Part shown: piece by piece, positions 1-12,500 of the stretch
Layout of the letters: each line of letters begins with the position of its first letter
How positions within the stretch are numbered: the first letter of the stretch is position 1
Virus genome (UHGV): UHGV-1789045
Length of the DNA: 12,500 bases
Source of the DNA: a virus
Reading direction: 5' to 3' (one strand)
Position numbers and translations under genes: made by a program
Notes under the pieces: generated by a model
The model's input: only the letters and a program-made list of their open reading frames with translations
The model's database searches: none
What the model was told of the DNA's origin: nothing

Positions 1-208
1 TTGCTCGCTGATTCCACTCTGCTCTAACCTCTGAATAAAAAATCGCGCAGTCATTTCCAGGCGCTGCATATTTGCTACCAGATTGAGCGCGACACGTACC
101 GCATCGAACGAAAAAGAATCGACCGCCAGAGCCATATTCAGGGTGATCTGCTTCGCTGGCAACGTGCGCTGCGACGCCACAGAATGGACATGGTAGTAGG
201 TTGCTCAT
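1..208 (-). CDS. Lar-family restriction-alleviation-like protein (partial, runs off the left edge)
   Basis: Minus-strand ORF starting at ATG 208..206, which overlaps the stop of the upstream gene (205..207) in an ATGA arrangement. No stop codon before position 1. Translation reads [69 protein letters not shown]... The CPFCG ... CxxC ... WNxRA pattern is what I recall for Lar-type small zinc proteins of Rac-like prophages (memory, not searched). Confidence 0.5.
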   Translation of the reverse strand, partial: MSNLLPCPFCGVAAHVASEADHPEYGSGGRFFFVRCGTCRAQSGSKYAAPGNDCAIFYSEVRAEWNQRA

Positions 209-699
209 GAATGCACTCCCTCGTGAAGCTGTTCCGCACAATGCAGCAGGGCGTCAGTCGCCTCTTTCACCGTAACGCAGTCGCCATCGTCCATCCCGGA
301 CACCGACGCGTGCTTAACGAACGCCGCGCAAAGGTCATCAAACGCCTTAGCCCGGACTTCAGCCAGGAAAGCATCGGTGGCTGGTGTTTCAGTAACATCA
401 TCTTCCCATTCGCTAAACTCCTCACGACAAAAGTCATTAAATTCCTTCTCAGATTGCTTAAGCGAGGTATTTTCAGCAGCCATCTTCGCGCATTTAGCCT
501 CAAGGTTATCAATCGTGATTCCAGCAGAACTACACTCCCGCAACGCCGTTTCCAGTTTTGATTCAAGTTCACCGAACTTACGGACAAGATATTCAGCGTT
601 TGTTTCGTTAACCTTTAAATCTCGTGGGATGCATTTGCCTTTCAGAAAACCATCCATCTCAATTAGTGACATTTGTTTCATTTCTTCCCACTCCGCCAC
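205..699 (-). CDS. hypothetical acidic phage protein, 164 aa (possibly Ea22-like accessory protein)
   Basis: Long minus-strand ORF from the six-frame track, co-directional with neighbours, stop overlapping the start of the Lar-like gene. Highly acidic (E/D-rich) with helix-prone segments. Family assignment is a guess. Confidence 0.6.
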
Positions 700-838
700 A
701 TCGCATTCAGATATTTGTTTTGATTTACTGATGGAAAAGAATTTCTCTTAAGCAATTCCTCTCTCGATGGCATTGGCTTTACGCGTTGGCGAATAATCAT
801 TTCTGCCGGAAGAATGCCGGGATTGTATGCAAGTCCTC

Positions 839-1129
839 TCATGATTTACTCTCCACGAACTGGTCAACGGCCATGCTAAGTGACACACCTAAAGTCTCGA
901 TATGCTGCTGAATATCCTGTAGCGTCTGCGCCTGAGATAACAGGATTTCACGGTTGCATAATTCTTTAACCAGATGCTCAAACTTGCTGTAATAACCGAT
1001 ACGGCTTAGTGTTTCTTTCCCTGCATTCTCGCCTTCTTTGATAATTCCTCTTTCGCTAAGAATCAGATCGTGTTTGGTTCCGGTAATAACGTATTTGCCT
1101 AGGTCGATGTTTAGCTTCATTGTTTTCAT
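839..1129 (-). CDS. hypothetical protein, 96 aa
   Basis: Minus-strand ORF packed tightly in the leftward operon (10-bp gap to the upstream gene). No recognisable motif. Confidence 0.55.
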
Positions 1130-1139
1130 TGTTAATTAC

Positions 1140-1433
1140 TCAGTCATTACTGATAGCGCCATAGCGTGAGCGGTAATTACGCAGGCGCTGGTCAATTTCA
1201 GGGAAGTGGGTATATGTGGCTTTGCGGAATGGTCGGATTGATGTCTGGTAAATTCGCTCGCGTTCTTCTTTCTCTGCAAGCCATATACAGTGGCGAAATT
1301 CCTTTTCCTCTTTCGTTTCCTGCGGTAGCGACATTATCAGGTCGTAGTTTTTTCTGAATTTATCCAGCACCTCCGATACGGAATTGCCGGAACAGCGGCG
1401 CGCGTCATCCGCACCATACAGAGGCGCTGGCAT
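1140..1433 (-). CDS. hypothetical protein, 97 aa
   Basis: Minus-strand ORF, 13-bp gap to the HNH gene upstream. Basic C-terminal half, no recognisable motif. Confidence 0.55.
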   Translation of the reverse strand: MPAPLYGADDARRCSGNSVSEVLDKFRKNYDLIMSLPQETKEEKEFRHCIWLAEKEERERIYQTSIRPFRKATYTHFPEIDQRLRNYRSRYGAISND

Positions 1434-1446
1434 GATTTTCTCCTGA

Positions 1447-1926
1447 TTAAATTGCGTGAATAGCGTGACGAGGGAAGGGGAGAGTTACTGGTTCCTCGTC
1501 TGGGTAGATAGGTTTGTTATGTTTGTGCCACTCGACATGACATGACTTGCAGAGCCACATCACATCGGTTGGTTTGCTGTAGTCGCAGTGGTGCGCCTGT
1601 GGTTTACATTCTGATCCGCAGCACTCACATTGTGGTGGTCGGATTAGCTTACCGTCGCGCAAAAAATTACCCACAATGATGTGGGCTTTTCTTTTCCATG
1701 GGTTGCTCTGAATGAACCGCTTTTTGGCTGCGTTACACCGTTCTCTTCCGCGTTCCGATGATTGATATTCTCTCCTTGCTGATACTCGATGTGGCAATCC
1801 AGCGCGTTCTTTGTCGTATTCAGCCAGGCAAGCCCGGCAAGCGGCAGTTAATCCATCTCTGGATGCTCTTCTGATTTGAAAGTCCCTTTCTTCCTTCTGT
1901 TGATGGCATCTTGAGCAGATTTTCAT
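1447..1926 (-). CDS. HNH-family endonuclease with N-terminal Cys-rich zinc-binding region
   Basis: 159-aa ORF. N-terminal CSRCHQQK...CRAC pairs, then CECCGSECKPQAHHCDYSKPTDVMWLCKSCHVEWH, which fits the HNH nuclease signature (His-His ... Asn/Trp ... Cys-x2-Cys-His ... His). Confidence 0.65.
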   Translation of the reverse strand: MKICSRCHQQKEERDFQIRRASRDGLTAACRACLAEYDKERAGLPHRVSARREYQSSERGRERCNAAKKRFIQSNPWKRKAHIIVGNFLRDGKLIRPPQCECCGSECKPQAHHCDYSKPTDVMWLCKSCHVEWHKHNKPIYPDEEPVTLPFPRHAIHAI

Positions 1927-1935
1927 ATTCAGCTC

Positions 1936-2409
1936 CTAGAACGGAATATCCGAATCGTCAAAATCCATAGGTGGTTCGCTGTGATTCCCCTGCTGCTGAG
2001 ATTGCTGTCTTTGTTGCTGACCGTTATTTCGCTGAGGTGAAGACTGTTCATTGCCTCCTTGCTTGCCACCAAGCATTTGCATGGTTCCACCAACGCCCAC
2101 GATGACTTCGGTAGTGAACCTATCCTGTCCGCTTTGATCCTGCCATTTTCTTGTCCGTAATTTGCCTTCAAGATAAACCTCAGAGCCTTTTCGCAGATAT
2201 TCGCTGGCAATTTCTGCCAGTTTCCCGCTCATTACCACACGGTGCCACTCCGTCTGCTCCTTTTGCTCTCCAGTTTGCTTATCACGCCATTGTTCTGACG
2301 TAGCAACTGTAAGGTTTGCAAATGCCGTTCCTGATGGTGAATATCTGATTTCTGGATCATGCCCAAGGCGACCAATAATGATCACCTTATTTACGCCTCT
2401 ACTTCCCAT
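1936..2409 (-). CDS. ssb: single-stranded DNA-binding protein (SSB)
   Basis: 157-aa ORF. N-terminus [23 protein letters not shown]... and [52 protein letters not shown] closely track E. coli SSB. Gly/Gln-rich linker and acidic tail ending [12 protein letters not shown]. Confidence 0.95.
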
Positions 2410-3117
2410 TTATGCCGCCTGTTTTAGTTCGTTAACTCTGATGTTCATTACCTGAACGCATTTAGCCTGCGCCTCCTCGTTGCCAGCCATTAATTGCCAG
2501 TCACGCTGATAACGCTCGATGAGTTTTTTCTTGTCAGTTTCTGTTGACGCATAATCGCTGAAGTCTTTCAGGATTTGTTCGCAGTCAACCGATGGAGATT
2601 TCTGGTTGGTATTTTCTGGTGATGGTTTGTTATCTGATGCTGGGATTGCCCATCCCGGAAGCGATGGAGGGAGCCAGTAAAATCCTGTTCCATCTTTCAG
2701 TTTTGCCCTGTGCCATCCCTGCTTTTTATCGAGAGATGTTTGTGCGAAACCTTCCTCAAGGTTATACAGATACCGACCGATTCCCCATTGAACGGCAGCA
2801 CGCTTCATTGCACCGGAACGACCACCTTTGACGGCTTCTACCTGCGTGTTTTCAGCAGCATCCCATTTGGTTACCCATTCGGAATCAATCTTGATTGATA
2901 TGCCGCATTCAACTCCGCCGTTGTTGGGAATATCGCGGTATTCATTGCGCCATCCTGCTTTGCCGCAAACATCGTCCAGGCGTTTCATGATTGCCCGGTT
3001 CGTGACATAAGCCAGCACCATAGCCCACACTTTGCCATCGCGTGTTTTACCGCTTTGCTGTATTCGCCATTCGATATCTTCAGGGCTGAATGGCTCATCG
3101 AATTTGTTCAAATCCAT
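2410..3117 (-). CDS. single-strand annealing recombinase, Rad52-family core with Erf-like C-terminal tail
   Basis: 235-aa ORF immediately upstream of ssb. The segment GKVWAMVLAYVTNRAIMKRLDDVCGKAGWRNEY fits the Rad52/Sak-type SSAP motif. The C-terminal tail ...YASTETDKKKLIERYQRDWQLMAGNEEAQAKCVQVMNIRVNELKQAA resembles my recollection of the P22 Erf C-terminus (memory only). Confidence 0.7.
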   Translation of the reverse strand: MDLNKFDEPFSPEDIEWRIQQSGKTRDGKVWAMVLAYVTNRAIMKRLDDVCGKAGWRNEYRDIPNNGGVECGISIKIDSEWVTKWDAAENTQVEAVKGGRSGAMKRAAVQWGIGRYLYNLEEGFAQTSLDKKQGWHRAKLKDGTGFYWLPPSLPGWAIPASDNKPSPENTNQKSPSVDCEQILKDFSDYASTETDKKKLIERYQRDWQLMAGNEEAQAKCVQVMNIRVNELKQAA

Positions 3118-3125
3118 AATTCACC

Positions 3126-3296
3126 TCAGAATGGACACGGCCCAAGGAAATAACGCTGATTTAATACTTCGACTCGGGACAAATTAAGGCATACCCGCAT
3201 TCCTTCGCGGTCACCATTATGGCGATACCAGAGAGCTTTCTGCGTGTACATGCGTCTCTGTAACTTGCTCTCCTTCACTGTGGTTGCAAGTGACAT
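3126..3296 (-). CDS. small hypothetical protein, 56 aa
   Basis: ATG at 3296..3294 preceded by a strong RBS (AAGGAG, 6-nt spacer). Translation MSLATTVKESKLQRRMYTQKALWYRHNGDREGMRVCLNLSRVEVLNQRYFLGPCPF. Overlaps the next ORF (3220..3375) in another frame, so only one of the two may be real. Confidence 0.3.
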   Translation of the reverse strand: MSLATTVKESKLQRRMYTQKALWYRHNGDREGMRVCLNLSRVEVLNQRYFLGPCPF

Positions 3297-3375
3297 GAAT
3301 ATCTCCTTCGTTACCGATTAAATCTTTCATCTGACGAATGAATTCTTCGTCTGACCAGTTATCTGTAAAACTCAT
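3220..3375 (-). CDS. small hypothetical acidic protein, 51 aa
   Basis: ATG 3375..3373 overlaps the stop of the Kil-like ORF in an ATGA arrangement, suggesting translational coupling. Translation MSFTDNWSDEEFIRQMKDLIGNEGDIHVTCNHSEGEQVTETHVHAESSLVSP. Weak RBS; overlaps ORF 3126..3296. Confidence 0.3.
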
Positions 3376-3494
3376 TTCCTGCGATACCACGGAAGGTTGA
3401 TGGCTGATTTCATCGCTTTATTTGCTTCAAGCCACATTTTTGAATCACCAATAAATCTGGCTATTACTGCTTTGTTTTGTGCTGCACGAAGCAT
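3372..3494 (-). CDS. Kil-like small protein, 40 aa (host-killing / FtsZ-inhibitor candidate)
   Basis: ATG 3494..3492. Translation MLRAAQNKAVIARFIGDSKMWLEANKAMKSAINLPWYRRK. Sits between cIII and the recombination genes, where lambda has kil. The FIGDxKM segment resembles what I recall of lambda Kil (memory only). No clear Shine-Dalgarno. Confidence 0.35.
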   Translation of the reverse strand: MLRAAQNKAVIARFIGDSKMWLEANKAMKSAINLPWYRRK

Positions 3495-3508
3495 CTGGTG
3501 ATTGATGG

Positions 3509-3643
3509 CTATTTCATTGCGCATAACGCCTCCAGTTGTTTCTTTGCTGCTCTGATTAATTGTTTAACTCGGCGTGATAATTCAGATTCGTGCGGGTAGA
3601 AAGCGGACATGACGCCGCTACCCGCGAACTGAAAGTGCATCAT
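3509..3643 (-). CDS. cIII: cIII-like protease-inhibitor peptide, 44 aa
   Basis: The track ORF 3509..3748 runs through a terminator hairpin. The internal start at 3643 has GGAG 6 nt upstream. Product MMHFQFAGSGVMSAFYPHESELSRRVKQLIRAAKKQLEALCAMK has a central amphipathic helix like lambda CIII (PSESLLERITRKLR...). Position after N and tL1 matches lambda. Confidence 0.55.
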   Translation of the reverse strand: MMHFQFAGSGVMSAFYPHESELSRRVKQLIRAAKKQLEALCAMK

Positions 3644-3708
3644 GGGTAACTCCTTCTGTTTGATTGCATAACGAAAACGCCTCAATTGAAGCGTTATTGG
3701 TATGCATA

Positions 3709-3733
3709 TAAAAAAGCCCTCACATTGGAGGGC
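3709..3733 (-). terminator. intrinsic terminator of the leftward operon (tL1-like)
   Basis: Plus strand aaaaaa-GCCCTC-acattg-GAGGGC (stem 3716-3721 / 3728-3733). On the minus strand this is a 6-bp GC-rich hairpin followed by a U-run. Lies between the 83-aa gene and the cIII-like gene. Confidence 0.5.
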
Positions 3734-3869
3734 AAAGAAGATTTCCAATAATCAGAACAAGTCGGCTCCTGTTTAGTTACGAGCGACATTGCTCCGTGTA
3801 TTCACTCGTTGGAATGAATACACAGTGCAGTGTTTATTCTTTTTTTTATGCCAAAAATAAAGGCCACTA

Positions 3870-4121
3870 TCAGGCAGCTTTGTTGTAAATGTTGCAGGTA
3901 TCAAGTAAGTAATTAGATGGAGCGCCATAAATTATGAATTCATCGTTTGTCGGGTCCATCTCCATCTCTTGGCCTATTGCCATTCTTGCGTCAGTGTCAT
4001 CAGAGGCGAAGCATAAAACAGCCCACGCACCCATTGTTTTAAACAGAACTGCAATTGGCTGTGGTTTTACTGAATTTGCGTTAGCGCGAAAATCACAAAT
4101 CGCACTTTCATGAAACTCCAT
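3870..4121 (-). CDS. hypothetical protein, 83 aa, immediately downstream of N
   Basis: Minus-strand ORF with RBS GAGGTGAG upstream of ATG 4121; starts 8 nt after the N stop. Product MEFHESAICDFRANANSVKPQPIAVLFKTMGAWAVLCF...NIYNKAA. Occupies the slot lambda uses for ral/sieB. Confidence 0.6.
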   Translation of the reverse strand: MEFHESAICDFRANANSVKPQPIAVLFKTMGAWAVLCFASDDTDARMAIGQEMEMDPTNDEFIIYGAPSNYLLDTCNIYNKAA

Positions 4122-4129
4122 ATCTCACC

Positions 4130-4429
4130 TCAAATAAGTGGTTTGCTGCCTAATTTCATTTTCTGGCGACCAACACAAGTCACACCCATTTCACTGCGTG
4201 GCTTGCGGTAGTAAATACGGTTCTGTTTACGCTCGACTTCTTCTGCCTTCTTGCAGCGAAGGCTTCCGAGTGATGCTGCTTTATCTGCTCTGACGCAACC
4301 AGAGAGCTTTAGCGCAATTTTTCGCGCCAGTCGCTGCTCTTGCATTGCCTGTTCACGTTGAGCCTGTCTGCGTGCTCTGCGGCGATTTCTGGCGTTATCG
4401 TCAGCCAGATATGTAATGACTACTGTCAT
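4130..4429 (-). CDS. N: N-type transcription antitermination protein
   Basis: 99-aa ORF with GGAGG RBS. N-terminal arginine-rich motif DNARNRRRARRQAQREQ, as in lambda N and P22 gp24, the boxB RNA-binding peptide. Located downstream of pL and nutL. Confidence 0.8.
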   Translation of the reverse strand: MTVVITYLADDNARNRRRARRQAQREQAMQEQRLARKIALKLSGCVRADKAASLGSLRCKKAEEVERKQNRIYYRKPRSEMGVTCVGRQKMKLGSKPLI

Positions 4430-4535
4430 GTTGACCTCCGATGATTGACTTTGGCGGTGACGCGCCGGGTGCTTATCTTCCGATTGCCGTCGTGCAGCTG
4501 CACTTCACGTCACCCCAAAGCCAACTACTCTTTGG

Positions 4536-4579
4536 TTCCCGCATTTCGGCGGGACAATCCCATCAATGTTAAAGAGCCT
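4536..4579 (-). promoter_or_regulatory. nutL (boxA + boxB) N-utilisation site
   Basis: On the minus strand, boxA GGCTCTTTAACA (plus coordinates 4568-4579), then boxB hairpin CCCGCCGAAATGCGGG (4538-4553). The boxB 16-mer is identical to the one in nutR at 6235-6250. Confidence 0.75.
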
Positions 4580-4623
4580 GCCAATCTTTTCCGTTTGGCT
4601 TCCAGCTTCCTGCTGATGGCTAA

Positions 4624-4652
4624 AGAATACTGTAGGTATTTTATTGTGTAAA
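4624..4652 (-). promoter_or_regulatory. pL early-left promoter (candidate)
   Basis: Minus-strand -35 TTTACA (4652-4647), 17-bp spacer, -10 TATTCT (4629-4624). Both hexamers overlap operators OL1/OL2. Same -10 hexamer as the candidate pR. Confidence 0.5.
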
Positions 4653-4710
4653 TACCCAAGGTATTTATTTTTGGTGAAATAATGATAAGCAAATGAATAC
4701 AAAGGATATT
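4626..4710. promoter_or_regulatory. OL operator set: three 15-bp AATAC-N5-GTATT repressor-binding sites
   Basis: AATACtgtagGTATT (4626-4640), AATACccaagGTATT (4651-4665), and the degenerate AATACaaaggATATT (4696-4710). Same dyad as the OR sites at 5936-5975. Confidence 0.6.
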
Positions 4711-4796
4711 TATTTTTTCGGTGTCTGCTTGTTCAGTGCTTTTTATGCGGGATATGTGAAGTGGATCCCGATAGCTATTGCTGCCGGGATTATAGG

Positions 4797-5165
4797 TTAG
4801 TCAGCGAAGGTTAAGACGAGAATTACCTTAATGATGTCTGCTACAACAGACACGGCCATAGATAAACCAAAGACGATCCAAGCCACAGTGATGTCTTCAC
4901 TACCATCGTATAGAGTTCCGTAATCACTGGTGTAAGGCGTAAATGTCGCGCCTTGATACAATAGGTATAAGCTTGATCCATAGAGGATAAATGCAGATAT
5001 CCCTTGTATTGCTATGATCACCAGAATCATGAAACGAGCTGATCTATGCGCCCAAGCCTGGCTTATTTTTTCTGATAGAGATTTCGCAATAAAAGCATGC
5101 GCTAAGCCGTAAATTGTCGAGATTGCCAACATCCCAAAAAAGCTTGCTATAGCGGTTCCAACCAT
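4797..5165 (-). CDS. small polytopic membrane protein (3 predicted TM helices), co-transcribed with cI; candidate superinfection-exclusion / abortive-infection protein
   Basis: 122-aa ORF starting 18 nt after the cI stop on the same strand. Three hydrophobic stretches (approx. residues 4-26, 46-70, 95-119). Sits where lambda has rexAB. Confidence 0.7.
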   Translation of the reverse strand: MVGTAIASFFGMLAISTIYGLAHAFIAKSLSEKISQAWAHRSARFMILVIIAIQGISAFILYGSSLYLLYQGATFTPYTSDYGTLYDGSEDITVAWIVFGLSMAVSVVADIIKVILVLTFAD

Positions 5166-5183
5166 AAGCGCCCCCTTGCGTGA

Positions 5184-5900
5184 TCAAACCAGTCTGAGTT
5201 TTGTCTCAATTGCAACGCCTATAATCTTGCAGTTTCCATTGATTGGCACGAGAGGCCATGCAGGATTAAGTCCCTTGAGGTATTTATTTCCGCCGTCGAT
5301 TATCAGCTTCTTGAATGTTGCTTCGTTAGAGTCAGAAAGTTTTGCTATGACCAAGCTGCCGTTGATCGCCTCCCTTCCGGTATCGAAAAGAACGAATGTT
5401 CCCTCTGGAATGCTTAACCCAACCGGTGCCGTCATTGAATCACCTTCCACTTTAAGCCAGAACGCATTACCTTGAATATGCGCGTCAGACTCAAGCCAAA
5501 CATCTATGTCTTTAATGGTGTATGGTTCGCATGCTTCACACCACGAGCCAGCCTGGATACTGCTTAACACCGGATACCTCTTTCCTGCTCTGTATTCCCC
5601 TGCATACCTTACGTTGGCATCGCTCTTAAGGCTTTCTGCCTGTTCTGCAACCTTGGCAGCAATTGACTGGCTAAAATCAGCAATTGAGACTTGCAACAAT
5701 CGTGCAAAACCAGATGCGACCTCAACGTTTAGCGCGTTTCTGCCATTAAGATAATGCCCTACCGCTCCTTGGGTGATACCCAGTTCATCAGCGATTGAGT
5801 ATTGGGTTATTCCCAATTCTTTCTTTTTTGACTCATACAAAGCCTTAAGCCGCTTAGCGTCTTCGAGCTGTTCTGTCGTCAGTGATTTTTTATTTTCCAT
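5184..5900 (-). CDS. cI: CI-type prophage repressor (lambda-cI-like HTH N-domain + LexA/S24 autocleavage C-domain)
   Basis: 238 aa. N-terminus KKSLTTEQLEDAKRLKALYESKKKELGITQYSIADELGITQGAVGHYLNGRNALN closely parallels lambda CI. C-domain FWLKVEGDSMTAPVGLSIPEGTFVLFD...ATFKKLIIDGGNKYLKGLNPAWP...NGNCKIIGVAIETKL matches the P22 C2 / lambda CI S24 peptidase fold, with Ser in GDSM and Lys in FKKL. Confidence 0.95.
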   Translation of the reverse strand: MENKKSLTTEQLEDAKRLKALYESKKKELGITQYSIADELGITQGAVGHYLNGRNALNVEVASGFARLLQVSIADFSQSIAAKVAEQAESLKSDANVRYAGEYRAGKRYPVLSSIQAGSWCEACEPYTIKDIDVWLESDAHIQGNAFWLKVEGDSMTAPVGLSIPEGTFVLFDTGREAINGSLVIAKLSDSNEATFKKLIIDGGNKYLKGLNPAWPLVPINGNCKIIGVAIETKLRLV

Positions 5901-5936
5901 AGCTTAATTCTAATAGCTAAGGTACTTAAACTAAAA
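5901..5936 (-). promoter_or_regulatory. pRM-like maintenance promoter for cI (candidate, near-leaderless)
   Basis: Minus-strand -10 TAGAAT (plus 5912-5907) about 6 nt upstream of the cI ATG at 5900; weak -35. Overlaps OR3 and abuts OR2, the same architecture as lambda pRM. Confidence 0.35.
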
Positions 5937-5975
5937 ATACCCTGAGTATTGATTGCCTTGAATACCTGTAGTATT
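5912..5975. promoter_or_regulatory. OR operator set: OR3 (degenerate), OR2, OR1
   Basis: AATAGctaagGTACT (5912-5926, degenerate), AATACcctgaGTATT (5936-5950), AATACctgtaGTATT (5961-5975). Centres spaced 24-25 bp. Confidence 0.65.
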
Positions 5976-5977
5976 CT
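5949..5977 (+). promoter_or_regulatory. pR early-right promoter (candidate)
   Basis: -35 TTGATT (5949-5954), 17-bp spacer, -10 TATTCT (5972-5977) overlapping OR1. The cro RBS GGAGA lies about 20 nt downstream. Confidence 0.5.
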
Positions 5978-6006
5978 TTGTTCATGGTTAATAACGGAGA
6001 GTGCAT

Positions 6007-6201
6007 ATGATTCGAATGACACTTGCCGATTACGCCAAAATCCATGGACAGGCTAAAGCAGCCAGTGACTTTGGTGTAATCCAGTGCGCTATCAGCAAGG
6101 CCATTCTGGCAGGCCGTAACATTATGGTTACGGTAAAGCCTGATGGCAGTGTGATTGGAGAGGAAGTTCGTCCTTTCCCAAGCAACAAGAAAAACAAATA
6201 G
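6007..6201 (+). CDS. cro: Cro repressor (lambda-Cro-like)
   Basis: The track ORF starts at GTG 6001. ATG 6007 has GGAGA 6 nt upstream and gives [64 protein letters not shown], collinear with lambda Cro ([66 protein letters not shown]). Confidence 0.85.
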
Positions 6202-6207
6202 TAACAC

Positions 6208-6252
6208 CGCTCTTTAACAGTCATGGTCCTCATTCCCGCCGAAATGCGGGAA
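6208..6252 (+). promoter_or_regulatory. nutR (boxA + boxB) N-utilisation site
   Basis: boxA CGCTCTTTAACA (6208-6219), matching the lambda/rrn boxA consensus. boxB hairpin TTCCCGCCGAAATGCGGGAA (6233-6252). Lies between cro and cII as in lambda. Confidence 0.8.
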
Positions 6253-6309
6253 TACAACGCGCATAAGTTGATGCGCATAACTTCTTATTTGTTAAGGAAA
6301 TACTTACAT

Positions 6310-6588
6310 ATGCAACTTACAAGTACTCGCAAGAAAGCGAATGCAATTACAAGCAACATCCTGAATCGAATTGCTGTACGTGGTCAGCGAAAGGTTGCCG
6401 ACGCGTTAGGGATTAATGAATCGCAAATTTCGCGATGGAAAGACAGCTTCATCCCCAAAATGGGAATGCTTCTTGCTGTTCTTGAATGGGGTGTTGAAGA
6501 CGAGGAGTTGGCGGAACTGGCTAAGAAAGTAGCCAGAATGCTGACAAAAGAAAAAGCCCCGAAGAACGGCGAATTCTTCGAGGCCTGA
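6310..6588 (+). CDS. cII: CII transcriptional activator
   Basis: The track ORF begins at 6223. ATG 6310 (RBS AAGGAA) gives [79 protein letters not shown]..., which aligns with lambda CII (…[26 protein letters not shown]…). Confidence 0.85.
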
Positions 6589-6622
6589 TGTAGAAAGACT
6601 GGATCAATCCACAGGAGTCATT

Positions 6623-6769
6623 ATGACAAAACAACTCAGTCCTTACCAGGACAAAATTCACAAACACATACTACGTGATCGCTTCCTGTCCAGCTTCAAG
6701 CAGCCTGGTCGATTCCGGGCTGAGTTGGAAAAAGTGAAGCTGATGCAGAAGGAGAAAGGTCATGAGTAA
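6623..6769 (+). CDS. small hypothetical protein, 48 aa, between cII and O
   Basis: ATG 6623 with RBS AGGAGT 5 nt upstream. Translation [48 protein letters not shown]. Its 3' end overlaps the O start (6762) by 8 nt. Below the ORF-track size cutoff. Confidence 0.4.
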
Positions 6770-7622
6770 TCTTGCAACCGTAACACATTTAAGGCCTTCA
6801 CAACGGCCTGTGGAGCGTCGTGTGGCAGAAGTTGAAGATGGTTATACCCGTCTTGCAAATGCCCTGTATGAAGAGCTTATCGGCGCAGATTTAACGAAAA
6901 ATCAGAGCAAGGTTGCCCACGCCATATGCCGTAAAACATACGGCTACGGTAAAAAGATGGATCGCATCTCTGATAGTCAGTTAGCTCAAATTACCAGGCT
7001 GCCAAGACAGAAGGTAAACAAGGCCAAGAATGAGCTTATCGCGATGAAGGTTATCCTTCGCGAAGGCCAGCAAATCGGTCCTAACAAGAACATCGAAGAA
7101 TGGCAAATCGAAGGGTGTCACTACTCTGGTGATAATGTCACTACATTGGTGACAAAAAGTGTCACCAACACGGTGACAGCGCTGTCACCAAAACAGGGAC
7201 ACACAAAAGAAACTATTACAAAAGAAAAAAGAAATAATAAAAACACTATGTCCGAAAGTGTTCGGACGGAGTGTGAAAAATCACCTGACCGTCACGAAGA
7301 AATCGACAAGGCATTCGAGGAAATATTCTGGTGTGCAGGCATGCGGAAAGCCGGGAAGAAAAACGCAGCTTCGGCATTCAGAACACAGTTCAGGGAATGG
7401 CGTAAAACTACCAGGGGTACGGCAAGCGAGTTTGCCACGATGCTGGCAGAAGACATCGCATGCAGGAATGGTAAGCAGTTCGGATTCGACAGGTTGTTAC
7501 CATCGAGCTACCTGAACGGTCAACGCTGGAACGACGAGAAGCCAGAAACTATTCAACCACAATCCAAACCATCATCCGCAATCACCGTATCGAAAACTGG
7601 CTACGTGTTTTTCGACAGGTGA
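6762..7622 (+). CDS. O: replication initiator protein O (lambda-O-like N-domain, divergent C-domain)
   Basis: 286 aa. The N-terminal segment [75 protein letters not shown]...GPNKNIEEW parallels lambda O. The iteron origin is embedded in the linker-coding region. The C-terminal domain is not lambda-like. Confidence 0.9.
7113..7250. repeat. origin of replication: four GTCAC-type iterons followed by an A-rich tract, inside the O gene
   Basis: Iterons with internal dyads: ggTGTCACtactctgGTGAta, aTGTCACtacattgGTGACA, aGTGTCACcaacacgGTGACAg, gcTGTCACcaaaacagGGACAc (about 7113-7202). They are followed by aaaagaaactattacaaaagaaaaaagaaataataaaaac (about 7205-7245). This is the layout of lambda ori. 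Confidence 0.65.
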
Positions 7623-7625
7623 ACC

Positions 7626-7733
7626 ATGAAATCAAAAATCAAATCGCTACTGGTCGCTGGTTATAACCACGGCTGGTTAAGTATTTCGTTTGTCGATTTC
7701 TGGTTTAAAAATCTCAATCTGAGGGAATCATGA
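7626..7733 (+). CDS. small hypothetical protein, 35 aa, between O and the helicase gene
   Basis: ATG 7626, 3 nt after the O stop. Translation MKSKIKSLLVAGYNHGWLSISFVDFWFKNLNLRES. Its stop overlaps the helicase ATG. May be a real coupling ORF or just the helicase leader. Confidence 0.3.
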   Translation: MKSKIKSLLVAGYNHGWLSISFVDFWFKNLNLRES

Positions 7734-9610
7734 CGCCAAGTGAACTCAGCGACCTGCTTTGGTCGCAGGTTGACAGGGTGGCTCCGCACCTGTTGCCAAA
7801 CGGCAAGAAAGAGGGGCATGAGTGGGTTGCCGGTAACGTTAACGGTGACAAGGGAAACAGCCTTAAGGTCAACCTTAGCGGCAAGAAAAAATGGGCTGAT
7901 TTCGCTGAGGGAGACGGCGGTGACATGCTTGATTTGTGGATGTCATGTCGTGGAATTAATCTGCATCAGGCTATGCAGGAAGCGAAAGCATTTCTCGGTA
8001 TCAAGGATGACGATCACCATTTCGATGCCAAACGTGAGAAGAAATTCTCCAGACCTGATCGCAAGAAAATCGCCCGCTACGTTACCAGAACAGAATCCCA
8101 TCTTGAGTACCTGCAATCGCGTGGCATATCGCCAGAAATCGTAAAGCGCTACGAGGTTGTCAGCGGCAAGGTGTGGAATGGAGAGCGGGAACTGGATGCT
8201 CTGGTGATTCCGTACAAACGCGATGGTGAGTTGTTGCAGGTCAAGCGAATCAGCACTGAGCGCCCGGACGGGAAGAAAGTCATTATGGCAGAAGGTGATT
8301 GCGAACCTTGTCTGTTCGGATGGCAGGCTCTGGACGCTGGCGTGAGGGCGGTTGTACTTTGCGAAGGCGAAATTGATTGTATGAGCTATGCGCAATACGG
8401 CATCTCGGCGTTATCCGTGCCGTTTGGTGGAGGGAAAGGCGCTAAGCAACAGTGGATTGAGTTTGAGTATCACAACCTCGACAGGTTTGAGGAAATATTC
8501 ATCTCGATGGACGTTGATGATGTTGGTCGTGAAGCCGCAAGGGAAATCGCAAGCCGACTCGGTGAACATCGTTGCCGTCTTGTTACTCTGCCGTACAAAG
8601 ACATCAACGAATGCCTGATGAACGGTGTTACCGAGGATGAAATCTGGCAGTACATCGGCACGGCATCCTACTTCGATCCTGAAGAACTCTACAGTGCGCG
8701 AGAGTTTTACCAGGACACTATCAACGCTTTCTACGGCAAGCAGCAGTATCTGTTTAATCCACCGTGGGAATCTCTGGCAGATAAATTCCAGTTCCGTGAG
8801 GCAGAGTTGACGCTGGTCAATGGTGTGAACGGTCACGGAAAAACGGAGGTTGTCGGGCATATGGCACTTGAGGCAATGCGTCAGGGTGTGAAGACGTGCA
8901 TCGCGTCACTTGAGCTGAAGCCAGGCATTCTCCTTAAGCGACTTACCCGTCAGGCAACGTGCTGCAAGATGCCGCCAGTGCTGGAAATTGACTCTGCATT
9001 TAAATTTTATGACGAAAGACTTTGGGTGTTTGGCCTGACCGGAACGGCGAAAGCCGACAGGCTGATCGAAATATTCGACTACGCTCGCCGCCGATACGGG
9101 ATCCAGTTATTCATCATCGACAGCCTGATGAAATGTGGCATAGGCGACGATGACTATAACGGGCAGAAGGCGTTTGTTGACTCGATTTGCGACTTCAAAA
9201 ACAAAACAAACTCCCACGTCATTCTCGTTACTCACTCGCGAAAAGGAGACAGCGAAGAAAAACCAACCGGGAAAATGGACGTAAAAGGCTCTGGAGCGAT
9301 AACAGACCTGACAGACAACCTTTTCATCATCTGGCGTAACAAGGCTCGCGAGAGAGCGTTACAGAGAGTTCAGAGTGGTGAAAAGATGTCAGAGAAGGAC
9401 GAACAGCTACTGGCATCTCCGGCATCTGTTTTGATGCTTGAAAAACAACGTAACGGCGAAGGTTGGGAAGGTGGTGTCCCGTTGTTCCTTGACGAGCAAT
9501 CGCACCAGTTCCTGCAACTTGAATCAGGATCGCCATATAGCTACATCGCCAATATGCCGAAATCGGAATATGACGAGGCGTGGCGACAGGAAAACGTGAC
9601 GGAGTATTAA
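7730..9610 (+). CDS. bifunctional Toprim primase / RecA-fold (DnaB- or gp4-like) replicative helicase
   Basis: 626 aa. Toprim motifs VVLCEGEIDCMS and ISMDVDDVGREAA. Walker A LVNGVNGHGKTE, Walker B QLFIIDSLMK, and ILVTHSRKG. Takes the place of lambda P downstream of O. Confidence 0.85.
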   Translation: MTPSELSDLLWSQVDRVAPHLLPNGKKEGHEWVAGNVNGDKGNSLKVNLSGKKKWADFAEGDGGDMLDLWMSCRGINLHQAMQEAKAFLGIKDDDHHFDAKREKKFSRPDRKKIARYVTRTESHLEYLQSRGISPEIVKRYEVVSGKVWNGERELDALVIPYKRDGELLQVKRISTERPDGKKVIMAEGDCEPCLFGWQALDAGVRAVVLCEGEIDCMSYAQYGISALSVPFGGGKGAKQQWIEFEYHNLDRFEEIFISMDVDDVGREAAREIASRLGEHRCRLVTLPYKDINECLMNGVTEDEIWQYIGTASYFDPEELYSAREFYQDTINAFYGKQQYLFNPPWESLADKFQFREAELTLVNGVNGHGKTEVVGHMALEAMRQGVKTCIASLELKPGILLKRLTRQATCCKMPPVLEIDSAFKFYDERLWVFGLTGTAKADRLIEIFDYARRRYGIQLFIIDSLMKCGIGDDDYNGQKAFVDSICDFKNKTNSHVILVTHSRKGDSEEKPTGKMDVKGSGAITDLTDNLFIIWRNKARERALQRVQSGEKMSEKDEQLLASPASVLMLEKQRNGEGWEGGVPLFLDEQSHQFLQLESGSPYSYIANMPKSEYDEAWRQENVTEY

Positions 9611-9640
9611 ATGACCATCTACATCACTGAGCCAATAACA

Positions 9641-9670
9641 GGCCTGCTGGTAATCGCAGGCCTTTTTATT
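9641..9670 (+). terminator. intrinsic terminator after the replication genes (tR2-like)
   Basis: GGCCTGC-tggtaatc-GCAGGCC hairpin (9641-9647 / 9656-9662) followed directly by TTTTTATTT. Confidence 0.55.
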
Positions 9671-9699
9671 TGGGGGAGAGTAATTGGAGGCTTTAAGAA

Positions 9700-9915
9700 A
9701 TGAGTACGATAGCTGAGCTTGTCAGGGCTAATTTTCGTGAAGAGTTGGTGCGTTGGTATCGGTATCGTTCATCGTCCAGTTTGCCGATTGATGAGTTGTA
9801 TGAGCATTCACCTGCTGCACGACGCTATCCGCGTGACCGTGTTCTTCGACGGTTGTCCAAACTCAACAATGAGTTTCAGCGCAACAGAATTATTCGGAGT
9901 CTGGATTTAAAGTAA
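9700..9915 (+). CDS. hypothetical basic protein, 71 aa
   Basis: ORF with GGAGG 7 nt upstream of ATG 9700. Arg-rich (RRYPRDRVLRRL...RNRIIR). No family recognised. Confidence 0.5.
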   Translation: MSTIAELVRANFREELVRWYRYRSSSSLPIDELYEHSPAARRYPRDRVLRRLSKLNNEFQRNRIIRSLDLK

Positions 9916-9925
9916 AGGAGTGAGC

Positions 9926-10132
9926 ATGACAAATCAGCAGCAAATAGAGTTCATCCTTGAGCAGATTAGAAAAATGCGAGAAAAGAACCAGCCAGACATG
10001 ATGGAAATATGGAGACGCCAGCAGGAAGAATACCGCAAGCATATTTTTGGTGAGAGAAAACAGGATGACTGGAGCCTATATGGCTATGGCACCAGGACAA
10101 ATAAAAACGGATATAGCCTTTACACATATTGA
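9926..10132 (+). CDS. hypothetical protein, 68 aa
   Basis: The track starts at GTG 9920. ATG 9926 has AAGGAG 5 nt upstream. Product MTNQQQIEFILEQIRKMREKNQPDMMEIWRRQQEEYRKHIFGERKQDDWSLYGYGTRTNKNGYSLYTY. Confidence 0.5.
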   Translation: MTNQQQIEFILEQIRKMREKNQPDMMEIWRRQQEEYRKHIFGERKQDDWSLYGYGTRTNKNGYSLYTY

Positions 10133-10140
10133 GGAATTCC

Positions 10141-10551
10141 ATGAAACAGACAATTTTCCTCAGGAGTAAGCAACAACAGCAAGCCGCAATCACCGCCATC
10201 CTCGCAACACCACTCGATAAAGACAAGCCAGTTACCATCCGCATTACTGACTACAAGCGCAACCTTGACCAGAACGCAAAATTTCACGCGATGCTGGCGG
10301 ATATCGCAAGTCAGGTTCAATGGTGCGGCAAATGGTTAAAACCAGAACAATGGAAGGTTTTGTTGATAAGCGGTCATGCAGTGGCAACAAAGCAGGAAGC
10401 TGATGTTTTGCCCGGCCTTGAAGGCGAATACGTCAACATTCGCGAAAGCAGCGCGCAGATGAGCGTGAAGCGTATGGCAAGTCTGATCGAGTACACAACA
10501 GCATGGGCTATTGGTCAGGGTGTCAGATTTACCGACAGGAGGTACGAATGA
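10141..10551 (+). CDS. ninB: NinB (Orf-family recombination mediator)
   Basis: The track begins at TTG 10129. ATG 10141 (RBS GAGG) gives [21 protein letters not shown]...[36 protein letters not shown]..., collinear with lambda NinB (…RNRSLDQNRKLWACLGDVSRQVEWHGRWLDAESWKCVF…). Confidence 0.85.
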
Positions 10552-10730
10552 GACGACAGCGACGAAGTATCACCGACATAATCTGCGAAAACTGCAAATA
10601 CCTTCCAACGAAACGCTCCAGAAATAAACGCAAGCCAATCCCAAAAGAATCTGACGTAAAAACCTTCAACTACACGGCTCACCTGTGGGATATCCGGTGG
10701 CTTAGAGAACGTGCGAGGAAAACAAGGTGA
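10548..10730 (+). CDS. ninE: NinE-like small basic protein, 60 aa
   Basis: ATG 10548 overlaps the ninB stop (ATGA). Product [60 protein letters not shown]. Size and position between ninB and ninF match lambda ninE. Identity is from memory. Confidence 0.5.
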
Positions 10731-10897
10731 TTGACCAAAATCGAAGTTACGAACAAGAAAGCGTCGAGCGAGCTTTAACGTGCGCTAACTGCGGCCAGAA
10801 GCTGCATGTGCTGGAAGTTCACGTGTGTGAGCACTGCTGTGCAGAACTGATGAGCGATCCGAATAGCTCAATGTACGAGGAAGAAGACGATGAATGA
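10727..10897 (+). CDS. ninF: NinF-like small Cys-rich protein, 56 aa
   Basis: GTG 10727 overlaps the preceding stop. Product (M)[55 protein letters not shown], which I recall as near-identical to lambda NinF. Below the ORF-track cutoff. Confidence 0.6.
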
Positions 10898-11357
10898 GTT
10901 AATAAATGGCAATGCCATCAAAATGACAAGCATTGAAATCGCTGAGTTGGTTGGTAAGCGTCATGACAATGTGAAACGTACCATAATAAAAAACGGGATA
11001 AAGCACGATATTAAATATGAATATTATGAAAATAATCTAGGATTCAAAGTTAAGCGAGAGGTTTTTGTTGTTGATGCTGATGTTGCTAACGTGTTTAAGC
11101 ATCAGAGAATAGCATTAAATAGATGTGCTGAAACAATAGCATTAACCACCATCGAACAATTACAAGGAGTTAAATTAATAAGGCAATATCAGGTTTTAGA
11201 TAAATACCGCATAGATGGCTATGATACTGTAAACAATATCGCCTATGAAATAGACGAGGAACAACATTTTGCGCCTCAGCATATGGACGCGGATCGCATT
11301 CGCGAGGAAGAGATAAAATCGGCGTTATGTTGTAAGTTTGTGCGCATTCGCGTTTAA
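10890..11357 (+). CDS. Rha-type phage regulatory N-domain fused to a Vsr/DUF559-like (PD-(D/E)xK-type) nuclease-like C-domain
   Basis: 155 aa. N-terminus ...IKMTSIEIAELVGKRHDNVKRTI fits the Rha/antirepressor N-domain signature. C-terminus IDGYDTVNNIAYEIDEEQHFAPQHMDADRIREEEIKSALCCKFVRIRV fits the D...EIDxxQH...D..R...L...F.RI pattern of Vsr/DUF559 endonuclease-like domains. The gene is markedly AT-rich compared with its flanks. Confidence 0.65.
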   Translation: MNELINGNAIKMTSIEIAELVGKRHDNVKRTIIKNGIKHDIKYEYYENNLGFKVKREVFVVDADVANVFKHQRIALNRCAETIALTTIEQLQGVKLIRQYQVLDKYRIDGYDTVNNIAYEIDEEQHFAPQHMDADRIREEEIKSALCCKFVRIRV

Positions 11358-11388
11358 GCGAATACAATTTGCAAACCGGAGAATAGCA

Positions 11389-12114
11389 ATGAGTAATTTA
11401 ATTTGTTTTGATTCCGTTAAGATGTCCAGTATCGAAATTGCCGAACTGGTAGAAAGCCGCCATAGCAATGTAAAAGTATCCATAGATAGATTGGTGAAAC
11501 GTGGCGTTATCAAGCCTCCTGCATTGCAGCACACTAACATAATCAATGATTTATGTGTTATTACCGGGAGGCGTGATTTCTACGTCTTCGAAGGCGAACA
11601 AGGTAAGCGAGATAGTATTGTTGTTGTTGCCCAGTTGTCGCCAGAGTTCACCGCTCGTCTTGTTGACCGTTGGCGAGAGCTTGAAGAAGCTGCGGTTAAT
11701 ATCCCAAAAACGCTACCAGAAGCGTTGCGCCTTGCTGCTGACCTTGCTGAGCAGAAAATGCAACTGGAAAACCAGCTCGCAATTGCCGCACCTAAAGTTG
11801 AGTTTGCCGATCGCGTTGGCGAGGCCAGCGGAATTTTGATTGGAAACTTTGCAAAGGTTGTTGGAATTGGTCCAAACAAACTGTTTGCGTGGATGCGCGA
11901 TCACAAAATCCTTATTGCTTCAGGTTCCCGGCGCAATGTGCCAATGCAGGAATATATGGAGCGCGGCTATTTCACAGTGAAAGAAACAGCGGTCAACACA
12001 AATCACGGAATACAGATATCGTTCACCACAAAAATCACCGGGCGTGGTCAACAGTGGCTGACCAGAAAGCTGCTCGATAACGGAATGTTGAAAGTAACCG
12101 GGGAGGCTGCTTAA
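11389..12114 (+). CDS. antirepressor-like protein: Rha-type N-domain + KilA-C/ANT C-domain
   Basis: The track ORF starts at 11338. ATG 11389 (RBS GGAG) gives MSNLICFDSVKMSSIEIAELVESRHSNVKVSI..., matching the N-domain of the preceding gene register for register. C-terminal region IAAPKVEFADRV...GNFAKVVGIGPNKLFAWMRDHKIL...MQEYMERGYFTVKET fits the KilA-C/ANT antirepressor domain. Confidence 0.7.
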   Translation: MSNLICFDSVKMSSIEIAELVESRHSNVKVSIDRLVKRGVIKPPALQHTNIINDLCVITGRRDFYVFEGEQGKRDSIVVVAQLSPEFTARLVDRWRELEEAAVNIPKTLPEALRLAADLAEQKMQLENQLAIAAPKVEFADRVGEASGILIGNFAKVVGIGPNKLFAWMRDHKILIASGSRRNVPMQEYMERGYFTVKETAVNTNHGIQISFTTKITGRGQQWLTRKLLDNGMLKVTGEAA

Positions 12115-12404
12115 TGGCTAATCTACGCAAAGAAGCACGCGGCAGAGAATGCCAGGTACGTATTTACGGCATATGCAATGGCAACCCTGAAACTACAGTT
12201 CTGGCACATTACCGGATGGCTGGAATTTGCGGAACGGGAATGAAGCCTGACGACCTGATCGGTGCATGGGCTTGTAGTGACTGCCACGCGGAGATCGACC
12301 GACGCACCCATAATCTCGACAACAAAGACGCCAGACTTTATCACCTCGAAGGCGTGATCAGGACGCAGGCGATACTGCTGAAGGAGGGGAAGATTAAGTC
12401 ATGA
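12114..12404 (+). CDS. DUF1364-like zinc-binding phage protein, 96 aa
   Basis: ATG overlaps the upstream stop (TAATG). Paired Cys/His clusters: CQVRIYGICNG...H...CSDCH. This family commonly precedes rusA in lambda-like prophages (memory). Confidence 0.6.
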   Translation: MANLRKEARGRECQVRIYGICNGNPETTVLAHYRMAGICGTGMKPDDLIGAWACSDCHAEIDRRTHNLDNKDARLYHLEGVIRTQAILLKEGKIKS

Positions 12405-12500
12405 ACGAATATCAGTTTGTGCTTCCATACCCGCCGTCGGTGAATACCTACTGGCGAAGACGGGGAAGCCAATACTACATCAGCGATAAAGGCCAGAAAT
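12401..12500 (+). CDS. rusA: RusA Holliday-junction resolvase (N-terminal fragment, runs off the right edge)
   Basis: ATG 12401 overlaps the upstream stop (ATGA). Translation MNEYQFVLPYPPSVNTYWRRRGSQYYISDKGQK... parallels the E. coli RusA N-terminus ([23 protein letters not shown]...). Confidence 0.8.
   Translation, partial: MNEYQFVLPYPPSVNTYWRRRGSQYYISDKGQK

Follow-up and report, generated by a model that had tools for sequence, protein, structure and literature searches.

An Abc2-bearing recombination module and adjoining accessory genes in the distal early-left operon of a probable Sf6/P22-like lambdoid prophage

Positions 1–3117 of the window, the whole 12,500-nucleotide stretch of UHGV virus genome UHGV-1789045 that was analysed, very probably represent the distal early-left operon of an Sf6/P22-like lambdoid prophage and can be read in two parts. 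The first part (1140–3117) would be an ES18/Sf6-type recombination module consisting of a Rad52-type annealing protein, a single-strand binding protein (SSB), an HNH-like nuclease and Abc2. The second part (1–1129) would be the start of the non-essential 'ea' accessory region and encodes a DUF5405 protein, a DUF2737 protein, an EaE-like coiled-coil protein and a Lar-family zinc ribbon. Taken together, the genes bring nothing new: they form another mosaic of genes annotated in Sf6, P22, HK620 and HK106 since 2000–2004, and the structure of Abc2, the best understood of their products, has already been solved. In practice the cluster is useful for the three questions it points to, which concern DUF2737 and Abc2, DUF5405, and the HNH cassette and the SSB, and none of these would surprise specialists.

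The minus strand of positions 1–1926 is filled with tightly packed, co-directional ORFs, and all features described below are on this strand. The sequence-only reading had the packing and the direction right and miscounted the genes: there are six, not five, the one missed being the 54-residue ORF at 678–842. The spacings are 9 nt from the SSB gene to the HNH gene, 13 nt from there to the gene for the 97-residue protein, and 10 nt from the latter to the gene for the 96-residue protein; ATGA overlaps follow at 839–842, 678–681 and 205–208. The gaps and overlaps had been given correctly wherever a gene had been seen. Upstream of the cluster, the same strand also encodes the cI repressor, an N-like antiterminator, cIII and Kil. 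Positions 1–1926 make up the distal portion of an N-antiterminated early-left operon, and a distal place in the early-left operon is what had originally been proposed. At the DNA level positions 694–2000 are 97.8% identical to genes 23–27 of phage Sf6, and no phage record was found that covers at least 80% of the 2 kb. PADLOC returned no match for any of the six cluster proteins, and Rfam returned no RNA family across the whole window.

Gene content was compared across 86 related loci. A scan of genome contigs with Abc2 yielded 6 loci only, and a viral collection was used instead; the 86 loci are the closest Abc2 relatives in that collection, and their common ancestry inflates any apparent linkage between genes. 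The loci differ in gene content. The earlier description of the segment as a variable region with counter-defence genes holds, because Abc2 and Lar are both present and the 86 loci vary in what they carry. Related alleles of HNH, Abc2, DUF5405 and DUF2737 have pN/pS values of 0.11–0.31, which indicates purifying selection and therefore that these four are real genes.

The recombination module begins with the gene for the annealing protein (2410–3117), a 235-residue Rad52/Rad22-type single-strand annealing protein that matches PF04098 with 91.9 bits and phrog_1097, 'Erf-like ssDNA annealing protein', with E = 3.5e-130. Its counterpart in Sf6 is gp28. The next gene (1936–2409) encodes a 157-residue phage SSB (PF00436, 131 bits; TIGR00621, 182.5 bits) that ends in the canonical acidic tip ...DDSDIPF. 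The ES18-type module has been defined by an anti-RecBCD protein (Abc2), SSB-1, an HNH nuclease and an annealing protein, and 25 enterobacterial lambdoid phages fall into this class (PMC12315714). All four functions are contiguous on one strand at 1140–3117 with gaps of 0 to 13 nt, and the window and the published module share the arrangement of these functions in one block. The cluster had been placed downstream of the recombination module. Its ORFs do lie downstream of the annealing protein and SSB genes; HNH and Abc2 do not lie downstream of the module, because both belong to the published ES18-type module.

The 97-residue protein encoded at 1140–1433 had been listed as unknown. It is Abc2, which ranks among the anti-RecBCD proteins of phages that have been characterised best. 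It matches PF11043 with 209.4 bits (cutoff 25) over positions 1–97 of 97, aligns through residues 1–97 with the 'Anti-RecBCD protein 2' of PDB entries 8B1T and 8B1U (E = 4.8e-57), and is 92.8% identical to P22 Abc2. P22 Abc2 binds the RecC subunit and blocks the response of RecBCD to Chi, so that the host enzyme no longer destroys phage DNA and works for phage recombination instead (PMC9836394; Murphy 2000, as cited in the literature). At 93% identity, the window protein would be expected to bind RecC and alter RecBCD activity.

The closest phages have much of this arrangement. Sf6 genes 20–28 (NC_005344; Casjens et al. 2004) run in the same order, with the annealing protein, SSB, gp26, gp25 (the Sf6 Abc2), gp24 and gp23, and a Lar-like gene lies further down the operon, as in the window. 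After its DUF2737 gene, Sf6 encodes gp22 and a 226-residue ead/Ea22-like protein. The latter has no sequence relationship to the 158-residue protein of the window, which is of the HK620 p08/HK106 gp33 type. In P22, abc2, orf56 and eaE have the same order and operon position as the window genes for Abc2, the 54-residue protein and the EaE-like protein. P22 differs in lacking a DUF5405 gene, and in P22 Erf, Arf and Abc1 take the place of the Rad52-type protein, SSB and HNH. DUF5405 was considered as an equivalent of P22 Abc1 and rejected: the two proteins are unrelated in sequence, and abc1 is on the other side of abc2.

The HNH-like gene (1447–1926) encodes a 159-residue protein, equivalent to Sf6 gp26, with a His-Me finger motif. 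A CxxC...CxxC zinc ribbon occupies its N-terminal region, and phrog_2340 'endonuclease' covers residues 1–143 (E = 2.6e-47). Across 21 homologues that are 38–88% identical to the window protein, the invariant residues are C4, C7, C30, C33, C100, C103, H112, H113, D115, Y116, P119, W124, L125, C126, H130, W133 and H134. The elements of a beta-beta-alpha-metal motif (His-His, Asp/Asn, a distal His and framing CxxC pairs) are present. The profile searches were negative: Pfam HNH models gave no match even at E ≤ 10, NCBIfam gave none, the PDB profile search returned a chance match only, hhalign against the validated HNH protein HK97 gp74 gave a probability of 0.4%, and a precomputed HNH domain was assigned to 0 of 77 homologues. 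The label 'HNH endonuclease with a zinc-finger N-region' accordingly agrees with the motif, the zinc ribbon and phrog_2340, and finds no counterpart among the Pfam HNH models. The term HNH comes from the sequence motif and the PHROG label only, and nuclease activity is predicted.

Comparison with loci that have no HNH gene reveals how the gene is joined to ssb. In the 34 such related loci the ssb ORF is 171 residues long and runs unbroken across the insertion site into a 15-residue extension (APVTLPFPRHAIHAI), its 3' end reading GACGACGATATACCCTTTGCGCCAGTAACT. All 34 ssb alleles with no adjoining HNH gene carry this tail, and the same tail ends the HNH protein in HNH-positive loci. The junctions, read from the window and HNH-less loci L016, L019 and L020, place the inserted segment at 1492–1938, bounded by the TAG at which ssb now stops and by the final HNH-specific codon. 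The former 3' tail of ssb (PVTLPFPRHAIHAI plus stop codon) occupies 1447–1491 and is now the C-terminus of the HNH protein. Nine of the 86 related loci contain the HNH cassette, invariably after the ...DIPF codon of ssb. The ssb-derived tail is missing from most of the aligned HNH homologues, including all of those named from another genus, and an HNH allele of 47% identity ends in the same tail. A further comparison set the window and seven HNH-positive ssb alleles against seven HNH-less alleles of matching type. Within the final 16 nt of ssb, a 3-nt indel of a Ser codon and three synonymous changes set apart every HNH-less allele compared; the other 455 nt contain about 10 differences. These comparisons mark the HNH gene as a discrete cassette which entered ssb at its 3' end and appears to have taken over the old ssb tail. 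The insertion cuts ssb back to the canonical tip; in HNH-less loci the interaction tip of the SSB is buried under the 15-residue extension. The question this raises is whether the insertion changes the dealings of the phage SSB with host proteins.

The HNH gene would be a mobile, free-standing cassette of the homing-endonuclease type, with its insertion point directly behind the codon that closes the SSB acidic tip. Its product may in addition serve the module by nicking or cutting DNA. That it is instead a dedicated module nuclease, a counterpart of lambda Exo or of a DnaQ-like exonuclease that is kept for making the ends or nicks needed by the annealing protein, is possible but doubtful. Tight packing, with 9 nt to ssb and 13 nt to abc2, and purifying selection (pN/pS 0.12) are consistent with a dedicated nuclease, and PMC12315714 regards tightly packed HNH genes, that of ES18 among them, as probably genuine parts of the module and not as selfish elements. 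The window gene, in contrast, looks like an insertion at the end of ssb, and its precise boundaries inside the ssb reading frame, together with the clustered adjoining changes, are the usual mark of a homing cassette. The contents of the ssb–abc2 slot can be read both ways. Among the 43 related loci with this SSB type, 17 have a DnaQ-like exonuclease in the slot, which looks like a functional replacement; yet 18 have nothing there, twelve of them being otherwise plain SAP-SSB modules, and one locus has the HNH and DnaQ-like genes together. In 7 loci a different, unrelated HNH gene lies in another intergenic slot of the same module, the one that separates the annealing-protein gene from ssb, which also argues against a dedicated role and for the homing-type cassette.

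DUF2737 is encoded by the 54-residue ORF at 678–842, which has an ATGA overlap at each end and fills what would otherwise be a 139-nt gap. The protein is very basic (pI 11) and matches PF10930 with 107.7 bits (cutoff 25) over positions 1–52 of 53. Its equivalents are P22 Orf56 (75% identical), Sf6 gp23, HK620 HkaI and HK97 gp38. Abc2 is followed by DUF2737 in 86 of 86 related loci, and the phage collection contains full-length DUF2737 in 223 records and Abc2 in 225. SEN22 and virulent phages of the Jersey type have DUF2737 but no Abc2, which weakens the idea of an obligatory Abc2–DUF2737 pair. A literature search on DUF2737 returned a trivial mention only. The question raised is why a 54-residue basic protein accompanies Abc2 in nearly every phage that has Abc2.

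The acidic protein that follows is encoded at 205–681 and had been given 164 residues. Its acidic character is correct (pI 4.6) and its length is not: the start is ATG 681, which creates the ATGA overlap with the 54-residue gene and gives a protein of 158 residues, and the GTG at 699 is inside the 54-residue gene. Among the closest database homologues listed, nearly all have 158 residues and begin with MKQMSL. The protein is a helical, coiled-coil, mosaic relative of P22 EaE (phrog_614, E = 5.1e-56), with 54% identity to P22 EaE over 78 central residues. The family has more than 7,500 database relatives whose ends are near-invariant and whose centre is hypervariable. Its model (pLDDT only 44.8, too poor for fold searches) is all-helical with long helices at 26–52 and 57–88. 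The closest studied analogue is lambda Ea22, a pro-lysogenic, tetrameric coiled-coil protein (PMC10834534). The window protein may resemble it in architecture, as far as a model with a pLDDT of 44.8 can be compared: in Ea22 a short N-terminal part precedes a long coiled coil, and the C-terminal part is separate. Both genes lie between the recombination genes and xis. The sequences, in contrast, have no significant similarity (BLASTP, E = 0.14). Pfam gave no family for the window protein at E ≤ 0.01, PF13935 included, and only weak coiled-coil matches at E ≤ 10; solved structures gave no sequence match, the Ea22 C-terminal domain included. PF13935 was assigned to 1 of the 120 homologues listed, and NCBI calls one homologue 'ead/Ea22-like'.

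The 96-residue protein encoded at 839–1129 belongs to DUF5405, the P2 Orf83 family, and corresponds to Sf6 gp24. It matches PF17399 with 25.4 bits (cutoff 21.6) and phrog_154 with E = 1.6e-32, and tblastn with the protein retrieved P2-like orf83 genes at 33–39% identity. P2 Orf83 and its homologue in phage 186 are, like the window protein, small early-operon proteins of PF17399, and the identity to them is about 34–35%. The gene is an optional cassette found in 17 of the 86 loci, invariably between abc2 and the DUF2737 gene, and its pN/pS is 0.11. The AlphaFold2 model is confident (pLDDT 89.7) and consists of four strands followed by two helices. The fold search returned no solved structural relative. 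Both the 96-residue protein and the large acidic protein are indeed uncharacterised, but both belong to large families that were already catalogued, DUF5405/P2 Orf83 and the relatives of P22 EaE. The literature searched mentions DUF5405 nowhere and holds nothing functional on P2 orf83. The role of DUF5405 across P2-like, lambdoid, T4-like and N4-like phages is a question raised by its confident fold with no solved relative.

The small proteins DUF5405, DUF2737 and EaE-like are real and conserved and do not look like enzymes; binding to host or phage proteins early in infection is their most likely mode of action. According to PHROG and RefSeq product labels, DUF5405 would be a replication initiation protein. 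This is very improbable. phrog_154 does bear that label, and in P2-like phages the gene lies among the replication genes directly upstream of gene A, which encodes the replication nickase; its place in the window is the interval from abc2 to the DUF2737 gene. The record of phage 186, however, gives 'unknown function; not essential' for the homologue there, the same replication label has been put on the unrelated P2 orf81, an O-like replication protein and a primase-helicase are encoded elsewhere in the window, and a replication role has no echo in the literature searched, where DUF5405 is not mentioned. The sequence-only reading had instead proposed its unknown proteins as undescribed counter-defence or host-takeover factors. 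Updated to DUF5405, DUF2737 and the EaE-like protein, the proposal is that each would disable a host immune system or shield the phage from systems that sense the attack of Abc2 on RecBCD. The three genes do lie between the counter-defence genes for Abc2 and Lar in an early operon, the optional DUF5405 gene and the hypervariable centre of the EaE-like protein are patterns typical of arms-race genes, DUF2737 keeps its constant place after Abc2 with near-equal record counts, and the neighbouring P22 gene abc1 gave counter-defence and cell-death-trigger phenotypes in an accessory-gene screen. Against this, no homology or fold link to known anti-defence proteins was found; the sequences of the three are absent from the accessible part of the supplementary text of the accessory-gene screen PMC12373910, in which none of five cluster protein sequences was found; DUF5405 also occurs among replication genes of P2-like, T4-like and N4-like phages without Abc2; DUF2737 likewise is present without Abc2 in SEN22 and Jersey-type phages; and lambda Ea22 acts in the lysis-lysogeny choice with no known defence role. 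The proposal is unlikely and was not borne out: there is no PADLOC match and no solved structural relative, and because nothing found links the three proteins to restriction or defence, their candidacy comes down to genomic position. Less likely again is the specific version in which DUF2737 may partner Abc2 and DUF5405 may found a structurally new family. If true, DUF2737 would help take over RecBCD or conceal the takeover from host systems watching RecBCD, and DUF5405 would be an early counter-defence or host-takeover family spread over many phage groups.

The last gene, at 1–208, is represented by its first 69 codons, and the window ends before the stop codon. The call of a Cys-rich, Lar-like protein is upheld by PF14354, which matches with 36.4 bits (cutoff 28.6); TIGR03655 gives 27.3 bits, below its cutoff of 39.6. 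The four-cysteine zinc ribbon is present (LLPCPFCG ... VRCGTCRA), and the protein is 96% identical to a 77-residue stand-alone 'Lar family restriction alleviation protein' of E. coli SRY149. Rac Lar/RalR functions in restriction alleviation and is the DNase toxin of a type I toxin-antitoxin pair (PMC4041452), and it is the only Lar tested for relief of type I restriction. Rac Lar/RalR and the window protein are small four-cysteine zinc ribbons of PF14354 encoded near the recombination genes of a lambdoid prophage. They differ in sequence, with 23% identity over 43 residues in a comparison that uses the incomplete window copy. Relief of type I restriction by the window protein is predicted from its family membership only. 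Rfam detected no RalA-like RNA in the window. The HK106 annotation would make the Lar-like ORF the start of a 336-residue fusion, an assignment that was rejected: HK106 gp32 is annotated in a different frame, over an intact, unannotated 77-residue Lar ORF.

Eight tightly packed genes occupy positions 1-3117 on the minus strand: a Rad52-type annealing protein (2410-3117, 235 aa), SSB (1936-2409, 157 aa), an HNH-like protein (1447-1926, 159 aa), Abc2 (1140-1433, 97 aa), a DUF5405 protein (839-1129, 96 aa), a DUF2737 protein (678-842, 54 aa), an acidic EaE-like protein (205-681, 158 aa) and a Lar-like ORF whose first 69 codons (1-208) run off the window. Read from 3117 to 1, the genes are separated by 0, 9, 13 and 10 nt and the last three junctions are ATGA overlaps; a Shine-Dalgarno-like purine run precedes every start, a weak one at the 96-aa gene. 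Upstream on the same strand are two small genes, Kil, cIII, an 83-aa gene and an N-like antiterminator, then a 122-aa membrane protein and the cI repressor. The presence of cI, the N-like antiterminator, cIII and Kil upstream on this strand identifies 1-3117 as the distal early-left operon, the location proposed by the sequence-only reading. Alleles from related loci are under purifying selection, with pN/pS values of 0.12 for HNH, 0.11 for Abc2, 0.11 for DUF5405 and 0.31 for DUF2737. The uncharacterised 83-aa early gene (3870-4121, minus) immediately follows the N-like antiterminator and matches phrog_2471 over its full length. The predicted membrane protein (4797-5165, minus; phrog_6534), also uncharacterised, has the cI repressor on one side and the N-like gene on the other, the slot in which the exclusion genes rexB and sieB are found in lambda and P22.

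The sequence-only reading counted five genes in 1-1926, and six are present. The overlooked 54-aa ORF at 678-842 is a full-length DUF2737 (PF10930, 107.7 bits). Because of this gene the acidic protein starts at ATG 681 rather than at GTG 699, which had given 164 aa; the resulting 158 aa is the length of nearly all the closest database homologues listed. The protein is acidic as described (pI 4.6), and the assignment of the Cys-rich gene as Lar-like holds (PF14354, 36.4 bits versus a cutoff of 28.6). The earlier observation is confirmed in part and its interpretation supported in part.

The 97-aa protein, listed as unknown by the sequence-only reading, is Abc2: PF11043 covers its whole length (209.4 bits), identity to P22 Abc2 is 92.8%, and PDB 8B1T/8B1U match with E 4.8e-57. 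P22 Abc2 binds RecC and blocks the RecBCD Chi response (PMC9836394; PMC12315714). Close homology shows the same predicted activity, reprogramming of RecBCD, for the window Abc2, and phage DNA would then be recombined by the phage annealing protein and SSB. The ES18-type Rec module consists of Abc2, SSB-1, an HNH nuclease and an annealing protein, and 25 enterobacterial lambdoid phages are so classed (PMC12315714). Window 1140-3117 is exactly of this type; therefore, HNH and Abc2 lie within the recombination module and not downstream of it, where the sequence-only reading had placed them.

An N-terminal CxxC...CxxC and a C-terminal CxxC...HHxDY..P....WLCxxCHxxWH are invariant in 21 homologues that are 38-88% identical to the window HNH-like protein, a motif that fits a putative zinc-stabilised His-Me finger. 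The protein did not match any curated HNH model or any solved or validated HNH protein, so the motif and a PHROG label are the basis for placing it in the HNH family. A terminator-like hairpin with a T-run is found within the HNH coding sequence (1669-1686, minus) as a consensus match only.

The ssb junctions distinguish loci with and without the HNH gene. The ssb ORF continues beyond ...DDDIPF into APVTLPFPRHAIHAI in all related loci without an adjoining HNH gene (34/34), and the ssb stop directly follows ...DDSDIPF in the window and in 9/9 HNH-positive loci, where the HNH protein C-terminus is ...PVTLPFPRHAIHAI. These junctions delimit an HNH cassette at 1492-1938 on the minus strand. When ssb of the window and of seven HNH-positive loci was compared with seven HNH-less alleles of the same type, the differences separating the two groups were clustered in the final 16 nt of ssb: a Ser-codon indel and three synonymous changes. 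The captured ssb tail is also present in an HNH allele only 47% identical to that of the window. Among 43 related loci with this SSB type, the ssb-abc2 slot holds a DnaQ-like exonuclease in 17 and is empty in 18. A different HNH gene is located between the annealing protein and SSB in seven loci. We take this anatomy to mean that the HNH gene is a mobile cassette akin to homing-endonuclease genes. The protein may also serve as the nuclease of the recombination module.

Two further genes are thus optional in related recombination modules. In locus L019 (4017-4484) an unrelated second HNH gene of 155 aa separates the annealing protein from SSB, and in locus L022 (4436-4984) a DnaQ-like 3'-5' exonuclease of 182 aa lies between SSB and Abc2. 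The SSB of HNH-less related phages has 171 aa, with the canonical ...DDDIPF tip followed by 15 residues (APVTLPFPRHAIHAI; near 4920-4990 in loci L016, L019 and L020). Insertion of the HNH cassette restores the free ...DIPF end (window 1447-1491 and 1936-1950). Bacterial SSB interacts with other proteins through its free C-terminal tip, so the free-tip and extended phage SSB forms may differ in behaviour.

Gene content was compared in 86 related loci (L009-L094), each encoding a close Abc2 relative. DUF2737 follows Abc2 in 86/86, directly or with DUF5405 between; DUF5405 occurs in 17, every time exactly between Abc2 and DUF2737. The EaE-like gene is next in order in 44 loci, and a Lar-like gene is present in at least four, a lower bound since many loci end early. 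None of the 86 carries all eight window genes, which makes the window combination a new mosaic of known parts. The 54-aa DUF2737 protein is 75% identical to P22 Orf56. In a phage collection the two are almost equally frequent, with 225 records containing Abc2 and 223 a full-length DUF2737; Stx phages with Abc2 only 60% identical are among them. The pairing has exceptions, since DUF2737 stands without Abc2 in SEN22 and its core also occurs in Jersey-type virulent phages.

The 96-aa protein belongs to DUF5405 (PF17399, 25.4 bits versus a cutoff of 21.6). Other members of this family are P2 Orf83 and a protein of phage 186 whose record reads 'unknown function; not essential'. The structure of the window protein is confidently predicted (pLDDT 89.7) as four strands then two helices, and the model matches uncharacterised BFVD proteins from many phage groups, including Bacillus, Cellulophaga and Lactobacillus phages. 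The fold has no solved relative. Neighbours vary from replication genes (P2, 186) to an SbcC-like gene (T4-like phage) and a dUTPase region (N4-like phage). The PHROGs label 'replication initiation protein' is unsupported; this name, carried from PHROGs into RefSeq phage records, appears unfounded for the family and is also borne by the unrelated P2 orf81.

The 158-aa protein and P22 EaE are related in mosaic fashion, with 54% identity across 78 central residues. Comparisons of the protein with lambda Ea22 and with Sf6 gp21 gave no significant similarity. Long helices are predicted in a poor model (pLDDT 44.8). The family exceeds 7,500 members, and those aligned span 137 to 224 aa. The alignment is almost invariant at residues 1-72 and 100-158, with a centre that differs in sequence and length, a pattern suggesting that cassettes have been swapped repeatedly between the conserved flanks. 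The central cassette ranges from nearly nothing up to about 90 residues of unrelated sequence.

Sf6 genes 23-27 match the whole of window 694-2000 at 97.8% identity, and the region has been described before in Sf6, P22, HK620 and HK106. Minor side findings are the insertion of the HNH gene into ssb, the linkage of DUF2737 with Abc2, and a DUF5405 fold that lacks a solved relative. None of DUF5405, DUF2737 and the EaE-like protein looks like an enzyme; they look more like small binding proteins, and our preferred guess is that they act early in infection by modulating host or phage proteins. It is rather unlikely that even one of the three is a counter-defence factor.

The incomplete Lar-like ORF shares 96% identity with a stand-alone Lar-family protein of 77 aa from E. 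coli SRY149, and the stop codon of the window ORF is probably about 24 nt outside the window. Judged by its family, the Lar-like zinc ribbon would relieve type I restriction. Rac Lar/RalR, which is also a DNase toxin (PMC4041452), is the one tested family member and is just 23% identical to the window protein. HK106 (locus L003, NC_019768) has an intact, unannotated Lar-family ORF at 2975-3241 on the minus strand (77 aa from ATG). The annotated HK106 gp32 (336 aa, GTG start) overlies this ORF in another frame, and its true start is probably further downstream. The annotation of HF4s 'EaD' looks similar to that of HK106 gp32 in this respect.

What the first reader, a model, noticed from the sequence alone, without database searches (positions are those of the whole stretch)
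2410..3117. Recombinase appears chimeric: Rad52-type annealing core with an Erf-like C-terminal tail
The central motif (…RAIMKRLDDVCGKAGWRNEY…) fits Rad52/Sak-type single-strand annealing proteins. The last ~60 residues (…TETDKKKLIERYQRDWQLMAGNEEAQAKCVQVMNIRVNELKQAA) resemble what I recall of the P22 Erf C-terminal domain. If correct, a partner-interaction tail has been swapped between two unrelated recombinase families while the adjacent SSB was retained.
Basis: partly seen in the sequence, partly recalled or inferred. Interest (0 to 1): 0.4.

Follow-up and report, generated by a model that had tools for sequence, protein, structure and literature searches.

The report
Rad52-type phage recombinase with Erf tail
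This phage DNA-annealing protein really does join a Rad52-type core to the C-terminal tail of phage P22 Erf, but the swap is common in E. coli and Salmonella phages and has already been published.

Summary
ORF 2410-3117 (minus strand, 235 aa) has a Rad52/Rad22 core (Pfam PF04098, residues 4-136, E 5e-26; predicted fold matches Mgm101 and RAD52). A disordered linker follows, then a confidently predicted three-helix tail (179-235). P22 Erf has an ERF core (PF04404) with no detectable similarity to this core. Its tail is 63% identical to this one (BLASTP E 2e-30; 78% at DNA level).

Core and tail phylogenies disagree. Phage L's gene has a visible crossover inside the tail, so exchange by recombination is shown directly.

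This is not new. The epsilon34 (PMC2629481) and phage L (PMC8023706-adjacent record PMC8022706) genome papers describe these Erf "domain swaps". The gene is 98% identical at DNA level to Sf6 gene 28, and the region occurs in 956 of 5,426 complete E. coli genomes.

Two parts of the interpretation fail. The families are not unrelated, because both belong to the Rad52 SSAP fold superfamily. "SSB retained" has no support, because every core/tail/neighbour combination exists.

One modest extension: the same tail also sits on RecT-family proteins such as Salmonella phage SPN1S RecT.

The tail's function is inferred, not shown. The likeliest role is docking to host SSB or the end-resection machinery. 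[quoted passage not shown]

The parts
2410..3117 (-). Complete SSAP (single-strand annealing protein) gene, 235 codons plus a TAA stop at 2410-2412.
   Evidence: ORF list. PHROG 1097 covers it end to end, E 3.5e-130. The 1.3-kb region containing it is 98.2% identical at DNA level to phages Sf6 (gene 28) and IME10.
2710..3108 (-). Rad52/Rad22-type annealing core, residues 4-136.
   Evidence: Pfam PF04098, E 5e-26. The AF2 model has a beta-beta-beta-alpha core at pLDDT about 90. Foldseek top hits are Mgm101 and RAD52. The region is nearly invariant in 33 relatives.
2641..2709 (-). Beta-hairpin extension of the core, residues 137-159, with an invariant W148-x2-P-x-L-P-x-W-A-x-P159 motif.
   Evidence: Invariant columns in alignment A1. 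Strands at 136-139 and 145-149 in the model. Weak WW-domain-like match, E 0.1.
2584..2640 (-). Hypervariable, predicted-disordered linker, residues 160-178.
   Evidence: pLDDT < 50 for residues 163-176. Length and sequence vary freely in A1.
2413..2583 (-). C-terminal three-helix module, residues 179-235, shared with P22 Erf.
   Evidence: 63% identity to P22 Erf residues 134-205, E 2e-30. Tail-only AF2 model has pLDDT 96 with helices corresponding to residues 179-192, 196-209 and 214-234. Profile hits to the tails of ERF, Rad52 and RecT proteins.
2402..2580 (-). DNA segment homologous to the 3' end of P22 erf. It is a mosaic block that begins at codon 180 and ends 8 nt past the stop codon.
   Evidence: blastn gives 78% identity over 179 nt. 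The three-way alignment places phage L's crossover near window 2550.
3126..3296 (-). Small upstream ORF of 56 aa, HK97 gp42-like, in the position of P22 arf.
   Evidence: PHROG 1723, E 9e-36. Window 3828..3125 is 97.7% identical to HK97 right up to the SSAP start.
1936..2409 (-). Phage SSB. Its start codon directly follows the SSAP stop, and it ends in DFDDSDIPF.
   Evidence: Pfam PF00436, E 1.7e-38. C-terminus and gene junction read.
1447..1926 (-). Cys-rich putative endonuclease.
   Evidence: PHROG 2340 'endonuclease', E 2.6e-47; no Pfam hit.
1140..1433 (-). Abc2 anti-RecBCD protein.
   Evidence: Pfam PF11043, E 6e-63. 96% DNA identity to HK97 abc2.

Best explanation
The gene encodes a two-part phage single-strand annealing protein. 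Residues 1-159 form a Rad52/Sak-type core, the part that oligomerises, binds ssDNA and anneals complementary strands. A flexible linker of about 20 residues follows. Residues 179-235 form a small autonomous three-helix bundle. This bundle is the same module found at the C-terminus of P22 Erf, HK97 Erf and some RecT proteins of enterobacterial phages.

The chimera arose, and keeps being reshuffled, through recombination among co-infecting lambdoid and P22-like phages. The conserved tail-coding DNA serves as one of the crossover sites. The combination is now an established, widespread gene family (Sf6 gp28, phage L 'Erf', ES18 gp49 and many prophages).

Shown here: the domain composition, the homology of the tail, the incongruent histories of core and tail, and the crossover.

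Inferred only: the tail is not needed for annealing itself. Instead it docks the annealing core onto another protein during recombination in the cell. The likeliest partners are the acidic C-terminal tip of SSB (host or phage) and/or the end-resection machinery. [quoted passage not shown]
For: Domains: PF04098 at residues 4-136. The fold matches Mgm101 and RAD52. The linker has pLDDT < 50 and the tail has pLDDT 96.

Tail homology: E 2e-30 to P22 Erf and E 2e-9 to HK97 Erf. P22 and HK97 Erf carry PF04404 instead of PF04098.

Reassortment: tail identity is 75% window-P22, 89% L-P22, 54% HK97-P0124 and 30% window-P0124. Core identity is 80% window-P0124 and 93% P22-HK97.

Crossover: phage L is 93-100% identical to the window down to about position 2550. 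From there it is 93-100% identical to P22 through the stop codon and into abc1. The mosaic boundaries coincide with the start of the tail and with the gene's two ends.

A tail profile finds only 53 clusters among 1.84 billion representatives, and the match lies at the C-terminal end in essentially every real hit. The N-terminal cores are Rad52, ERF or RecT.

No phage accessory gene is constant beside tail-bearing SSAPs. The neighbours seen are ssb+HNH+abc2, abc1+abc2, gp40+abc2, ssb alone, and exoVIII+HNH. This favours a host-encoded or generic partner.

[quoted passage not shown] The Red-beta CTD is a three-helix bundle that is required for recombination but not for annealing, and it binds Exo and SSB (PMC5052646, PMC11611040, PMC9870868).
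Confidence: 0.85

Rival explanations
1. There was no swap. The whole protein belongs to one family that diverged vertically from Erf, with the core evolving beyond recognition while the tail stayed conserved.
For: PHROG 1097 ('Erf-like ssDNA annealing protein') covers the protein end to end. There are 5,594 homologues, and the 120 best are nearly all full length. ERF and Rad52 share one fold superfamily (PMC9870868).
Against: The cores hit different Pfam families with no cross-hit. The tails are 63-89% identical in protein and 78-100% identical in DNA, which is impossible under uniform divergence. Core and tail groupings conflict, and all four combinations exist. A crossover is visible inside phage L's gene.
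Confidence: 0.03
2. The tail is a DNA-binding helix-turn-helix-like domain that adds a second DNA contact, rather than a protein-docking module.
For: Steczkiewicz et al. [quoted passage not shown] The tail is a three-helix bundle with a nearly invariant arginine, R227.
Against: By my count from the translation, the tail has about 10 acidic and 9 basic residues, so it is not basic. No HTH family is hit in Pfam even at E <= 10. Neither fold search ranks HTH proteins at the top. From memory of Poteete 1983, DNA binding by P22 Erf maps to the N-terminal domain. The Red-beta CTD is known to bind proteins (PMC11611040).
Confidence: 0.08
3. The tail acts within the SSAP itself. It tunes oligomerisation and filament dynamics of whichever core it is attached to, with no external partner.
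For: C-terminally truncated Red-beta shows altered multimerisation and filament properties (PMC5052646). No phage accessory gene is constant next to tail-bearing SSAPs.
Against: One module would have to regulate three different cores (Rad52, ERF, RecT) whose surfaces share no sequence similarity. The long disordered, hypervariable linker fits a tethered docking module better than a packed regulatory element.
Confidence: 0.12

Closest known systems
Sf6 gene 28 protein, phage L 'Erf', ES18 gp49, ST64T/epsilon34-type 'Erf' (Rad52-core proteins of P22-like phages)
   Same: Same gene. The region is 98.2% identical in DNA to Sf6 and IME10. The protein is 92% identical to phage L Erf over all 235 residues. 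It has the same architecture and the same position in the early-left operon.
   Different: Only the neighbours differ: ssb + endonuclease + abc2 here and in Sf6, against abc1 + abc2 in L. The last 45 or so codons of L's gene are of P22 origin.
P22 Erf (essential recombination function; Pfam ERF PF04404)
   Same: The C-terminal 56-79 residues are homologous: 63-75% identity, E 2e-30. It has the same genomic slot, downstream of kil and a small ORF, and the same two-domain plan (PMC8022706, citing Poteete 1983).
   Different: The N-terminal annealing core belongs to a different sequence family, PF04404 against PF04098, with no detectable pairwise similarity.
Sak of lactococcal phage ul36, eukaryotic Rad52 and Mgm101 (Rad52/Rad22 family)
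   Same: The core domain hits PF04098, and the predicted fold matches Mgm101 and RAD52 structures.
   Different: Those proteins lack this three-helix tail. Rad52 uses a different C-terminal region to bind RPA (PMC9870868).
[quoted passage not shown]
   Same: Equivalent position, after a flexible linker at the C-terminus of an SSAP. It is of similar size and is also a three-helix bundle (PMC9870868). It is dispensable for annealing but required for recombination (PMC5052646).
   Different: No detectable sequence or profile homology, probability 0.3%. It does not appear in either fold search. Partner binding by the Erf-type tail has never been tested.
RecT of Salmonella phage SPN1S and other Uetakevirus and lambdoid RecT proteins
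   Same: They carry the same C-terminal module. hhalign probability is 95.8%, E 6.7e-9, with 31% identity over 58 columns.
   Different: The core is RecT (PF03837), and the module sits with an ExoVIII-type exonuclease, without ssb or abc genes.

Membership tests
Rad52/Rad22 (Sak-type) SSAP family, Pfam PF04098 | Sequence match to the family model above the curated threshold. | tested here: met
   91.9 bits against a cut-off of 20.3, E 5e-26, residues 4-136 covering model positions 7-153 of 153.
Rad52/Rad22 (Sak-type) SSAP family, Pfam PF04098 | Rad52 N-terminal fold (beta-beta-beta-alpha core). | tested here: met
   AF2 model with core pLDDT about 90. The 17 best Foldseek PDB hits are all Mgm101 or RAD52, probability 0.82-1.0.
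Rad52/Rad22 (Sak-type) SSAP family, Pfam PF04098 | Ring or filament oligomers, ssDNA binding and ATP-independent strand annealing. | not testable with these tools
   Needs biochemistry.
ERF family, Pfam PF04404 (P22 Erf) | ERF N-terminal annealing domain. | tested here: not met
   No PF04404 hit at E <= 10, whereas P22 and HK97 Erf score 157 and 152 bits. BLASTP aligns only the tail. The protein is therefore not an ERF-family member, despite the database labels 'Erf' and 'Erf-like'.
ERF family, Pfam PF04404 (P22 Erf) | P22-Erf-type C-terminal domain. | tested here: met
   63% identity over 79 residues, E 2e-30. tblastn E 5e-24.
Red-beta C-terminal domain type (PDB 6M9K; Exo- and SSB-binding) | Small three-helix bundle tethered to the SSAP core by a flexible linker. 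| tested here: met
   Three helices, at positions 4-17, 21-34 and 39-59 of the tail model, pLDDT 96. The linker has pLDDT < 50.
Red-beta C-terminal domain type (PDB 6M9K; Exo- and SSB-binding) | Detectable homology to the Red-beta CTD in sequence profile or specific fold. | tested here: not met
Red-beta C-terminal domain type (PDB 6M9K; Exo- and SSB-binding) | Binds the partner exonuclease and the SSB C-terminal tip. | not testable with these tools
   No complex prediction or binding assay is available.
PHROG 1097 (Rad52-core + Erf-tail proteins of enterobacterial phages) | End-to-end match to the family profile. | tested here: met
   E 3.5e-130, residues 1-235 against profile positions 2-251 of 251. 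The 120 best of 5,594 homologues all carry PF04098 and nearly all align at full length.

The most novel reading that the evidence does not exclude
The Erf-type tail is a self-contained, portable adaptor used interchangeably by at least three SSAP core families (Rad52/Sak, ERF, RecT) in phages of Enterobacterales. It is unrelated in sequence to the Red-beta CTD. It couples whichever annealing core it is attached to with one host factor, most plausibly the SSB C-terminal tip. If so, the tail rather than the core would set host compatibility, and it could be transplanted to port recombineering SSAPs between hosts. The three-family distribution is shown here. A general statement about shared SSAP C-terminal domains already exists (PMC8093625). 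The partner and the portability are untested.
Probability: 0.35. Interest if true: 0.45.

Novelty: already known. Interest (0 to 1): 0.18.

Why it matters
The finding is a textbook case of phage mosaicism operating inside a gene, at a domain boundary. It also explains why databases label a Rad52-family protein "Erf". The swap itself is already published for Sf6, ES18, epsilon34 and phage L.

The remaining value is practical. The tail is a compact, confidently folded module shared by three annealing-protein families, and its binding partner has never been identified. Finding that partner would bear on why recombineering proteins work only in certain hosts. A 2023 review (PMC11611040) states it is unknown whether annealases other than Red-beta use a C-terminal domain to bind their partners.

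Tried and rejected
1. Searching the 5.8-billion-protein collection with the 62-aa tail alone returned only 15 short fragments and no architectures. I replaced it with a full-length search and a tail-profile search of the representative library.

3. A tail profile against PDB sequences gave only a marginal hit to a colicin E2/E3/E9 coiled-coil segment (E 0.011), which I judged to be helical bias.

4. hhalign of the tail against lambda Bet was negative with a single-sequence template. It was still negative with a 22-sequence CTD profile against 52 tails.

5. I looked for one phage gene that always accompanies the tail (Abc2, Abc1, SSB, Arf, gp42-like, gp40). None is constant, so no phage partner can be inferred from linkage.

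6. The genomic context of the RecT-plus-tail protein P0174 could not be examined, because its only contigs are about 1.1 kb. I used phage SPN1S instead.

7. The ES18 paper and Iyer et al. 2002 are not held in the paper library. The supplement of the 2025 lambdoid Rec-module survey is not held either. Their exact wording on this gene could therefore not be checked.

Full report
**What is there.** It lies in the early-left operon of a mosaic lambdoid/P22-like E. coli phage or prophage. The gene order, all on the minus strand, is N-like antiterminator (4130-4429), cIII (3509-3748), kil (3372-3524), a small HK97-gp42-like ORF (3126-3296), this gene, ssb (1936-2409), a Cys-rich endonuclease (1447-1926) and abc2 (1140-1433). 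No phage in the collection matches more than half of the 12.5-kb window. The recombinase region itself is 98.2% identical to phages Sf6 and IME10. It occurs in 956 of 5,426 complete E. coli genomes, where it is annotated "Rad52/Rad22 family DNA repair protein".

**The core.** Residues 4-136 match Pfam Rad52_Rad22 (PF04098) at 91.9 bits against a cut-off of 20.3, E 5e-26. An AlphaFold2 model built on 33 relatives (mean pLDDT 83) has the expected sheet-plus-helix core. A Foldseek search of the PDB with this model returns only Rad52-family structures at the top: yeast Mgm101 and human RAD52, probability 0.82-1.0 for the 17 best hits. The core is nearly invariant among relatives. It is followed by a beta hairpin and an invariant W-x2-P-x-L-P-x-W-A-x-P motif at residues 148-159.

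**The tail.** The model then shows a disordered stretch (residues 163-176, pLDDT < 50) that is hypervariable in length and sequence among relatives. Three helices follow (179-192, 196-209, 214-234). Modelled alone, the last 60 residues fold as a three-helix bundle with pLDDT 96 and pTM 0.81. The tail has no Pfam family.

**Comparison with P22 Erf.** I fetched the real P22 erf locus. P22 Erf carries the ERF domain (PF04404, residues 5-146, 157 bits). The window protein has no ERF hit. BLASTP between the two aligns only window residues 157-235 with Erf 134-205, at 63% identity, E 2e-30. Over the last 56 residues the identity is 75%. At the DNA level the similarity is 78% over 179 nt. It begins at window 2580 (codon 180, the first helix of the tail) and stops 8 nt past the stop codon. 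HK97 Erf has a more distant version of the tail (E 2e-9).

**Evidence for exchange rather than differential divergence.**
- The groupings conflict. Tails group {window, L, P22} against {HK97, P0124}: 75-89% identity within the first group, 54% for HK97-P0124, and 24-40% between the groups.
- Cores group {window, L, P0124} (78-98% identity) against {P22, HK97} (93%).
- So all four combinations of core (ERF or Rad52) and tail (P22-type or HK97-type) exist.
- Phage L's gene is itself a recombinant. It is 93-100% identical to the window down to about window 2550. From there it is 93-100% identical to P22 through the stop codon and into abc1, while its identity to the window falls to 80-83%.
- Upstream, window 3828..3125 is 97.7% identical to HK97 right up to the start of the recombinase gene, where similarity ends.
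- The gene is thus bounded by mosaic joints, and it has another joint at or inside the tail.

**How widespread the tail is.** The full-length protein has 5,594 homologues. The 120 best all carry PF04098 and nearly all align at full length, down to 57% identity, across Enterobacterales. The chimera is therefore an established family, and PHROG 1097 models it end to end. A profile of 29 tails searched against 1.84 billion representative proteins found only 53 clusters, and the match lies at the C-terminal end in essentially every real hit. The N-terminal parts are Rad52-type, ERF-type (several subtypes) or RecT-type (PF03837; for example P0174, with its core at 27-183 and tail match at 242-285).

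A cultured example is the RecT of Salmonella phage SPN1S. It has a RecT domain at residues 36-195 and the tail at 234-291 (hhalign probability 95.8%, E 6.7e-9). It sits in a module with an ExoVIII-type exonuclease and an HNH endonuclease. Lambda Bet homologues likewise include proteins with 73-78% identical cores but unrelated C-termini. C-terminal swapping is therefore a general habit of these proteins.

**What is already published.** The epsilon34 genome paper states that its gene 36 "is called a homologue of ... [quoted passage not shown] It adds that parallel Erf "domain swaps" had been discussed previously, citing earlier genome papers that include Sf6 and ES18, and that these fit the known two-domain structure of the protein (PMC2629481). 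The phage L paper says L and P22 Erf are 89% identical in the C-terminal 55 residues and essentially unrelated (13%) in the N-terminal regions. [quoted passage not shown] A survey of SSAPs notes that members of different SSAP families share an additional C-terminal domain, attributed to domain shuffling between phages (PMC8093625). ERF, Rad52/Sak and RecT/Red-beta are now regarded as one Rad52 SSAP fold superfamily (PMC9870868, PMC2896510). The swapped partners are therefore distinct sequence families, but they are not unrelated proteins.

**The SSB claim.** P22 has no ssb. Its erf is followed by abc1 and abc2. The same Rad52-core-plus-tail gene is followed by abc1/abc2 in phage L. ERF-core-plus-tail genes are followed by the HK97 gp40-type gene in HK97 and Oslo, or by ssb in S9-5. 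The upstream small ORF (Arf or gp42-like) also assorts independently of the tail type. Abc2 is absent within 2.5 kb of the tail-bearing genes of S9-5, RCIP0098 and SPN1S. Nothing indicates that SSB was "retained" with either part.

**Mechanism.** The anatomy is shown: an annealing core, a flexible tether and an autonomous helical module. The role of the module is inferred. [quoted passage not shown] It is a three-helix bundle, is dispensable for annealing but required for recombination, and binds lambda Exo and then the C-terminal tip of host SSB (PMC5052646, PMC11611040). For P22, the published but untested model is that Abc2-modified RecBCD loads Erf onto resected DNA (PMC9836394).

Several observations point the same way. 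The same tail serves three different cores. No phage accessory gene is constant beside it. Its carriers that I could place come from phages and prophages of enteric and related bacteria. The partner is therefore most likely host-encoded or generic. The SSB acidic tip is the leading candidate, and the phage SSB here ends in DFDDSDIPF. The resection machinery is the second candidate.

The homology underlying this analogy could not be established. hhalign gives 0.3% probability between the tail and the Red-beta CTD, even with 52 tails against 22 CTDs. Fold searches give only generic bundles. The claim is that the tail works like the Red-beta CTD, not that it is a member of that domain family.

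**Verdict.** The phenomenon is ordinary phage mosaicism and is already in the literature for this very gene family. The only modest addition here is the explicit demonstration that the same tail also occurs on RecT-family proteins, together with the mapped crossover inside phage L's gene. The tail's binding partner remains an open and testable question.

Noticed in passing
window 2626-2733 (minus strand; SSAP residues 129-164): This stretch gives a weak WW-domain-like match to the PRP40 WW domain (E 0.1-0.14). Within it, W148, P151, L153, P154, W156, A157 and P159 are invariant in 33 relatives, and the model places a beta hairpin at 136-149. It may simply be the C-terminal hairpin of the Rad52 fold.
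   Followed up: partly
window 2413-2487 (minus strand; tail helix 3): The segment AGNEEAQAKCVQVMNIRVNELKQAA resembles a segment of the colicin E2/E3/E9 receptor-binding coiled coil (ARNQERQAKAVQVYNSRKSELDAA). The profile E-value is 0.011 against PDB sequences. This is probably helical composition bias.
   Followed up: no
window 1936-2412 (minus strand): The SSAP stop codon TAA is followed directly by the ssb ATG, which suggests translational coupling. The phage SSB ends in DFDDSDIPF, an SSB-Ct-like acidic tip, so anything that binds the host SSB tip could also bind the phage SSB.
   Followed up: partly
window 1447-1926 (minus strand): A Cys-rich 159-aa ORF lies between ssb and abc2. It matches PHROG 2340 'endonuclease' (E 2.6e-47) but no Pfam family. 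The epsilon34 genome paper calls a putative nuclease gene in the equivalent position of its recombination module 'unusual in this context' (PMC2629481).
   Followed up: no
protein P0151: This protein has a Dam-type N6-adenine methyltransferase N-terminus (PF02086) fused directly to an HK97-type Erf tail. It is probably a deletion fusion in a decaying prophage rather than a functional architecture.
   Followed up: partly
lambda Bet homologues P0201-P0209 and P0240-P0268: Many Bet homologues have cores 73-78% identical to lambda Bet but unrelated C-terminal regions, of at least two other types. Some are Bet-integrase fusions (PF03837 + PF00589, 307 aa). C-terminal swapping is therefore not peculiar to the Erf-type tail.
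   Followed up: partly
window 3125-3828: This stretch is 97.7% identical to phage HK97 (its terminator/cIII/kil/gp42 region). The identity ends abruptly at the start codon of the SSAP gene, giving a sharp mosaic joint at a gene boundary.
   Followed up: yes
literature: [quoted passage not shown] My profile-profile test with 52 tails against 22 lambda-type CTDs gives 0.28% probability. Either a different domain is meant or the homology lies beyond hhalign's reach. This is unresolved.
   Followed up: partly

What the first reader, a model, noticed from the sequence alone, without database searches (positions are those of the whole stretch)
3870..4121. Unknown 83-aa gene immediately downstream of N and before the first terminator
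The gene is translationally close to N (8-nt gap, good RBS) and lies upstream of the tL1-like terminator, so it is expressed even without antitermination. In lambda this slot encodes Ral (restriction alleviation) and SieB (exclusion). The product has no motif I can place, which makes it a candidate immediate-early anti-restriction or host-takeover factor.
Basis: inference. Interest (0 to 1): 0.4.

Follow-up and report, generated by a model that had tools for sequence, protein, structure and literature searches.

The report
Uncharacterised early phage gene after N
This is a real, conserved 83-amino-acid gene that lambda-like phages, including Shiga-toxin phages, carry right behind their early regulator N; its function is unknown, and the one published screen that tested it reported no anti-restriction effect.

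Summary
An 83-codon ORF lies at 3870-4121 on the minus strand, 8 nt after the N stop codon. Its Shine-Dalgarno sequence (GAGGTGA) overlaps that stop, and no recognisable terminator separates it from pL.

The gene is real: dN/dS is 0.05-0.24 against diverged copies. It is PHROG 2471 (unknown function), equivalent to VT2-Sakai H0090 and HK106 gp42. It occurs in 403 of 5,426 complete E. coli genomes and is always annotated as hypothetical. It has no Pfam, NCBIfam, PADLOC or PDB relative. An exhaustive search of 1.8 billion protein representatives found only its own narrow enterobacterial family. Two AlphaFold runs failed (pLDDT 52).

In 93 of 93 loci it follows an N or Nun gene, across seven allele classes. 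It is an exchangeable cassette: its last 17 nt and the 165 nt that follow match those of lambda ral. Phages with the same N allele carry ral or other genes in this slot.

Silas et al. (2023) already tested this protein as "orf60". It is not among their reported hits, and in the EcoKI/lambda experiment only ArdA, Ral and Ocr were logged as hits.

My best guess is an immediate-early inhibitor of an unidentified host or prophage defence. That is inference, not demonstration. The gene is already known and of modest interest.

The parts
3870..4121 (-). 83-aa CDS (T83). It is acidic (pI 4.2, net charge -7.4). The predicted secondary structure is alpha-beta-beta-alpha-(beta)-alpha. It belongs to PHROG 2471.
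4122..4132 (-). 5' junction. The N stop codon TGA overlaps the Shine-Dalgarno sequence GAGGTGA, with 3 nt to the ATG. The motif TTGAGGTGAKAT-ATGGA is conserved in most fetched loci whatever gene lies upstream.
4130..4429 (-). Antiterminator N, 99 aa, with the arginine-rich stretch NARNRRRARRQAQ. It forms the immediate-early unit together with T83.
3852..3886 (-). 3' cassette junction shared with ral: AACAAAGCTGCCTGA plus GTGGCCTTTATTTTTGG. It explains the common C-terminus ...NKAA of T83 and Ral; orf184 ends ...DKAA.
3863..3878 (-). Hairpin overlapping the stop codon, followed by a T-run. It is degenerate here: two G-to-A changes, about -6 kcal/mol. In most relatives it is a 9-bp stem (-13.9 kcal/mol) plus a U-run. 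Diverged lineages keep a hairpin plus U-run with different sequences.
3796..3823 (-). Perfect 12-bp hairpin (GTGTATTCATTC/GAGTGAATACAC, -15.7 kcal/mol) in the untranslated spacer. It is conserved in lambda downstream of ral. Its role is unknown.
3716..3733 (-). Intrinsic terminator, GCCCTCCAATGTGAGGGC followed by six T. It is homologous to lambda 33,931-33,952 and is the first strong terminator after pL in this window.
3676..3695 (-). Second terminator-like hairpin just upstream of cIII. It is homologous to lambda 33,493-33,512.
3509..3643 (-). cIII (44 aa), the next gene of the pL operon, read after antitermination.
4624..4652 (-). Candidate pL promoter (TTTACA, 17-nt spacer, TATTCT). This is a consensus match only.

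Best explanation
T83 is a protein-coding accessory cassette in the hypervariable N-to-cIII region of the lambdoid pL operon, the region Silas et al. label 'Ral'.

**Expression (inferred).** On infection or induction, pL transcripts should read nutL, N and T83 as one immediate-early message, with no recognisable terminator before the gene. Ribosomes finishing N stop directly on the T83 Shine-Dalgarno sequence. The protein should therefore be made with N, before any N-dependent gene. In most relatives an intrinsic terminator overlaps the T83 stop codon and closes this unit. In this window that hairpin is degenerate, and the unit ends at the terminator at 3716-3733.

**Function (most likely, inferred).** The product is a small, acidic, cytoplasmic alpha/beta protein. 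It most likely binds and inhibits a host-encoded or resident-prophage-encoded protein that would otherwise block early development of temperate lambdoid phages. That would make it a counter-defence or host-modulating factor. Its target is not type I EcoKI restriction.

**Shown versus inferred.**
- Shown: the coding status, the position, the junctions, the cassette exchange and the lack of homologues.
- Inferred: the timing of expression and the inhibitor function.

The confidence of 0.4 refers to the counter-defence function. The anatomy and cassette status I hold at about 0.9.
For: **Coding.** dN/dS is 0.05-0.24. The match to PHROG 2471 is full-length.

**Coupling to N.** The gap is 8 nt and the Shine-Dalgarno sequence overlaps the N stop codon. 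42 of 90 loci have the same 8-nt gap. All 93 loci have an N or Nun homologue upstream on the same strand, in seven allele classes; the distance is 100 nt or less in 64 of them.

**No terminator before the gene.** Terminator-like hairpins sit at or after the stop codon. Four lineages keep this hairpin with different sequences.

**Cassette behaviour.**
- The same N allele, at 97% identity or more, is followed by T83, ral, a 149-aa membrane protein or a 74-aa ORF in different phages.
- The 3' junction is shared with lambda ral.
- The downstream neighbours are very diverse.

**Accessory region.** Silas et al. picked this gene as one of 200 accessory genes, and a region labelled 'Ral' is their second-highest-scoring accessory region.

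**Protein properties.** pI 4.2, net charge -7.4, and 0 membrane segments in the Silas table. The gene is dispensable: among 335 phage records matching the N-to-cIII stretch, only 56 carry it.
Against: - There is no functional evidence for any activity.
- In the Silas screen (about 20 E. coli hosts; phages T2-T7, P1vir and lambda vir), orf60 is not among the genes reported with a host-sensitising or conditionally lethal phenotype.
- No structural or sequence similarity to any known anti-defence protein was found.
- The structure models are unreliable (pLDDT 52).
- Position in an accessory hotspot is guilt by association only.
- Rho-dependent termination upstream of the gene cannot be excluded by sequence.
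Confidence: 0.4

Rival explanations
1. T83 is a functional analogue of Ral. It would alleviate type I restriction-modification, either by boosting methylation or by blocking the enzyme.
For: T83 takes the ral position and shares the ral 3' junction and downstream sequence. T83 and ral never co-occur: 0 of 94 loci carry Ral within 3 kb, although Ral is in 117 phage records. The protein is acidic and expressed early.
Against: There is no match to Pfam Ral, ArdA or Ocr families at E up to 1. In the pooled Silas experiment with MG1655 (EcoKI) and lambda vir, only ardA, ral and ocr were logged as hits, and orf60 is not in their phenotype list. The mutual exclusion follows mechanically from the shared junction, because two cassettes with the same ends would recombine one out. 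Only 14.5% of residues are Asp or Glu, which from memory is well below DNA mimics such as Ocr.
Confidence: 0.08
2. T83 tunes the phage's own early regulatory circuit. For example, it might protect N, CII or another labile early protein from host proteases such as Lon or FtsH, as CIII does for CII. Alternatively it might modulate antitermination.
For: T83 is invariably linked to N or Nun, and often translationally coupled to it, across seven allele classes. It would be made in step with N. It lies in the same operon segment as cIII.
Against: Most lambdoid phages with the same N alleles lack it. It pairs with N proteins that differ greatly in sequence, and with Nun, which argues against a specific partner. 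It has no similarity to CIII (Pfam).
Confidence: 0.12
3. T83 is a host-takeover factor aimed at a housekeeping process such as division, recombination or nuclease activity, in the manner of Kil, Gam or Abc. It would not target an immune system.
For: The pL operon in this window is full of such genes: kil, abc2, an Erf-like annealing protein and SSB. The protein is small and has no enzymatic motif.
Against: No toxicity or conditional lethality was reported for orf60 when it was induced in E. coli strains. The narrow, patchy distribution is more typical of arms-race genes.
Confidence: 0.12
4. T83 serves competition between phages. It would exclude superinfecting phages or satellites, like SieB, or interact with phage-inducible islands.
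For: Lambda carries sieB in the corresponding interval. HK106, which carries T83, is used as a helper phage for phage-inducible chromosomal islands (titles listed).
Against: The gene lies in the CI-repressed pL operon with no promoter-like site upstream; the only promoter-like match is internal, at 3958-3931, and the count of such matches is no higher than in shuffled sequence. It has no membrane segment. No superinfection-exclusion phenotype is noted for UDP0060 in the Silas log.
Confidence: 0.07
5. The ORF is not functional as a protein. The conserved feature would be an RNA or DNA element such as a linker or terminator, or the ORF would be spurious.
For: Conserved junction sequences and hairpins flank it.
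Against: dN/dS is 0.05-0.24 with saturated dS, and the reading frame is intact in lineages down to 64% DNA identity. The Shine-Dalgarno sequence is conserved. The frame is intact in nearly all of about 90 loci.
Confidence: 0.02

Closest known systems
Hypothetical protein H0090 of VT2-Sakai (Sp5), HK106 gp42 and mEp234 AFM76313.1; PHROG 2471; 'orf60/UDP0060' of Silas et al. 2023
   Same: It is the same protein family, 98-99% identical, and sits in the same position directly after N.
   Different: There is no biological difference. The window copy has S40 where those copies have A40. It also carries the lambda-ral version of the 3' junction, which weakens the hairpin at the stop codon.
Lambda Ral (restriction alleviation protein, Pfam PF11058)
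   Same: Both are small early pL-operon accessory proteins in the same N-to-cIII slot. They share the last five codons (N-K-A-A-stop) and the 165 nt downstream, including the hairpin and terminator.
   Different: There is no sequence similarity beyond the junction. Ral is 66 aa and rich in cysteine, whereas T83 is 83 aa and acidic. Lambda has the sieB interval between N and ral, whereas T83 abuts N. Ral scored in the EcoKI experiment and orf60 is not logged there.
orf184 of Silas et al. (mEp235 AFM76385.1)
   Same: It is another gene of unknown fold from the same accessory region, and it ends in ...DKAA.
   Different: Its sequence is unrelated. It triggers the gop-beta-cII abortive-infection system. 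It is absent from all T83 loci.
T7 Ocr and ArdA (DNA-mimic anti-restriction proteins)
   Same: They are also small, acidic proteins made very early in infection.
   Different: No homology was found. T83 is much less acidic (14.5% Asp plus Glu). No confident fold is available, and no phenotype was reported in the type I restriction screen.

Membership tests
PHROG 2471 (unknown function) | Full-length significant match to the family profile | tested here: met
   E 2.9e-61, residues 1-83 against profile positions 1-83 of 83
Lambdoid N-to-cIII accessory-region cassette (region labelled 'Ral' by Silas et al.) | Lies in the pL operon between N and cIII, on the same strand | tested here: met
   N at 4130-4429, T83 at 3870-4121, cIII at 3509-3643, all on the minus strand. 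An N or Nun homologue is upstream in 93 of 93 loci.
Lambdoid N-to-cIII accessory-region cassette (region labelled 'Ral' by Silas et al.) | Presence or absence, or replacement, between near-identical flanks, with shared junction sequences | tested here: met
   With flanks 97% identical or more, the slot holds T83, ral, a 149-aa membrane protein or a 74-aa ORF. The 3' junction is shared with lambda ral.
Ral (PF11058) | Sequence match to the Ral family | tested here: not met
   No Pfam family matched at E up to 1. Only the last five codons are shared, because of the common junction.
Ral (PF11058) | Alleviates type I restriction | not testable with these tools
   The published pooled screen logs only ardA, ral and ocr as hits with MG1655 and lambda vir. 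orf60 is not among the genes with a phenotype. This is negative but not definitive.
DNA-mimic anti-restriction proteins (Ocr, ArdA) | Homology to the Ocr or ArdA families | tested here: not met
   No hits in Pfam (E up to 1) or in NCBIfam or PDB sequences (E up to 10) other than chance-level ones.
DNA-mimic anti-restriction proteins (Ocr, ArdA) | Very high density of surface negative charge that imitates the DNA backbone | tested here: inconclusive
   pI 4.2 and net charge -7.4, but only 12 of 83 residues are acidic. No reliable 3D model is available.
Moron (autonomously expressed prophage gene) | Own promoter upstream and own terminator downstream, so the gene is expressed from the repressed prophage | tested here: not met
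   There is no promoter-like site between N and the ATG. The only match is internal (3958-3931), and the count is no higher than in shuffled sequence. A terminator is present.
Known anti-phage defence proteins (PADLOC-DB) | Match to any defence-system protein model | tested here: not met
   0 families at E up to 10
SieB-like superinfection exclusion | Membrane protein expressed in the lysogen | tested here: not met
   0 membrane segments (Silas Supp. File 3). The gene is in the pL operon with no promoter of its own.

The most novel reading that the evidence does not exclude
T83 founds a new family, with a new fold, of immediate-early phage inhibitors. It would neutralise an as yet unidentified defence, or a resident-prophage exclusion system, that acts specifically on temperate lambdoid phages, including the Stx2 phage Sp5 of E. 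coli O157:H7. The published screen relied mostly on virulent T phages and so could have missed this.
Probability: 0.3. Interest if true: 0.6.

Novelty: already known. Interest (0 to 1): 0.3.

Why it matters
If T83 is a counter-defence factor, it would mark a defence system that limits the spread of lambdoid and Shiga-toxin phages in E. coli. It would also add a family with no detectable relatives to the anti-defence catalogue.

Two features are useful for annotation whatever the protein does. One is the N-plus-T83 immediate-early unit with a terminator built into the stop codon. The other is the set of shared cassette junctions. Together they show how the N-proximal hotspot swaps genes, and why unrelated proteins there end in ...KAA.

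As it stands, this is a previously annotated hypothetical gene with one negative functional screen.

Tried and rejected
**Homology searches**
- Pfam, NCBIfam and PADLOC scans returned no family.
- A profile search against PDB sequences gave only chance-level hits. The best were a cellulose-binding protein (E 0.055) and the MEKK2 PB1 domain (E 0.1). I rejected both as not significant.
- The word-indexed search of 5.8 billion proteins and the exhaustive HMM search of 1.84 billion representatives found only the family itself. That family amounts to about two clusters at 50% identity, all enterobacterial.
- Three huge repetitive proteins scored through 3-44 summed weak repeat matches (P0017, P0020, P0021). 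I rejected them as artefacts after reading the sequences.

**Structure**
- Two AlphaFold2 runs with alignments of 7 and 8 sequences both gave pLDDT 52, so neither model is usable.
- Foldseek against PDB and BFVD found nothing at E of 0.001 or below. PB1 and T7 Gp2 appear only at chance level.

**RNA**
- Rfam found nothing in the window.

**Literature**
- Searches by accession, phage name and topic found no functional study other than the Silas screen.
- A search to confirm the names of the lambda terminators returned only noise.
- The supplements of the published Nature Communications version of the screen do not mention orf60.

**Junction search**
- An exact-string search for the window's 3' junction in other loci found few copies, because most loci carry a 2-nt variant. 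I replaced it with a variant table.

Full report
**What the window is.** The window is the early-left, immunity and replication region of a lambdoid phage or prophage of Enterobacteriaceae. The leftward pL operon lies on the minus strand.
- Reading leftward from the CI-type repressor (5184-5900), the minus strand carries a 122-aa membrane ORF (4797-5165), a candidate pL promoter (4652-4624) and N (4130-4429).
- The target ORF follows at 3870-4121, then an untranslated spacer with hairpins and terminators.
- Next come cIII (3509-3643), kil (3372-3524), an Erf-like annealing protein (2410-3117), SSB (1936-2409), an HNH endonuclease (1447-1926) and abc2 (1140-1433).
- Cro, a CII-like activator and a primase/helicase lie on the plus strand to the right.

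**Check of the observation.** The ORF is real at the stated coordinates, on the minus strand, and encodes 83 aa.
- The N stop codon TGA is at 4130-4132 and the ATG is at 4119-4121.
- The 8 nt between them, together with the stop codon, read TGAGGTGAGAT-ATG. A 7-nt Shine-Dalgarno sequence (GAGGTGA) therefore overlaps the N stop codon.
- A consensus intrinsic terminator lies at 3733-3716 and a second at 3695-3676. No terminator-like site lies between pL and the end of the ORF.
- HK106 annotates the homologue of 3716-3733 as a rho-independent terminator.

**Is it a gene?** Yes.
- It matches PHROG 2471 ('unknown function') end to end (E 2.9e-61).
- Diverged copies were recovered from metagenomic and genomic contigs (70-84% protein identity, 64-85% DNA identity). 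Against them dN/dS is 0.05-0.24, and dS is saturated for the most distant pairs.
- The opposite-strand and out-of-frame ORFs in the interval are therefore spurious.
- The product is 9.2 kDa, with pI 4.2 and net charge about -7.4.
- Both AlphaFold runs predict the same secondary structure: helix 5-15, strands 23-29 and 32-38, helix 42-50, a possible strand near 63-66, and a helix near 70-80. The 3D models are not trustworthy (pLDDT 52).

**Distribution and prior knowledge.**
- The protein is 98.8% identical to VT2-Sakai H0090, HK106 gp42, the mEp234 and HK633 copies, Gally gp31 and many Stx1 and Stx2 phage ORFs. It is 74% identical to ORFs in two Salmonella P22-like phages.
- It occurs in 56 of 50,697 phage records and in 403 of 5,426 complete E. 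coli genomes.
- The exact sequence is found on at least 1,000 contigs. It is named 'hypothetical protein' everywhere.
- Beyond this narrow family there is nothing. Pfam, NCBIfam and PADLOC returned no family. PDB sequence matches were at chance level.
- An exhaustive HMM search of 1.84 billion cluster representatives found only the family itself and three repetitive giants. I read those sequences and rejected them as summed-repeat artefacts.
- Foldseek with the poor models gave nothing at E of 0.001 or below.

**Context is the informative part.** I fetched 93 loci that carry the gene.
- All 93 have an N or Nun homologue upstream on the same strand. These fall into seven allele classes: lambda-like, the window type, Sakai type, three others and HK022 Nun-like.
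- The gene starts within 100 nt of N or Nun in 64 loci, within 100-600 nt in 25, and within 600-824 nt in 4. The 8-nt gap seen here is the commonest arrangement, in 42 loci.
- In contrast, the downstream neighbour is highly variable. It can be a 98-aa P22_Y8K6-like protein, Ea10, cIII, 121-aa or 149-aa membrane proteins, a 322-aa protein and others.
- Phages whose N and cIII flanks are 97% identical or more to the window carry something else after N. CUS-3 has ral, HF4s has a 149-aa membrane protein, and ECP1 has a 74-aa ORF. Gally has T83 plus the 149-aa protein.

T83 is therefore one exchangeable cassette of the N-proximal accessory hotspot.

**Junctions.**
- The 5' boundary is the ribosome-binding site itself. 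The motif TTGAGGTGAKAT-ATGGA is conserved in most loci whatever precedes it. It is often preceded by a non-coding remnant of a 21-type or lambda-type N 3' end. CUS-3 keeps this remnant, including ATGGA, upstream of ral.
- The 3' boundary lies inside the last codons. Window 3705-3886 aligns with lambda 33,920-34,103 at 96.7% identity. The last 17 nt of T83 (…AAC AAA GCT GCC TGA) are thus the last 17 nt of lambda ral.
- Everything from there to the terminator is the lambda ral-to-ea10 spacer. This explains why Ral (…NNKAA) and T83 (…YNKAA) share a C-terminus, and orf184 of Silas et al. ends similarly (…VDKAA).
- Relative to lambda, the window has T83 in place of the interval from the N stop to the ral stop (sieB, orf28, ral), and it lacks ea10.
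The 'tL1-like' terminator, however, is the homologue of the lambda terminator between ral and ea10. From memory that terminator is called tL2a, and I could not confirm the name with the tools.

**A terminator built into the stop codon.**
- In about 75 loci, including VT2-Sakai, the sequence AAGGCUGCC-UGAU-GGUGGCCUU followed by UAUUUUU forms a 9-bp hairpin (-13.9 kcal/mol) with the stop codon in its loop.
- Three diverged lineages (L003, L006, L008) have different sequences, and even different stop codons, but keep a hairpin plus a U-run at the same place. That is covariation-type support for a real terminator or 3'-stabilising hairpin closing an N-plus-T83 immediate-early unit.
- The window carries the lambda-ral version of the junction, with two G-to-A changes that largely destroy the stem (about -6 kcal/mol). 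Here the first strong terminator is at 3716-3733.
- Either way, the inference that T83 does not need N-mediated antitermination is reasonable. Rho-dependent termination cannot be judged from sequence, although tight translational coupling would oppose it.

**Functional evidence from the literature.** Silas et al. (bioRxiv 10.1101/2023.04.06.535777) chose 200 accessory genes from variable regions of enterobacterial phages and expressed them in E. coli reference strains.
- Their Supplementary File 3 lists AFM76313.1 of mEp234 as UDP0060. It is identical to the window protein except for S40A. The entry has no comment and 0 membrane segments.
- UDP numbers equal orf numbers: UDP0087 is Ral (orf87), UDP0116 is abc1 and UDP0184 is orf184.
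- orf60 appears nowhere in the text. It is not in the list of genes that gave any phenotype, which reads orf7, 24, 48, 63, 92, 98, 116, 126, 143, 145, 148 and 184, plus controls. It is also not mentioned in the published counter-defence paper (PMC12373910).
- Their log for MG1655 (EcoKI) with lambda vir notes 'ardA, ral, ocr are hits' in all three replicates.
- A region labelled 'Ral' is their second-highest-scoring accessory region.

This is direct, though not definitive, evidence against type I restriction alleviation. The assay was pooled, expression was not verified per gene, and the phages were mostly virulent. It is also evidence against general toxicity.

**Mutual exclusion with ral.** None of 94 T83 loci carries Ral or orf184 within 3 kb, although Ral is in 117 phage records. 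This could mean functional redundancy. It is also the expected mechanical result of two cassettes sharing the same 3' junction, since direct repeats would delete one of them. I give it little weight.

**Interpretation.**
- Shown: T83 is a conserved protein-coding cassette, tightly linked and probably translationally coupled to N. It lies upstream of the first terminator, is freely exchanged with ral and other accessory genes, and has no detectable homologues.
- Inferred: it is made with N as an immediate-early product. It acts as a small protein inhibitor of a host or resident-prophage factor that threatens early development of temperate lambdoid phages. I put this at about 0.4.
- Rivals: a role in the phage's own circuit, such as protease protection in the manner of CIII (0.12); takeover of a housekeeping function (0.12); Ral-like type I alleviation (0.08); inter-phage exclusion (0.07); a non-coding element or spurious ORF (0.02). 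The remainder is 'something else'.

**Novelty and score.** The gene has been annotated since the VT2-Sakai genome, belongs to a PHROG, and has already been picked and screened as a candidate accessory gene. It is already known as an uncharacterised ORF. The stop-codon terminator and the junction analysis are small additions. Interest is 0.3. It is a reasonable but unproven anti-defence candidate present in the Stx2 phage Sp5 (VT2-Sakai) of O157:H7, with one negative screen behind it.

Noticed in passing
window 3796-3823 (-): A perfect 12-bp hairpin (GTGTATTCATTC-CAAC-GAGTGAATACAC, -15.7 kcal/mol) lies in the untranslated spacer between the gene and the terminator. The spacer as a whole folds far better than shuffled sequence (z = -5.9). 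The same hairpin is present in lambda downstream of ral. It might be an RNase III site or an mRNA-stability element, but no Rfam family matches.
   Followed up: partly
window 3852-3886 and 4117-4132; L012 2139-2171 and 2423-2435; L014 4204-4222 and 4724-4742: Cassettes of the N-proximal hotspot are bounded by short shared linkers that extend into coding sequence. The first codons are often ATG GAA TTT and the last are GCT GCC TGA. Gally carries the 3' linker twice, flanking a 149-aa gene, so the window looks like Gally with that gene deleted. CUS-3 keeps the T83 ribosome-binding site and ATGGA as a remnant upstream of ral.
   Followed up: partly
window 4797-5165 (-): A 122-aa ORF with several hydrophobic segments lies between cI and the candidate pL promoter, which is the position of rexA/rexB in lambda. 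It belongs to PHROG 6534 (unknown function) and is a candidate prophage-expressed exclusion or defence gene.
   Followed up: no
window 1447-1926 (-): A 159-aa HNH-type endonuclease (phrog_2340). Its N-terminal Cys-rich 70 residues also match a 'Lar-like restriction alleviation protein' PHROG (phrog_5558, E 7.5e-07).
   Followed up: no
window 4130-4429 (-): This N allele matches Pfam N_peptide only below the curated threshold (20.2 bits against a cut-off of 27.9) but matches phrog_271 strongly. The DNA encoding its C-terminal stretch (…KMKLGSKPLI) survives as a non-coding remnant upstream of T83 in phages whose N ends earlier, such as VT2-Sakai.
   Followed up: partly
L024 and three related viral loci (upstream of the gene): In a few loci the upstream gene is an HK022 Nun-like protein rather than N. 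From memory, Nun is expressed from the prophage. If so, T83 could be expressed in those lysogens, which would be a different regulatory setting from the window.
   Followed up: no
P0017 (3126 aa), P0020, P0021: Giant tandem-repeat proteins reached E 3e-50 to 8e-04 against the 83-position profile, purely by summing 3-44 weak repeat matches. This is a caution for profile searches with short queries.
   Followed up: yes
window 3126-3296 and 3217-3390 (-): Two small ORFs that overlap in different frames both match PHROGs annotated 'recombinase' (phrog_1723 and phrog_2123), as in Sf6 gp29/gp30 and HK106 gp38/gp39. The overlap is conserved in annotated relatives.
   Followed up: no

Follow-up and report, generated by a model that had tools for sequence, protein, structure and literature searches.

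Introduction

The closest described immunity regions are those of phages HK620 and mEpX2. The HK620 record (AF335538; Clark, Inwood, Cloutier and Dhillon, 2001, J Mol Biol 311:657) annotates OL1, OL2, OR1, OR2, OR3, pL, pR, nutL, nutR and hkaS; operators are not annotated in the mEpX2 record (JQ182726). The mEpX2 immunity group is reported to be separate from lambda: mEpX2 is described as heteroimmune to the remaining mEp phages tested as well as to lambda, HK022 and phi80, and triple lysogens of lambda, HK022 and mEpX2 have been built (PMC3442831). For DNA recognition by Cro, published rules pair Gln at H1 with A+2, Ala at H3 with A+5 and Lys at H6 with G-6 (PMC6649833). A literature search on the operators, repressor, immunity and Cro of HK620 returned no binding study, and neither footprints nor EMSA nor operator genetics were found for HK620-type immunity in the searchable literature, outside which the 2001 paper of Clark et al. 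and the papers of Hall et al. (2005, 2011) lie.

Here, we describe the immunity region of a viral genome (UHGV-1789045) from a stretch of 12,500 nucleotides, referred to as the window. Positions 4624-5976 are very probably, as judged from the sequence, the immunity-module core of a mosaic lambdoid E. coli prophage with the HK620/mEpX2 immunity type.

Materials and methods

Exact copies of AATAC-N5-GTATT were counted in the window and compared with 200 shuffles. For a motif-blind count, every 5-N(0-9)-5 inverted repeat was tallied. Positions 4400-6300 were scanned for lambda-type and 434-type operators. The comparative set consisted of five loci in two OL3 arrangements, the window and four relatives. 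A profile search of genome contigs with the Cro alignment gave two loci only (Yersinia and Serratia), so that the set is small. Residues were assigned to bases from one contrast (phage PA2) together with knowledge of the lambda complexes, and the regulatory mechanism was drawn by analogy with lambda. Feature coordinates are presented in Table 1.

Table 1. Features of the immunity region (window coordinates)
Feature	Coordinates	Strand	Description
nutL	4536..4577	-	boxB hairpin 4536-4554, boxA 4560-4577; nutL in HK620 record
pL	4624..4652	-	-35 TTTACA (4647-4652), 17-bp spacer, -10 TATTCT (4624-4629); promoter scan 9/12
OL1 (predicted)	4625..4641	.	GAATACTGTAGGTATTT; exact dyad; identical 17-mer is OL1 in HK620; overlaps pL -10
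OL2 (predicted)	4650..4666	.	AAATACCCAAGGTATTT; exact dyad; OL2 in HK620; 25 bp from OL1; overlaps pL -35
Database OL3 (HK620 record)	4672-4688	.	TGGTGAAATAATGATAA; 22 bp from OL2; dyad not matched
Candidate OL3	4695..4711	.	GAATACAAAGGATATTT; one mismatch; 45 bp from OL2; not the OL3 of the HK620 record
hkaS-like protein	4797..5165	-	ORF, 122 aa, hydrophobic; 3' of cI, position of lambda rexAB; hkaS in HK620 record
cI repressor	5184..5900	-	238 aa; Pfam HTH_3 and Peptidase_S24
Candidate pRM	5907..5935	-	-10 TAGAAT (5907-5912), 17-bp spacer, -35 TTTAGT (5930-5935)
OR3 (predicted)	5911..5927	.	TAATAGCTAAGGTACTT; two mismatches, weakest match; OR3 in HK620 record; 24 bp from OR2
OR2 (predicted)	5935..5951	.	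AAATACCCTGAGTATTG; exact dyad; OR2 in HK620 record; abuts pRM -35, overlaps pR -35
pR	5949..5977	+	-35 TTGATT (5949-5954), 17-bp spacer, -10 TATTCT (5972-5977); read from sequence
OR1 (predicted)	5960..5976	.	GAATACCTGTAGTATTC; exact dyad; OR1 in HK620 record; overlaps pR -10
Cro	6007..6201	+	64 aa; Pfam Cro PF09048, E 3.6e-26
nutR	6208..6252	+	boxA CGCTCTTTA from 6208, boxB hairpin 6234-6252; nutR in HK620 record

Repressor and Cro

The original prediction described cI and Cro as lambda-type proteins with recognition helices unlike those of lambda, and the alignments bear out both statements. The repressor is 43% identical to lambda cI over its full length (E 1e-65), and PDB entry 3BDN (E 3e-52) is its best match among solved structures. 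The N-terminal part is a lambda-repressor-like helix-turn-helix (HTH_3, E 8e-10; residues 3-90 against 1LMB, E 7e-23) with helix 3 formed by Q44-G45-A46-V47-G48-H49-Y50-L51-N52. The C-terminal part is a predicted self-cleavage domain (Peptidase_S24, E 5e-24), in which QAG 116-118, GDSM (S155) and FKKL (K197) are aligned to A111-G112, S149 and K192 of lambda cI. Cro shares 63% identity with its lambda counterpart (best PDB matches 1COP and 6CRO), covers model positions 1-59 of 59 in PF09048 with 91.3 bits (cut-off 32.7) and has the recognition helix Q26-C27-A28-I29-S30-K31. Cro is identical in HK620 and mEpX2, whereas cI is 100% identical to that of mEpX2 and differs from HK620 cI by one substitution (A66T).

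The hkaS-like protein matches phrog_6534, a PHROG family without an assigned function; PADLOC gave no match and Pfam no significant match for this protein. The boxB of nutL is a 19-nt perfect inverted copy of the nutR boxB. No Rfam family reached threshold in the whole window.

Operator dyads

Four exact copies of AATAC-N5-GTATT were found in the window (4626-4640, 4651-4665, 5936-5950 and 5961-5975), all in the two control regions, with 0.00 expected from the shuffles. Two further copies are degenerate, one with one mismatch (4696-4710) and one with two (5912-5926). The six sites of the dyad originally proposed, three in OR and three in OL, are thus four perfect and two degenerate sites, the degenerate ones being OL3 and OR3. 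In the motif-blind count AATAC/N5 ranked first in the control regions, with four copies against one for the runner-up, and was absent from the remaining 12.2 kb of the window. All four exact sites of the 38.3 kb HK620 genome likewise lie within OL/OR, as do five of its six sites with at most one mismatch (1.0 expected by chance). The dyad is therefore concentrated at OL/OR in both the window and the HK620 genome rather than occurring at a similar frequency throughout.

The 17-bp operators of lambda, which the original prediction reported as missing from the operator regions, are indeed not seen there in the 4400-6300 scan: TATCAC-N5-GTGATA with up to three mismatches has no copy in the control regions. 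The sole match to a lambda-type or 434-type operator had three mismatches, lay inside hkaS and was rejected.

The predicted cI operator would be 17 bp long with the consensus R-A-A-T-A-C-C-N-N-N-G-G-T-A-T-T-Y. Centre-to-centre distances are 25 bp (OR1-OR2), 24 bp (OR2-OR3), 25 bp (OL1-OL2) and 45 bp (OL2-OL3), so that the OR spacing is lambda-like as predicted (25/24 against 24/23 in lambda). Among 60 half-sites, positions 2-5 (AATA) are kept in 56-60, C6 in 42 and C7 in 39, the near-invariance of positions 2-5 being partly circular since the sites of the relatives were chosen by dyad similarity. The homologous position of the sites and the motif-blind count partly lessen this circularity without removing it.

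The four relatives are Hafnia phage Pocitis76, Serratia phage OS31 and prophages of Yersinia massiliensis and Serratia bockelmannii. Their Cro proteins are 79-87% identical to the one described here and keep the helix QCAISKAI, and their cI helix reads G(I/V)(T/S)QGAVGHYLN. All have 3+3 dyads with an OR spacing of 23-24/25, in intergenic DNA diverged to a mean column identity of 74-79%. At OR3, the weakest site, a dyad is found at the homologous place in four of four relatives.

Promoters and proposed regulation

The dyads lie on the candidate pR, pL and pRM hexamers as they do in lambda (promoter scan and lambda record), in agreement with the original prediction. pL falls within the annotated HK620 pL, and pR is inside the annotated HK620 pR with 8/12 matches, under the promoter-scan threshold. 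The HK620 record has no pRM annotation and the pRM given here is a candidate read from the sequence. The cI ATG is 10 bp from the edge of OR3, the same distance as in the lambda record, which by analogy suggests a leaderless cI mRNA.

In the mechanism proposed by analogy, cI would occlude pR and pL by binding as pairs of dimers, spaced 25 bp, to OR1/OR2 and OL1/OL2. cI on OR2 would presumably activate the abutting pRM, and the weak OR3 over the pRM -10 could provide negative autoregulation. Cro on the same sites would turn off pRM. Given the 24-25 bp spacing and the conservation of the C-terminal domain, we infer cooperative pairwise binding and OL-OR looping. The S24 domain (A117-G118, S155, K197) suggests that cI would be cleavable with activated RecA, and hence that the prophage should be SOS-inducible.

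The assignment of the predicted operators to cI and Cro follows sequence logic, and the dyads could instead be a repeated promoter-related sequence or sites of another protein. Several half-sites do coincide with -10/-35 hexamers (GTATTC/TATTCT), and pL and pR are 45-nt mirror copies, so that part of the repetition could reflect promoter duplication. The dyad is nevertheless kept at OR3, the left half of OR2 and OL3, which fall outside hexamers of the same promoter type; its two-fold symmetry, 17-bp size, 3+3 layout and 24-25 bp spacing match lambda-family operators; and it accompanies these recognition helices in four genera. Its half-site also obeys the published Cro helix-to-base rules. A non-operator origin of the dyads is considered highly improbable.

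Recognition of the half-site

Compared with the lambda half-site TATCACC, the half-site RAATACC differs at positions 1, 3 and 4 and keeps A2, A5, C6 and C7. Position 1 is a purine here and T in lambda. In the lambda record the half-site reads TATCACCG, and position 4 is C in 12/12. The shift in specificity would thus lie mainly at positions 3 and 4 (T-C in lambda, A-T here). Cro carries Gln, Ala and Lys at H1, H3 and H6, and A2, A5 and C6 are present in the half-site, as the published rules require. The Gln that would read A2 and the predicted readers of base pair 6 (Cro Lys H6 and cI Asn55) are kept, in line with the conserved A2 and C6.

In lambda, the Ser that follows the helix-3 Gln reads the G of base pair 4. 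This Ser is replaced in both proteins, by Gly in cI (S45 to G) and by Cys in Cro (S28 to C). The position following the helix-3 Gln, which holds Ser in the lambda and PA2 types and, here, Cys in Cro and Gly in cI, may covary with base pair 4 (C versus T). If true, this would be a fourth pairing in the three-position Cro code, parallel in repressor and Cro.

The OL region and OL3

The 4695-4711 site shares a 22-nt unit with OL2, and a dyad is found at the same +45 position in OS31 and in the S. bockelmannii prophage, where the opposite half-site is the degenerate one. In Pocitis76 and Y. massiliensis the third OL dyad lies 29 bp from OL2. The distance is therefore not conserved, being 45 bp (window and the two Serratia elements) or 29 bp, with 20 bp in lambda. 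The original choice of 4695-4711 is better supported by the Serratia relatives than the database site is; the Hafnia and Yersinia elements place the third dyad elsewhere.

The true OL3 could still be the 4672-4688 site of the HK620 record, in which case the originally proposed third OL site would be wrong. Its 22-bp spacing is near the 20 bp between OL2 and OL3 in lambda, and the third dyad of Pocitis76 partly aligns with this stretch. The sequence TGGTGAAATAATGATAA is, on the other hand, a poor dyad match that a scan with up to two mismatches did not report, the homologous OS31 stretch also has no dyad, and HK620 and the window differ by two bases within 4672-4688 while all dyad sites are identical. 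We regard this assignment as improbable, and 4695-4711 looks like the better OL3 call on sequence grounds.

OL might also comprise two functional operators only, the 4695-4711 dyad being a non-functional duplicate of OL2 or part of a signal for the end of the cI-hkaS transcript (tIMM). Its distance of 45 bp from OL2 contrasts with the 20 bp of lambda, Pocitis76 lacks a dyad at the corresponding location and has its third one 29 bp from OL2, the HK620 record puts tIMM in this stretch, and a T-rich tail (TATTTATTTTT) is common to all three aligned phages. The terminator annotated as tIMM (about 4685-4715) was rejected as a candidate: neither strand folds more stably than shuffled sequence (-4.5 kcal/mol, z -0.68), which also holds for two relatives, and the terminator scan reported no terminator there; it was therefore left out of the feature. 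Both results count against a transcript-end signal. A site with at most one mismatch occurs about once per 38 kb, which gives a chance of about 0.002 for one within 60 bp of OL2. A third dyad is near OL2 in five of five loci, and the +45 dyads of OS31 and S. bockelmannii, with the other half-site intact, fit selection for the dyad over ancestry alone. A two-operator OL is accordingly the less favoured reading, though the more serious of the two alternatives considered for OL3.

With 4695-4711 as OL3, the real site would sit 45 bp from OL2 on top of the annotated tIMM, and the position of OL3 may be evolutionarily labile. That the HK620 record misplaces OL3 and, jointly, that the residue after the helix-3 Gln covaries with base pair 4 is a tentative proposal, to which we give somewhat less than an even chance. 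The OL3 correction, if true, would make a reference annotation more accurate, one that is copied into other records.

Distribution of the module

The DNA of positions 4400-6300 (1.9 kb) is 98.9-99.3% identical to HK620, mEpX2, HK630, HK140, HF4s, phi296/367 and two Stx2c phages. The module is present in 146 of 5,426 complete E. coli genomes (about 2.7%). Strains of O111:H8 and O145:H28 are among the E. coli carrying it as a prophage. Stx2c-converting phages in the phage collection also carry it.

Comparison with known systems

The locus has the same cI (at most one residue different), Cro and operators (six identical 17-mers) as the HK620/mEpX2 group. In HK620 the DNA of 4400-6300 is 98.9% identical, the annotated elements lie at the same positions and five of the six predicted sites are annotated at the same coordinates, OL3 being the one that differs. 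Outside the core the two differ: N has 99 residues here and 90 in HK620, and an O-like protein with a toprim primase-helicase is found here in place of HK620 O/P. In mEpX2, cI, Cro, hkaS and the six operator 17-mers are 100% identical. The module moves from one phage type to another, being carried by a siphovirus (mEpX2, Hendrixvirinae) as well as by a P22-like podovirus (HK620). The distinct and coherent immunity group of the original prediction is supported by the identity with mEpX2, which is reported to belong to a group separate from lambda (PMC3442831), but it had already been described; the evidence supports a lambda-architecture switch with its own specificity that is already known and not new. 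The significance is small and mostly bookkeeping. Typing as HK620/mEpX2 predicts which superinfecting phages a lysogen will repress. As a close natural relative of lambda cI/Cro with shifted specificity, the pair could be used as an orthogonal repressor/operator set or to test rules of protein-DNA recognition.

The imm-lambda group (lambda, HK97, mEp234, HK106 and HK244) is characterized by TATCACCGC operators with QSGVGALFN in cI and QSAINK in Cro, a combination that the locus does not carry. HK97, whose Cro is 65% identical, was rejected as a relative of the same specificity, having lambda's own helices and operators. In Stx2a phages such as PA2 and TL-2011c, Cro is 61% identical and has the helix QSAISK, with H2 as the single difference from QCAISK; PA2 cI reads TQSAV, with the Ser kept, against TQGAV here. 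The PA2 OR half-sites are TATCAC/AACAC-like with C at position 4, so that the specificity differs from that of the present locus.

The tripartite OR/OL architecture is lambda-like, with an atypical OL3 position (45 bp). As in lambda, the predicted operators are 17 bp long with a central base pair, lie three on each side and overlap pR, pL and pRM. The spacing is 24, 23 (OR) and 24, 20 bp (OL) in lambda and 25, 24 and 25, 45 bp here, OL and OR are 1.3 kb apart compared with 2.4 kb in lambda, and one small membrane protein takes the place of lambda rexAB.

Repressor and Cro proteins

Both regulators were confirmed to be of the lambda type. The cI product contains HTH_3 and Peptidase_S24 domains (Pfam) and aligns along its entire length with lambda cI at 43% identity (E 1e-65), the closest solved structure being that of intact lambda repressor (3BDN); A117-G118 aligns with the cleavage site of lambda, S155 and K197 with its catalytic residues. 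Cro aligned with the full length of the Pfam family Cro (PF09048; 91 bits against a cut-off of 32.7), shares 63% identity with its lambda counterpart and matched the lambda Cro structures. As quoted in the original prediction, the recognition helices of both proteins are unlike those of lambda: Q44-G45-A46-V47-G48-H49-Y50-L51-N52 in cI against Q-S-G-V-G-A-L-F-N, and Q26-C27-A28-I29-S30-K31 in Cro against Q-S-A-I-N-K.

Operators and promoters

Six AATAC-N5-GTATT dyads had been proposed. Four are exact, two in OL and two in OR; the other two, recovered by a mismatch-tolerant scan, are degenerate. The exact motif had no match in any of 200 shuffles, and scattered matches with two mismatches were about as frequent as chance predicts (13 against 5.1 expected in the window scan). 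When every 5-N(0-9)-5 inverted repeat was counted with no motif assumed, AATAC/N5 ranked first in the two control regions (four copies, next best one) and was absent from the other 12.2 kb of the window. A repeat search independently found the three OL copies, 25 and 45 bp apart, and showed that OL1-OL2 and OR2-OR1 mirror each other over 45 nt. All four exact sites of the 38.3-kb HK620 genome fall in OL/OR, so the genome-wide spread that had been named as a refuting outcome is not seen; with up to one mismatch six sites were found there, five in OL/OR and one in hkaP (about 1.0 expected by chance).

The cI-cro control region is 106 bp long, and the second (4620-4715) lies to the left of hkaS, a small hydrophobic ORF. 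Taken as 17-bp sites, the operators are spaced centre to centre by 25 bp (OR1-OR2), 24 bp (OR2-OR3), 25 bp (OL1-OL2) and 45 bp (OL2-OL3), against 24/23 at OR and 24/20 at OL in the lambda record. The OR spacing is thus lambda-like, as proposed, and the predicted overlap with promoter hexamers was found at pR and pL, the pRM -35 adjoining OR2. The gap from OR3 to the cI ATG is 10 bp in the window and in the lambda record. Since promoters and operators are laid out as in lambda, the wiring of its switch can be transferred by inference. By analogy, repression would be cooperative at sites 1 and 2, OR2 would serve in activation of pRM and OR3 in autorepression, and Cro would act on the same sites as cI.

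Features of the immunity region and its neighbours
Feature	Coordinates	Direction	Sequence or product	Remark
cI	5184-5900	leftward	238 aa
cro	6007-6201	rightward	64 aa
hkaS	4797-5165	minus	122 aa	directly downstream of cI
pRM -10 (candidate)	5907-5912	leftward	TAGAAT	good match; placed as expected for leaderless cI mRNA
pRM -35 (candidate)	5930-5935		TTTAGT	adjoins OR2
pR	5949-5977		TTGATT-17-TATTCT	-35 overlaps OR2, -10 overlaps OR1
pL	4652-4624	minus	TTTACA-17-TATTCT	overlaps OL2 and OL1
Exact dyad	4626-4640			OL side
Exact dyad	4651-4665			OL side
Exact dyad	5936-5950			OR side
Exact dyad	5961-5975			OR side
Degenerate dyad	4696-4710			one mismatch
Degenerate dyad	5912-5926			two mismatches
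nutL	4536-4577
nutR	6208-6252
Replication module	6762-9610

Diverged relatives and half-site consensus

Two phages, Pocitis76 of Hafnia (Cro 86% identical) and OS31 of Serratia (81%), were picked up by tblastn with Cro as query, and two prophages, in Yersinia massiliensis (87%) and in Serratia bockelmannii (79%), by scanning species-representative genomes. All four keep the helices QCAISKAI (Cro) and G(I/V)(T/S)QGAVGHYLN (cI), with three dyads between cI and cro, spaced 23-24 and 25, and three at the leftward promoter, in intergenic DNA that has diverged (mean column identity 79% at OR, 74% at OL). From 60 half-sites (30 sites, 25 distinct 17-mers) the consensus RAATACC-N3-GGTATTY was derived, with a purine at position 1 (46/60), A at 2 (60/60), A at 3 (56/60), T at 4 (60/60), A at 5 (58/60), C at 6 (42/60) and C at 7 (39/60). 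This invariance is partly built in, because resemblance to the dyad was how the sites were picked out; the homologous positions and the motif-blind count lessen the circularity without removing it.

OL and OR are about 2.8 kb apart in the Y. massiliensis prophage (locus L005, 100-170 and 2908-2970), compared with 1.3 kb here, so that longer and different cargo separates cI from OL in the Yersinia element; what is carried at this position seems to vary. In Pocitis76 (locus L003, 895-974) a tRNA-Gly is annotated between N and OL, roughly at the place of nutL in the window.

Possible basis of the different specificity

The lambda record gives the half-site consensus TATCACCG, with A2 and C4 invariant. 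A2, A5, C6 and C7 are common to both systems; position 1 changes from T to a purine, position 3 from T to A and position 4 from C to T. Published correlations for Cro pair Gln at H1 with A+2, Ala at H3 with A+5 and Lys at H6 with G-6 (PMC6649833). The window pair follows these rules, with Q, A and K at H1, H3 and H6 of Cro and A2, A5 and C6 in the half-site. The same rules leave the difference between lambda and the window unexplained. In the established structures of the lambda complexes (repressor-OL1 and Cro-consensus operator) the Gln-Ser at the start of helix 3, in repressor and Cro alike, touches A2 and, at base pair 4, the G. In the window this Ser has become Gly (cI) or Cys (Cro), and base pair 4 is T:A. 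The Stx2a phage PA2 has the Cro helix QSAISK, differing from QCAISK solely at the residue after Gln; its cI retains Q-S, and its OR half-sites are of the TATCAC/AACAC type. As a single comparison this is only suggestive, hinting at one more helix-to-base correlation, between the residue after the helix-3 Gln and base pair 4.

Position of OL3

The OL3 of the HK620 record corresponds to window 4672-4688 (TGGTGAAATAATGATAA), which does not match the dyad and is one of the few spots where window and HK620 differ. The originally predicted OL3, 4695-4711, has one mismatch and has a 22-nt unit in common with OL2, T-rich tail included (repeat search). OS31 and S. bockelmannii carry a dyad at the same +45 position with the opposite half-site degenerate (AATCT...GGTATT against AATAC...GATATT), whereas in Pocitis76 and Y. 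massiliensis the third dyad lies 29 bp from OL2. The 45 bp spacing is unlike the 20 bp of lambda. Judged by sequence, 4695-4711 is fairly likely to be the better OL3 candidate of the two. The annotated HK620 terminator tIMM (window 4685-4715) overlaps this third dyad; neither strand there forms a stable hairpin (z -0.68 and +0.88 against shuffled sequence), and a terminator scan gave no match. The T-run taken as the tIMM tail also follows OL2, inside the 22-nt unit. The reference record probably misplaces both OL3 and tIMM.

Neighbouring genes

The hydrophobic hkaS protein, encoded in the rexAB slot of lambda, is 100% identical in mEpX2 and belongs to PHROG 6534 (unknown function); PADLOC gave no match and Pfam no significant one. 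Its expression in the lysogen is probably driven by pRM, and it is a candidate for an exclusion or membrane function of the prophage. Between nutL and nutR the boxB hairpin matches perfectly over 19 nt (TCCCGCCGAAATGCGGGAA), and an 18-nt copy includes boxA. With 99 aa, N is longer than its HK620 counterpart (90 aa), which places the boundary of the N/nut module just left of 4400. The end of the record of the jumbo Aeromonas phage AP1 (MT713136.1, 254 kb; 253426-253659) holds 234 bp 98.7% identical to window 6067-6300, from the cro 3' end through nutR; this has the appearance of foreign E. coli lambdoid DNA at the end of a contig and may be an artefact of assembly.

Comparison with known lambdoid phages

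The whole window is a mosaic (best coverage by any phage or genome about 80%). Its replication module encodes an O-like initiator (286 aa) and a 626-aa toprim primase-helicase, whereas HK620 has O and a DnaB-type P; the immunity module thus has different replication partners in different phages, as in classic lambdoid mosaicism. Over its full length, 4400-6300 is 98.9-99.3% identical to HK620, mEpX2, HK630, HK140, HF4s, HZ41, phi296, phi367 and two Stx2c-converting phages, and the module was found in 146 of 5,426 complete E. coli genomes, each at least 98.6% identical. The HK620 record (AF335538; Clark et al. 2001, as cited in PMC2629481) annotates pL, pR, OL1-3, OR1-3, nutL, nutR, tIMM, hkaS, cI and cro; the dyad-defined 17-mers coincide exactly with its starts of OL1, OL2, OR3, OR2 and OR1, the two Cro proteins are the same and the two cI proteins are one residue apart. 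With mEpX2 the window agrees fully in cI, Cro, hkaS and all six 17-mers. The proposed distinct specificity has experimental support, since mEpX2 is reported to differ in immunity group from lambda and eight other lambdoid phages, and triple lambda/HK022/mEpX2 lysogens were built (PMC3442831). The feature is real, its reading was right, and the region is already described, by the 2001 HK620 annotation and the experimentally distinct mEpX2 group. The sole additions to these known systems are the probable OL3/tIMM misplacement in the HK620 record, the spread of this specificity to elements of Hafnia, Serratia and Yersinia, and the helix-to-base hint.

Follow-up and report, generated by a model that had tools for sequence, protein, structure and literature searches.

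What is the small gene that lies immediately behind the repressor gene in the 12.5-kb stretch of viral DNA analysed here (the whole of which is called the window), and what might its product do in a lysogen? A first-pass annotation of this DNA had described a 122-aa open reading frame (ORF) beginning 18 nt after the cI stop codon on the cI strand, had read the product as a small polytopic membrane protein in the slot that rexA and rexB fill in lambda, and had proposed an exclusion or abortive-infection factor made in the lysogen that is either undescribed or a RexB-like half with a missing partner. The coordinates, the gap and the placement on the cI strand, here the minus strand, are all correct in that description, and hydropathy, AlphaFold2 (AF2) modelling and the lambda layout support both the polytopic membrane character of the small product and its place in the slot between cI and OL that is equivalent to rexAB. 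The gene itself had already been described, as hkaS of coliphage HK620 (record AF335538, protein AAK28867), the product of which has carried the annotation 'unknown' since 2001. In the sections below, the distribution, genetic setting, expression, evolution and predicted structure of hkaS are considered together with the functions that each of these would allow.

Identity and Distribution of hkaS

The ORF matches phrog_6534, a PHROG family of unknown function, over its full length (E 2.4e-79; residues 1-122 on profile positions 1-122 of 122), and the encoded protein is 99-100% identical to the hkaS products of HK620 (99.2%), mEpX2 and HK630. The relationship extends to the surrounding DNA. Specifically, the immunity region (4430-6000) shares 98.8-99.4% identity with those of HK620 (98.8%), mEpX2, HK630, HK140, HZ41, HF4s, phi296 and phi367, and phage 611R6 together with two Stx2c-converting phages display 98.6-98.8% identity over 93-95% of the same region. 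The window prophage has ~43% of its 12.5 kb in common with HK620, and P22-like, lambda-like and Stx-converting phages are all represented among the carriers of the HK620-type immunity module.

Wherever hkaS has been located, it travels with one type of repressor. The gene is present in 16 phage records, which are exactly those 16 with a cI at least 99% identical, and among complete E. coli genomes it occurs in 146 of 5426 (~2.7%, or ~1 in 37), the HK620-type cI likewise being found in 146; each of the two genes occupies 147 places in these genomes, all of them chromosomal. Every listed complete E. coli record labels the product 'hypothetical protein', and a search of the literature found no functional study of hkaS. 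Beyond these genomes, 114 IMG/VR contigs carry a relative, a word-indexed search of 5.8 billion proteins returned 12 clusters, all clearly of the hkaS family, and a profile HMM run over 1.84 billion representatives returned two hits. A pattern scan of the GTDB species representatives confirmed no locus, the family being present instead in strain-level collections. The more divergent members belong to a Hafnia-type lineage (83% identical), Salmonella (61%) and a metagenome (52%).

The spacing between the two genes is equally constant. A cI-hkaS gap of 17-20 nt was recorded at 84 of the 85 loci for which upstream sequence was included (the script left the last one unscored), and the Salmonella, L006 and Hafnia-type loci conform to the same rule; there, cI is 86-88% identical in the cases compared and a Cro of the same family lies opposite.

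Organization of the Immunity Region

The positions of the relevant features of the window are collected in Table 1. Assignment of the repressor is supported by matches of its ORF to Peptidase_S24 (E 5e-24) and HTH_3 (E 8e-10) in Pfam and to phrog_4, 'transcriptional repressor' (E 3e-49), and by 99.6-100% identity to the cI proteins of HK620 and mEpX2. Like cro, the cII gene is divergent from cI and lies to its right. For N, the PHROG match is accompanied by a Pfam N_peptide match (E 8e-4) that falls under the curated cut-off. No second credible ORF besides hkaS was found in the cI-to-OL interval of the window.

Table 1. Features of the hkaS locus, in window coordinates.
Feature	Position	Strand	Basis or remark
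N antiterminator, first gene of the pL operon	4130..4429	minus	phrog_271, E 5e-37
pL	4652..4624	minus	pL-like site TTTACA-17-TATTCT
OL1-OL3 operators	4625..4688		HK620 annotation; end of the immunity module beyond hkaS
Counterpart of HK620 tIMM ('termination of cI transcript')	4685..4715	minus	HK620 annotation
Stable hairpin AUCCCGG...CCGGGAU, no U-tract, directly after the hkaS stop	4765..4790	minus	RNA fold
hkaS-family gene; 122-aa inner-membrane protein with three transmembrane (TM) segments, predicted N-out/C-in	4797..5165	minus	ATG ORF
cI-hkaS spacer with the hkaS Shine-Dalgarno AAGGGGG	5166..5183	minus	18 nt; read from sequence and alignments
cI repressor, HK620 immunity type (HTH_3 + Peptidase_S24), 238 aa	5184..5900	minus	Pfam and PHROG
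Putative pRM	5907..5935	minus	read from sequence; operator positions transferred from HK620
OR3-OR2-OR1 operators	5911..5976		HK620 annotation, carried over by alignment at 98.8% identity
Cro	6001..6201	divergent from cI, to its right	Pfam Cro, E 4e-26

Within the spacer, which separates the cI stop codon (5186-5184) from the hkaS start codon (5165-5163), the Shine-Dalgarno sequence ends 5 nt 5' of the ATG. Its run of G residues differs slightly between phages (G5 in the window versus G4 in HK620), and in homologues only 52-61% identical an AAGGA stands at the equivalent spot and at the same distance.

The slot itself has been filled in different ways in related phages. In lambda the order is cI, rexA, rexB, OL, a layout mirrored by the HK620-type module, so that rexA-rexB and hkaS share a position downstream of cI and before OL. 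The corresponding slot of phage 434 (cI 52% identical) contains a gene for a protein of 134 aa whose N-terminus resembles a signal peptide and which is annotated as a 'repressor protection protein', a phrase that was not found in the literature searched; that of Erwinia phage 49 (cI 65% identical) encodes a soluble protein of 200 aa that weakly matches TPR; that of Serratia phage OS31 (cI 71% identical) is without a credible ORF; and in P22 nothing lies between c2 and OL. The earlier statement that related phages place unrelated genes here is thus upheld by 434, Erwinia phage 49 and lambda, all of which differ. In the Salmonella prophage BTP1, the same position behind cI is taken by bstA, and the cI-N region has been described as a common site of moron insertion (PMC7067206; PMC2629481). 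The reasoning from the rexAB slot is sound, and it is also established knowledge, the presence of accessory genes in the repressor operon being a known principle.

It would be tempting to regard the co-occurrence of cI and hkaS as the sign of a functional tie to the repressor. Such an interpretation is unnecessary, because the gene lies between OL and OR, and any event splitting it from cI would also part cI from one of its operator sets; position alone suffices to explain the strict linkage.

Transcription of hkaS

A consensus scan of the minus strand between cI and hkaS revealed no sigma-70-like promoter and no terminator-like site; to the cI side of N, this strand has a single promoter-like site, namely pL. 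Upstream of cI, a plausible pRM can be read from the sequence. Its -10 element (TAGAAT) lies 6 nt before the cI ATG, which would make the transcript nearly leaderless, as in lambda, and its weak -35 element (TTTAGT) abuts OR2, again the arrangement seen in lambda. With a -35 element matching the consensus at three of six positions, this putative promoter was missed by the consensus scan.

Downstream of hkaS, the annotation of HK620 by Clark and colleagues places tIMM, the end of the cI transcript. Neither the terminator scan nor RNA folding detected a canonical intrinsic terminator at the tIMM position. The hairpin that directly follows the hkaS stop codon has a z-score of -2.6 (RNA fold of 4660-4800), and the terminator scan raised no flag there. 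The core of the OL operators beyond it is retained by both L006 and the Salmonella locus. Rfam returned no match in 4000-6700, and no link to the hkaS locus was found for svsR, an sRNA that maps to the 3' end of cI in a lambdoid phage (PMC12803456).

A precedent for expression of a gene in this slot is provided by BTP1, in which bstA shares the single transcription start of cI and is highly expressed in lysogens (PMC7067206). Taken together, the signal-free gap of 18 nt, the downstream tIMM, the plausible pRM and the BTP1 precedent lead us to infer that hkaS is co-transcribed with cI and read from the cI promoters, namely pRM in the lysogen and pRE during establishment.

Selection and Natural Alleles

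All 87 of the collected copies, drawn from the window, phage records, IMG/VR contigs and assemblies, are intact at 369 nt, and alignments reaching down to 52% identity contain no indels. When hkaS of E. coli is compared with that of Salmonella (L002) or with that of L006, synonymous differences are saturated (pS 0.78-0.80), pN amounts to 0.27-0.32, and the pN of cI in the same comparisons is 0.07-0.08. Similarly, a set of 35 distinct E. coli-type alleles gives pN/pS values of 0.25 for hkaS and 0.017 for cI. The gene is thus under purifying selection, and its protein changes ~4 times faster than the repressor encoded beside it.

Two independent frameshift alleles were also encountered. The first, present in the deposited genome of phage HF4s, results from an A6-to-A5 slip at codons 32-33; the second, found in E. 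coli assemblies, is a 1-nt deletion near codon 25. From these natural alleles in HF4s and in E. coli prophages it follows that hkaS is an accessory gene, and it is not needed for lytic growth. The same status is indicated by the combination of the frameshift alleles with the variable content of the slot and with a GC content of 42%, against 46.5% for the window, features that together mark hkaS as an accessory, or 'moron', gene.

One reading of an accessory gene of this kind is that no functional product exists, the ORF being spurious or non-functional and merely trapped within the immunity module. Its very narrow distribution, the absence of a known domain and the occasional frameshift alleles would all suit such a view, which is nonetheless very hard to reconcile with 87 intact copies, indel-free alignments, a pN far below pS and a conserved Shine-Dalgarno sequence, as well as with the invariant charged and polar membrane residues and the confident AF2 model described below. 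It is accordingly regarded as highly improbable.

Predicted Architecture of HkaS

Kyte-Doolittle analysis delineates three hydrophobic segments in HkaS, at residues ~3-27, 45-70 and 93-120. In all five deep lineages of the family, loop 1 (28-44) has a net charge of +3 to +5 and loop 2 (71-92) a net charge of -1 to -4. By the positive-inside rule, these charges predict an outward-facing N-terminus, a cytoplasmic loop 1, a periplasmic loop 2 and an inward-facing C-terminus. An AF2 model built on a seven-sequence alignment (mean pLDDT 92, pTM 0.79) consists of helices at 2-29, 31-38, 41-73 and 89-121, with a small beta-hairpin in the periplasmic loop.

Conservation is distributed unevenly over this framework. 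The cytoplasmic loop, which carries the motif KISQAWAHRxARF in a short amphipathic helix, has the highest proportion of invariant residues of any segment (53%), those in and around the helix being K33, I34, Q36, W38, H40, A43, R44 and F45. The lowest proportion (18%) is found in the periplasmic loop, the hairpin of which is variable, acidic and rich in tyrosine. Within the membrane, TM2 contains an invariant Q54 and, at its periplasmic end, an invariant YLLY..TF..Y motif, and TM3 contains invariant D110 and K113 followed by ILVLT-A. The window protein ends in ILVLTFAD, its C-terminal D122 being one residue past TM3.

Comparison with Known Families

Searches of HkaS against Pfam and NCBIfam yielded nothing above the cut-off. 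Cation_ATPase_C (17.6 bits versus a cut-off of 27.3) and TssN, likewise sub-threshold, were dismissed as chance hits. A sequence profile search of the PDB matched no solved structure, and none of the 5027 models of PADLOC-DB 2.0.0 was matched at E values up to 10. The PADLOC library holds no SieA model, and its negative result is for that reason no argument against an exclusion protein. In a direct comparison of SieA with HkaS, hhalign gave a probability of 0.3%, and no PHROG exclusion family was matched at an E value below 1.

The suggestion that HkaS is a RexB-like half, with a RexA-like partner lost or encoded elsewhere, does not survive these comparisons well. Its appeal lies in the shared slot and in the fact that RexB, like HkaS, is a small polytopic inner-membrane protein. 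The Pfam (PF15968) and PADLOC models of RexB, however, readily find lambda RexB (E 8.5e-92 and 8.6e-61, respectively) and are silent on HkaS; hhalign gives a probability of 0.7% for RexB versus HkaS; and the same hydropathy scan that reports three segments in HkaS reports four in RexB. Moreover, where the lambda slot holds two genes including rexA, the HK620-type slot holds one gene and no rexA: at ~90 loci across several genera hkaS stands as a single gene, with no partner ORF, or remnant of one, in the slot. A half system of this kind is considered very unlikely indeed.

A related proposal treats HkaS as an abortive effector complete in a single protein, one that would oligomerise and, when triggered by infection, depolarise the cell through a pore or ion leak in the manner of RexB or a holin, no separate sensor being involved. 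Several features are compatible with such an activity, including the rexAB-like operon position, the length of the membrane helices and the invariant Q54, D110 and K113 within them. To these may be added the resemblance of HkaS, in size and in its three TM helices, to the class I holins lambda S105 and P22 gp13. The N-out/C-in topology predicted for HkaS is that of this class, and is established for lambda S105. Other comparisons point away from a holin or RexB mechanism. Class I holins possess a charged cytoplasmic C-terminal tail, which HkaS lacks; they are encoded in the lysis cassette and act late in infection, whereas hkaS resides in the immunity region and is expected to be expressed in the lysogen; and the hhalign probability for P22 gp13 versus HkaS is 0.5%, homology being thus as little in evidence as it is with RexB. 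In addition, no locus offers a sensor partner, and the cytoplasmic part of the protein, at ~17 residues, would be very small for a sensor. A self-contained abortive effector is consequently judged unlikely.

Possible Functions of HkaS

Of the functions considered, the one ranked first, albeit tentatively, is superinfection exclusion by a single gene product that would block the entry of phage genomes at the inner membrane. According to this model, hkaS is a one-gene moron cassette locked into the HK620-type immunity module between cI and OL, and would be transcribed from the cI promoters, with translation starting at a ribosome-binding site of its own. HkaS would then reside in the membrane of the lysogen, by itself or in complex with a host membrane protein that phages exploit for entry, and would prevent the genomes of superinfecting phages from passing through, as SieA, gp15 and Imm do, such that the infected lysogen survives.

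The model is built by analogy to characterised small inner-membrane proteins that act in this way on their own (PMC10883804; PMC11436027). Among these, SieA is a lone small inner-membrane protein of prophage origin that stops phage DNA entry (PMC10883804), and further examples have been reviewed (PMC11436027). P22 SieA, HK97 gp15 and T4 Imm are all small membrane proteins acting alone, as proposed for HkaS; SieA and gp15 are made by prophages, whereas Imm comes from a virulent phage. The genetic setting also differs, in that sieA lies in the immI region under its own promoter and hkaS lies in the repressor operon. Several properties of HkaS are consistent with exclusion: the variable, outward-facing periplasmic loop fits contact with varying phage proteins, the absence of a partner ORF suits single-protein injection blockers better than two-part systems such as RexAB, and the protein is expected to be made continuously in the lysogen. 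Against this, HkaS resembles neither SieA nor any annotated exclusion family in sequence or fold, and a pN/pS of 0.25 comes without the sign of positive selection expected from an arms race. The linkage to cI requires no function, given the OL-OR position, and the invariant polar and charged residues of TM2 and TM3 would be equally at home in a channel or in a protein that regulates a transporter.

In another possible reading, HkaS is directed at the host or modulates the lysogenic switch. HkaS would here bind and regulate a protein of the host inner membrane (a transporter, a stress sensor or FtsH, for example), and would thereby alter host fitness or tune the induction or establishment of this particular cI/Cro module. 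That the cytoplasmic loop with its amphipathic helix is the most conserved part of the protein suggests a conserved host partner over variable phage targets, and moderate purifying selection with no arms-race signal is in keeping with the same idea. The association with one cI/Cro type is, moreover, both strict and old, having outlasted synonymous saturation, and a parallel is available in DicB, a small prophage protein described in PMC6832061 as acting on host inner-membrane proteins. On the other hand, position between OL and OR accounts for the association by itself; the slots of 434, Erwinia phage 49, OS31 and P22 hold unrelated genes or none, which argues that the switch needs no partner; and the deposited genome of HF4s carries a frameshifted hkaS. 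A host- or switch-directed role is considered only slightly less probable than genome exclusion.

BstA offers a further point of comparison, as a gene product of the same slot that is described in PMC8585504 as a one-gene abortive-infection defence. The two proteins have no sequence kinship, and their sites of action would differ, BstA going to sites of phage DNA replication and HkaS being an integral membrane protein. It is nevertheless conceivable, if rather improbable, that HkaS constitutes a complete anti-phage system in 122 residues, in which the periplasmic hairpin would sense the phage and either an entry plug or an ion leak through Q54, D110 and K113 would respond. Should HkaS prove to be such a complete one-gene defence, it would represent a new family hard-wired to a repressor allele, with a fold family that has no characterised relative. 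The remaining probability falls to functions outside the readings listed here.

An exclusion or abortive-infection role for HkaS, as the first-pass annotation had envisaged, is plausible by analogy. If the protein does act in either manner, it would add a new and very compact family to prophage-encoded immunity and help to explain what the HK620-type immunity module offers its host; if it has no anti-phage phenotype, HkaS is one of many conserved prophage membrane proteins. The general view of the field is left unchanged by these findings. What hkaS does provide is a cheap experimental target, consisting of one small gene for which the HF4s frameshift can serve as a natural control. As a minor observation on the second frameshift allele, that near codon 25, gene callers render it as a protein of 129 aa whose N-terminus is foreign.

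Sequence Variation within hkaS and the cI-hkaS Spacer

Two independent frameshift alleles of hkaS have been found among the loci compared with the window. Firstly, the run of six A residues at codons 32-33 (A6) is short by one nucleotide in phage HF4s, and this 1-nt deletion shifts the hkaS reading frame, the gene being annotated as a remnant of 77 aa; slippage may recur at this homopolymer. Secondly, two E. coli assemblies (L095 and L096) carry an allele in which one nucleotide has been deleted near codon 25, and which appears in gene-caller output as a protein of 129 aa. The N-terminus of this product derives from an overlapping frame, corresponding to the window ORF 5044..5187, and its start falls within the cI stop region. 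Three clusters of hkaS-family proteins (P0006, P0007, and P0009) are of this same frameshifted, 129-aa kind.

Variation is also observed in the spacer separating cI from hkaS (window 5166-5183), where a run of G residues inside the Shine-Dalgarno sequence differs in length: the window carries G5, giving an 18-nt gap, while HK620 carries G4, and the gap is 17 nt in 64 of 85 loci. This polymorphism could alter the efficiency with which hkaS is translated.

Coordinates of features in the window and in compared loci
Feature	Locus	Position	Window equivalent	Remarks
hkaS frameshift, E. coli assemblies	L095 and L096	1501-1890	about 5090	
hkaS locus, HF4s	L091 (MT833387)	601-968	about 5069-5074	
HK620 tIMM equivalent	window	4685-4715		
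Hairpin without U-tract	window	4765-4790		directly 3' of hkaS stop codon
83-aa ORF	window	3870-4121		minus strand; directly downstream of N
cII ORF as mechanically listed	window	6223-6588		121 aa
Slot gene, phage 434	L007 (OL657227)	2109-2513		134 aa
Slot gene, Erwinia phage vB_EhrS_49	L009	2230-2832		200 aa

Candidate Ends of the Predicted cI-hkaS Transcript

At the HK620-annotated tIMM, neither a terminator scan nor RNA folding made a canonical intrinsic terminator apparent. A stronger hairpin, lacking a U-tract, directly follows hkaS.

The Same Slot in Other Phages

In phage 434, the position between cI and OL encodes a protein with a signal-peptide-like N-terminus that is annotated as a "repressor protection protein," a phrase not found in the literature searched; the protein has no match in Pfam or PADLOC. 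In vB_EhrS_49, whose cI has 65% identity, the slot following the repressor gene encodes a soluble protein unrelated to hkaS, with weak TPR matches.

Neighboring Genes and Mosaicism

The 83-aa ORF that follows N aligns over its full length with phrog_2471, a family listed as of unknown function (E 3e-61), and is another conserved pL-operon gene. The start of the listed cII ORF was probably called too far upstream, given that the Pfam Phage_CII match begins only at residue 30 and that HK620 cII is annotated at 92 aa. Similarly, cro probably begins at 6007 (ATG) and not at 6001 (GTG).

Compared with HK620, the window is a mosaic that has only about 43% of its length in common with that phage, and at most about 50% of the window is covered by any one phage record. 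Within the replication module (window 7730-9610), the O protein is paired with a 626-aa protein to which matching phage records give the label DNA primase/helicase or toprim protein, whereas HK620 employs a DnaB-type P.

Follow-up and report, generated by a model that had tools for sequence, protein, structure and literature searches.

We analysed a 12.5-kb stretch of viral DNA (the window, UHGV-1789045) and found at positions 6762–9610 a replication cassette made up of an O-type initiator, a 35-codon gene and a 626-aa primase-helicase, with every part that the initial annotation had described lying where it had been placed. The cassette is likely to be the replication unit of a lambdoid, HK620/P22-like coliphage or prophage in which finding the origin would follow the logic of lambda and building the fork that of T7. 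Across related loci, the last ∼12 residues of the initiator, and not its globular C-domain, seem to track the primase-helicase.

In the mechanism that we consider likely as a whole, all three proteins of the cassette would be expressed from the rightward early operon, with coupled translation. The N-domain of the initiator would bind four iterons within its own gene and destabilise the adjoining A-rich tract, by analogy with lambda O, a proposal made because of the 48% identity to lambda O and the position-for-position match of the origins. Where lambda recruits a P:DnaB complex, the C-terminal part of this initiator would recruit a hexameric SF4 primase-helicase encoded by the phage itself; as with T7 gp4, this enzyme would be expected to act without a separate loader. 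Sequence comparison suggests that the terminal ∼12 residues of O, carried on a flexible linker, would make the partner-specific contact. The helicase would then unwind, the Toprim domain would prime and host DNA polymerase III would extend; a phage DNA polymerase gene was not seen within the 12.5-kb window. With its own helicase and primase the phage should therefore replicate independently of host DnaB, DnaC and DnaG, as we infer from this mechanism.

The initiator gene and the origin that it contains comprise the following features:

6762..7622, plus strand: O-type replication initiator gene, 286 aa (open reading frame; Phage_rep_O; identity to lambda O)
6819..7103, plus strand: N-terminal winged-helix origin-binding domain, aa 20–114 (Pfam PF04492, match 1–95/95)
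7116–7134, 7136–7154, 7160–7178 and 7183–7201, unstranded: four iterons of 19 bp each, inverted repeat TGTCAC-N6-GGTGACA
7202..7245, unstranded: A-rich tract, presumed DNA-unwinding element and recombination joint of the O halves (composition; lambda alignment)
7243..7274, unstranded: inverted repeat with 14-nt arms, 86% complementary, at the right edge of the A-rich tract
7302..7538, plus strand: globular C-domain core, aa 181–259, ending RWNDE (PHROG 270, PHROG 33384; alignment core)
7578..7619, plus strand: C-terminal tail, aa 273–286, proposed docking peptide for the primase-helicase (conservation; partner tracking)

The lambda-like character that had been claimed for the N-domain is borne out, since Phage_rep_O (PF04492) matches aa 20–114 with E=1.2e-37 over the full model and BLASTP aligns lambda O with about aa 1–157 at 48% identity (E=1e-41); the AF2 model places helices and strands at aa 27–107 with moderate confidence. 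The same holds for the claim that iterons and an A-rich tract sit inside the O gene as they do in the lambda origin. Each of the four iterons has 0–2 mismatches to TGTCAC-N6-GGTGACA, and the pattern gives 12 strand-matches in the window, where 2.8 were expected and where none of 200 shuffles reached 12. The neighbouring tract is 70% A and 82% A+T and aligns nearly base for base with the A-rich tract of the lambda origin, and the iterons of lambda and of the window coincide in position in the alignment, in both cases inside the initiator gene. Thus the two systems have homologous N-domains, four iterons each and near-identical A-rich tracts at the same intragenic place, although the lambda iterons are of the ATCCCTC..GAGGGAT type.

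The third gene of the cassette, together with its domains and motifs, is laid out as follows:

7730..9610, plus strand: putative bifunctional SF4 primase-helicase, 626 aa, T7 gp4/Twinkle type (Toprim_2, AAA_25, DnaB_C)
7817..7942, plus strand: zinc-ribbon-like N-terminal region, aa 30–71, with all Cys/His zinc ligands absent (alignments)
8354..8617, plus strand: Toprim domain, aa 209–296, with metal-binding CEGEID, DVDD and KDINE (Toprim_2; T7 gp4 alignment)
8792..9511, plus strand: RecA-fold SF4 helicase domain, aa 355–594 (DnaB_C/AAA_25)
8822–8845, 8903–8920, 9107–9127, 9227–9244 and 9278–9316: helicase motifs Walker A, H1a, Walker B, H3 and H4

By sequence and by predicted structure, this protein is to be read as a homologue of T7 gp4 and Twinkle and not as a helicase loader, in agreement with the initial annotation, which had described a Toprim domain joined to a RecA-fold helicase with Walker A and B motifs. 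Pfam gives only Toprim_2, AAA_25 and DnaB_C, and no similarity to lambda P was found. The best sequence matches in the PDB are T7 gp4 (E=2.7e-23) and mitochondrial Twinkle (E=6.5e-14), which are also the best fold matches: for the AF2 model, of modest confidence (mean pLDDT 67), Foldseek returns Twinkle (E=2e-21) and T7 gp4 (E=5e-20) over 500–620 columns, the different orientation of the domains keeping the TM-scores low. As in T7 gp4 and Twinkle, the domain order is an N-terminal ribbon, a Toprim primase, a linker and an SF4 RecA-fold helicase. The helicase motifs, of which H1, H1a, H2 and H3 are conserved, read GVNGHGKT for Walker A (H1, aa 365–372), ASLELK for H1a, LFIIDSL for Walker B (H2, aa 460–466), VTHSRK for H3 and DVKGSGAITDLTD for H4. 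The protein differs from T7 gp4 within H4, where T7 has its arginine finger (DLRGSG) and the window family an invariant lysine (DVKGSG), and in its ribbon, which in T7 gp4 is of the Cys4 type. The setting differs as well, as the window protein would act at a lambda-type, protein-defined origin and, as proposed above, with host polymerase III, whereas T7 has a dedicated phage polymerase.

Whether the phage brings its own primase in addition to its own helicase, as had been claimed, is a question that turns on the two N-terminal regions. The Toprim residues align to the T7 gp4 catalytic motifs TEGEID, DMDE and KDANE, and the E, DxD and D are invariant among relatives 60–99% identical to the window protein. 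In contrast, all four zinc ligands have given way to other residues across the proteobacterial prophage clade, with no Cys or His at the ligand positions, while distant homologues from Firmicutes and Bacteroidetes retain CxxC...CxxC. T7 gp4 relies on its zinc-binding domain to recognise the template, and priming by the window protein may therefore be altered or lost. The protein could accordingly be a helicase only, its primase module inactive or repurposed and priming left to host DnaG; metazoan Twinkle, a relative that does not prime and whose N-terminal domain has degenerated, is among its best structural matches. P22 gp12 offers a precedent, as it reportedly works together with host DnaG (Wickner 1984, as cited in PMC8022706). 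We think a helicase-only protein unlikely given the intact Toprim residues, and also because the zinc-less region is strongly conserved and confidently folded (pLDDT 82–90 over aa 1–90), with a ribbon-like fold predicted, which argues for a retained function and not for decay. The claim is supported for a predicted helicase, and a primase activity is plausible.

Relative to HK620, the cassette is a discrete mosaic unit with its edges at gene ends, a conclusion strongly supported by sequence comparison: homology to HK620 ends at exactly 6769 and returns at 9611, and the HK620 flanks are 92–98% identical to those of the window. The same genomic slot in HK620 holds an O gene plus a DnaB-like helicase. 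Both P22 (gp18/gp12) and HK620 (O/P) resemble the window in having an O-like initiator followed by an SF4 helicase of their own with no loader, but their helicases are DnaB-like and lack a primase domain, and the C-termini of their initiators are of other kinds. Lambda differs again in that the partner of its initiator is the DnaB-hijacking loader P. The Stx phages phi24B and Min27 carry, under the names 'O' and 'P', the same C-half of O, 35-aa ORF and primase-helicase, and are 97% identical to the window in DNA from position ∼7238 onward; they differ in their N-domain, which is HTH_36 with a Gly/Ala-rich repeat linker and not Phage_rep_O, and in their helicase, in which a 342-aa intein interrupts the Walker A loop (described in PMC3430580).

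The exchange of initiator halves can be seen in further genomes. The C-half of O, the 35-aa ORF and the primase-helicase occur together in 80 of 80 IMG/VR loci, where the C-half sits behind at least four different N-domains. The A-rich tract is the homology breakpoint with the Stx and Salmonella phages, and it is also the site of a natural crossover, in that the initiator gene of one prophage hybrid is 100% identical to lambda O over nt 1–467 and 99% identical to the window sequence over nt 422–855, and the primase-helicase follows it. Hybrids of this type thus have an authentic N-half of lambda O, including ori-lambda, joined to the other half within the common A-rich tract. Together with the break in HK620 homology at 6769/9611, this hybrid upholds the description of the segment as a mosaic replication module.

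The three-gene arrangement itself is not new, being catalogued in the GenBank record of Salmonella phage ES18 and in print since 2012 for phi24B (PMC3430580). The ES18 genes gp59-gp60-gp61 form the cassette that is common to the window, Sf101, mEp043, epsilon34, g341c and SEN22, and in that record gp59 is annotated for its likeness to lambda gpO and contains a feature labelled 'similar to lambda ori', gp60 is listed as unknown, and the label of gp61 is 'putative primase/helicase; similar to phage T7 gene 4'. Sf101 and mEp043 are 98% identical to the window in DNA across all 2849 nt of the cassette, while ES18 is 88% identical over 85% of it, beginning at the fourth iteron; phages of the ES18 type have another Phage_rep_O N-domain (47–48% identity), and their iterons therefore differ from those of the window. 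The cassette is present in ∼5% of complete E. coli genomes, and the deposition of Sf101, mEp043, ES18 and epsilon34 as complete phage genomes speaks for its viability. In the literature that we searched, no study of how the cassette works was found.

Between the two large genes lies one small reading frame:

7626..7733, plus strand: conserved 35-codon gene, translationally coupled on both sides (PHROG 21848, E=4e-26)

It starts with an ATG 3 nt past the stop codon of O and ends in a TGA that shares the sequence ATGA with the start codon of the primase-helicase gene, so that the ORF is indeed translationally sandwiched as first proposed. Purifying selection shows it to be a genuine gene: 26 distinct homologues are each exactly 35 codons long, their pairwise differences fall 4144/2679/5966 on the three codon positions, and the synonymous fraction is 38%, compared with 11% and 7% in the other frames. 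A constrained gene of constant length that is coupled to both neighbours, and that is found in all 80 close loci and most Enterobacterales loci, including ones with a different initiator middle domain, could encode a protein that, in place of the O tail, links the initiator with the primase-helicase as an adaptor or loader, a miniature functional analogue of lambda P. This role is quite unlikely, however, as the gene is missing at L102, L104, L117 and L106/L108, where both the tail and an orthologous primase-helicase are retained, and at every one of the more distant primase-helicase loci, and in some prophages an HNH endonuclease gene lies between it and the primase-helicase. Moreover, helicases of the T7 gp4 type load themselves.

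We return to the C-terminal part of the initiator as the candidate site of recruitment. That it is unrelated to the P-interacting half of lambda O, as had been stated, agrees with our comparisons, in which BLASTP finds no similarity to lambda O beyond aa 157 and hhalign gives a probability of 0.1. Kinship of the C-domain to the C-half of lambda O or to E. coli DnaT was considered and rejected, as hhalign gave no relationship. The C-domain alone matches no Pfam family, full-length O has no match in the PDB, and a C-domain profile found nothing meaningful among PDB sequences. The AF2 model of O is poor, with a mean pLDDT of 51, and predicts three helices in the C-domain at low confidence. In a single-sequence protein search, the matches of the C-domain were mostly partial, near-identical proteins.

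Homologous globular C-domains also occur in initiators that precede lambda-P-like or DnaC-like loaders, and orthologous primase-helicases also follow initiators with other middle domains. We therefore propose, from these sequence comparisons, that the globular C-domain is not specific to the primase-helicase and is instead a generic module common to initiators with other partners. One such middle domain, 'KYAFEGNVIRLN', was seen at one locus in a scan of viral contigs.

The tail behaves differently. We scored the ending pattern G[YLVAP][VIL] in initiators directly upstream of orthologous primase-helicases and in control ORFs, and found it in 33 of 47 such initiators compared with 14 of 697 controls (p=3e-35). 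The N-domains of these initiators are Phage_rep_O, HTH_36, DUF1376, Lin1244_N or unclassified, and where an orthologous primase-helicase follows, the tail is kept after any of three different middle domains: that of the window and the two found in the initiators of L098, L107 (which ends in IQVSQSGYVFIN) and L112 (which ends in IQVTKSGYVFIN). Among 79 untruncated IMG/VR loci with the common globular C-domain, the tail type follows the downstream partner: primase-helicase, P-like, DnaC-like and unknown partners each go with a tail type of their own, and the primase-helicase tail occurs in none of the 22 loci that lack a primase-helicase. Changes in the tail codons are mostly synonymous, so that conservation is at the protein level, and in the AF2 model the tail is a low-confidence, apparently disordered stretch. 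We also considered whether the conservation could reflect a Shine-Dalgarno sequence for the 35-aa ORF and rejected this, as the tail is kept where the ORF is missing (L102, L117) and its codons vary synonymously.

The association has exceptions and a possible contribution from ancestry. Twenty primase-helicase-linked initiators of the Fraca type end otherwise (..EVFISQAAIDRMKRGANRP), and the tail of lambda O, which binds a different partner, P, is likewise short, hydrophobic and Gly-containing (..DWIYGVDL) and loosely resembles some of the distant tails; the short motif is not an exclusive marker. A rough UPGMA tree of the globular C-domain family puts the primase-helicase-associated members into roughly one clade, so part of the correlation between tail and partner could reflect common descent, and gene adjacency alone would yield some co-inheritance of O and the primase-helicase. 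Given the lambda O ending and the clade, the tail could serve otherwise, in oligomerisation of the initiator, as a protease degron or in contact with a host factor, with the primase-helicase recruited through the globular C-domain or loading unaided on the unwound A-rich tract. Taken together we regard this alternative as improbable. Among initiators with a common globular domain, the tail type changes with the partner type, and the primase-helicase tail persists after the globular domain has been replaced; a generic signal for degradation or oligomerisation should have no reason to change with the gene downstream.

A broader reading of the tail is that the replication initiators of phages and prophages may carry a short, exchangeable C-terminal 'address' peptide, which in this cassette would be the end of O. 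Such a peptide would choose between a T7-type primase-helicase, a lambda-P-like loader and a DnaC-like loader, whatever the DNA-binding domain and the globular C-domain. We put this forward tentatively, at a little short of an even chance. More speculatively, the peptide might dock on the ribbon domain of the primase-helicase, which is zinc-less but conserved. The earlier proposal that the O C-domain has co-evolved to recruit the helicase is narrowed: the C-half does always travel with the primase-helicase, but its globular domain is unspecific and it is the tail that tracks the partner.

As a gene arrangement, the cassette changes nothing, lambdoid phages being known to swap replication modules. 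It does, however, replicate a class of Stx2 phages that includes phi24B, Min27 and several O157 prophages. The finding that the tail follows the partner provides a concrete and cheap hypothesis for how modular initiators may be rewired to different helicase systems, and for this address hypothesis the natural lambda-O hybrids are ready-made domain-swap constructs.

The window represents the early region of a coliphage or prophage of the lambdoid, HK620/P22-like kind, and it is a typical mosaic, with the best single phage record covering no more than half of it.

Features of the window
1140-1433, leftward strand, Abc2 anti-RecBCD
1936-2409, leftward strand, SSB
2410-3117, leftward strand, Rad52-family annealing protein
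5184-5900, minus strand, cI
6001-6201, cro
6223-6588, cII
6623-6769, DUF2740 gene, 48 aa
6762-7622, O-type initiator ORF, 286 aa (Pfam Phage_rep_O, whole model, E = 1.2e-37)
7116, 7136, 7160 and 7183, four 19-bp inverted-repeat iterons, TGTCAC-N6-GGTGACA, inside the O gene
7202-7245, A-rich tract (70% A) after the iterons
7626-7733, 35-codon ORF, starting 3 nt past the O stop, its TGA overlapping the next ATG as ATGA
7730-9610, primase-helicase ORF, 626 aa (Toprim_2, aa 209-296; DnaB_C/AAA_25, aa 355-594)
10129-10551, NinB, downstream of the cassette
Also downstream of the cassette, DUF7301, Rha/KilAC antirepressor-like genes and others

The phage-encoded SSB ends in a canonical C-terminal tail (..DDSDIPF). 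Adjoining ssb is a 159-aa Cys/His-rich, HNH-like protein (1447-1926, minus strand; CxxC...HHCDY...CxxCH), and just past the cI 3′ end, where HK620 carries hkaS, lies a 122-aa hydrophobic protein (4797-5165, minus strand); neither matched anything in Pfam. The DUF2740 gene, which overlaps the start of O by 8 nt and belongs to PHROG 1913 (oddly labelled 'tail protein'), is also present in HK620 (hkaW) and is not part of the swapped cassette.

Since the cassette of O, 35-codon ORF and primase-helicase (6762-9610) is already well catalogued as an alternative lambdoid replication module, its novelty is low. The 2849-nt region is present at full length in Sf101 and mEp043 (98% identity) and SEN22 (91%), and, starting near the fourth iteron, in the Salmonella phages ES18, epsilon34 and g341c (88%); the cassette is found in 297 out of 5426 complete E. 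coli genomes. In the GenBank record of ES18, gp59 carries a note of similarity to lambda gpO and contains a 'similar to lambda ori' feature, gp60 is labelled unknown, and gp61 is entered as a 'putative primase/helicase; similar to phage T7 gene 4'. In the Stx2 phage phi24B, 'P' has been described as TOPRIM plus a GP4d helicase with an intein (PMC3430580), and the 'Eru' replication types of Stx phages include many non-O/P modules, some of which combine a primase and an HTH_36 protein (PMC8044961, PMC8951638). We found no study of the cassette's mechanism in the literature searched.

The initial annotation described a mosaic replication module with a lambda-like O N-domain, a lambda-type origin inside the gene and an unrelated O C-terminal part, and these observations proved accurate. 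O is 48% identical to residues 1-155 of lambda O (E = 1e-41), after which similarity stops abruptly; the ~130 C-terminal residues beyond this point showed no BLASTP similarity to lambda O and a profile comparison probability of 0.1. The iteron pattern gave 12 strand-matches across the window versus 2.8 expected, a count reached in 0 of 200 shuffles. When aligned with ori-lambda, the iterons occupy the same positions but differ in sequence, and the A-rich tract is nearly base-for-base the same. A fifth iteron-like site, GGTAACGTTAACGGTGACA, with two mismatches, lies within the 5′ portion of the primase-helicase gene (7832-7850) and could be due to chance, and an inverted repeat with 14-nt arms (ACACTATGTCCGAA and TTCGGACGGAGTGT; 7243-7274) directly adjoins the A-rich tract on its right.

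Sharp sequence boundaries lend strong support to the mosaic reading. Over 4238-6769 the identity between HK620 and the window is 98.5%, after which no similarity is seen until 9611, one base past the primase-helicase stop codon; the corresponding slot of HK620 contains an unrelated O together with a DnaB-like helicase. A second joint lies inside the O gene, at the A-rich tract, with Stx phages matching the window only from ~7238 and Salmonella phages only from ~7189. In all 80 IMG/VR loci chosen for an O C-half at least 94% identical, this C-half is followed by the 35-aa ORF and primase-helicase, and it is joined to at least four N-half types: the window type, two Phage_rep_O types (47-55% identity) and an HTH_36 type. 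The most informative example, a natural recombinant prophage O (P0267, locus L170, 3501-4355), is 100% lambda O over nt 1-467, lambda iterons included, and 99% identical to the window O over nt 422-855, the crossover falling in the shared A-rich tract. This type, found on 14 contigs with the 35-aa ORF slot and then the primase-helicase, is therefore a natural hybrid of the classical lambda type, in which the N-half defines the origin and the C-half the partner. The HTH_36-type initiators with the same C-half (P0178, P0181, P0230) range from 243 to 300 aa owing to a variable count of GGAGAAR linker repeats, and this stretch probably encodes iterons in correspondingly varying numbers.

The 35-codon ORF, noted previously as translationally sandwiched, is a genuine gene. 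The ORF has a match in PHROG 21848 (E = 4e-26), is exactly 35 codons long in 26 of 26 distinct homologues with identity down to 46% (consensus MK..hK.LLhAGYNHG.L...FV..WF..L.LR.), and shows a third-position excess of pairwise differences (4144/2679/5966 at codon positions 1/2/3), with synonymous changes making up 38% of differing codons in its own frame versus 11% and 7% for the alternative frames. In some prophages, as in L169 (4463-4957), a 164-aa NUMOD4/HNH_3 homing-endonuclease-like gene lies between this ORF and the primase-helicase; a similar ~490-bp insertion is seen in L011, L019, L022 and L078, and it disrupts the ATGA coupling present in the window.

As the initial annotation had proposed, the next gene encodes a Toprim primase fused to a RecA-fold helicase, not a loader, and it does not resemble lambda P in sequence. 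Its best solved-structure matches by sequence are T7 gp4 (E = 2.7e-23) and Twinkle (E = 6.5e-14), and by fold Twinkle (E = 2e-21) and T7 gp4 (E = 5e-20; model mean pLDDT 67). Conservation extends to the metal-binding residues of the Toprim domain and to helicase motifs H1, H1a, H2 and H3. In H4, a lysine takes the place of the T7 gp4 arginine finger. The N-terminal ~90 residues form a highly conserved, confidently modeled small beta-ribbon with helices (pLDDT 82-90) that has none of the four zinc ligands; the zinc-ribbon-like region within it (7817-7942, aa 30-71) lacks all Cys/His ligands, yet ranks among the best-conserved stretches of the protein. This zinc-less state is common to the whole proteobacterial prophage clade (identity down to 34%), whereas more distant Firmicutes and Bacteroidetes homologues retain CxxC...CxxC. 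Because the catalytic centre is intact, primase activity is likely, though template recognition may be unusual. A conserved, low-confidence acidic tail with an aromatic last residue (YSYIANMPKSEYDEAWRQENVTEY; 9536-9607, aa 603-626) is reminiscent of the polymerase- and SSB-binding tails of T7 gp4 and SSB, and may contact host polymerase III or the phage SSB. In Stx phages and some prophages (phi24B [L002], 2996-5902; L040, L046, L084, L119, L120), the ortholog is 968 aa long with a 342-aa intein in the Walker A loop (GVNGHGK/ACPLN...VATHN/TEVVGH), already described for phi24B (PMC3430580) and absent from the window.

The globular core of the O C-half (aa ~181-259), for which we found no Pfam family, belongs to the wider PHROG 270 and is generic. 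Homologous domains (37-55% identity) are found in initiators whose downstream neighbor is a DnaC-like loader (Pseudomonas phage Skulduggery), uncharacterized small proteins (Vibrio phages) or, once more, a primase-helicase (Fraca, CharmingMan). Conversely, when the gene directly upstream of the primase-helicase was examined in one genome per species, orthologous enzymes (34-99% identity) followed Phage_rep_O, HTH_36, DUF1376, Lin1244_N or unclassified N-domains, with at least three different middle domains in Enterobacterales. The feature common to these initiators is the extreme C-terminus, as seen by comparing the last 14 residues of the window's O and of L098 (different middle domain) with the ends of L107 (IQVSQSGYVFIN), L112 (IQVTKSGYVFIN), L102 (GITVSESGLVFLD) and L117 (SITVSKNGLVFY). 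Initiators from gamma- and alphaproteobacterial loci at greater distance end in ..LAGVVYI, ..LMAGVI, ..AWAGVL or ..QEWGVL. G[YLVAP][VIL] falls in the last nine residues of 33/47 primase-helicase-upstream initiators versus 14/697 other ORFs of the same loci (p = 3e-35), with the caveat that lambda O itself ends in ..DWIYGVDL.

Initiator tails by partner in 80 IMG/VR loci with the same globular C-domain
Primase-helicase, 36 loci: ..GYVFFDR, ..GLVFY or ..GYVYY
Primase-helicase (Fraca type), 20 loci: ..EVFISQAAIDRMKRGANRP
Lambda-P-like, 6 loci: ..GKVRVVDRDCEVVL in five; L178 ends differently
DnaC-like, 5 loci: acidic/aromatic, ..PEWALEDENDDEKSD or ..PDWAKDWV

None of the 22 loci lacking a primase-helicase has the primase-helicase-type tail; two further loci have it on contigs that end before any complete primase-helicase gene. 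The tail is conserved at the protein level (282 synonymous versus 96 non-synonymous pairwise differences in the four G-x-V-F codons of 17 distinct DNA versions), and it is kept in L102, L104 and L117, which have no 35-aa ORF. An AF2 model of O, of low confidence, shows a three-helix domain followed by unstructured residues 235-286. Together, these comparisons amount to a double dissociation: one domain is found with several tails and their respective partners, and one tail and its partner are found with several domains. The strongest candidate for a contact specific to the partner is the tail, with the caveat that primase-helicase-linked C-domains form roughly one clade in a rough UPGMA tree. 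The earlier interpretation is mostly right, but its inference that the O C-domain co-evolved to recruit the helicase calls for refinement: the tail follows the partner, and the globular core also occurs with DnaC-like and lambda-P-like partners.

Alongside the gene order, translational coupling, homologies, origin anatomy, module boundaries and co-inheritance patterns observed here, we propose a mechanism in which O would bind the iterons and open the A-rich tract, the O tail would recruit the phage primase-helicase, and this enzyme would self-load, unwind and prime for extension by host polymerase III. The predicted consequence is replication that would not need DnaB, DnaC or DnaG. The sole lead worth pursuing is the C-terminal 'address' tail, which the natural lambda-O hybrids could serve to test.

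Follow-up and report, generated by a model that had tools for sequence, protein, structure and literature searches.

The small gene ninA and the terminator tR2 have been present in the literature on phages lambda and P22 since the early 1980s. In lambda, ninA (orf26) lies over tR2 between ren and ninB, with its start on the stop of the upstream gene and its stop on the start of the downstream gene. In reviews, ninA counts as one of the non-essential nin genes of lambda and P22, and the nin region is portrayed as an ATGA-linked 'chain of interlinked genes'; in nin5, the segment ren-ninA-ninI is deleted. How translation of ninA affects tR2 was determined in 2016 by Li et al. (NAR 2016, PMC4824070), with constructs in which two reporters flank tR2 and the natural lambda sequence 5' of it. 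The NinA initiation site was 'not weak' in these lambda constructs, and the authors also cited the lambda ribosome profiling of Liu et al. 2013 for NinA translation (PMC4824070). Silencing the NinA RBS or AUG changed the efficiency of tR2 by only ~10%, since 30 nt are too few for a ribosome that has just initiated to catch up with the polymerase (PMC4824070). Termination was almost fully repressed when the upstream stop codon was a few bp from tR2, and its efficiency was maximal (about 0.9) once this stop was ~30 bp away (PMC4824070). Transcripts terminated at tR2 carry a stop-less NinA message; expression of the upstream reporter was halved, which the authors attribute to trans-translation, and it was restored when the NinA RBS or AUG was silenced (PMC4824070). 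The ninA-over-tR2 arrangement was therefore already known, having been described decades ago and tested experimentally.

We analysed a stretch of 12,500 nucleotides from the virus genome UHGV-1789045, hereafter the window, which is the immunity and early region of a lambdoid phage or prophage. Its leftward genes include an N-like antiterminator and a CI-type repressor, and the rightward order is cro-like, CII-like, O-like, a 626-aa primase-helicase, the ninA cassette, DUF7301, a 68-aa ORF (ORF68) for which no Pfam family was found, NinB and further nin genes (Table 1). Matches to individual phage records extend over half of the window at most, and the best of them (HZ41, mEpX2, HK620) are mosaic. 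The nutR- and nutL-like sites carry an identical 18-nt boxB hairpin. The nutR-like site would be the loading site for an antitermination complex reading through tR2, and in the window phage unmodified polymerase would be terminated at tR2 unless overridden by N. The strongest terminator-like hairpin of the window lies elsewhere, on the minus strand at 6554-6586 (14 pairs and a T-run), at the 3' end of the cII-like gene and at the position of the lambda oop RNA terminator.

Table 1. Coordinates of the features discussed, numbered from the first nucleotide of the window.
Feature	Position	Strand	Description
N-like antitermination protein gene	4133-4429	-	99 aa; phrog_271, E = 4.8e-37
nutL-like site	4537-4578	-	boxA-like GGCTCTTTA (4578-4570), boxB (4554-4537)
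nutR-like site	6208-6251	+	boxA CGCTCTTTA (6208-6216), boxB hairpin TCCCGCCGAAATGCGGGA (6234-6251)
Toprim/DnaB-type primase-helicase gene	7730-9610	+	626 aa
Shine-Dalgarno core GGAG of ninA	9601-9604	+	6 nt 5' of the ninA ATG; within the 3' end of the primase-helicase gene
TAA stop of the primase-helicase gene	9608-9610	+	abuts the ninA ATG, 29 nt before the hairpin
ninA ORF	9611-9703	+	30 aa, MTIYITEPITGLLVIAGLFIWGRVIGGFKK; PHROG 5907; homologue of lambda/P22 NinA
Mosaic-boundary cassette	9611-9680	+	70 nt, ninA codons 1-23 including tR2; 68/70 identical to lambda
tR2 stem-loop	9640-9663	+	AGGCCTGC-TGGTAATC-GCAGGCCT; 8-bp stem, 6 G-C pairs, 8-nt loop
tR2 U-tract	9664-9671	+	TTTTATTT, directly 3' of the stem-loop
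GGAGG Shine-Dalgarno of the DUF7301 gene	9686-9690	+	inside the variable ninA tail
DUF7301 gene	9700-9915	+	71 aa; downstream of ninA, ATG overlaps the ninA TGA
68-aa ORF	9926-10132		between DUF7301 and NinB; phrog_18758 (unknown function), E = 4e-43
NinB gene	10129-10551		downstream of the 68-aa ORF

An earlier, sequence-only reading of this DNA had pointed to a 30-aa ORF on the plus strand that overlaps the ATG of the next gene and contains a terminator hairpin, and all of these elements, including the peptide sequence, were confirmed by the ORF list and the sequence. The ATG at 9611 opens 30 codons closed by a TGA at 9701-9703. On the upstream side, the TAA|ATG junction at 9608-9613 joins the end of the primase-helicase gene to the start of ninA; on the downstream side, the ninA TGA overlaps the ATG of the DUF7301 gene within an ATGA at 9700-9703. 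The ORF thus has the place of the first ORF of the nin region: it starts at the stop of the last gene of the replication module and ends at the next start. Its length alone is unremarkable, the chance level being 38 ORFs of at least 25 aa within 2.3 kb, and it stands above chance because the 70-nt cassette starts exactly at its ATG, turns up in 421 phage records and invariably has a Shine-Dalgarno (SD) motif in front of it. Residues 1-26 of the peptide matched PHROG 5907 (function unknown) with E = 9.1e-16, and neither Pfam nor NCBIfam holds a model for the 30-aa peptide. The lambda cassette uses the same start codon. Judged by these matches, the 30-codon ORF is the lambdoid phage mini-gene ninA ('orf26') over lambda tR2.

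The terminator itself was examined by comparison and by folding. The hairpin and U-tract of the window are identical to those of lambda (lambda 40,5xx-40,6xx). In the supplement of Li et al. (PMC4824070), the tR2 oligonucleotide contains this very hairpin, and primer W48-up2 mutates the same ninA ATG (AUG>AAG; …ggagttaaaagAAGaccatc). As in other intrinsic terminators, a U-tract comes immediately after a G+C-rich stem-loop on the transcribed strand, and its place in the operon, 3' of the replication genes and 5' of the nin genes, is that of tR2. Folded alone, the stem-loop has an energy of about -15 kcal/mol (-15.1); the local fold z-score is -2.1 and the site is among the two strongest terminator-like sites in the window. 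The fold of 9625-9685 contains the terminator hairpin only, extended by A/U pairing, and no competing antiterminator stem. Among the fetched cassette copies, most of the substitutions in the stem are C>T or A>G, by which the pairing is kept as G.U, with a single compensatory pair change in one copy (L138). On the identity of its sequence, this hairpin is the lambda terminator tR2. The terminator that the sequence-only reading had offered as one alternative is thus real; that reading had seen the hairpin and had not recognised the feature as lambda tR2/ninA. An Rfam search of 9300-10000 gave nothing relevant, with chance-level snoRNA and lncRNA matches only. A minus-strand role, as an antisense promoter or a bidirectional terminator, was considered and rejected, the lone nearby promoter-like match being at chance level.

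BLAST matches of the cassette to phage records begin exactly at the ATG (9610/9611) and usually end at ~9680, just past the T-run, and the sequences on both sides of these 70 nt are unrelated between records. The cassette also occurs in 1982 of 5426 complete E. coli genomes (about 37%). It is therefore found very widely, and almost unchanged, where the replication module meets the nin module. Its annotation is uneven. The ORF is called 'ninA protein' in the P22 entry M10074 of the 1980s and ninA/NinA in the phi24B and PhiR12 records; the phage 434 record gives it as 'similar to lambda Orf26', with the terminator annotated inside the CDS, and the HK75 record annotates the terminator and not the ORF. 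Automatic pipelines either skip the ORF, as PGAP does in E. coli genomes, or misname it: in many NCBI records from E. coli, Salmonella and Shigella, a 32-aa NinA of the type found as gp56 in HK97 bears the name 'histone H1', an evident propagated annotation error. A scan of genome contigs returned mostly lambda DNA contamination in unrelated assemblies; the only genuine hosts that it added were Escherichia sp., E. albertii and Shimwellia. The contaminating contigs match lambda at 100% identity (L232, L235, L237, L238, L240-L244, L246, L247 and L252-L254); they were found in assemblies of Pseudomonas, Oceanobacillus, Bradyrhizobium, Psychrobacter, Pseudoxanthomonas, Shewanella, Nocardioides, Paenibacillus and Chromatium, some of them ~48.4-48.5 kb long at roughly 1x coverage, and are contamination by lambda DNA rather than an extension of the host range. 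The ninA cassettes of enterobacterial phages found in the bins of a Cellvibrionaceae MAG (L236) and a Bacillota MAG (L249) are probably the result of mis-binning.

Signals for translation were compared in ~270 cassette-bearing loci fetched from IMG/VR, GTDB genomes and annotated records, a sample that, like the other comparative samples used here, includes many near-identical prophage copies. The 30 nt 5' of the ATG fall into 7 non-homologous classes, corresponding to ren, two DnaB-type helicases, the primase-helicase, a 270-nt ORF and two others. In 7/7 of these classes an SD core begins at -10 to -14, with anti-SD duplex energies that are within the top 0.2-8% of window positions (combined p = 2.6e-7 over the 7 classes). 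On the other side lie about 15-22 different downstream genes, and in almost all cases the ninA stop is placed -14 to +6 nt from the next start, with an ATGA or GTGA overlap for 6 distinct downstream genes. Since SD motifs are found in all upstream classes and the stop/start junctions are kept, these sequence comparisons indicate that the places where ribosomes start and stop are under selection. For the window phage, the support for translation of ninA comes from the GGAG at -10 and the comparative SD test. As a named gene with a start site active in lambda and with SD motifs and stop/start overlaps kept across unrelated flanks, the ORF is more than a chance product of the hairpin.

These signals bear directly on the possibility that the terminator is the only real feature, with the hairpin, the U-tract and the downstream SD region being selected and the ORF an unselected by-product without a role of its own, whether or not it is translated. 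This explanation, already raised by the sequence-only reading, accounts poorly for an SD motif at the right spacing in every unrelated upstream context, for a stop/start juxtaposition kept across many unrelated downstream genes and for a ninA start site that is used in lambda constructs (PMC4824070). It is nevertheless consistent with the omission of the ORF by PGAP, with the weakness of the synonymous excess described below, and with lineages in which the ORF is broken and the hairpin kept. We consider it unlikely.

Such lineages were found repeatedly, and the event that the sequence-only reading had named as evidence against a conserved frame, a frame disruption with a kept hairpin, does occur. 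HK022-type phages (6/144 copies) carry a gene for a 203-aa HNH_3+AP2 endonuclease, inserted precisely after ninA codon ~11 and before the stem; it is seen in L020 (at 6334-7051), L008 from HK022, L009 from SH2026Stx1, L072, L091 and L119. The arrangement resembles that left by a homing-endonuclease-type element at a conserved target. These copies were initially taken for hairpins without an ORF and were then found to be ninA split by the HNH gene. The 5' ninA stub continues in them as a 34-aa hydrophobic ORF (HK022_56, MTIYITELIAGLSLLMVLTVYIIKYILYANKKTN), which is found on >1000 contigs. Other disruptions are smaller: a 1-nt deletion in codon 2 in one lineage (5/108 copies), two nonsense alleles (E7stop and W22stop), alleles with one additional T in the U-tracts of both hairpin types, and the L138 copy, where ninA reads on and is fused into the next gene. 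In the nearest relatives of the window, TW10590 (L274) and Bas106 (L003), an extra A relative to window positions 9680-9684 shifts the last 6-7 codons of ninA, so that the ninA stop lies 3 nt before the DUF7301 start instead of overlapping it in an ATGA; the SD motif of the DUF7301 gene is untouched by this indel. These disruptions imply that ninA is dispensable and its tail unconstrained. As ninA was lost without loss of the hairpin in several lineages, any benefit that it brings would be small.

We then considered the peptide itself. Residues 9-22 form a hydrophobic stretch (~14 residues) followed by R23 and K29/K30, and the best 15-aa Kyte-Doolittle window is 2.1. The sequence-only reading had proposed a single-TM membrane peptide, and NinA could be a functional small single-pass membrane peptide, with the terminator accommodated inside its coding sequence. 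Several observations are in keeping with this proposal. For both hairpin types, only 1/3 frames is both hydrophobic and open, and it is the frame that is used. After a shared MTIYITEL, three different sequences follow (the tR2 hairpin, the hairpin of the HK97 gp56 type and the AT-rich HK022 insert), and all three are read as 14-20 hydrophobic residues, then basic residues. Most NinA replacements are conservative (I/V/L/M). For each half of the cassette, substitutions were counted in loci retrieved through the other half, as a guard against ascertainment bias; a first synonymous/nonsynonymous count (p = 0.04) was discarded because its loci had been fetched with wobble-only patterns, and the signal was weaker on recount. 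Codons 2-7 gave 4/12 possible synonymous against 5/42 nonsynonymous changes, and codons 8-22 gave 14/74 against 19/196 (p = 0.059). The combined odds ratio was 2.4 (p = 0.014), individual partitions having p values of 0.06-0.2. The other two reading frames gave odds ratios in a similar range, so that the synonymous excess is weak evidence, and the constraint that these counts suggest on the peptide sequence is itself weak.

Clear purifying selection of the kind expected for a membrane peptide was thus not seen, and other observations speak against such a function. Non-conservative alleles are tolerated, among them I>N, G>E, A>P, F>S and, amid the hydrophobic residues at a position of the loop, L13Q (8 copies), as are the nonsense and frameshift alleles described above. 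The C-terminal tail differs with every downstream junction. The window copy carries L8P, its codon 8 (9632-9634) being CCA where the other examined copies have Leu or Ile codons (CTA/CTT/CTG/TTA/TTG/ATA), and the exact window peptide was absent from a collection of 15 billion proteins. Transcripts terminated at tR2 would yield only a truncated, stop-less product. Furthermore, no phenotype is known for NinA and the whole nin region is dispensable. A functional membrane peptide therefore appears quite unlikely, and the hydrophobic peptide is probably mostly a by-product.

The position of the terminator within the ORF suggests another way in which ninA could matter. The expected 3' end of terminated transcripts lies ~30 nt before the ninA stop codon, so that they carry a stop-less ninA. 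In the window, with the U-tract ending at 9671 and the stop codon at 9701-9703, this geometry is compatible with a non-stop decay device, in which stop-less tR2 transcripts would recruit tmRNA and decay faster, so that without antitermination less cII and replication-gene product would be expressed. The halving of upstream reporter expression with an active NinA start, and its restoration on silencing, would be explained in this way; the effect was, however, seen on a plasmid reporter only (PMC4824070), and lineages without an intact ninA persist. We regard a dedicated non-stop decay function as very unlikely. More generally, the conservation of the ORF over the terminator for its own sake, either for deliberate non-stop decay or for a functional hydrophobic membrane NinA of 24-34 aa, seems to us rather improbable, and even taken together a peptide function and a deliberate non-stop decay role have a low probability. 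If the ORF were kept for its own sake, terminator and coding sequence would be co-optimised in a single 70-nt cassette shuffled among lambdoid phages.

We also weighed the proposal of the sequence-only reading that translation of the ORF could modulate termination, here taken as an attenuator-like control in which ninA translation melts or blocks the hairpin and sets the level of transcription past tR2. The ORF spans the whole terminator, and tR2 is strongly repressed by a ribosome that stops within a few bp of it (PMC4824070). The direct test in lambda nevertheless goes against this proposal, since silencing the NinA RBS or AUG had an effect of only ~10% on termination (PMC4824070). The AUG, 29 nt from the stem, is also too near for a new ribosome to catch the polymerase, the fold contains no alternative antiterminator hairpin, and the phage has a dedicated N/nut antitermination system. 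Such a control is thus highly improbable.

Taken together, these results lead us to propose that ninA is, with good probability, a short translated linker cistron spanning the N-antiterminated terminator tR2. The main functional element would be tR2 (9640-9671), which would stop unmodified RNA polymerase after the replication genes, polymerase modified by N at nutR reading through it. Whichever genes flank it, ninA begins at the upstream stop and ends on the downstream start; ribosomes on antiterminated transcripts would thereby be handed across the terminator without an untranslated gap, as these junctions on both sides suggest. This handing-over would fit the published 'chain of interlinked genes' picture of the nin region. 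The distance from the upstream stop to the tR2 stem in the window is 29 nt, compared with the ~30 bp at which full efficiency was reached (PMC4824070), and this spacer would keep the ribosome of the upstream gene too far off to suppress the hairpin. A ribosome initiating at the ninA AUG would not catch the polymerase within 30 nt, so that ninA translation would barely affect termination, and tmRNA would be expected to deal with the stop-less ninA transcripts that end at tR2. The roles in coupling and spacing, and the N-dependence in the window phage, are what we infer from these elements. As a counterpoint to coupling, downstream genes have SD motifs of their own (the GGAGG at 9686-9690 in the window). 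N-modified polymerase is resistant to Rho in any case, so that a translated chain without gaps is less needed. With these reservations on coupling, ninA offers a clean example of an ORF conserved for the places where ribosomes start and stop, not for its encoded product. As a discovery, ninA/tR2 carries little weight; the comparison is still of some use.

Compared with lambda, the window has a Toprim/DnaB-type primase-helicase gene in place of ren upstream and a DUF7301 gene in place of ninB downstream; its peptide ends in ...GRVIGGFKK (30 aa), that of lambda in ...GRGKS (26 aa), and the window also carries L8P. PhiR12 NinA is 30 aa long and 28/30 identical to the peptide of the window, from which it differs at L8 and V9, with the same DUF7301-type gene downstream. 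P22 (M10074) has the same core in a 26-aa form ending on ninB. The upstream genes in phi24B, PhiR12 and P22 (ren, the 270-nt ORF and gene 12) differ from that of the window. The type represented by HK97 gp56 and HK544 gp48 shares with the tR2 type the N-terminus MTIYITELITG, the place after the helicase gene, an intrinsic terminator inside the ORF, and the length and frame from ACA to TGG. Its stem-loop is different (GGGGCTATT-TACAC-AGTAGCCC followed by T6), its hydrophobic core is GAIYTVALFYW, and its longer tail overlaps the next gene by 14 nt. NinA also resembles the type I toxin peptides (Ibs, ShoB, Ldr, Hok class), which are about 20-35 aa long with one hydrophobic helix. Unlike these toxins, it has no known toxicity and no evident antisense RNA partner, and its context is a translationally coupled operon. 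Finally, leader-peptide attenuators such as trpL and the pyrBI leader have, like ninA, a short translated ORF beside or over an intrinsic terminator on the same transcript. In attenuators, translation of the leader substantially changes termination, compared with ~10% for NinA in lambda (PMC4824070). ninA differs from them in having neither a competing antiterminator structure nor regulatory codons, read-through of its terminator being governed instead by N and nut.

Follow-up and report, generated by a model that had tools for sequence, protein, structure and literature searches.

An intact 155-aa open reading frame (ORF) that lies between ninF and roi in the 12,500-nt stretch of viral DNA analysed here (the window), which belongs to a lambda-like E. 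coli prophage, is a candidate free-standing homing-type endonuclease gene. Its product combines a DNA-binding head with a small nuclease module, and its sequence is a chimera of a roi 5' end and an AT-rich foreign block. The explanation that we favour, and consider reasonably probable, is that of a recombinant free-standing homing-endonuclease-type gene belonging to the Vsr/DUF559 (EDxHD-like) clade. The features on which this rests are collected in Table 1.

Table 1. Features in and around the candidate nuclease gene (positions in the window; residues of the 155-aa protein)
Feature	Position	Strand	Evidence
ninF	10727..10897	+	Pfam NinF E 1.7e-12
155-aa ORF, Rha-type winged helix-turn-helix (HTH), long linker helix and Vsr/DUF559-like nuclease	10890..11357	+	Pfam, family profiles, structure model
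Left arm, roi 5' end of HK620/Gally/H-19B/Stx-phage allele (codons 1–32, both HTH helices)	10890..10984	+	sequence identity
Winged HTH, residues 11–62: strand, helices 14–21 and 25–34, beta-hairpin wing 40–62	10920..11075	+	
Foreign AT-rich block: nuclease body, stop, spacer, diverged substitute for roi codons 1–19	10985..11446	+	absence from HK022, HK97, mEpX1, HK620, others
Nuclease module, residues 78–155: end of long helix, three strands, helix, strand	11121..11354	+	
Candidate active site	E81/E89, D109 (11214–11216), E120 (11247–11249), D122, E123 (11256–11258), H126 (11265–11267), D135, R138		
31-nt spacer with Shine–Dalgarno GGAG (11378–11381) for downstream roi	11358..11388	+	sequence
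roi, Rha N-domain and KilAC/ANT domain, 241 aa	11389..12114	+	Pfam ANT E 1.3e-32; PHROG 63

A chimeric gene between ninF and roi

The ORF starts with ATG and ends with TAA at 11355–11357. Its start codon overlaps the stop codon of ninF in the sequence ATGAATGA (10890–10897), an overlap that couples translation of the gene to that of ninF. The identical 8-nt overlap is present in HK022 and HK620, where it links ninF with roi. No promoter or terminator signals above chance were found around the nuclease gene. RefSeq (PGAP) annotates only 10890–10985, as a 'Rha family pseudogene, missing C-terminus', and leaves the remainder unannotated; elsewhere it names the nuclease protein 'Rha family transcriptional regulator', a name that fits the head alone. 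Both the pseudogene stub and the regulator label miss the nuclease gene and should be corrected in the database.

In 200-nt windows the GC content is 31–37% at 10900–11300 and 45–50% on either side. The body of the ORF (10985–11357) has 35.7% GC as compared to 48.8% in ninB–ninF and 47.6% in the remaining part of roi, which is a sharp difference. Only 1% of 373-nt windows across the 12.5 kb have GC as low, every one of them located here, and no other part of the window is richer in AT. The initial annotation described the gene as AT-richer than its flanking genes and placed it next to rusA. The composition is borne out, whereas the right-hand neighbour was wrong: it is roi (ATG at 11389), followed by ybcO.

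The left arm of 95 nt is 98–100% identical to the roi 5' end in more than 200 phage records, and the first mismatch to HK620 past the left junction is at 10985. As the first 95 nt are roi sequence and not foreign, the nuclease gene is a chimera, in which the left arm now supplies the N-terminus of the nuclease protein. The Rha-like signature that was noticed earlier is real and belongs to this roi-derived end. The block itself is homologous to the nuclease–spacer–roi-like arrangement of mEp044-type phages. It brings a substitute for the first 19 codons of roi, and for this reason roi remains whole: codons 1–19 are insert-derived (MSNLICFDSVKMSSIEIAE...), the gene is an HK022-type allele from 11447 onward, and identity to the HK022 roi returns past 11446. 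The roi gene of the nuclease-bearing genome has an HK022-type recognition segment, unlike the HK620/Stx-type head of the nuclease. The roi segment 3' of nt 95 of the HK620-type allele is missing from the window genome. The spacer is conserved with the mEp044 and L008 spacers; phages without the nuclease have no such spacer, and their roi begins within ninF (HK022, HK620). Comparison with lambdoid phages that lack the gene, suggested earlier as a way of defining the insertion limits, places the insert boundaries at 10985 and 11446. No repeats were found at the insert ends beyond the homologous HTH segments.

DNA-binding head and nuclease module

The N-terminal motif reported in the initial annotation is confirmed as S14-IEIAELVGKRHDNVKR-T31. 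Pfam Phage_pRha matches residues 12–35 with an E-value of 4.7e-5, which is under the gathering score for this single sequence, and Rha is matched by 96 of the 98 family members. In the window protein the match to Rha PF09669 covers only profile positions 1–24 of 91 (24.3 bits as compared to the 29.9-bit cut-off), and TIGR02681 scores 19.2 against a cut-off of 45.95. Judged by these profiles, the protein is not a Rha family regulator: the HTH and wing are common to both, the full-length Rha domain (about 91–108 positions) is not. Residues 1–32, and with them the two HTH helices, do not differ from those of HK620/Stx-type Roi, and the wing portion (residues 33–62) is not Roi-like. The winged HTH (residues 11–62) has pLDDT of at least 90 in the structure model. 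A modular DNA-binding domain joined to a nuclease domain is present, as in homing endonucleases.

The C-terminal motifs described earlier were found as well, namely Y119-EIDEEQH-126, D135..R138 and F150-V-R-I153. DUF559 (PF04480) matches the window protein with an E-value of 0.004 (17.4 bits, below the 20.6-bit cut-off); among close relatives 85 of 98 match this profile and among distant clusters 72 of 139 (best E 1e-7), and REase_MTES_1575 is matched by 64 of the 98 family members. The restriction-endonuclease-like alpha-beta-beta-beta-alpha-beta core is present in a confident model (pLDDT 85) and superposes on Vsr, NGO0050 and I-Bth0305I. Residues D109, E120, D122, E123 and H126 are invariant and D135 is at least 90% conserved in 98 sequences, nearly so in the 139 clusters, and the window copy retains all six of these catalytic positions. 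The active site was mapped by HMM alignment to PvuRts1I/3hrl and from published residue roles. D109, E120, D122, E123 and H126 align with D61, E72, D74, E75 and H78 of AbaSI, whose activity is abolished by D61A, E75A and H78A. In I-Bth0305I their counterparts are the EDxHD positions, and the residues assigned as catalytic in Vsr/I-Bth0305I correspond to ones that vary little or not at all in the family. The earlier assignment of the C-terminal domain to a Vsr/DUF559-clade PD-(D/E)xK nuclease fold with its catalytic residues has thus withstood a check on both fold and residues. As compared to the common variant the window copy carries P101Q, P113T and G147C, and given that P113T and G147C are at conserved positions, this copy may be weakened.

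At the level of sequence similarity the known nucleases are distant. E. coli Vsr has no alignable similarity to the family profile (hhalign probability 0.4%); Vsr itself is too distant, and the link to it therefore rests on the DUF559 matches and the fold. Searching PDB sequences with the close-family profile gave chance matches only; the broader profile gave borderline matches to PvuRts1I (E 0.012) and 3hrl. I-Bth0305I (3r3p) was not retrieved from PDB sequences by either family profile at E up to 10, and therefore the relation to it is at the level of fold and active site. A component of a defence system was considered and rejected, the PADLOC match being to the nuclease core of mREase_II only.

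The C-terminal nuclease module was found in 844 clusters, fused to NUMOD3 (8), to the homing-endonuclease-associated repeat (HNH_repeat; 5), to Rha (37), to Bro-N (11), and to AntA, KilA-N and ORF6N. Vsr-like homing endonucleases have been described as proteins in which NUMOD is joined to a Vsr-like domain. Within one phage lineage the module exchanges heads (Rha, Bro-N, AntA) at a single locus. A Rha head with a Vsr/DUF559-like nuclease in 145–166 aa is the usual form in hundreds of relatives. One protein of 1628 aa with nine matched stretches (P0155) was set aside, since its scattered unrelated Pfam matches, none of them to a clean domain, were taken as a sign of repetitive or low-complexity sequence. 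The architecture had been noted earlier as not known to be characterised, and our literature search found no report on a Rha-DUF559 protein; however, the nuclease class has been described (Vsr-like/EDxHD homing endonucleases) and the fusion is widespread, occurring in hundreds of clusters, so the architecture is less novel than supposed. A Rha-family neighbour was found at approximately 6 of about 16 locus types (6 loci came from viral contigs and 4 from genome contigs), and roi is therefore not a universal partner.

Distribution, proposed origin and alternative explanations

Of 5426 complete E. coli genomes, 5 carry sequence 10985–11385 and the same 5 carry 11340–11450; the ninF–roi 5' junction sequence is present in 604. 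The nuclease gene is absent from 429 related phage records. Being a conserved core member of the phage lineage, which would have spoken against the initial annotation, does not agree with these counts. Of 64 Krischvirus-like phages, 1 has a 41%-identical full-length homologue, located between gene 32 and frd; in this slot Phi1 has a CapR/DUF4379 'endonuclease', and kvi has a small ORF. Presence/absence polymorphism at a fixed site is thus confirmed in both groups. The junctions are identical in at least three different nin-region mosaics. Between copies the ORF differs at 0.9–1.1% of sites as compared to 3.3–3.7% in the flanks (Fisher p 0.0035), and the diverged roi 5' end always accompanies the nuclease ORF. 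The nuclease–spacer–roi arrangement is conserved in unrelated mEp044-like phages and recurs in L014. The gene is probably mobile. All lambdoid copies share one junction pair, so they point to one origin followed by spread. Among the three functions that had been proposed (homing-endonuclease-like selfish element, phage-versus-phage weapon, and defence or anti-defence effector), the first is best supported: the insertion is polymorphic in each of two unrelated groups of phages, and the module is also fused to NUMOD3 and homing-endonuclease repeats. Against homing it has to be said that ordinary lambdoid mosaic recombination could yield shared junctions without nuclease action.

From the junctions we infer the following origin. 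The donor would be a mEp044-type phage with a Rha-head::Vsr-like nuclease gene, a spacer and a roi-like gene in tandem, and the recipient a lambdoid phage with ninF–roi. Double crossover or double-strand-break repair would have taken place in a staggered register. On the left, pairing was presumably between the roi end and the Rha-type HTH region of the nuclease gene itself, at the common KRHDNVKR segment; on the right, the roi end would have paired with the HTH region of the donor roi-like gene. The product, as seen in the window, is ninF, then roi codons 1–32 in frame with the nuclease body, the Shine–Dalgarno spacer, and finally donor roi codons 1–19 joined to the recipient roi. Nothing would be lost in such an event: roi stays full length and the nuclease gains the translationally coupled start of roi. 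The nuclease gene would then be transcribed along with the nin region. We suppose that the winged HTH binds a specific site, with the long helix as a linker, and that D109, E120-x-D122-E123, H126 and D135 together with Mg2+ cleave DNA close by, the protein probably acting as a dimer. Where a related gene-free phage shares the cell, a cut in or beside roi could be repaired from the nuclease-bearing genome, copying the gene and short flanks. As the 95-nt roi stub is kept, the target is predicted either to span nt 95 of HK620-type roi or to be located 3' of it; the kept stub is an exact copy of the first 95 nt, and it counts against homing that a target wholly within this stretch would mean self-cleavage.

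More tentatively, and here we have more doubt than expectation, the nuclease may invade the gene of a DNA-binding protein by pairing its own HTH-coding region with the homologous region of that gene, seize the start codon and recognition helices, and deliver a diverged spare 5' end that leaves the invaded gene intact, the HK620/Stx-type head directing cleavage to roi alleles of rival lambdoid or Stx phages. If this is true, it would do at the level of the protein what introns, inteins or gene fracture do in other cases, and would help to explain why roi alleles differ precisely at the segment of the recognition helix and wing (codons about 21–63).

It is also conceivable, though unlikely, that the gene is a domesticated weapon against competing phages or satellites, in which the Roi-derived HTH helices direct the nuclease to Roi sites in competing lambdoid or Stx phages, and which would destroy these phages rather than copy itself. 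Roi reportedly binds a site within its own gene. The identity of residues 1–32 to HK620/Stx-type Roi and the different recognition segment of the resident roi agree with such a role, as does the exchange of Rha, Bro-N and AntA heads at one locus. However, the wing is not Roi-like and the specificity need not match that of Roi, staggered homologous repair alone would give exactly such a chimeric junction with no need for selection on specificity, PADLOC gives no defence-system match beyond the nuclease core, and the gene is rare (<1% of sites), unlike a strongly beneficial weapon. A precedent exists in ICP1 Odn, a homing-endonuclease-derived nuclease with a DNA-binding domain captured from the replication protein of its target (PMC10055350).

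Regarding selection, the family is under purifying selection (C-domain dN/dS 0.10–0.28). The 90% cluster comprises 56 sequences, which are found on hundreds of contigs from E. coli, Salmonella and E. ruysiae, and most of the listed members are full-length (155 aa), while truncated 88-aa members are also present. In the window copy and in two aligned copies the reading frame of the ORF continues unbroken through the junction. This makes it very unlikely that the gene is a functionless recombination scar, i.e. a roi stub that by chance was joined in frame to a foreign gene in decay. Such a scar would agree with the pseudogene call by PGAP, with the truncated members, with the two substituted conserved positions and with a dN/dS of about 0.75 between the window and L004 (from 4 changes); it does not agree with the retained catalytic positions, the confidently modelled fused domain, the standard occurrence of this architecture in relatives, or an ORF more conserved than its flanks. 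Just as improbable is a small Rha/Roi-like DNA-binding regulator whose Vsr-like domain would, like that of RAP-domain proteins, do no more than dimerise or bind nucleic acid, and which might antagonise or mimic Roi: the full acidic/histidine set is invariant across 139 distant clusters, while non-catalytic derivatives usually lose such sets, and the module's fusions to NUMOD3 and homing-endonuclease repeats are also indicative of cleavage.

Relation to known nucleases

If the gene is of the homing type, it adds a compact form (about 150 aa) to the homing-endonuclease repertoire, with a Rha, Bro-N or AntA head and a Vsr-like nuclease, and such nucleases occur in temperate lambdoid phages, relatives of Stx phages and T4-like phages. 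It offers a concrete testable case in which a coding region is entered and left unharmed. It also suggests that the nin region, and the variable part of roi that recognises DNA, are shaped by nuclease-driven exchange as well as by passive mosaicism. Small two-part nucleases whose heads can be exchanged are also of interest as scaffolds for engineering.

The closest known systems are the Vsr-like ('EDxHD') homing endonucleases, which include I-Bth0305I of the recA group I intron in Bacillus phage 0305phi8-36, free-standing genes in 'fractured genes', and T-even Hef (PMC3239194, PMC2677866). Instead of their NUMOD repeats, the head here is a Rha-type winged HTH (or Bro-N, AntA, KilA-N), and the protein is far smaller (145–166 aa). 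The insert is not associated with an intron, an intein or a split host gene, and its substitute 5' end keeps roi whole. With no sequence match to I-Bth0305I and no NUMOD, we do not place the protein in the EDxHD family in the narrow sense. DUF559 proteins, including NGO0050 (3hrl), differ in that most of them either stand alone in bacteria, with no assigned role, or form part of a larger protein. Vsr (1cw0) nicks T:G mismatches in a housekeeping role and has a zinc site and intercalating tryptophans; we identified neither of these features here, in a comparison that gave no alignable similarity. The cleavage domain of PvuRts1I/AbaSI has in common with the nuclease described here the motif E-I-D-E-x-(x)-H and the subsequent D..R helix, and in mutagenesis studies the aligned Asp, Glu and His were required for cleavage. 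Those enzymes are 5hmC-dependent restriction enzymes with an N-terminal nuclease and an SRA-like domain; domain order, partner and biology are unlike those found here.

In Odn, too, a homing-endonuclease-type nuclease is joined to a DNA-binding part recombined from a protein of another element, here Roi codons 1–32. The fold is different, as Odn is a T5orf172 nuclease with a captured RepA_N domain and a GIY-YIG-like fold, while ours is Vsr-like; moreover, the anti-satellite role of Odn has been shown experimentally, whereas a comparable role here would be hypothetical. T4 SegG and other free-standing seg/mob genes offer a parallel: the Krischvirus homologue occupies the variable slot between gene 32 and frd, where T4 carries segG. 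The enzymes are of other types, GIY-YIG in Seg proteins and HNH in Mob proteins, unlike the Vsr-like nuclease described here.

Locus and state of the gene

The early genes of this lambdoid E. coli prophage, which encode anti-RecBCD, Rad52-like, SSB, repressor/cro/cII, replication and toprim primase-helicase proteins, are followed in the nin region of the window by NinB, NinE, NinF, the 155-aa ORF, Roi and YbcO. The ninF stop is overlapped by the ATG of the ORF (ATGAATGA). The initial annotation had described this gene as AT-richer than its flanks, and this is borne out: in 200-nt windows the GC content is 31–37% at 10900–11300 vs 45–50% on either side. The ORF body (10985–11357), at 35.7% GC, marks the minimum across the 12.5 kb; just 1% of segments of this length are as low, and all of these lie at the ORF body.

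Measured against relatives with unsaturated synonymous divergence, dN/dS of the C-domain is 0.10 (L008), 0.28 (L011), 0.17 (mEp044) and 0.19 (L026). By this measure the ORF is a real gene under purifying selection. The window copy differs from the most frequent protein version by P101Q, P113T and G147C (CCG>CAG, CCT>ACT and GGT>TGT at 11191, 11226 and 11328). All three are non-synonymous transversions (C>A or G>T); P113T and G147C affect conserved positions. The exact protein of the window is found in only 3 contigs vs 152 with the common variant. Three changes prove nothing, and the window copy may be somewhat impaired; impairment, if present, would be in line with the decay that such genes usually undergo once they have spread.

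Positions of the features in the window, in the 155-aa protein and in compared loci
Feature	Position	Strand	Remark
155-aa ORF	10890–11357	+	155 aa
Left arm	10890–10984		first 95 nt of the ORF; 98–100% identical to the roi 5' end of HK620, Gally, H-19B and many Stx phages
roi start	ATG 11389		codons 1–19 (MSNLICFDSVKMSSIEIAE): diverged version of the usual roi start
Winged helix-turn-helix	residues 11–62		AlphaFold model
Single long helix	residues 63–92		AlphaFold model
Three-strand, helix, strand unit	residues 97–154		AlphaFold model
Small ORF, DUF7301 protein	9700–9915		E 6e-25; between primase-helicase and ninB
Second small ORF	9920–10132		between primase-helicase and ninB; no family match
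175-aa HNH_3 endonuclease gene	L029 10460–10987		E. coli ET650, closest prophage without the nuclease gene; between ninB and dam methylase
605-aa HNH_3 protein, long coiled-coil tail	L011–L013 1102–2919		mEp044-like metagenomic phages; directly upstream of 163-aa Rha::nuclease gene
460-aa 'endonuclease' ORF240	L030 1192–2574		Phi1, gene 32–frd slot

Two domains and the active site

The motifs quoted in the initial annotation are present: SIEIAELVGKRHDNVKR at residues 14–30, and in the C-terminal part YEIDEEQH (119–126), D135..R138 and F150-V-R-I. With the window sequence alone the Pfam matches are sub-threshold, both for Phage_pRha (residues 12–35, E 4.7e-5) and for DUF559 (residues 89–138, E 0.004). 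A search of 5.8 billion proteins returned 461 relatives, mostly of 145–166 aa. Among the aligned relatives the Rha match is found in 96 of 98, DUF559 in 85 and the restriction-endonuclease model MTES_1575 in 64. It is the family rather than the single sequence that supports the domain identity at the sequence level. The AlphaFold model, based on the alignment of relatives, is confident (mean pLDDT 85), and in it residues 97–154 and the last part of the long helix form a classical PD-(D/E)xK core.

With a broader profile covering 139 clusters, borderline matches were obtained to 3hrl (E 0.023) and PvuRts1I (E 0.012); both align the EIDExxH motif and the D..R helix. In AbaSI, a homologue of PvuRts1I, cleavage is abolished by D61A, E75A and H78A and weakened by D74A (PMC4081097); aligned with D61, E75, H78 and D74 are D109, E123, H126 and D122 of the 155-aa protein. 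D109, E120, D122, E123 and H126 are invariant in the 98 close relatives, D135 is at least 90% conserved, and across the 139 distant clusters the active-site positions are still invariant or nearly so. The set is complete in the window copy, so the nuclease reading passes the test proposed with it, namely the presence of catalytic residues, and is also supported by the family matches and the modelled core. In PADLOC, residues 109–155 match the core part of a model for a methyl-directed restriction enzyme.

Chimeric junctions, copies and spread

In HK022, HK97, mEpX1, HK620 and hundreds of other phages ninF is directly followed by roi; aligned with the window, these phages match both flanks and leave a gap of ~0.5 kb between them. 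Because the left arm is a roi 5' end, residues 1–32, both HTH helices included, are Roi residues; the protein follows its own family from residue 33 on. Position 10985 is the first mismatch past the roi-identical run and GC falls there too. On the right side, identity to HK022-type roi begins only at 11447, so that the two junctions define a foreign block of 10985–11446. Almost all synonymous sites of roi codons 1–19 are changed as compared to the usual roi, and a GGAG lies inside the 31-nt spacer upstream of the roi ATG. Phage mEp044 and mEp044-like prophages have a homologous arrangement of stop codon, spacer and roi-like start: in them a Roi-like gene follows, at a distance of 33 nt, the gene of either a 203-aa Bro-N::nuclease or a 145-aa Rha::nuclease. 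Among non-chimeric relatives, the nearest show 70–74% identity.

We infer that the window has exactly the structure expected if the recipient roi recombined in staggered register with a donor tandem of mEp044 type. The left end would have paired at the HTH region of the nuclease gene (shared KRHDNVKR segment) and the right end at that of the donor's roi-like gene; the donor is unsampled and deduced from the junctions. An insert that fuses to the invaded gene while also repairing it is an unusual and directly testable detail.

Of 5426 complete E. coli genomes, 5 contain the AT-rich part, and exactly the same 5 carry the diverged roi 5' end and spacer; the spare roi 5' end is strictly linked to the gene. 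The ninF-roi 5' junction sequence is found in 604 genomes, so the gene is far from the conserved core member that the initial annotation had named as the counter-case. The 90% cluster (56 sequences on hundreds of contigs) covers E. coli, Salmonella and E. ruysiae; its members are labelled either 'Rha family transcriptional regulator' or 'hypothetical protein'. In two copies (L004 and L005, 2406–2501 in each, ~ window 10890–10985) the RefSeq/PGAP annotation consists only of a 96-nt roi stub, entered as a pseudogene of a 'Rha family transcriptional regulator', and the remaining 370 nt of the intact ORF carry no annotation. In L005 (E. coli VTB97022v, 2905–3926, ~ window 11389–11750) only a 79-aa Rha-head stub remains of the roi that follows the nuclease gene. 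After another 15 nt comes a complete gene in which the same KilAC/ANT tail carries an ORF6N head, a second exchange of DNA-binding heads at this locus.

The copies examined stand in differing mosaics, one with dam and ninX upstream and another with the shortened roi and the ORF6N-KilAC gene downstream, and their junctions are identical in all. They differ at 0.9–1.1% of sites in the ORF vs 3.3–3.7% in the flanks (Fisher p 0.0035), which suggests that the block is younger than its surroundings.

Proposed homing-type mechanism and comparison with known systems

The protein would make a site-specific DNA cut in or near roi of phages without the nuclease gene, and the gene would then be copied by repair. 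As the occupied genome keeps roi nt 1–95, a self-compatible target would have to include position 95/96 of the HK620-type allele or follow it closely on the 3' side. This zone falls in codons ~21–63 (recognition helix and wing), outside of which HK620-type and HK022-type roi are ~97% identical. Within these codons the alleles are unrelated at the DNA level (window 11447–11580 vs L006, HK620, 1595–1690, and L007, HK022), and by this comparison they are a sharply bounded variable cassette inside roi. HMM searches with the N- and C-domains across all loci collected (~16 locus types) revealed a same-strand, directly adjacent Rha-headed gene in 6 types, downstream in the window, mEp044, L008 and L014 and upstream in L015/16 and L025. 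This is far above rough chance (p 2e-5 to 3e-3 for assumed neighbour frequencies of 4–10%), and fits either targeting of the shared HTH-coding sequence or recombination through it.

Alternatively, the borrowed Roi helices would represent captured specificity and the protein would be a weapon against rival phages, a reading modelled on ICP1 Odn (PMC10055350). A single chimeric block could also have been spread by ordinary lambdoid mosaic recombination.

Independent evidence for the homing-endonuclease class comes from the Krischvirus case, the module fusions, the Foldseek relatives and the co-occupancy with HNH genes, and insertion polymorphism is directly seen in two phage groups. In T4-like Krischvirus pEJ01 the slot between gene 32 and frd holds a full-length homologue (41% identity), and an HNH-AP2 gene is located close by; in T4, segG lies at this position. 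The homologue occupies the slot in pEJ01 only (1/64 related phages), and phage kvi has a small ORF there. ORF240 of Phi1 has CapR and DUF4379 zinc-finger domains; Pfam (E ≤ 0.001) recognised no nuclease domain in it. CapR and the closely related DUF723/DUF4397 zinc fingers are reported to be DNA-binding heads of T5orf172 homing endonucleases (Barth et al., PMC10055350).

With the C-domain alone, 844 clusters were matched among 1.84 billion representative proteins searched, and the module is C-terminal among the matches listed. Its N-terminal partners in 139 of the clusters are Rha (37), Bro-N (11), NUMOD3 (8), 'homing endonuclease associated repeat' (5), AntA and KilA-N (3 each), ORF6N and an I-HmuI NUMOD-like domain (1 each). 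One protein from this search, P0155 (1628 aa), was rejected as a tandem nuclease array: it has nine module-matching stretches but scattered unrelated Pfam families and no clean domain, and is probably repetitive or low-complexity sequence. Foldseek against viral models found many proteins that join DUF559 to a DNA-binding domain; homing endonuclease is the annotation of several. In the mEp044 lineage a variable slot is common to the nuclease gene and the 605-aa HNH_3 protein, and lambdoid relatives have HNH genes elsewhere in the nin region, which seems to accumulate nuclease genes of several kinds. In L011–L013 the slot lies between the replication initiator and DnaB helicase genes; in strain AST20 (match H118) an HNH gene lies beside ninF.

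The initial observation as a whole is confirmed (AT-rich body, quoted motifs, intact ORF), and its interpretation as a nuclease with a DNA-binding head is supported and sharpened to a candidate free-standing homing-endonuclease-type nuclease of the Vsr/DUF559 clade. Sequence-level homology to I-Bth0305I was not found when family profiles were compared with PDB sequences, and for this reason the protein is not assigned to the strictly defined EDxHD family. The I-Bth0305I counterparts of the active-site positions are D196, an extra acidic residue, N208, H213 and D222 (PMC3239194). The class itself is already known, and the family, although widespread, is uncharacterised; what is new is a Rha-type head on a predicted Vsr/DUF559-clade nuclease of the homing-endonuclease type.

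Follow-up and report, generated by a model that had tools for sequence, protein, structure and literature searches.

The window, by which we mean the whole stretch of 12,500 nucleotides analysed here, contains the early region of a lambda-like prophage. It comprises a left arm with a Rad52-type recombinase, an SSB and an N-like gene, the immunity region (cI on the minus strand at 5184–5900, plus cro and cII), genes for an O-type initiator and a primase-helicase, and a nin region with the gene order ninB, ninE, ninF, gene A, gene B, ybcO and the start of rusA. All nin-region features whose coordinates are given below lie on the plus strand. The two genes of interest are enclosed by conserved flanks, with ninF on the left (10727–10897; Pfam NinF, E 1.7e-12; annotated in HK97 and HK620) and ybcO on the right (12114–12404; a DUF1364 putative nuclease; Pfam YbcO, 2.3e-43; annotated in HK97), and rusA starts at 12401; the two open reading frames are thus found at the positions, and in the context just upstream of rusA, that the original prediction had assigned to them.

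Gene A (10890–11357) encodes 155 residues, with a short Rha-type winged helix-turn-helix (wHTH) at about residues 11–72 and a Vsr/DUF559-like PD-(D/E)xK nuclease domain at about residues 76–155. Its ATG is overlapped by the stop codon of ninF (ATGAATGA), and HK97 and HK620 show an identical junction between ninF and roi. An intergenic spacer (11358–11388) carries a GGAG Shine-Dalgarno sequence and leads into gene B (11389–12114), which encodes 241 residues with an HK97-type Rha-type N-domain and an ANT/KilAC C-domain. A scan of the A–B interval for promoters and terminators gave no signal above shuffled expectation; gene A is part of the nin operon.

Gene B is identified, by sequence and position, as the already known Roi of HK022/HK97-type lambdoid phages. 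From position 11411 (codon 8) on, it is 96% identical at the nucleotide level to roi of HK022 and HK97, and it occupies the conserved place between ninF and ybcO/rusA, so that both near-identity and position speak for orthology; the ninF-roi-ybcO-rusA context, the length of 241 residues and the combination of a Rha-like N-domain with an ANT/KilAC C-domain are common to gene B and HK022/HK97 Roi. ATG 11389 is the preferred start, since GGAG lies about 8 nt upstream and the resulting length equals that of HK97 roi and of the RefSeq gene models. The protein matches PHROG 63 at 1e-89 and the ANT/KilAC profile (Pfam PF03374) over residues 127–229 with 112.8 bits, against a gathering cutoff of 25.3 (E 1.3e-32), and it scores 23.6 bits over positions 1–91 of Phage_pRha (PF09669), the gathering score of which is 29.9. 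Two features set it apart from HK97 roi: codons 1–20 are diverged (MSNLICFDSVKMSS in gene B), and it has a ribosome-binding site of its own, whereas HK97 roi overlaps translationally with ninF. The roi region is matched in 1,838 of 5,426 complete E. coli genomes, about a third. Clerget and Boccard are said to have described Roi as a DNA-binding protein with a site within its own gene, near an IHF site, and with an IHF-dependent phenotype. A scan for the IHF consensus finds a single match inside gene B, at 11541–11553, which is not above chance (1 found versus 0.74 expected). PMC3430580 cites Roi as implicated in HK022 lytic growth, and the title of Clerget & Boccard 1996, cited there, concerns Roi DNA binding and lytic growth in IHF mutants.

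Gene A belongs to a sizeable protein family. A search returns 461 hits at E ≤ 1e-3, among them hundreds of full-length homologues of 145–170 residues from E. coli, Salmonella, Chromatium and metagenomes, with 40–74% identity over 93–100% of the length. Gene A itself reaches 24.3 bits against Phage_pRha, over profile positions 1–24 only (gathering cutoff 29.9), and 17.4 bits against DUF559 (cutoff 20.6). When 45 homologues are scanned singly, 43 match Phage_pRha, with a best E of 7.3e-17, 37 match DUF559 (E ≤ 0.01) and 26 match the MTES_1575 restriction-endonuclease family; the homologue of phage vB_ESM-pEJ01 exceeds both cutoffs, with 34.6 bits for Phage_pRha and 23.5 bits for DUF559. PADLOC reports a weak mREase_II core match for gene A (5e-6) and no defence-system match for gene B. 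No family in PHROGs or NCBIfam covers the nuclease half of gene A, and PDB sequence searches with the full family profile and with the C-domain profile did not link the C-domain to a solved structure.

The AlphaFold model of gene A, built on the family alignment (pLDDT 84.7), consists of two parts, a winged helix (beta-alpha-alpha-beta-beta) and, after it, an alpha/beta nuclease core, and this core has a restriction-endonuclease-like fold with Vsr-type topology. Foldseek comparison with viral models retrieves DUF559 proteins, proteins annotated as homing endonucleases, and nuclease fusions of giant-virus Bro-N. The C-terminal part of about 75 residues is the best conserved region of the family in the alignment of 45 sequences, in which E81, E89, D109, E120, D122, H126, D135 and R138 of the nuclease domain (11115–11354, residues 76–155) are invariant. 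By profiles and model, gene A combines a wHTH of the Rha type with a conserved nuclease fold that is Vsr-like.

A precedent for this architecture is the EDxHD homing endonuclease I-Bth0305I, which has an N-terminal DNA-binding region and a C-terminal Vsr-like domain and whose family includes free-standing phage Hef genes (PMC3239194). In I-Bth0305I, D196, H213 and D222 are assigned to the active site (PMC3239194), and the spacing of D109, H126 and D135 in gene A (17, 26) equals that of these three residues. From spacing and fold, we infer that D109, E120, D122, H126 and D135 are Vsr-like active-site residues. The two proteins differ, however, in several respects. Gene A lacks the NUMOD-type N-terminal region of EDxHD enzymes and has a Rha-type winged helix in place of the NUMOD/HTH repeats of I-Bth0305I; it lies outside any intron or intein, and its role as an endonuclease is predicted. 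At the sequence level, identity with EDxHD homing endonucleases amounts to no more than 14%, and a direct link emerges from sequence searches of neither Pfam nor the PDB. Compared with the small Vsr-like proteins of the DUF559/NGO0050 type (PF04480; PDB 3hrl), the domain of gene A is shorter (about 75 residues), is fused to phage DNA-binding domains and has a Pfam score below threshold.

The N-termini of genes A and B are related. Both start with an 11-residue leader followed by M[TS]SIEIAELV..RH.NVK, and the predicted presence of one N-terminal module in the same register is confirmed by BLASTP (21/40 residues identical, E 7e-9) and by comparison of the gene A family profile with Roi-like proteins (probability 98.4%, E 9e-15, 35 columns). 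A weaker in-frame echo, a 31-nt repeat with 81% identity (KVKREVFVVDA in gene A, QGKRDSIVVVA in gene B), carries the homology into the beta-hairpin, to about residue 65 of gene A. The C-terminal domains, as had also been anticipated, are unrelated, being Vsr/DUF559-like in gene A, which has no match to the ANT profile PF03374, and ANT/KilAC in gene B. Pairwise alignment, proposed as a check of paralogy, gives a divided answer: similarity holds at the protein level, but there is no recent duplication at the DNA level. BLASTN finds no match between the 5' segments of the two genes, and synonymous differences affect six of the eight codons for identical residues in the common SIEIAELV stretch; a recent tandem duplication was rejected because of this missing BLASTN match and because nearly all synonymous sites differ. 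These comparisons indicate that the N-termini of A and B are anciently homologous and have additionally been grafted, with no local duplication.

The graft can be read from the junctions. Codons 1–32 of gene A (10890–10984) are codons 1–32 of an HK620-type roi, and positions 10880–10984 of the window match the roi 5' end at 104/105 nt for the HK620 type and at 105/105 nt for Gally, with 99–100% identity when HK633 is included. Relative to HK97-type roi, the body of gene A, the intergenic ribosome-binding site and a replacement roi 5' end form a cassette of 499 nt (10952–11450), which keeps the frame and separates codon 20 of roi from codon 21; HK97 roi shows no difference from the 5' end of gene A as far as 10951, and none from gene B from 11451 onwards. 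The replacement 5' end (11389–11450; codons 1–20, MSNLICFDSVKMSSIEIAELV) has diverged from canonical roi DNA and is found in E. coli genomes only together with gene A. Its 62 nt and the leader they encode resemble the leaders of roi-like genes in phage mEp044 and in the prophage group L004. The GC content of the cassette is 0.31–0.41, compared with 0.48–0.50 in the flanks. Positions 11135–11400 of the window are collinear with mEp044 at 82% identity, and positions 10995–11685 with L004 at 73%, the latter segment covering the nuclease gene body, the spacer and the N-domain of the next roi-like gene; the A–B spacer, which came with the cassette, lies inside both collinear segments. In L004, the native, ungrafted E. 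coli gene of the family (P0004, 145 residues) has no leader, and across codons 12–32 its DNA is, by eye, roughly two-thirds identical to that of gene A.

Gene A is an insertion, because ninF directly precedes roi in HK97, HK022 and HK620. At the level of sequence comparison, the breakpoints establish that gene A entered the ninF–roi junction by recombination inside the HTH coding stretch common to roi and the incoming gene, that it now possesses the first 32 codons of roi (HK620 allele) together with the translationally coupled start of roi on ninF, and that the cassette provides roi with a new ribosome-binding site and diverged first 20 codons. The same module appears in the same register in A and B because A took the first 32 codons of roi through this recombination. 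The proposed duplication of "tandem paralogous" genes is accordingly replaced by the graft of the 5' end of an HK620-type roi allele onto a pre-existing Rha-nuclease gene, the leader of gene B having come with the cassette. The simplest history would be one recombination between a phage with an HK620-type ninF–roi arrangement and a donor with a Rha-nuclease gene followed by a roi-like gene. The left crossover would have occurred at roi codon 32, so that gene A would have inherited the start, the leader and the first helix of roi as well as the ATGAATGA overlap with ninF; the right crossover would have occurred downstream, where roi alleles resemble each other, and gene B would have retained the ribosome-binding site and leader of the donor.

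Domain exchange is also seen beyond this locus. Iyer, Koonin and Aravind reportedly described in 2002 the shuffling of Bro-N, KilA-N, Rha and ANT domains in DNA-virus regulators. The present genes resemble such systems in that a common C-terminal module is combined with various DNA-binding modules at the N-terminus: besides Rha, the nuclease module has Bro-N, AntA and other domains in front of it, and at locus L019 an ORF6N-ANT variant shows that roi, too, swaps its N-domain. These arrangements agree with the predicted exchange of C-terminal domains on a DNA-binding scaffold of the Rha type.

The insert-specific DNA is rare, being present in 5 of the 5,426 complete E. coli genomes, and the nin backgrounds of the five prophages differ both upstream of ninF and downstream of ybcO. 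In all five copies, in the window and in the L004 group, the nuclease is paired with an HK97-like roi N-domain. Among 50,697 phage records, only 25 contain the nuclease module; large lytic Vibrio phages are represented, and so is the T4-like Krischvirus vB_ESM-pEJ01, in which a 145-residue family member is located between gene 32 and frd and is adjoined by an HNH-AP2 gene. When this gene 32–frd region is used as query, 64 records match and pEJ01 alone covers it fully; all 59 of the other records that cover at least 80% miss about 19%, roughly the length of this gene, with best-place identities mostly of 90–99%. In the two relatives inspected, the slot holds a 460-residue "endonuclease" with CapR and zinc-finger domains (Phi1) and a 109-residue open reading frame (kvi). 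Judged by these sequences, the slot is a classical niche of free-standing homing endonuclease genes. Polymorphic presence and absence at a fixed site, a mark of such genes, is observed both at ninF–roi and at the Krischvirus gene 32–frd site, and HNH_3 endonuclease genes adjoin family members at loci L024, L033 and L036. Scans of genome and viral collections with the family profile yielded only 4 and 6 loci, so that neighbourhood statistics rest on about 13 contexts; a Rha-family neighbour of the nuclease gene is present in about 4 of these 13, and the specific link between nuclease and roi is therefore not general. A Rha-family neighbour was considered as a defining feature of the nuclease family and was rejected on the same count.

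In summary, gene A is an insertion that is rare and horizontally distributed, and its junctions, which lie within roi, are chimeric. What its product may do is less certain, and we regard the chances as about even that gene A is a free-standing, selfish endonuclease gene of the homing type, or one of inter-phage competition, which belongs to an uncharacterized Rha-Vsr-like family and has inserted into roi. The wHTH would place the protein on a specific DNA site, its nearest relative being the DNA-binding domain of HK620-type Roi rather than that of the HK97-type Roi of the phage itself. From there, the Vsr-like domain would nick or cut neighbouring DNA in a lambdoid phage without the cassette that infects the cell at the same time or resides in it, and recombinational repair would copy the cassette and the adjacent 5' part of roi into the cut genome. 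The target would have to span or lie beyond the junction at 10984, since a cassette-bearing genome keeps HK620-type roi codons 1–32. The lack of the insert in HK97, HK022 and HK620, its rarity in different nin backgrounds, the chimeric breakpoints and the low GC content suggest such a role, as do the properties of the family, that is, a module carried by several DNA-binding domains, rare in phage records including lytic ones, and located beside HNH_3 genes. On the other side, the Pfam scores of gene A in the window are below the gathering thresholds for both domains, and the PDB sequence searches are empty. Furthermore, lambdoid phages are mosaic anyway, and the occurrence of a rare module in different backgrounds does therefore not by itself prove active homing. 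Beyond a DNA-binding protein with a nuclease fold, we infer cleavage, target site and homing from sequence comparisons.

A second reading, which we consider unlikely, is that gene A acts as a weapon similar to Odn of phage ICP1, i.e., that it is a chimeric nuclease that mimics the HK620-type Roi DNA-binding domain of a rival and spares the resident HK97-type roi. Competing lambdoid phages or satellites would then possibly be destroyed once the protein has bound to their HK620-type Roi operator. For the N-domain of ungrafted family members, the alignment with HK620-type Roi extends to 58 residues and takes in the wing (43% identical, E 4e-10), but only 23 residues align when the partner is HK97-type Roi or its own neighbour. 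This likeness, in combination with the HK97-like roi partner in the five E. coli copies, the window and the L004 group, opens the speculative possibility that gene A might recognize sites of the other class of roi alleles; that the body of A, the spacer and the roi N-domain recur as a collinear module in another phage group, at 73% identity, points in the same direction. A precedent is Odn (Gp88) of Vibrio phage ICP1, an origin-directed nuclease of homing-endonuclease ancestry with an N-terminal DNA-binding domain that is homologous to a protein of another element, having been borrowed from PLE RepA (PMC8263062). Gene A resembles Odn in this design; however, Odn combines a T5orf172/GIY-YIG nuclease with a RepA_N domain, whereas gene A combines a Vsr-like nuclease with a Rha/Roi-type domain, and its targeting is a prediction only. 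Against this reading, the pairing of nuclease and HK97-type roi is seen in two independent lineages only, and many family members have no Rha-family neighbour. It also overlaps heavily with the homing model, from which sequence alone cannot separate it. We regard only tentatively, and as rather improbable, a "regulator-mimic" nuclease that has HK620-type Roi specificity, always travels with an HK97-type roi and cuts the Roi operator or roi gene of rivals. If this should be true, the diversity of roi alleles would be the product of an arms race between nuclease and target, and the joint inheritance of the nuclease body and the N-domain of its neighbour as one module would be explained.

It is improbable that gene A is a regulator and not an enzyme, i.e., a short Roi-like DNA-binding protein that competes with Roi or modulates it, with a Vsr-like domain that serves dimerization or is dead. 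Members of the family are indeed named "Rha family transcriptional regulator" in RefSeq and other sources, the N-domain of gene A is clearly Rha/Roi-like, and examples of homing endonucleases domesticated into regulators exist, such as CapR (PMC8096241). Nevertheless, the residues that match the Vsr/EDxHD active site are invariant in 45 diverse members, the C-domain is the better conserved half of the family, and the module, besides being joined to DNA-binding domains of unrelated types, is found in lytic phages at slots of homing endonucleases.

There is similarly little likelihood that gene A is a non-functional scar of recombination, in which a truncated roi 5' fragment is fortuitously in frame with foreign DNA. 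The RefSeq annotation (PGAP) would agree with a scar, as it covers the first 96 nt only, as an incomplete Rha pseudogene with missing C-terminus, and leaves the nuclease part unannotated; scars of this kind also occur at the locus, namely an 84-residue roi remnant in L019 and, in L023, a fusion of the first 46 residues of A to another domain. The open reading frame of 155 residues is, however, intact in 6 of 6 copies, and hundreds of homologues match gene A over nearly its full length. The dN/dS ratio of the nuclease domain is 0.10–0.36. Three private substitutions in the copy of the window (Q101, T113 and C147) were considered as signs of decay, which was rejected because all three positions vary within the family.

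The originally proposed antirepressor or anti-immunity pair, or a two-component interference system of A and B directed at the repressors of other prophages, is highly improbable. In its favour are the ANT/KilAC domain of B, whose name derives from P22/P1 antirepressors, and the adjacency of A and B on one strand, where the interval shows no sign of a promoter or terminator. On the other hand, Roi occurs without A in HK022, HK97, HK620 and all but 5 of the 1,838 matching E. coli genomes. Members of the gene A family are found in the absence of Roi, and also in T4-like and large Vibrio phages that are strictly lytic, in which an anti-immunity role makes no sense. The experimental report on Roi, going by its title as cited in PMC3430580, deals with the binding of DNA and with lytic growth in IHF mutants and not with repressor inactivation. 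The label "antirepressor" for gene B rests on the name of the ANT domain only.

Of the two genes, B was thus already known as roi, and A is the new element, a candidate Vsr-like, homing-type endonuclease gene with a Rha-type DNA-binding domain that is mis-annotated in public genomes; no earlier description of the Rha plus Vsr-like nuclease family or of its cassette insertion in roi was found in PHROGs, NCBIfam or a literature search. Even if gene A should be inactive, the locus provides a worked example of how in-frame recombination in a common HTH stretch produces apparent "tandem paralogs". If it is active, a widespread family of small proteins would have to be re-annotated as nucleases, its present labels being "Rha family transcriptional regulator" or a 96-nt pseudogene, and the likeness of its N-domain to one roi allele would offer a handle on the obscure function of Roi and on the discrete alleles of the roi N-domain. 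Lambdoid prophages are the textbook case of mosaic evolution, and there is ample documentation of homing endonucleases creating mosaic joints in T4-like and ICP1 phages, but very little in temperate coliphages. Should gene A be an active site-specific nuclease, lambdoid prophages would carry homing-type endonucleases that help to create mosaic joints inside genes.

The public record understates gene A (10890–11357). At four of the compared loci, L019 (E. coli VTB97022v), L020 (MB46), L021 (IR53017) and L022 (XH992), all that RefSeq/PGAP annotates of it is a 96-nt pseudogene (locus positions 1691–1786 or 1636–1731), labelled 'Rha family transcriptional regulator, incomplete, missing C-terminus', and the nuclease domain, which occupies the following ~370 nt, carries no RefSeq annotation there. 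Despite this pseudogene annotation, the 155-aa open reading frame of gene A is intact in every copy. Farther upstream, between the primase-helicase gene and ninB, the window contains three small ORFs, of which the 71-aa one (9700–9915) belongs to DUF7301; for its neighbors of 30 aa (9611–9703) and 70 aa (9920–10132) no significant family match was found.

Four amino-acid changes are private to the window, i.e., P101Q (11191), P113T (11226) and G147C (11328) in gene A, and G56C (11554) in gene B (roi), and all four are C-to-A or G-to-T transversions. The three affected positions in gene A are variable across the family. Real mutations may account for these changes, but so may sequencing errors or oxidative damage to the source material.

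Within the allele-specific part of roi that encodes the N-domain lies a single match to the IHF consensus, AATCAATGATTTA (11541–11553), which is not above chance expectation (0.74 expected, 1 found). The match is of interest because the Roi phenotype is reportedly linked to IHF, and because the DNA to which Roi is reported to bind is part of the roi gene and close to an IHF site. The roi locus itself has been remodeled in E. coli VTB97022v (L019, 2190–3211), where roi is cut down to an 84-aa remnant, and a 256-aa gene that combines an ORF6N N-domain with the same Roi ANT C-domain starts 14 nt after it. Here the N-domain has thus been exchanged a second time at this locus, with the 5′ remnant left over.

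Gene content varies too. In two of the five cassette-bearing prophages (L020 and L022), a 525-bp gene annotated 'HNH endonuclease signature motif' lies between ybcO and rusA (locus positions 3202–3726); the window has no counterpart at 12400. This is another presence/absence polymorphism of endonuclease type, less than 1 kb away. Among RB49-like phages, the content of the gene 32–frd slot differs between isolates (540–2725 in L036, Krischvirus vB_ESM-pEJ01; also L037 and L038), the alternatives being a Rha-Vsr gene, a 460-aa CapR/zinc-finger 'endonuclease' and a 109-aa ORF. Gene 32 is flanked on its opposite side by an HNH-AP2 gene. Downstream of ninF in the metagenome scaffold ERZ1478587 (L023, 262–2075), the first 46 aa of gene A, A-specific residues included, are joined to a different, PD-(D/E)xK-like domain with a weak SduA_C/Shedu match (E 0.002), followed by an AT-rich spacer and a gene for a 399-aa P-loop protein (GQWGTGKT). 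This arrangement looks like a defense-type insertion in the same spot as gene A.
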